Assembly: GCF_006345805.1 (NCBI RefSeq)
Contig: NW_021827038.1
Coordinates: 1 to 11,143, forward strand
DNA length: 11,143 nucleotides
Source: Octopus sinensis
Lineage: Eukaryota
Direction of reading: 5' to 3'
A program made the position numbers and the translations under genes. Position 1 is the stretch's first letter. Every line of letters begins with the position of its first letter. Of the stretch, positions 1 to 11,143 are shown piece by piece. Below the pieces are notes generated by a model. That model was not told the origin of the DNA. It was given only the letters and a program-made list of their open reading frames with translations, and ran no database searches.

Positions 1-634
1 TATCCTCTTCCTGCATTAAATTTCTATCTAGATAAGATCTCGACGATCCGACGCGGGTTGTCCAAGTCCACGTTGGCACGTTCGGATGCTCGAGTCGGAA
101 CCTGTCAGACAAATGGAAACGTCTCAGTAGGTCTTTGAGGCCTCACTTACACCCCCTTCTATTCCTATCCATTCCCACATAATCTAGATGCGTGTCCAAG
201 GGTAGCGTTCCAATCCCCTACTAACAGTAAAGGTCTAGACGTACCCAGGAAAACCTCTAGACGTCTGAAGAAATCCGCCCGACCCGTTAAGGACGGTGCA
301 TAAATGCCATCAGACGGAATGCACACCCATTTCTGCCATCCACGTCCAAGACAACCAGCCTACCCTCCGCAGGGTCTAGGAATATTGTTCTTACTTTTAC
401 ATTTAGACTCTTTCGAAAAAGCACCGCGGTAACTCCACACCCATGTTCGGCAGACAGGGAGAAAAATAAATGTCAAATTGATCGCCAAACATGGACTCGA
501 GAGCCCGCGGCTGCTGAGTCTGTTTCACTGATAGCTACTATATCCACGTTCAGTGACTTGATGTCGTTTAGAAGGTAACCTTGCTTCCAAGCCGACGCCA
601 AGCCACGCTCATTCACACAACCTAATTTAAGCAT
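1..634 (-). pseudogene. E1 ORF2 N-terminus: apurinic-like (APE) endonuclease domain, frameshifted, truncated by the window edge
   Basis: ATG at 634-632 reads MLKLGCVNERGLASAWKQGYLLNDIKSLNVDIVAISET. Across frameshifts it continues to LLLVGDWNA and TWTWTTRVGSSRSYLDR, which carry the catalytic N, E, D/N and D motifs of L1-type EN. It is collinear with 5203-5830. Confidence 0.9.
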
Positions 635-700
635 AATTGACGTTTACGAAAATTGTGTTTCACACACTACATTGGAAGAGACAAGAGGCAAGAGGGAAGG

Positions 701-2562
701 TCACTTACTCATTTCGAAAGTTTCATTTTTTTCTTCTTCTTTTGTAGTGTCTTTGATGAGGTGTTTGTATAGTTTTTTGGAGAGGTAACGTTGAAACCTG
801 CCTACCGCATTTGGAAATATTGTTTTCAGTGTATAGTTTTGTGTTTGTGTTATGGTACAATTTTATGTGCTTCGGTGGTGTGTGGTGGCGGATGATTGTT
901 TGTCATAAAGTCATCTTCACAGATGTCCGTGTTGGATGCAATGTAATCCATTAATTTTTTATTGCCTGTGTCTATTGCAGTTAGTGTGTGTGTTTTGGTT
1001 TTGCGGGGTCATGATTTGTTGATTGTCTAGGGGGATGCTGTCCGGAGTTAAATATCTCCCTGCTTTACTCCTTGTTTGGTGGGTTTTTGATCTTTTCCTT
1101 TTACCCCTGTGGCTATTTGCCGTTCCGTCGAACTTTCGTCGTCCGACGTATCAGAAGGGGGTAAAGGCAAAGCATTTGCGTTACTATGTATGCTTGCAGA
1201 AATTGTTGATGTTTGTGCGGTTGTTTGTGTTGTTGTGGTGTTAGGGGTAGAATTTGTCTTCTCGTCACTGTTTCTGTCTTTTTAATTGTCGTCCTCGGTG
1301 TTGGGTTGGTCTATCTTTTGGTTCAGTATGTTGAATTGGTTGCGACGTCAACGGTGATGTGTTGGTACTGCTTCTTTTCTTGGTGATGTTGTTGGGGTTT
1401 GTTTGTTGTTTTTCTTGGCATTGAGTGTGTTGGTGTTGGTGTTGGCAACAAGGGTTTTTTATTTGTTTTCTGATTTGTTCTTTCTTGTTTTTCTGTGCCA
1501 GAGTGCACTTGGCAATTAAATGTTCTGGGCTGCCACATTTGTAGCATCTAGGCTTTTTGCCTTCTGCTACAACATATAGGCTTTGCCCATTTTCTAAGTG
1601 GATCCTATCAGGTAAGTTCTCGATAGAGGACCCCTCAATCTGGATGGTCACTACTATTGTTTTACCACCCCAACTGTCGTTTTTGTACGCGGCGGTTTCT
1701 AATATATTTATCTTTTTCAAATGGTAATAGATTGCCCCTGTTATCCATTTGTTAGGTATCTCGGGGGGTACATTTTTAATGCTAATTCTGCTCACTCTCT
1801 GGCCTTTGTAATATGGTACCATGATGATATCATCATTTTCCAAAGACTCTGTAGAGTGAACTTTTGCCACTTCCTGGTTAGAGAAGCGGACCACCACTGT
1901 ATTAAACTGGGAACCCCAGTTTATATATTCTTTTTTTTTAATTATGCTTTTTAAACACTTTTCTATGTCCGTCTTTGTATCTGTTCATTTTGCTTTTGTT
2001 TTTTCTTATAATTTATATATAATTGTCTTATTTTTTATTTGTTCCTTTATGGTTGAGGTGTATGCAGCACTAAATCCTGCCCTTGTGTTGTAAAGAGTGC
2101 TCTCGTTTCTATTAACTCTTCATTCAAATTTACTATTTCTTTTTTCTGACGCAGAGTGTCAGCGAAATTTACTGGTGTTGTTGATTCTTTTATATTAACA
2201 TCTTCACTATTAGATAGTAAGATATTTATTTCATATCTATTATTGTTCTTGTTGTTGTTTTTGTTAATAGTATTCGCGTGAGTTTCATTTTTATCATTTA
2301 TGTTGGTCGTGGTGATGGTGGTGGTGGTGGAGGTGGTGCTGGTAGCAGTAGTAGTCTCGTTGTTGTTGTTGTTGTTGTTAGTGGTGGTGGTGGTGGTGGT
2401 GACAGGGCTGTTACCGCAAGTGGTTGCAGCGTTCACTACCACGTCATTCAGGTTTGCACTTTGCGTGCATAAGATCTTTTTTTCTCCTAGCGTTTCCAGA
2501 CTAGGAAAATGCTGATCCATAAAGGAACACGACCAGCGTTCTACAATAACATTTCTCGACAT
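701..2562 (-). pseudogene. E1 ORF1 (gag-like RNA-binding protein: RRM-like region, CCHC zinc knuckle, low-complexity linker, conserved C-terminal domain), disrupted
   Basis: Pieces are ORF 2047-2562 (poly-Thr/Asn N-terminus), ORF 1265-1897 (RVSRISIKNVPPEI...W; knuckle CYKCGSPEHLIAKC = CX2CX4HX4C at 1546-1505), and downstream frames (LPLPPSD, LTAIDTGNKKLMDYI, YTLKTIFPNAVGRFQRYLSKKLY, TFEMSK*) ending at TGA 703-701. It has several in-frame stops and frameshifts. The true start could be the second ATG at 2520. Confidence 0.85.
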
Positions 2563-2765
2563 TTTTTAATGTCGAGAAGAAATATACACAAATTAAATAG
2601 AGTTGAAACTGCCACTAGGGGCGAATTCCTCCCTTGGAAAAGCACTCAAGCGAAAGTTGGGTGCCTTACACACCTTATTTACAAAAATGTACACAAAATA
2701 TGGGCTATAAATAGACAAAATAAACGATTACCTTCGGAGCCGAGGTGATAGCACGTCCGTAGATG

Positions 2766-2851
2766 GATAGATAGATAGATAGATAGATAGATAGGTAGAT
2801 AGATAGATAGATAGATAGGTAGGTAGGTAGGTAGGTAGGTACGTAGGTAGG

Positions 2852-2914
<63 letters not shown>

Positions 2915-2935
2915 GTAGGTAGGTAGGTATGTAGG

Positions 2936-2974
<39 letters not shown>

Positions 2975-3002
2975 GTAGGTAGGTAGGTAGGTAGGTAGGT
3001 AG

Positions 3003-3057
<55 letters not shown>

Positions 3058-3090
3058 GTAGGTAGGTAGGTAGGTAGGTAGGTAGGTAGG

Positions 3091-3125
<35 letters not shown>

Positions 3126-3138
3126 GTAGGTAGGTAGG

Positions 3139-3185
<47 letters not shown>

Positions 3186-3198
3186 GTAGGTAGGTAGG

Positions 3199-3229
<31 letters not shown>

Positions 3230-3258
3230 GTAGGTAGGTAGGTAGGTAGATAGATAGG

Positions 3259-3312
<54 letters not shown>
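2766..3312 (+). repeat. (GATA)n/(GGTA)n compound tetranucleotide microsatellite; reads (TATC)n on the E1 sense strand and forms the E1 5' flank
   Basis: Alternating blocks of GATA and GGTA units read directly, with rare CGTA/TGTA variants. Confidence 0.99.
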
Positions 3313-3316
3313 TATT

Positions 3317-3635
3317 GGCGCAAGAGTTCTAGTTTGCTTCCCAACCACATGGTTCTGGATTTAGTCCCACACCATGGCTCCTTGGCTAAGTGTCTTCGAC
3401 CAAAGCCTTGTGAGTGGATTTGGTAAAAAGAAATTGAAAAAAAGCACGTTTGCGTTTATGTTTGTCTCCCCTTACCCTTTCACAACTGGTATTAGTGTGT
3501 TTAAGTCTTCGTAACTTGGCGGTTCAGCAAAAAGAACCAACAGAATAAATACGAGGCTTTTAGGGGGGGGGGGAGCACTGGGTTTGATTCGTCCGACTGA
3601 AATTCAAGGCAGTGTCCGAGCATGGCCGCAGTTTG
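3317..3635 (+). mobile_element. Degenerate tRNA-derived SINE, same family as 9503-9947 and 10427-10693
   Basis: Shares GGCGCA.GAGT, CCAACCACATGGTTC, CTTGG..AAGTGTCTTC, GACCAAAGCCTTGTGAGTGGATTTGGTA and GCATGGCCGCAGT with the other copies. The A box is deleted, the B box is decayed and there are internal deletions. Confidence 0.85.
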
Positions 3636-3637
3636 AT

Positions 3638-3698
3638 GGAGGGGAGGGGAGAGAGAGAGGGAGAAAGAGAGAGAGAGGGAGAGAGAGAGAGAGAGAGA
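3638..3698 (+). repeat. (GA)n-rich microsatellite
   Basis: Direct reading. Confidence 0.95.
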
Positions 3699-3772
3699 CT
3701 GACAGACAAAGCGACAGATATCTTCGTAAGTATCCTTTCCCGTATAAGCATCAGGGGCTGAAATACTGGAAG

Positions 3773-3843
3773 ATCTATCTATCTATTTATCTACCTACCT
3801 ACCTACCTACCTACATACCTACCTACCTACCTATCCCTCTATA

Positions 3844-3879
<36 letters not shown>

Positions 3880-3952
3880 AATCTATCTACCTACCTACCT
3901 ACCTACCTATCCCTCTATCTATCTACCTACCTACCTATCTATCTATCTATCT
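3773..3952 (+). repeat. (TATC)n/(TACC)n compound microsatellite; 5' flank of E2
   Basis: TATC and TACC blocks read directly. The variant CTATCCCTCT recurs at 3831 and 3907. Confidence 0.98.
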
Positions 3953-5175
3953 TTCCTCAACGAAAGTTTAGCAAAACGTTTTTCCACATTGGAGCTGCAT
4001 TCGGACGACTTGGTAATGATACCAGTCTATTTAAACAAAAGGGTCACGAAAGTCCAAATAAAAAACATACCATTTGATGTCGAAACACAATGGTTGGTCT
4101 CTGCCATCTGCTTTGAAATGTCAGAGACAATGTCAGAGACAAACATCCTGGAAATCGCGGTTCTAGGAGAGAAAGACTATGTGGGCAAATCATCGAATTC
4201 CTGCTTCAATGGATGAAGCAGCAAGAGAGAAGATACCCACCGCTATAGACTGCCAGGAGGCTACAAATCTATATAGTGGTAGAGGGCAGGCGACCACGCT
4301 GCTATTTGTGTGGAAGCGAAACACACTTGAAAAAGACGTGCCCAACCATGCACACAACAGAGCAACAACAACAACCACTACCACAACCAAAGCACTCCGG
4401 AAAAAAAGCTCTACTACCCACACCACCATCAACACAGAAGACGACAAGAGAAGCACACCAAGCTAATCCGTCATCAACCAAAAACCACTCAACACCTGGA
4501 AAAATACCAACACCACCATCAACAGCAAAACCCAAAGGAACAGAAAAACAAAGAAAACACACACAAACTGATCCCCCATCCCTTATACCGCACTCAACAC
4601 ACACAAACACTCAACAACCAACAACAACGAAAACAACAACACAACCACTTACACAGACATACATAGAAGCCCACAACATACCCCTACCCCCTTCTGATTC
4701 CTCAGAAATTTCGTCGGAAGACGAAACCAGTGAGGAATGGCAAATAGCTACAAAAAGAAGGAAAATAAAGAGCAGAAACACAACCAAACCAAATGCAAAC
4801 ACGAACAAAGCAGGGGGAAATACATCTCCCGAAGACATTTCAAAACCCAACGCAAACAACAGCCACACCAACACCACAAAAACATATACAGCAAACATGC
4901 TCACAGCCATAGACACCAAAAACACAAATTTGATGGAATACATCCAATCAAAAACAAACATAACAGAAGATGACATAAAAACAATCACCCATACACAACA
5001 CCACCAGACCACATCAAAATATTACACATCTCCAAAAGTCTGCACCACACACTCAAAGGCATTTTCCCCAGTGCGGTTGGTAAATGCCAAAAATATCTCA
5101 CAAAGAAACTGTACTGGGATCTTCTCGAGGACAAACCAACGGAGGAGAAAGCAAAAACTTTCGAGCAGTAAGTAA
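3953..5175 (+). pseudogene. E2 ORF1 remnant (N-terminus missing; second RRM-like region, CCHC knuckle, T/Q/P/N-rich linker, conserved C-terminal domain)
   Basis: FLNESLAKRFSTLELHSDDLVMIPVYLNKRVTKVQIKNIP aligns with E1 FSNQEVAKVHSTESLENDDIIMVPYYKGQRVSRISIKNVP. The knuckle CYLCGSETHLKKTC is at 4300-4341. There are frameshifts near 4190-4270 and 5044. It ends SK* like E1. Confidence 0.87.
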
Positions 5176-5202
5176 CCCTCTGTATTCTAATTCATTAGAA
5201 CT

Positions 5203-8200
5203 ATGATCAAGATTGGTTGTGTAAATGCGCGTGGCTTGGGTCCCCTTGGAAACAAGGGTACCTCTTAAATGACATAAAGTCACATAAGTTAGAAATCATA
5301 GCCATAAGCGAGACCAGACTCCACAATCCGCGGGCCCTAAAGACCATGTTTGGCGGACAGTTCAACATTTATTTTTCCCCCTGTCTGCCGAGAATGGGCG
5401 GTAGTGGCACCGCGGTACTTTTACACAAGTGTCTGGATCTCAATGTAAGGACAATATTCATAGACCCGGAGGGTAGACTGGTCGTCCTGGATGTCGACGG
5501 CAGCAATGGGTGCGCTTTTCGACTCGTATCAGTTTACGCACCGCCCTTAACAGGTCGGGCGGATTTCTTTCAACGTCTAGAAGTTTTCTTGGGAACGTCT
5601 CGTCCTTTACTCTTAGTGGGGGATTGGAATGCTACCTTGGACACGCATGTAGACTACGTGGGTAGAGATAGGAATAGACGGGGATGCAAATGCCTCAGAG
5701 ACCTGCTCAGACGCTTTCAACTGTCTGACAGGTTCCGACTAGACCACCCGAATGCGCCAACGTGGACATGGAGCAACCGCATCGGGTCGTCGAGATCGTA
5801 TCTAGATAGGATCCTGTGTAGGACAGTAGTAGATAGAGATAGCATAGGATGTCCACAATTCACATAGTCAGCTACACGGATCACAAACTTGTGACATGTA
5901 CGCTAGACTTAGGTAAGACACTTAGGCAGGGTCCCGGATACTGGAAACAACGCGTCTTTCCCATCGAGACAAGTTTTCAGAGACCGGATTAGCACACTAG
6001 TAAAGAGGGCTTTGACGGGAGCCATCATCAACAACAAATGGTGGTTGCCCTCAAGAGAGCAGTAAAAGCAGAAGCGATTAGGTACAGCAAAGCACTAGCC
6101 ATACATAGAAATAGAGTAGAGGTGAGCTAGTAAGAAGCTAGAAGAGGCAATTAGAAGCGGCCATCGCATCCGACGTTTTGGCGGCGAGGTTGGCCCTCGA
6201 CCAACACTTCAACGCCAAACACGAAGGATGTGCTGTCAGAGTTAGGATGCGTGCTCTAAGGAACGAAGGTGTTGGAGCCGCGAGAGAGAGGGCCGGGTGG
6301 CAGAGGCGCAACAGGGCAACAAAGCCACCATTCGGTCACTGGTAGATGAACAGGGGCGCGAATTGCTCGAGCCAAGTAAAATGTGTGAGGCCTTTCAGCA
6401 GCATTTGCCCGGACTTTCGGAACGAGTGGAGGGCAAGAACGTAGGGTGGACTTCAGTGCCTACCTACATAGCCTACCACGACTCTCGACAAGAAAGGCAG
6501 GGTGCTGCGAAGGTGCCATCACGGGGGCGGAAGTGCGGGAAGCGATGGCAGAATGCTCGAGGGACAAATCACCGGGTTTGGATGGTCTACCCTACGAGCT
6601 TTACAATTGTATGCCAGACTTGTTTGGAGATCTTGGCGGCGGTGTACTGCAACTGGCAGCAAAACGGGAGCATTCCTGGTTTTGTGAGCCGAGGAGCCGT
6701 AACACGTCTGAAGAAGATCTAAACAAGGGAAATGTAATAGATAACTTAGGCCCATCACTCTGCTTAATGCAGACTTGAAAATTTTGGCCAAGGTGCTAGC
6801 CAAGAGGTTGGCGCTTGTCATCGAGAAAACTGGTCGACAAGGCGCAACATGCGCCGTGCCAGGCCGGACCATCCATGACAACCTCCATCTGATGCGCTAC
6901 ATCATAGACAGGGTAGTTAACGAACCTGGCATGGGTGGGGCCCTGATCAACTTGGATCAATCGAAAAGCCTTTGATAGGGTAGACCATCGATACTTGGAG
7001 GCAGTCCTGAGAGCGGCTGGTTTCGGTCCCGTCTTCCGCGGTGGATAGCTGCCTTGTACAGAGGCATCCGTTCGGTAATTCGCGTAAATGGACATCTATC
7101 GAGACCTTTCGACATTGCACGTTCGGTCCGTCAGGGATGCCCCTCTCGGCGCTTCTATACGTATGACTCTTGAGCCACTACTGCGGAAGCTGGCGACTCT
7201 AAGGGGCATCCGCGAGAGAATTGGGATGCGGGACGAGCGTGTCTGCATACGCGGACGACCGTCACCGTCATAGTGTCTAGCCACGAGCACATCGAGCTGG
7301 TCGGCGGAGACACTGAAAAACTACGAAGCGGTGACAGGAGCGAATCAAACCGGGAAAAGTCAGTGGGCTTGCGACTAGGCACTGGAGAAGCAAGCCCATG
7401 CCGTCCACCAGCGCCTCCGTCGTGGGACGCTGGACCGACGGCCCGGTTGAGTTGCTCGGGGTCTGGTTCGGTCCGGACCTCCAAGTGGAGAAAACTGGAA
7501 CGAGATAACGAGTAGGGTGGTCACTCTCGCCCGGCAATGGGCCGACCGAGAGAAACTGTCCCTAAAAGGTCGAGGGACGGTGGCGAACACGTACATCGCG
7601 TCCGTCATCTACTACCGCCTGACTGTCGTACCTTGTCCCGACCCTACCATCACCAAACTACAACGCATCCTCTTTCGCTTCTTGTGGAAAGGATGCGTCC
7701 CGATGGTCAGGCGATCCATTTGCTGTCAACACCGTTAAAAGGAGGGCTGGGCATGCCGTGGTTGATGATGCGCAGACACGCGCTGAGACTGCGACATCTC
7801 TGGCTCTATGTAGACGACGGTGAACAGGTGTGGTCGCCGTTTGTGAGGCACGCTTTCCCGCAGCTCGTCTCCATGACCGAACTGCAGTCGTGGATCAAAA
7901 AGAGGCCGAGGAAGGGCGAATGGCACCGCGAGTGTCGCGTGCTCTCAAGCAACTCTGCCGTCCTGGGTCGACCTTAGTGACTTCAACACAACCAAAGCAT
8001 TCTATAGGGGTTTAGTGGAGGGGAGGTACGACGACGAGCTCGGGGGCGAACCTGGACGTCGACGAGGAGTACCTGACCCGCCTGTTCGGGACGACTTTCG
8101 GGCCAGGGCCCATGGACAACTTCCAGAGATCCCTGGCCTGGCAGTGCTACCGAGAAGCGCTACCCGTTCGGGATAAGCTCTACAGACACGGCTCGAGAAA

Positions 8201-8630
8201 CACGGGGCCGACCTGCCCGAGATGCGGTCAGAGTGACGAAACCGTTCTGCACGCACTCGTTCAGTGTCCAACAATTTCCGACCTGTGGGCTTATGCGAAC
8301 AACTGCTGTCACGTGTGGGACGAGTCGGTTTATCAGCTGAGTCTATCGTCAATATTGTCACGCCTCCTTCCTTCAAACGGGAAGGAAGAGCTATTTTCAT
8401 CATCTTGTGGCTATGGCGGAAAGAATGTATCTGGTGGACGCGTCTGAAAGGATTGGAGACAAACACTTTCCTCTCTGGTCAATCTCTCATCAACTTCTTC
8501 AAGTACCACTTGAAAAGGAAAGTGAGAGTAGAGAGGCAAGTTTGTCTAGCGAATGTTTTAAAAAAGATGGGTGAATGTAGCAAGAATGGCACGTATGAAT
8601 GACGAAGCCACCTTGAGCATAGTCCTATGA
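5203..8630 (+). pseudogene. E2 ORF2: APE endonuclease, reverse transcriptase and C-terminal zinc finger; frameshifted as assembled, possibly intact in vivo
   Basis: Start MIKIGCVNARGL (ATG 5203). EN motifs: ISETR, VYAP, GDWN, SYLDRI, YTDH. RT motifs: KSPGLDGLPYELY, RPITLLNADLKILAKVLAKRL, LINLDQSKAFDRVDH, VRQGCPLS, YADD at 7248-7259, LLGVWFG. Also GGLGMP and the zinc finger CPRCGQSDETVLHALVQC. Reconstructed end is ...RWVNVARMARMNDEATLSIVL* (TGA 8628-8630). Confidence 0.93.
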
Positions 8631-9001
8631 AACCAGAATCGAAAACAGAGAGTTGCTATTTGCAAAAAAAAAAAAAAAAAAAGAAATATAAAATGTGACT
8701 TCATTGACCGAGGTCTTTTCCGTAGGCTTTTTTCACGGGTAAACCTCACCTGTCCTCCCCTTTACACTTCATATTGAATTTCTGTGATAACGATCCCTTG
8801 ATCAATTTTTTTTTCCCCTCTCCCCCTTTTTTTTTTTTTTTTTTAACCCCCCCTTTTTTGTCCTCTTTCTCTCTTTTACGATCCCTTTTGATTCGAAACT
8901 CCCTTCTTTTTTTTTTTTTTTTTTTTTAAACCTTCAAAAGAAAAGCTCTACCTTGTAATTTGTTCTATCTGTGTGCAGCCCTGTTGGCTAATAAAGAAAC
9001 A
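8631..9001 (+). other. E2 3' UTR with an internal A19 run, poly(T)/poly(C) tracts and a terminal AATAAA
   Basis: Lies between the ORF2 stop and the TATC tract. A run at 8664-8682, long T runs at about 8805-8930, AATAAA at 8990-8995. Confidence 0.75.
8990..8995 (+). terminator. Polyadenylation-signal hexamer at the element's 3' end
   Basis: AATAAA sits 6 nt before the junction with (TATC)n, the usual position in L1/Tx1 3' ends. Confidence 0.6.
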
Positions 9002-9044
9002 TATCTATCTATCTATATCTATCTATCTATCTACCTACCTACCG

Positions 9045-9086
<42 letters not shown>

Positions 9087-9103
9087 ATATCTATCTATCT
9101 ATC
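9002..9103 (+). repeat. (TATC)n microsatellite with a short TACC block; E2 3' flank and E3 5' flank
   Basis: Direct reading. Confidence 0.98.
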
Positions 9104-9335
9104 CCACTACGGACGTGCTGTCACTTCGACTCCGAAGGTATTCGTTTAATTTGACTATTTATAGCCCATATTGTGTACATTTTGTAAATAAGATGTGTAT
9201 GGCACCCAACTTTCGTTGAGTGCTTTTCCAAGGGAGGAATTCGCCCCTAGGGGCAGTTTCAACCCTATTTAATTTGTGTAATTTTCTTCTCGACATTAAA
9301 AAATGTCGAGAAAATGTTATTGTAGACGCTGGTCG
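9104..9335 (+). mobile_element. E3: 5' UTR and first codons of an E1-like Tx1 element, 3' part lost
   Basis: Collinear with the reverse complement of 2531-2765 (CTACGGACGTGCT...CTCGACATTAAAAAATGTCGAGAA...ACGCTGGTCG), about 90% identical by manual count. Confidence 0.92.
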
Positions 9336-9490
9336 ATTACAGCAACCGCAGTGCACAAACTAGTGGTCATCTGCTCGATCTCAGCTTGATGTAAGGCAAA
9401 GTGAATCTCACTGGCATTCGAACAAGGAATGTAAAGATGCATGAACGGTCTGTAAGCATTTGTTCGCCGAAAAAACAAGTCTGCCATTTG
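9336..9490 (-). mobile_element. Old degenerate tRNA-derived SINE of a second family (partial)
   Basis: The minus strand shows an A-box-like TGGCAGA (9486-9480) and a B-box-like GTTCGAATGCC (9423-9413), followed by ACTTTGCCTTACATC...GCACTGCGGTTGCTGTAATCGAC. From memory this resembles an abundant octopus SINE core; not verified by search. Confidence 0.5.
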
Positions 9491-9502
9491 AATTTCATAT
9501 AT

Positions 9503-9744
9503 TACTCTTTCACACTTTTACTTGTTTCAGTCATTTGACTGCGGCCATGCTGCGGCACCGCCTTTAGTCGAGCAACTCGACCCCGGGACTAATTCTCTTT
9601 TGTAAGCCCAGTAATTATTTACCGGTCTCTTTTGCCGAGCCGCTAAGTGACGGGGACATAAACAACAGCATCGGTTGTCAAGCATGCTAGGGGGACAAAC
9701 ACAGACACGCAAACATACACGAACACACACACAACACACACCCA

Positions 9745-9779
<35 letters not shown>

Positions 9780-9947
9780 CGACGGGCTTCTTTCAGTTCC
9801 GCTACACCAAATCCACTCACTCACAAGGCTTTGGTCGGCCCGAGGTCCATAGTAGAAAACACTTGCCCAAGGTGCCACGCAGTGGGACTGAACCCGGGAC
9901 CATGTGGTTGGTAAGCTAGCTACTTACCACACAGCCACTCCTGCGCC
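9503..9947 (-). mobile_element. Near full-length tRNA-derived SINE (octopus-type) with an internal (TA)n(TG)n tract
   Basis: The minus-strand head GGCGCAGGAGTGGCTGTGTGGTAAG...CCCGGGTTCAGTCCCAC has Pol III A and B boxes. The body matches the copies at 3317 and 10427. The tail is GACTGAAACAAGTAAAAGTGTGAAAGAGT. Confidence 0.9.
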
Positions 9948-10017
<70 letters not shown>

Positions 10018-10056
10018 CACACACACACCACACACATATATATATATATATATATA
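9948..10056 (+). repeat. (TA)n/(CA)n compound microsatellite
   Basis: Direct reading. Confidence 0.97.
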
Positions 10057-10356
10057 GTACAAAGGAAGATAGGTGTTAGGGGTGTAACCCACTATGGGAT
10101 AGCATTTATCTAATATACTGTTGGTAAAGTACCCATAGGCTGAAACAGCCGTAAGAAGTGATTTTAATGATTTCAATAATATATATTATGACTTGTATAA
10201 TTTGTATTCTTATCTTATATATTATATGTATTGAATTATAAGATATATATGTATGCTATTGAGGTTCTCATTTTGTTAATGAATAAATAATCCAACATTA
10301 TAATATCCGAAAGGGATGAACAAACTAAATTTGTTTCTCAATTTTATTATTTGAAG

Positions 10357-10357
<1 letters not shown>

Positions 10358-10417
<60 letters not shown>
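10358..10417 (+). repeat. Pure (TA)n microsatellite
   Basis: Direct reading. Confidence 0.98.
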
Positions 10418-10420
<3 letters not shown>

Positions 10421-10426
10421 AATATA

Positions 10427-10693
10427 GGCGCAGGAGTGGAGTGGCGGTGTGTGGTAAGTAGCTTGTTTACCAACCACATGGTTCCGGGTTCAGTCCATTG
10501 CGTGGCACCTTGGGCAAGTGTCTTCTACTATAGCCTCGGGCCGACCAAAGCCTTGTGAGTGGATTTGGTAGACGGAAAACTGAAAGAAGCCTGTCGTATA
10601 TATGTATATATCGCGATGTGTGTGTTTGTGTGTCTGTATTTGTGCCACTAGCATGCTTGACAACCGATGCTGGTGCGGTTTATGTCCCCATCA
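10427..10693 (+). mobile_element. tRNA-derived SINE, 3' part missing
   Basis: High identity to the reverse complement of the first part of the 9503-9947 copy. It has an A box, the B box GGTTCAGTCC and GGATTTGGTAGACGGAAAACTGAAAGAAGCC. The match stops after TTATGTCCCC. Confidence 0.9.
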
Positions 10694-10761
10694 GTGATGG
10701 CTACATGGTCTACTTTGCCAATTTATTTTGAAATGAAACTATAGGATTTTCAATGATATTG

Positions 10762-11143
10762 ATATATATATACATATACATATATATATGCATATACATA
10801 TACAAATGCATACATATGTGCATTCATACATACTTGCATTCATAAATACATACATTCAAGCATGCATACGTACATACATACATACATACAAACATACATA
10901 CATGCGTGCGTGTGTGCATACATACATACATATATACATACATACATACATACATACACACACACACATACATACATAAATACATACACACATACATACA
11001 TACATAGATACATACATACATACATACATACATACATACATGCGTGCGTGTGTGCATACATACCTACATATATACATACATACATACATACATACATACA
11101 TACACACACACACATACATACATACATACATAAATACATACAC
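10762..11143 (+). repeat. (CATA)n-dominated compound microsatellite with (CA)n/(TA)n blocks
   Basis: Direct reading. The marker CATGCGTGCGTGTGTGCATACATAC occurs at 10901 and 11039. Confidence 0.97.

Follow-up and report, generated by a model that had tools for sequence, protein, structure and literature searches.

Microsatellite-specific LINEs

Sequence-specific LINEs carry an endonuclease and a reverse transcriptase (RT) that are aimed at chosen DNA, and they are in development as gene-insertion tools. Within the Tx1 clade of the L1 group, Kibi and Koshi of teleost fish and the crocodilian (TTCC)n/(TTTC)n families are APE-type, microsatellite-specific elements with the repeat on both sides of their copies (PMC4494074, PMC3812793). 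L1-Tx1 is also the L1-group type that has been reported in surveys of molluscan and Octopus LINEs (PMC10294476, PMC13282606). In the literature that we searched, the microsatellite targets are AC, ACAY, TC, TTC, TTCC/TTTC, TAA, and TG, and nothing relevant was found on GATA/TATC (in any frame) as the target of a non-LTR element; Repbase and Dfam were outside the scope of this search.

Here, we analyzed 11,143 nucleotides of Octopus sinensis DNA (contig NW_021827038.1, positions 1–11,143; hereafter, the window), in which three LINE copies (E1, E2, and E3) adjoin tetranucleotide arrays. We consider it likely that these are decayed copies of an Octopus L1-group LINE lineage, most plausibly of the Tx1 clade, that consists of two subfamilies and targets (TATC)n.(GATA)n microsatellites in a fixed orientation. 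We regard the lineage as a real and probably new member of the microsatellite-specific Tx1-type LINEs.

LINE copies and arrays in the O. sinensis window

E1 is the 5' part of a full-length-type copy that occupies positions 1–2765 of the minus strand and runs off the window start. Its 5'UTR spans 2563–2765 and is followed by the ORF1 start codon at 2562–2560 and by the start of ORF2 at about 634, of which the first part of the APE domain remains; ORF1 carries a CCHC knuckle (Pfam). The 5' flank of E1, its target, is a compound (GATA)n(GGTA)n array at 2766–3312 (Tandem Repeats Finder [TRF]: 2760–3312, 138 units, 95 per cent matches), which reads TATC/TACC along the E1 sense strand. E3 is a stub on the plus strand (9104–9333) in which the 5'UTR is followed by no more than about 10 initial codons of ORF1. 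E1 (as the reverse complement of 1–2765) and E3 have a common 5' end that is 92 per cent identical (blastn, MAFFT), and their homology ends within 3 nt of the repeat (...TATCTATC/CATCTACGGACGTGC and ...TATCTATC/CCACTACGGACGTGC, where the slash marks the junction).

E2, a 5'-truncated copy of the second subfamily, lies on the plus strand at 3953–9001. It retains an ORF1 remnant with a CCHC motif (3953–5175), an ORF2 that runs from an ATG at 5203 to a stop codon at 8600–8602 and encodes APE, RT, and zf-RVT regions interrupted by many frameshifts, and a 3'UTR (8603–9001) that ends in GGCTAATAAAGAAACA. The reading frame at the 5' end of E2 aligns to E1 ORF1 at FSNQEVAKVHSTESLENDD, so that, compared with E1, E2 lacks about 870 nt on its 5' side. 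Its 5' junction at 3953 (...TATCTATCT/TTCCTCAACG) adjoins a (TATC)n/(TACC)n array at 3773–3952 (TATC/TACC on the plus strand; TRF, 45 units), and the sequence immediately upstream of this array (3699–3772) is not a LINE 3' end. The 3' junction at 9001/9002 (...GGCTAATAAAGAAACA/TATCTATC) is without poly(A) and opens into a (TATC)n array (9002–9103, TATC on the plus strand; TRF, 26 units) that includes a short block of TACC and serves both as the 3' flank of E2 and as the 5' flank of E3. Frameshifts have decayed E1, E2, and E3 alike. Every copy seen in this study is decayed, and no active master copy is among the five.

As stated in the original prediction, all four element junctions in the window fall in one tetranucleotide repeat, and along the sense strand of each copy, the inverted E1 included, this repeat is read as TATC. 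The (TA)n, (CA)n, and (GA)n tracts of the window had been claimed to border no element end. This holds for the ends of the LINE family described here (for example, the (GA)n tract at 3649–3698 adjoins none of them) but not for other elements, as the tracts border or sit within octopus tRNA-derived SINE copies, which are located at 3313–~3640 (plus strand), ~9497–9947 (minus strand), and 10427–~10700 (plus strand). Ten ORFs of the window had no match in an exact look-up in the protein collection.

An independent locus in Octopus vulgaris

A profile search with ORF1, which was blind to flanking sequences, returned one O. vulgaris protein (P0127), whose 47.5-kb locus (L087) holds two further copies, A and B. 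Copy A (L087 positions 5955–8662) is 5'-truncated in the APE domain, at a point different from that of E2, and has an internal deletion; it is preceded by (ATCT)n at 5830–5954 and followed by (TATC)n at 8663–8823. Copy B, about 6 kb in length (8824–14887/9), begins directly after the 3' array of copy A, and its own 3' junction (...AATAAAAAAGT/TATCTATC) lies at an array placed by TRF at 14890–15053. At the nucleotide level, E1 is 89 per cent identical to copy B.

All four junctions of copies A and B lie in sense-strand (TATC)n. The flanks and orientation of these blindly found copies agree with those in the window and support the proposal of a strand-specific GATA-targeting lineage. The accompanying claim that the repeat is not merely a part of the 5'UTR is likewise borne out: E2 and copy A are truncated at different points and both still adjoin TATC, which rules out the 5'UTR reading. 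Six more TATC/GATA arrays in L087 carry no element, indicating that the arrays pre-exist the insertions. Additionally, an unrelated Tx1-like ORF1 fragment on the minus strand of L087 (29.0–30.6 kb) lacks GATA at its 5' end, and the arrays are thus not a sink for every LINE.

Domain architecture and classification

In E2, Pfam searches identified Exo_endo_phos at 5199–5864 (E-value = 1e-15) and zf-RVT at 8016–8444 (E-value = 1e-8); the match to RVT_1 is weak and sub-threshold (21.5 bits versus a cutoff of 29.6 bits) and consists of one fragment at 6745–6972. The putative RT is recognized mainly through homology to relatives with precomputed RVT_1 assignments and to human L1 ORF2p. For the relative P0010, the best PDB matches are human LINE-1 ORF2p (E-value of about 7e-43), compared with 1e-22 for R2. 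The order within ORF2, with an apurinic-like endonuclease at the N-terminus and a reverse transcriptase after it, identifies the elements as APE-type LINEs, and E2 and copy A behave as LINE copies in sharing a 3' end, differing in their internal starts, and having no LTRs. A 5'UTR is present in E1, E3, and B. The closest RTs are of the L1 type, and a Cys-His domain lies C-terminal to the RT; as judged from sequence, these features support membership of the lineage in the L1 group.

Placement in the Tx1 clade is likely, judging from the architecture of the elements, from their context in the literature, and from human L1 ORF2p as the closest solved structure rather than from an RT tree that includes named Tx1 references. 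The hallmark of Tx1 is a type I ORF1 with an RRM and a CCHC knuckle; vertebrate L1 elements have a Transposase_22 ORF1 (PMC5203782). In searches of ORF1 against Pfam, zf-CCHC matched at the cutoff (E-value = 2.7e-4), and neither Transposase_22 nor any RRM model matched. The region upstream of the CCHC knuckle is conserved among the ORF1s of E1, E2, and the Argonauta relative. The five copies fall into two subfamilies that are about 80 per cent identical in nucleotide sequence (E1/E3/B and E2/A), and both use the same (TATC)n target.

Association with (TATC)n arrays and its alternative explanations

Taken together, all eight junctions of the five elements lie in (TATC)n, with constant orientation in 5/5 elements and with arrays on both sides of E2, A, and B. 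Since the arrays between neighbors (E2/E3 and A/B) are shared, the fair count is five insertions, not eight events. Element-free TATC arrays make up about 2.4 per cent of L087, and at this coverage chance co-location is negligible: the probability that five independent insertions all fall in arrays (f^5) is about 7e-9, with the agreement in orientation uncounted, and that for the two unbiased copies A and B (f^2) is about 6e-4. Observing 5/5 insertions in arrays gives a one-sided 95 per cent lower bound of about 55 per cent on the in-array fraction; the criterion for target specificity is >20 per cent (PMC4494074). The sample, from two loci, is enough to call the lineage target-specific but not exclusive, as strict targeting and a strong preference are indistinguishable from five elements. 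Neither an empty-site allele nor an ortholog came to light.

A passive or weak regional bias, by which nearly non-specific insertions survive in microsatellite-rich, low-recombination DNA, is unlikely to explain this pattern. Such accumulation has been put forward for Waldo-A/B of Drosophila in the vicinity of CA repeats (PMC3812793), simple repeats abound in both octopus loci, and the insertion of an Argonauta relative, beside a (TTTA)n tract, is flanked by an ordinary target-site duplication of 17 nt. However, the octopus junctions lie 0 nt from a single motif although (TA)n, (CA)n, (CATA)n, (ATT)n, and (GA)n are also present, and neither the constant orientation of the five elements nor the constant phase of the three 3' junctions fits a regional bias.

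It is very unlikely that the RT of the element itself synthesized (TATC)n as a 3' microsatellite tail, the 5' arrays being tails of upstream copies or chance neighbors. Self-made tails have precedents in the (TAA)n tail of the I factor and in RTE-type tails. The elements studied here likewise have no poly(A) and end straight in the repeat, E3 and B lie just downstream of another copy's 3' array, and relatives at two loci (L086 and L002) end in another repeat, (ATT)n, with the 3' side alone visible. Yet the 5' arrays of E1, E2, and A have no LINE 3' end upstream, two of these three copies (E2 and A) are 5'-truncated at different internal positions, and the same kind of array occurs without any element. 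A LINE with the repeat at its 3' end alone is largely refuted by the 5' junctions, all five of which adjoin the same repeat.

We reject as highly improbable the possibility that a single ancestral accident was copied by segmental duplication, which would make the window and L087 paralogous: the two loci share an order (an E2-like copy, an array, and the 5' end of another copy) and E2 and A are 89 per cent identical up to their common 3' junction, but the truncation points of E2 and A differ and each adjoins TATC, identity drops from 89 per cent before the array to 58 per cent after it (E3 versus unit 1 of B), and E1 is oppositely oriented with its own 547-bp array.

Proposed mechanism of insertion

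Targeted insertion into (TATC)n.(GATA)n arrays may be caused by the specificity of the endonuclease. The APE-type endonuclease of ORF2 would nick the GATA strand of the array, and the three 3' junctions would place the nick at 5'-GATA/GATA-3' if the RNA ends in ...AAACA. By target-primed reverse transcription, the element RNA would then be copied from the freed 3'-OH, and this RNA may be recognized via its conserved, non-polyadenylated 3' end (...GCCCTGTGTGGCYAATAAAGAAAY). RNAalifold found no consensus structure in the conserved 3' ends; a 4-bp hairpin that can be drawn by hand at the 3' end is a suggestion only. Joining of the second strand would be imprecise and often premature, so that copies would be truncated at the 5' end and would meet the repeat there in varying phase. 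The 3' junctions are in the same phase in 3/3 cases (/TATC) and the 5' junctions (n = 5) vary in phase, as target-primed reverse transcription would predict. Since array would be left on either side of an insertion, later elements could insert beside earlier ones and form head-to-tail strings, such as E2-array-E3 and A-array-B.

Relatives in other genomes

Relatives in other cephalopods are 58–68 per cent identical in amino-acid sequence over the C-terminal region of ORF2, and a search with the APE domain recovered relatives at 56–67 per cent, all on short contigs. The nearest relatives recovered outside Octopus do not use TATC: copies of one family (L002/L086) are followed by (ATT)n, and the Argonauta copy is flanked by its target-site duplication. 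The TATC trait is therefore either young or labile. The exact DNA pattern of the 3' end had no matches in IMG/VR. A protein-guided scan of JGI metagenomes, which missed close relatives, yielded distant ones only (24–41 per cent identity), apparently from other invertebrate hosts, and a similar scan of GTDB genomes yielded none.

More tentatively, these elements could represent a young cephalopod LINE lineage whose target has switched repeatedly, with (TATC)n used in Octopus, an association with (ATT)n in a family from another cephalopod source, and ordinary insertion with a target-site duplication in Argonauta. Through two-sided arrays and head-to-tail stacking, the Octopus lineage might also split, spread, and stabilize GATA microsatellites genome-wide. 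If target switching did occur, the sister endonucleases would provide a natural series for studying how APE-type enzymes read repeats. Close relatives apparently use other sites, and a comparison with them is what is required to identify specificity-determining residues. In octopus genomes, the lineage would account for some of the interruptions within the very abundant GATA arrays; gene models that rest on LINE fragments, such as P0127, are a warning for annotation.

Comparison with known systems

Dong, which targets (TAA)n (R4 clade), and Togen, which targets (TG)n (NeSL-related), are likewise microsatellite-specific non-LTR elements (PMC3812793, PMC4640811), but they have a single ORF and a restriction-like endonuclease instead of APE; Dong-R4 elements are abundant in Octopus (PMC13282606). 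The insect elements Waldo, specific to (ACAY)n, and Mino, specific to (AC)n, share with the Octopus lineage an APE-type endonuclease and a microsatellite target, which for Waldo is also a mixed tetranucleotide (PMC3812793). They differ in belonging to the R1 clade (R1/I group), in the type of ORF1, and in the motif.

Xenopus Tx1L, Keno, Mutsu, and Dewa are sequence-specific APE LINEs of Tx1, the most likely clade of the Octopus lineage. They insert into a DNA transposon or into genes for small RNAs, whereas Rfam searches of the window and of 24 relative loci found no RNA gene flanking the copies and hence gave no link to Keno-type Tx1 elements.

In layout, the Octopus lineage is like Kibi and Koshi, with the order APE-RT-CCHC in ORF2 and a zinc knuckle in ORF1. 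Identity with either is rejected, as the Octopus flanks are TATC/TACC instead of (TC)n or (TTC)n. Compared by target and layout, Kibi, Koshi, and the crocodilian Tx1 families insert into polypyrimidine/polypurine repeats, (TC)n, (TTC)n, (TTCC)n, and (TTTC)n, whereas the Octopus lineage occupies mixed TATC/GATA repeats in a cephalopod host. A TATC/GATA target would thus add to the known microsatellite targets a motif of mixed composition with a clear strand asymmetry.

Three decayed LINE copies and their repeat junctions

The window (11.1 kb) is animal DNA, rich in repeats, in which one LINE lineage is present as three copies, E1, E2 and E3, all disrupted by frameshifts. E1 (1–2765, minus strand) has a 203-nt 5'UTR, an ORF1 that starts at 2562 and carries a CCHC knuckle, and an ORF2 whose APE region begins near 634; it is incomplete, extending beyond the window start. 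E2 (3953–9001, plus strand) consists of an ORF1 remnant, an ORF2 from 5203 to a stop at 8600–8602 with Exo_endo_phos (E = 1e-15), zf-RVT (E = 1e-8) and a weak, sub-threshold RVT_1 match, and a 400-nt 3'UTR that terminates in GGCTAATAAAGAAACA without poly(A). E3 (9104–9333, plus strand) comprises only a 5'UTR and approximately 10 codons, with 92 per cent identity to E1. Because E1 and E2 are approximately 80 per cent identical in the APE region and their ORF1s cannot be aligned by blastn, we assign them to two subfamilies.

Tandem Repeats Finder (TRF) delimits three tetranucleotide arrays, at 2760–3312 (GATA/GGTA on the plus strand), 3773–3952 and 9002–9103 (both TATC/TACC on the plus strand), and homology between E1 and E3 breaks off at most 3 nt from the repeat. 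E2 starts in frame with the E1 ORF1 at FSNQEVAKVHSTESLENDD and therefore lacks approximately 870 nt, yet, though truncated, it adjoins TATC at its 5' end; its 3' end continues directly into TATC. The original prediction of four junctions in one repeat, which reads TATC on the sense strand of each element, is thus borne out. Its further claim that other simple repeats border no element end holds for the LINE only. The window also has three copies of a tRNA-derived SINE of octopus type (3313–~3640, plus; ~9497–9947, minus; 10427–~10700, plus), with (TA)n(TG)n in the interior, and the tracts of (TA)n, (CA)n and (GA)n fall within these SINEs or next to them. The first of these SINEs begins exactly where the GATA array beside E1 ends. 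That array (2766–3312) is compound, with ~9–20 GATA units alternating with ~4–9 GGTA units about eight times; mixtures also occur in the two other arrays of the window (TATC/TACC) and in the Octopus vulgaris locus described below (TATC/TGTC).

Independent copies in Octopus vulgaris

The window's own ORFs were absent from the protein collection searched, and relatives from APE and RT searches were only 56–79 per cent identical. A profile of the ORF1 core, built from E1, E2 and an Argonauta relative, retrieved a single protein, P0127, an O. vulgaris 'hypothetical protein' that by eye is a clear member of the E1 family (~88 per cent identity over the aligned core). The surrounding 47.5 kb of chromosome OX597828.1 (L087), retrieved blind to flanks, carries two further copies on the same strand. 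Copy A (5955–8662; 89 per cent nucleotide identity to E2) has its 5' end within the APE region and an internal deletion; (ATCT)n at 5830–5954 is its immediate 5' flank, and its 3' end, GGCTAATAAAGAAACA, is followed by TATC of an array at 8663–8823. Copy B (8824 to ~14887, ~6.07 kb; 89 per cent to E1, ~81 per cent to E2) begins directly 3' of that array and ends in ...GGCCACAATAAAAAAGT, followed by TATCTATC, at a further array (14890–15053, TRF). All four junctions of these copies lie in sense-strand TATC, in line with the predicted (TATC)n targeting, bringing the total to 8/8 for five elements; both 5'-truncated copies (E2 and A) have the repeat at their 5' junction.

The 5' region of copy B (8824–9270) opens with a complete 5'UTR-like unit and an ATG stub; another 5'UTR unit, this one partial, and the real ORF1 come next. 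Similarity between the two units is only ~50 per cent. E3 (9104–9333 in the window) is likewise a 5'UTR with a ~10-codon stub. Either a monomer-like 5' structure or stubs that recur beside a slightly truncated element may account for this anatomy.

The P0127 gene model (10001–37526, 27.5 kb) is based on a LINE ORF1 fragment, and P0011, a LINE ORF2 C-terminal fragment, is deposited under a Herbaspirillum MAG; both look like annotation artefacts, the latter apparently through host contamination. An interstitial TTAGGG-like run at ~31400–31450 of the O. vulgaris locus adjoins a hairpin-ended element.

Targeting and other readings

The data support targeting as the source of the TATC association. 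The arrays are no general sink for LINEs: an unrelated Tx1-like ORF1 fragment in the same locus (29.0–30.6 kb, minus strand) lacks GATA at the 5' end. Segmental duplication is ruled out: E2 and A have 89 per cent identity before the shared array, E3 and the first unit of copy B only 58 per cent after it, and E1 is inverted with its own 547-bp array. That the repeat arises only as an element tail, or belongs to the 5'UTR, is ruled out on the same grounds: the arrays 5' of E1, E2 and A are not preceded by any LINE 3' end, and the 5' truncation points differ. Chance co-location is rejected, since with element-free arrays covering 2.4 per cent (f) of the O. vulgaris locus outside the occupied block, the probability that all five insertions land in arrays is f^5 ~7e-9; taking only the two unbiased O. 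vulgaris insertions it is ~6e-4, orientation still uncounted in either.

That locus has six more TATC/GATA arrays without an element (15925–40269), five of them in the same orientation as copies A and B.

The 3' junctions have the same phase (element end followed by TATC) in 3/3 cases, and the phase varies among the five 5' junctions, an anatomy that fits target-primed reverse transcription. If the RNA terminus is ...AAACA, the priming nick would be 5'-GATA/GATA-3' (slash, nick) on the GATA strand. Repeated insertion into arrays left beside earlier copies would yield head-to-tail strings such as E2-array-E3 and A-array-B.

Relatives and their 3' flanks

The nearest relatives have 58–68 per cent amino-acid identity to E2 in the conceptual ORF2 C-terminal region and have in common a non-polyadenylated 3' end, ...GCCCTTGTGGCYAATAAAGAAAY. 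Two are known from the 3' side only, where (ATT)n may be either a tail or a target: in a JGI metagenome contig (L086), the 3' end runs into pure (ATT)n for over 80 nt (1975–2105), and in a high-coverage ENA contig (L002), which probably represents many copies, the (ATT)n-associated terminus is ...AAAGAAAC GATTATTAC (3824–3877). The 3' flank of L085 is CA-rich. A nearly intact copy from Argonauta hians (L003, 6886–12652), with an ORF1 of 476 aa and an ORF2 interrupted by a single in-frame stop, is flanked by a target-site duplication of ordinary type, 17 nt long (TATTTTTAAAATTTGTA). Given these other flanks, TATC use is a trait of the Octopus lineage and not of the whole group, and sister families may have switched targets. 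In the A. hians element the 3'UTR is partly repeated: past the first 3' end, at 12283, a further partial copy of it spans 12408–12650.

A 3'-terminal motif, CTGTGT..GCC(C)TKKTGGCY with AATAAA, is conserved in the window (8957–9001), in L087 (8618–8662 and 14843–14887) and in L002, L086 and L003. Judged from sequence, it could form a 4-bp hairpin with seemingly compensating changes (AGCC/GGCT versus GGCC/GGCC); RNAalifold found no consensus structure in the conserved 3' ends.

More distant relatives (~45 per cent amino-acid identity; L088–L091, ENA ERZ21867824), with intact ORF2s of 1153–1155 aa, are arranged head to tail in tandem arrays that repeat every ~6.6–6.8 kb, with neither a microsatellite nor an Rfam RNA gene between units. 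A cuttlefish copy (L092, Acanthosepion pharaonis) is 62 per cent identical to one of them.

Classification and known microsatellite targets

Among solved structures, human L1 ORF2p comes closest (E = 7e-43, versus 1e-22 for R2); this match and the APE-RT-zf-RVT layout together assign the lineage to the L1 group. With a CCHC knuckle and no Transposase_22 domain, ORF1 would fit the Type I pattern, which has been described as compatible with Tx1 in animals other than mammals (PMC5203782). According to surveys, L1-group LINEs of molluscs and O. vulgaris are L1-Tx1, and O. vulgaris has 13 families that were active recently (PMC10294476, PMC13282606). The lineage likely belongs to the Tx1 clade.

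Microsatellite targets named in the literature searched are ACAY (Waldo), AC (Mino), TC (Kibi), TTC (Koshi), TAA (Dong), TTCC/TTTC (crocodilian Tx1) and TG (Togen) (PMC3812793, PMC4494074, PMC4640811). The literature searched contains no non-LTR element targeting GATA/TATC in any phase; Repbase and Dfam entries, outside that search, may record one. The Octopus lineage is best described as adding a new target motif to a known class, the microsatellite-specific APE-type LINEs.
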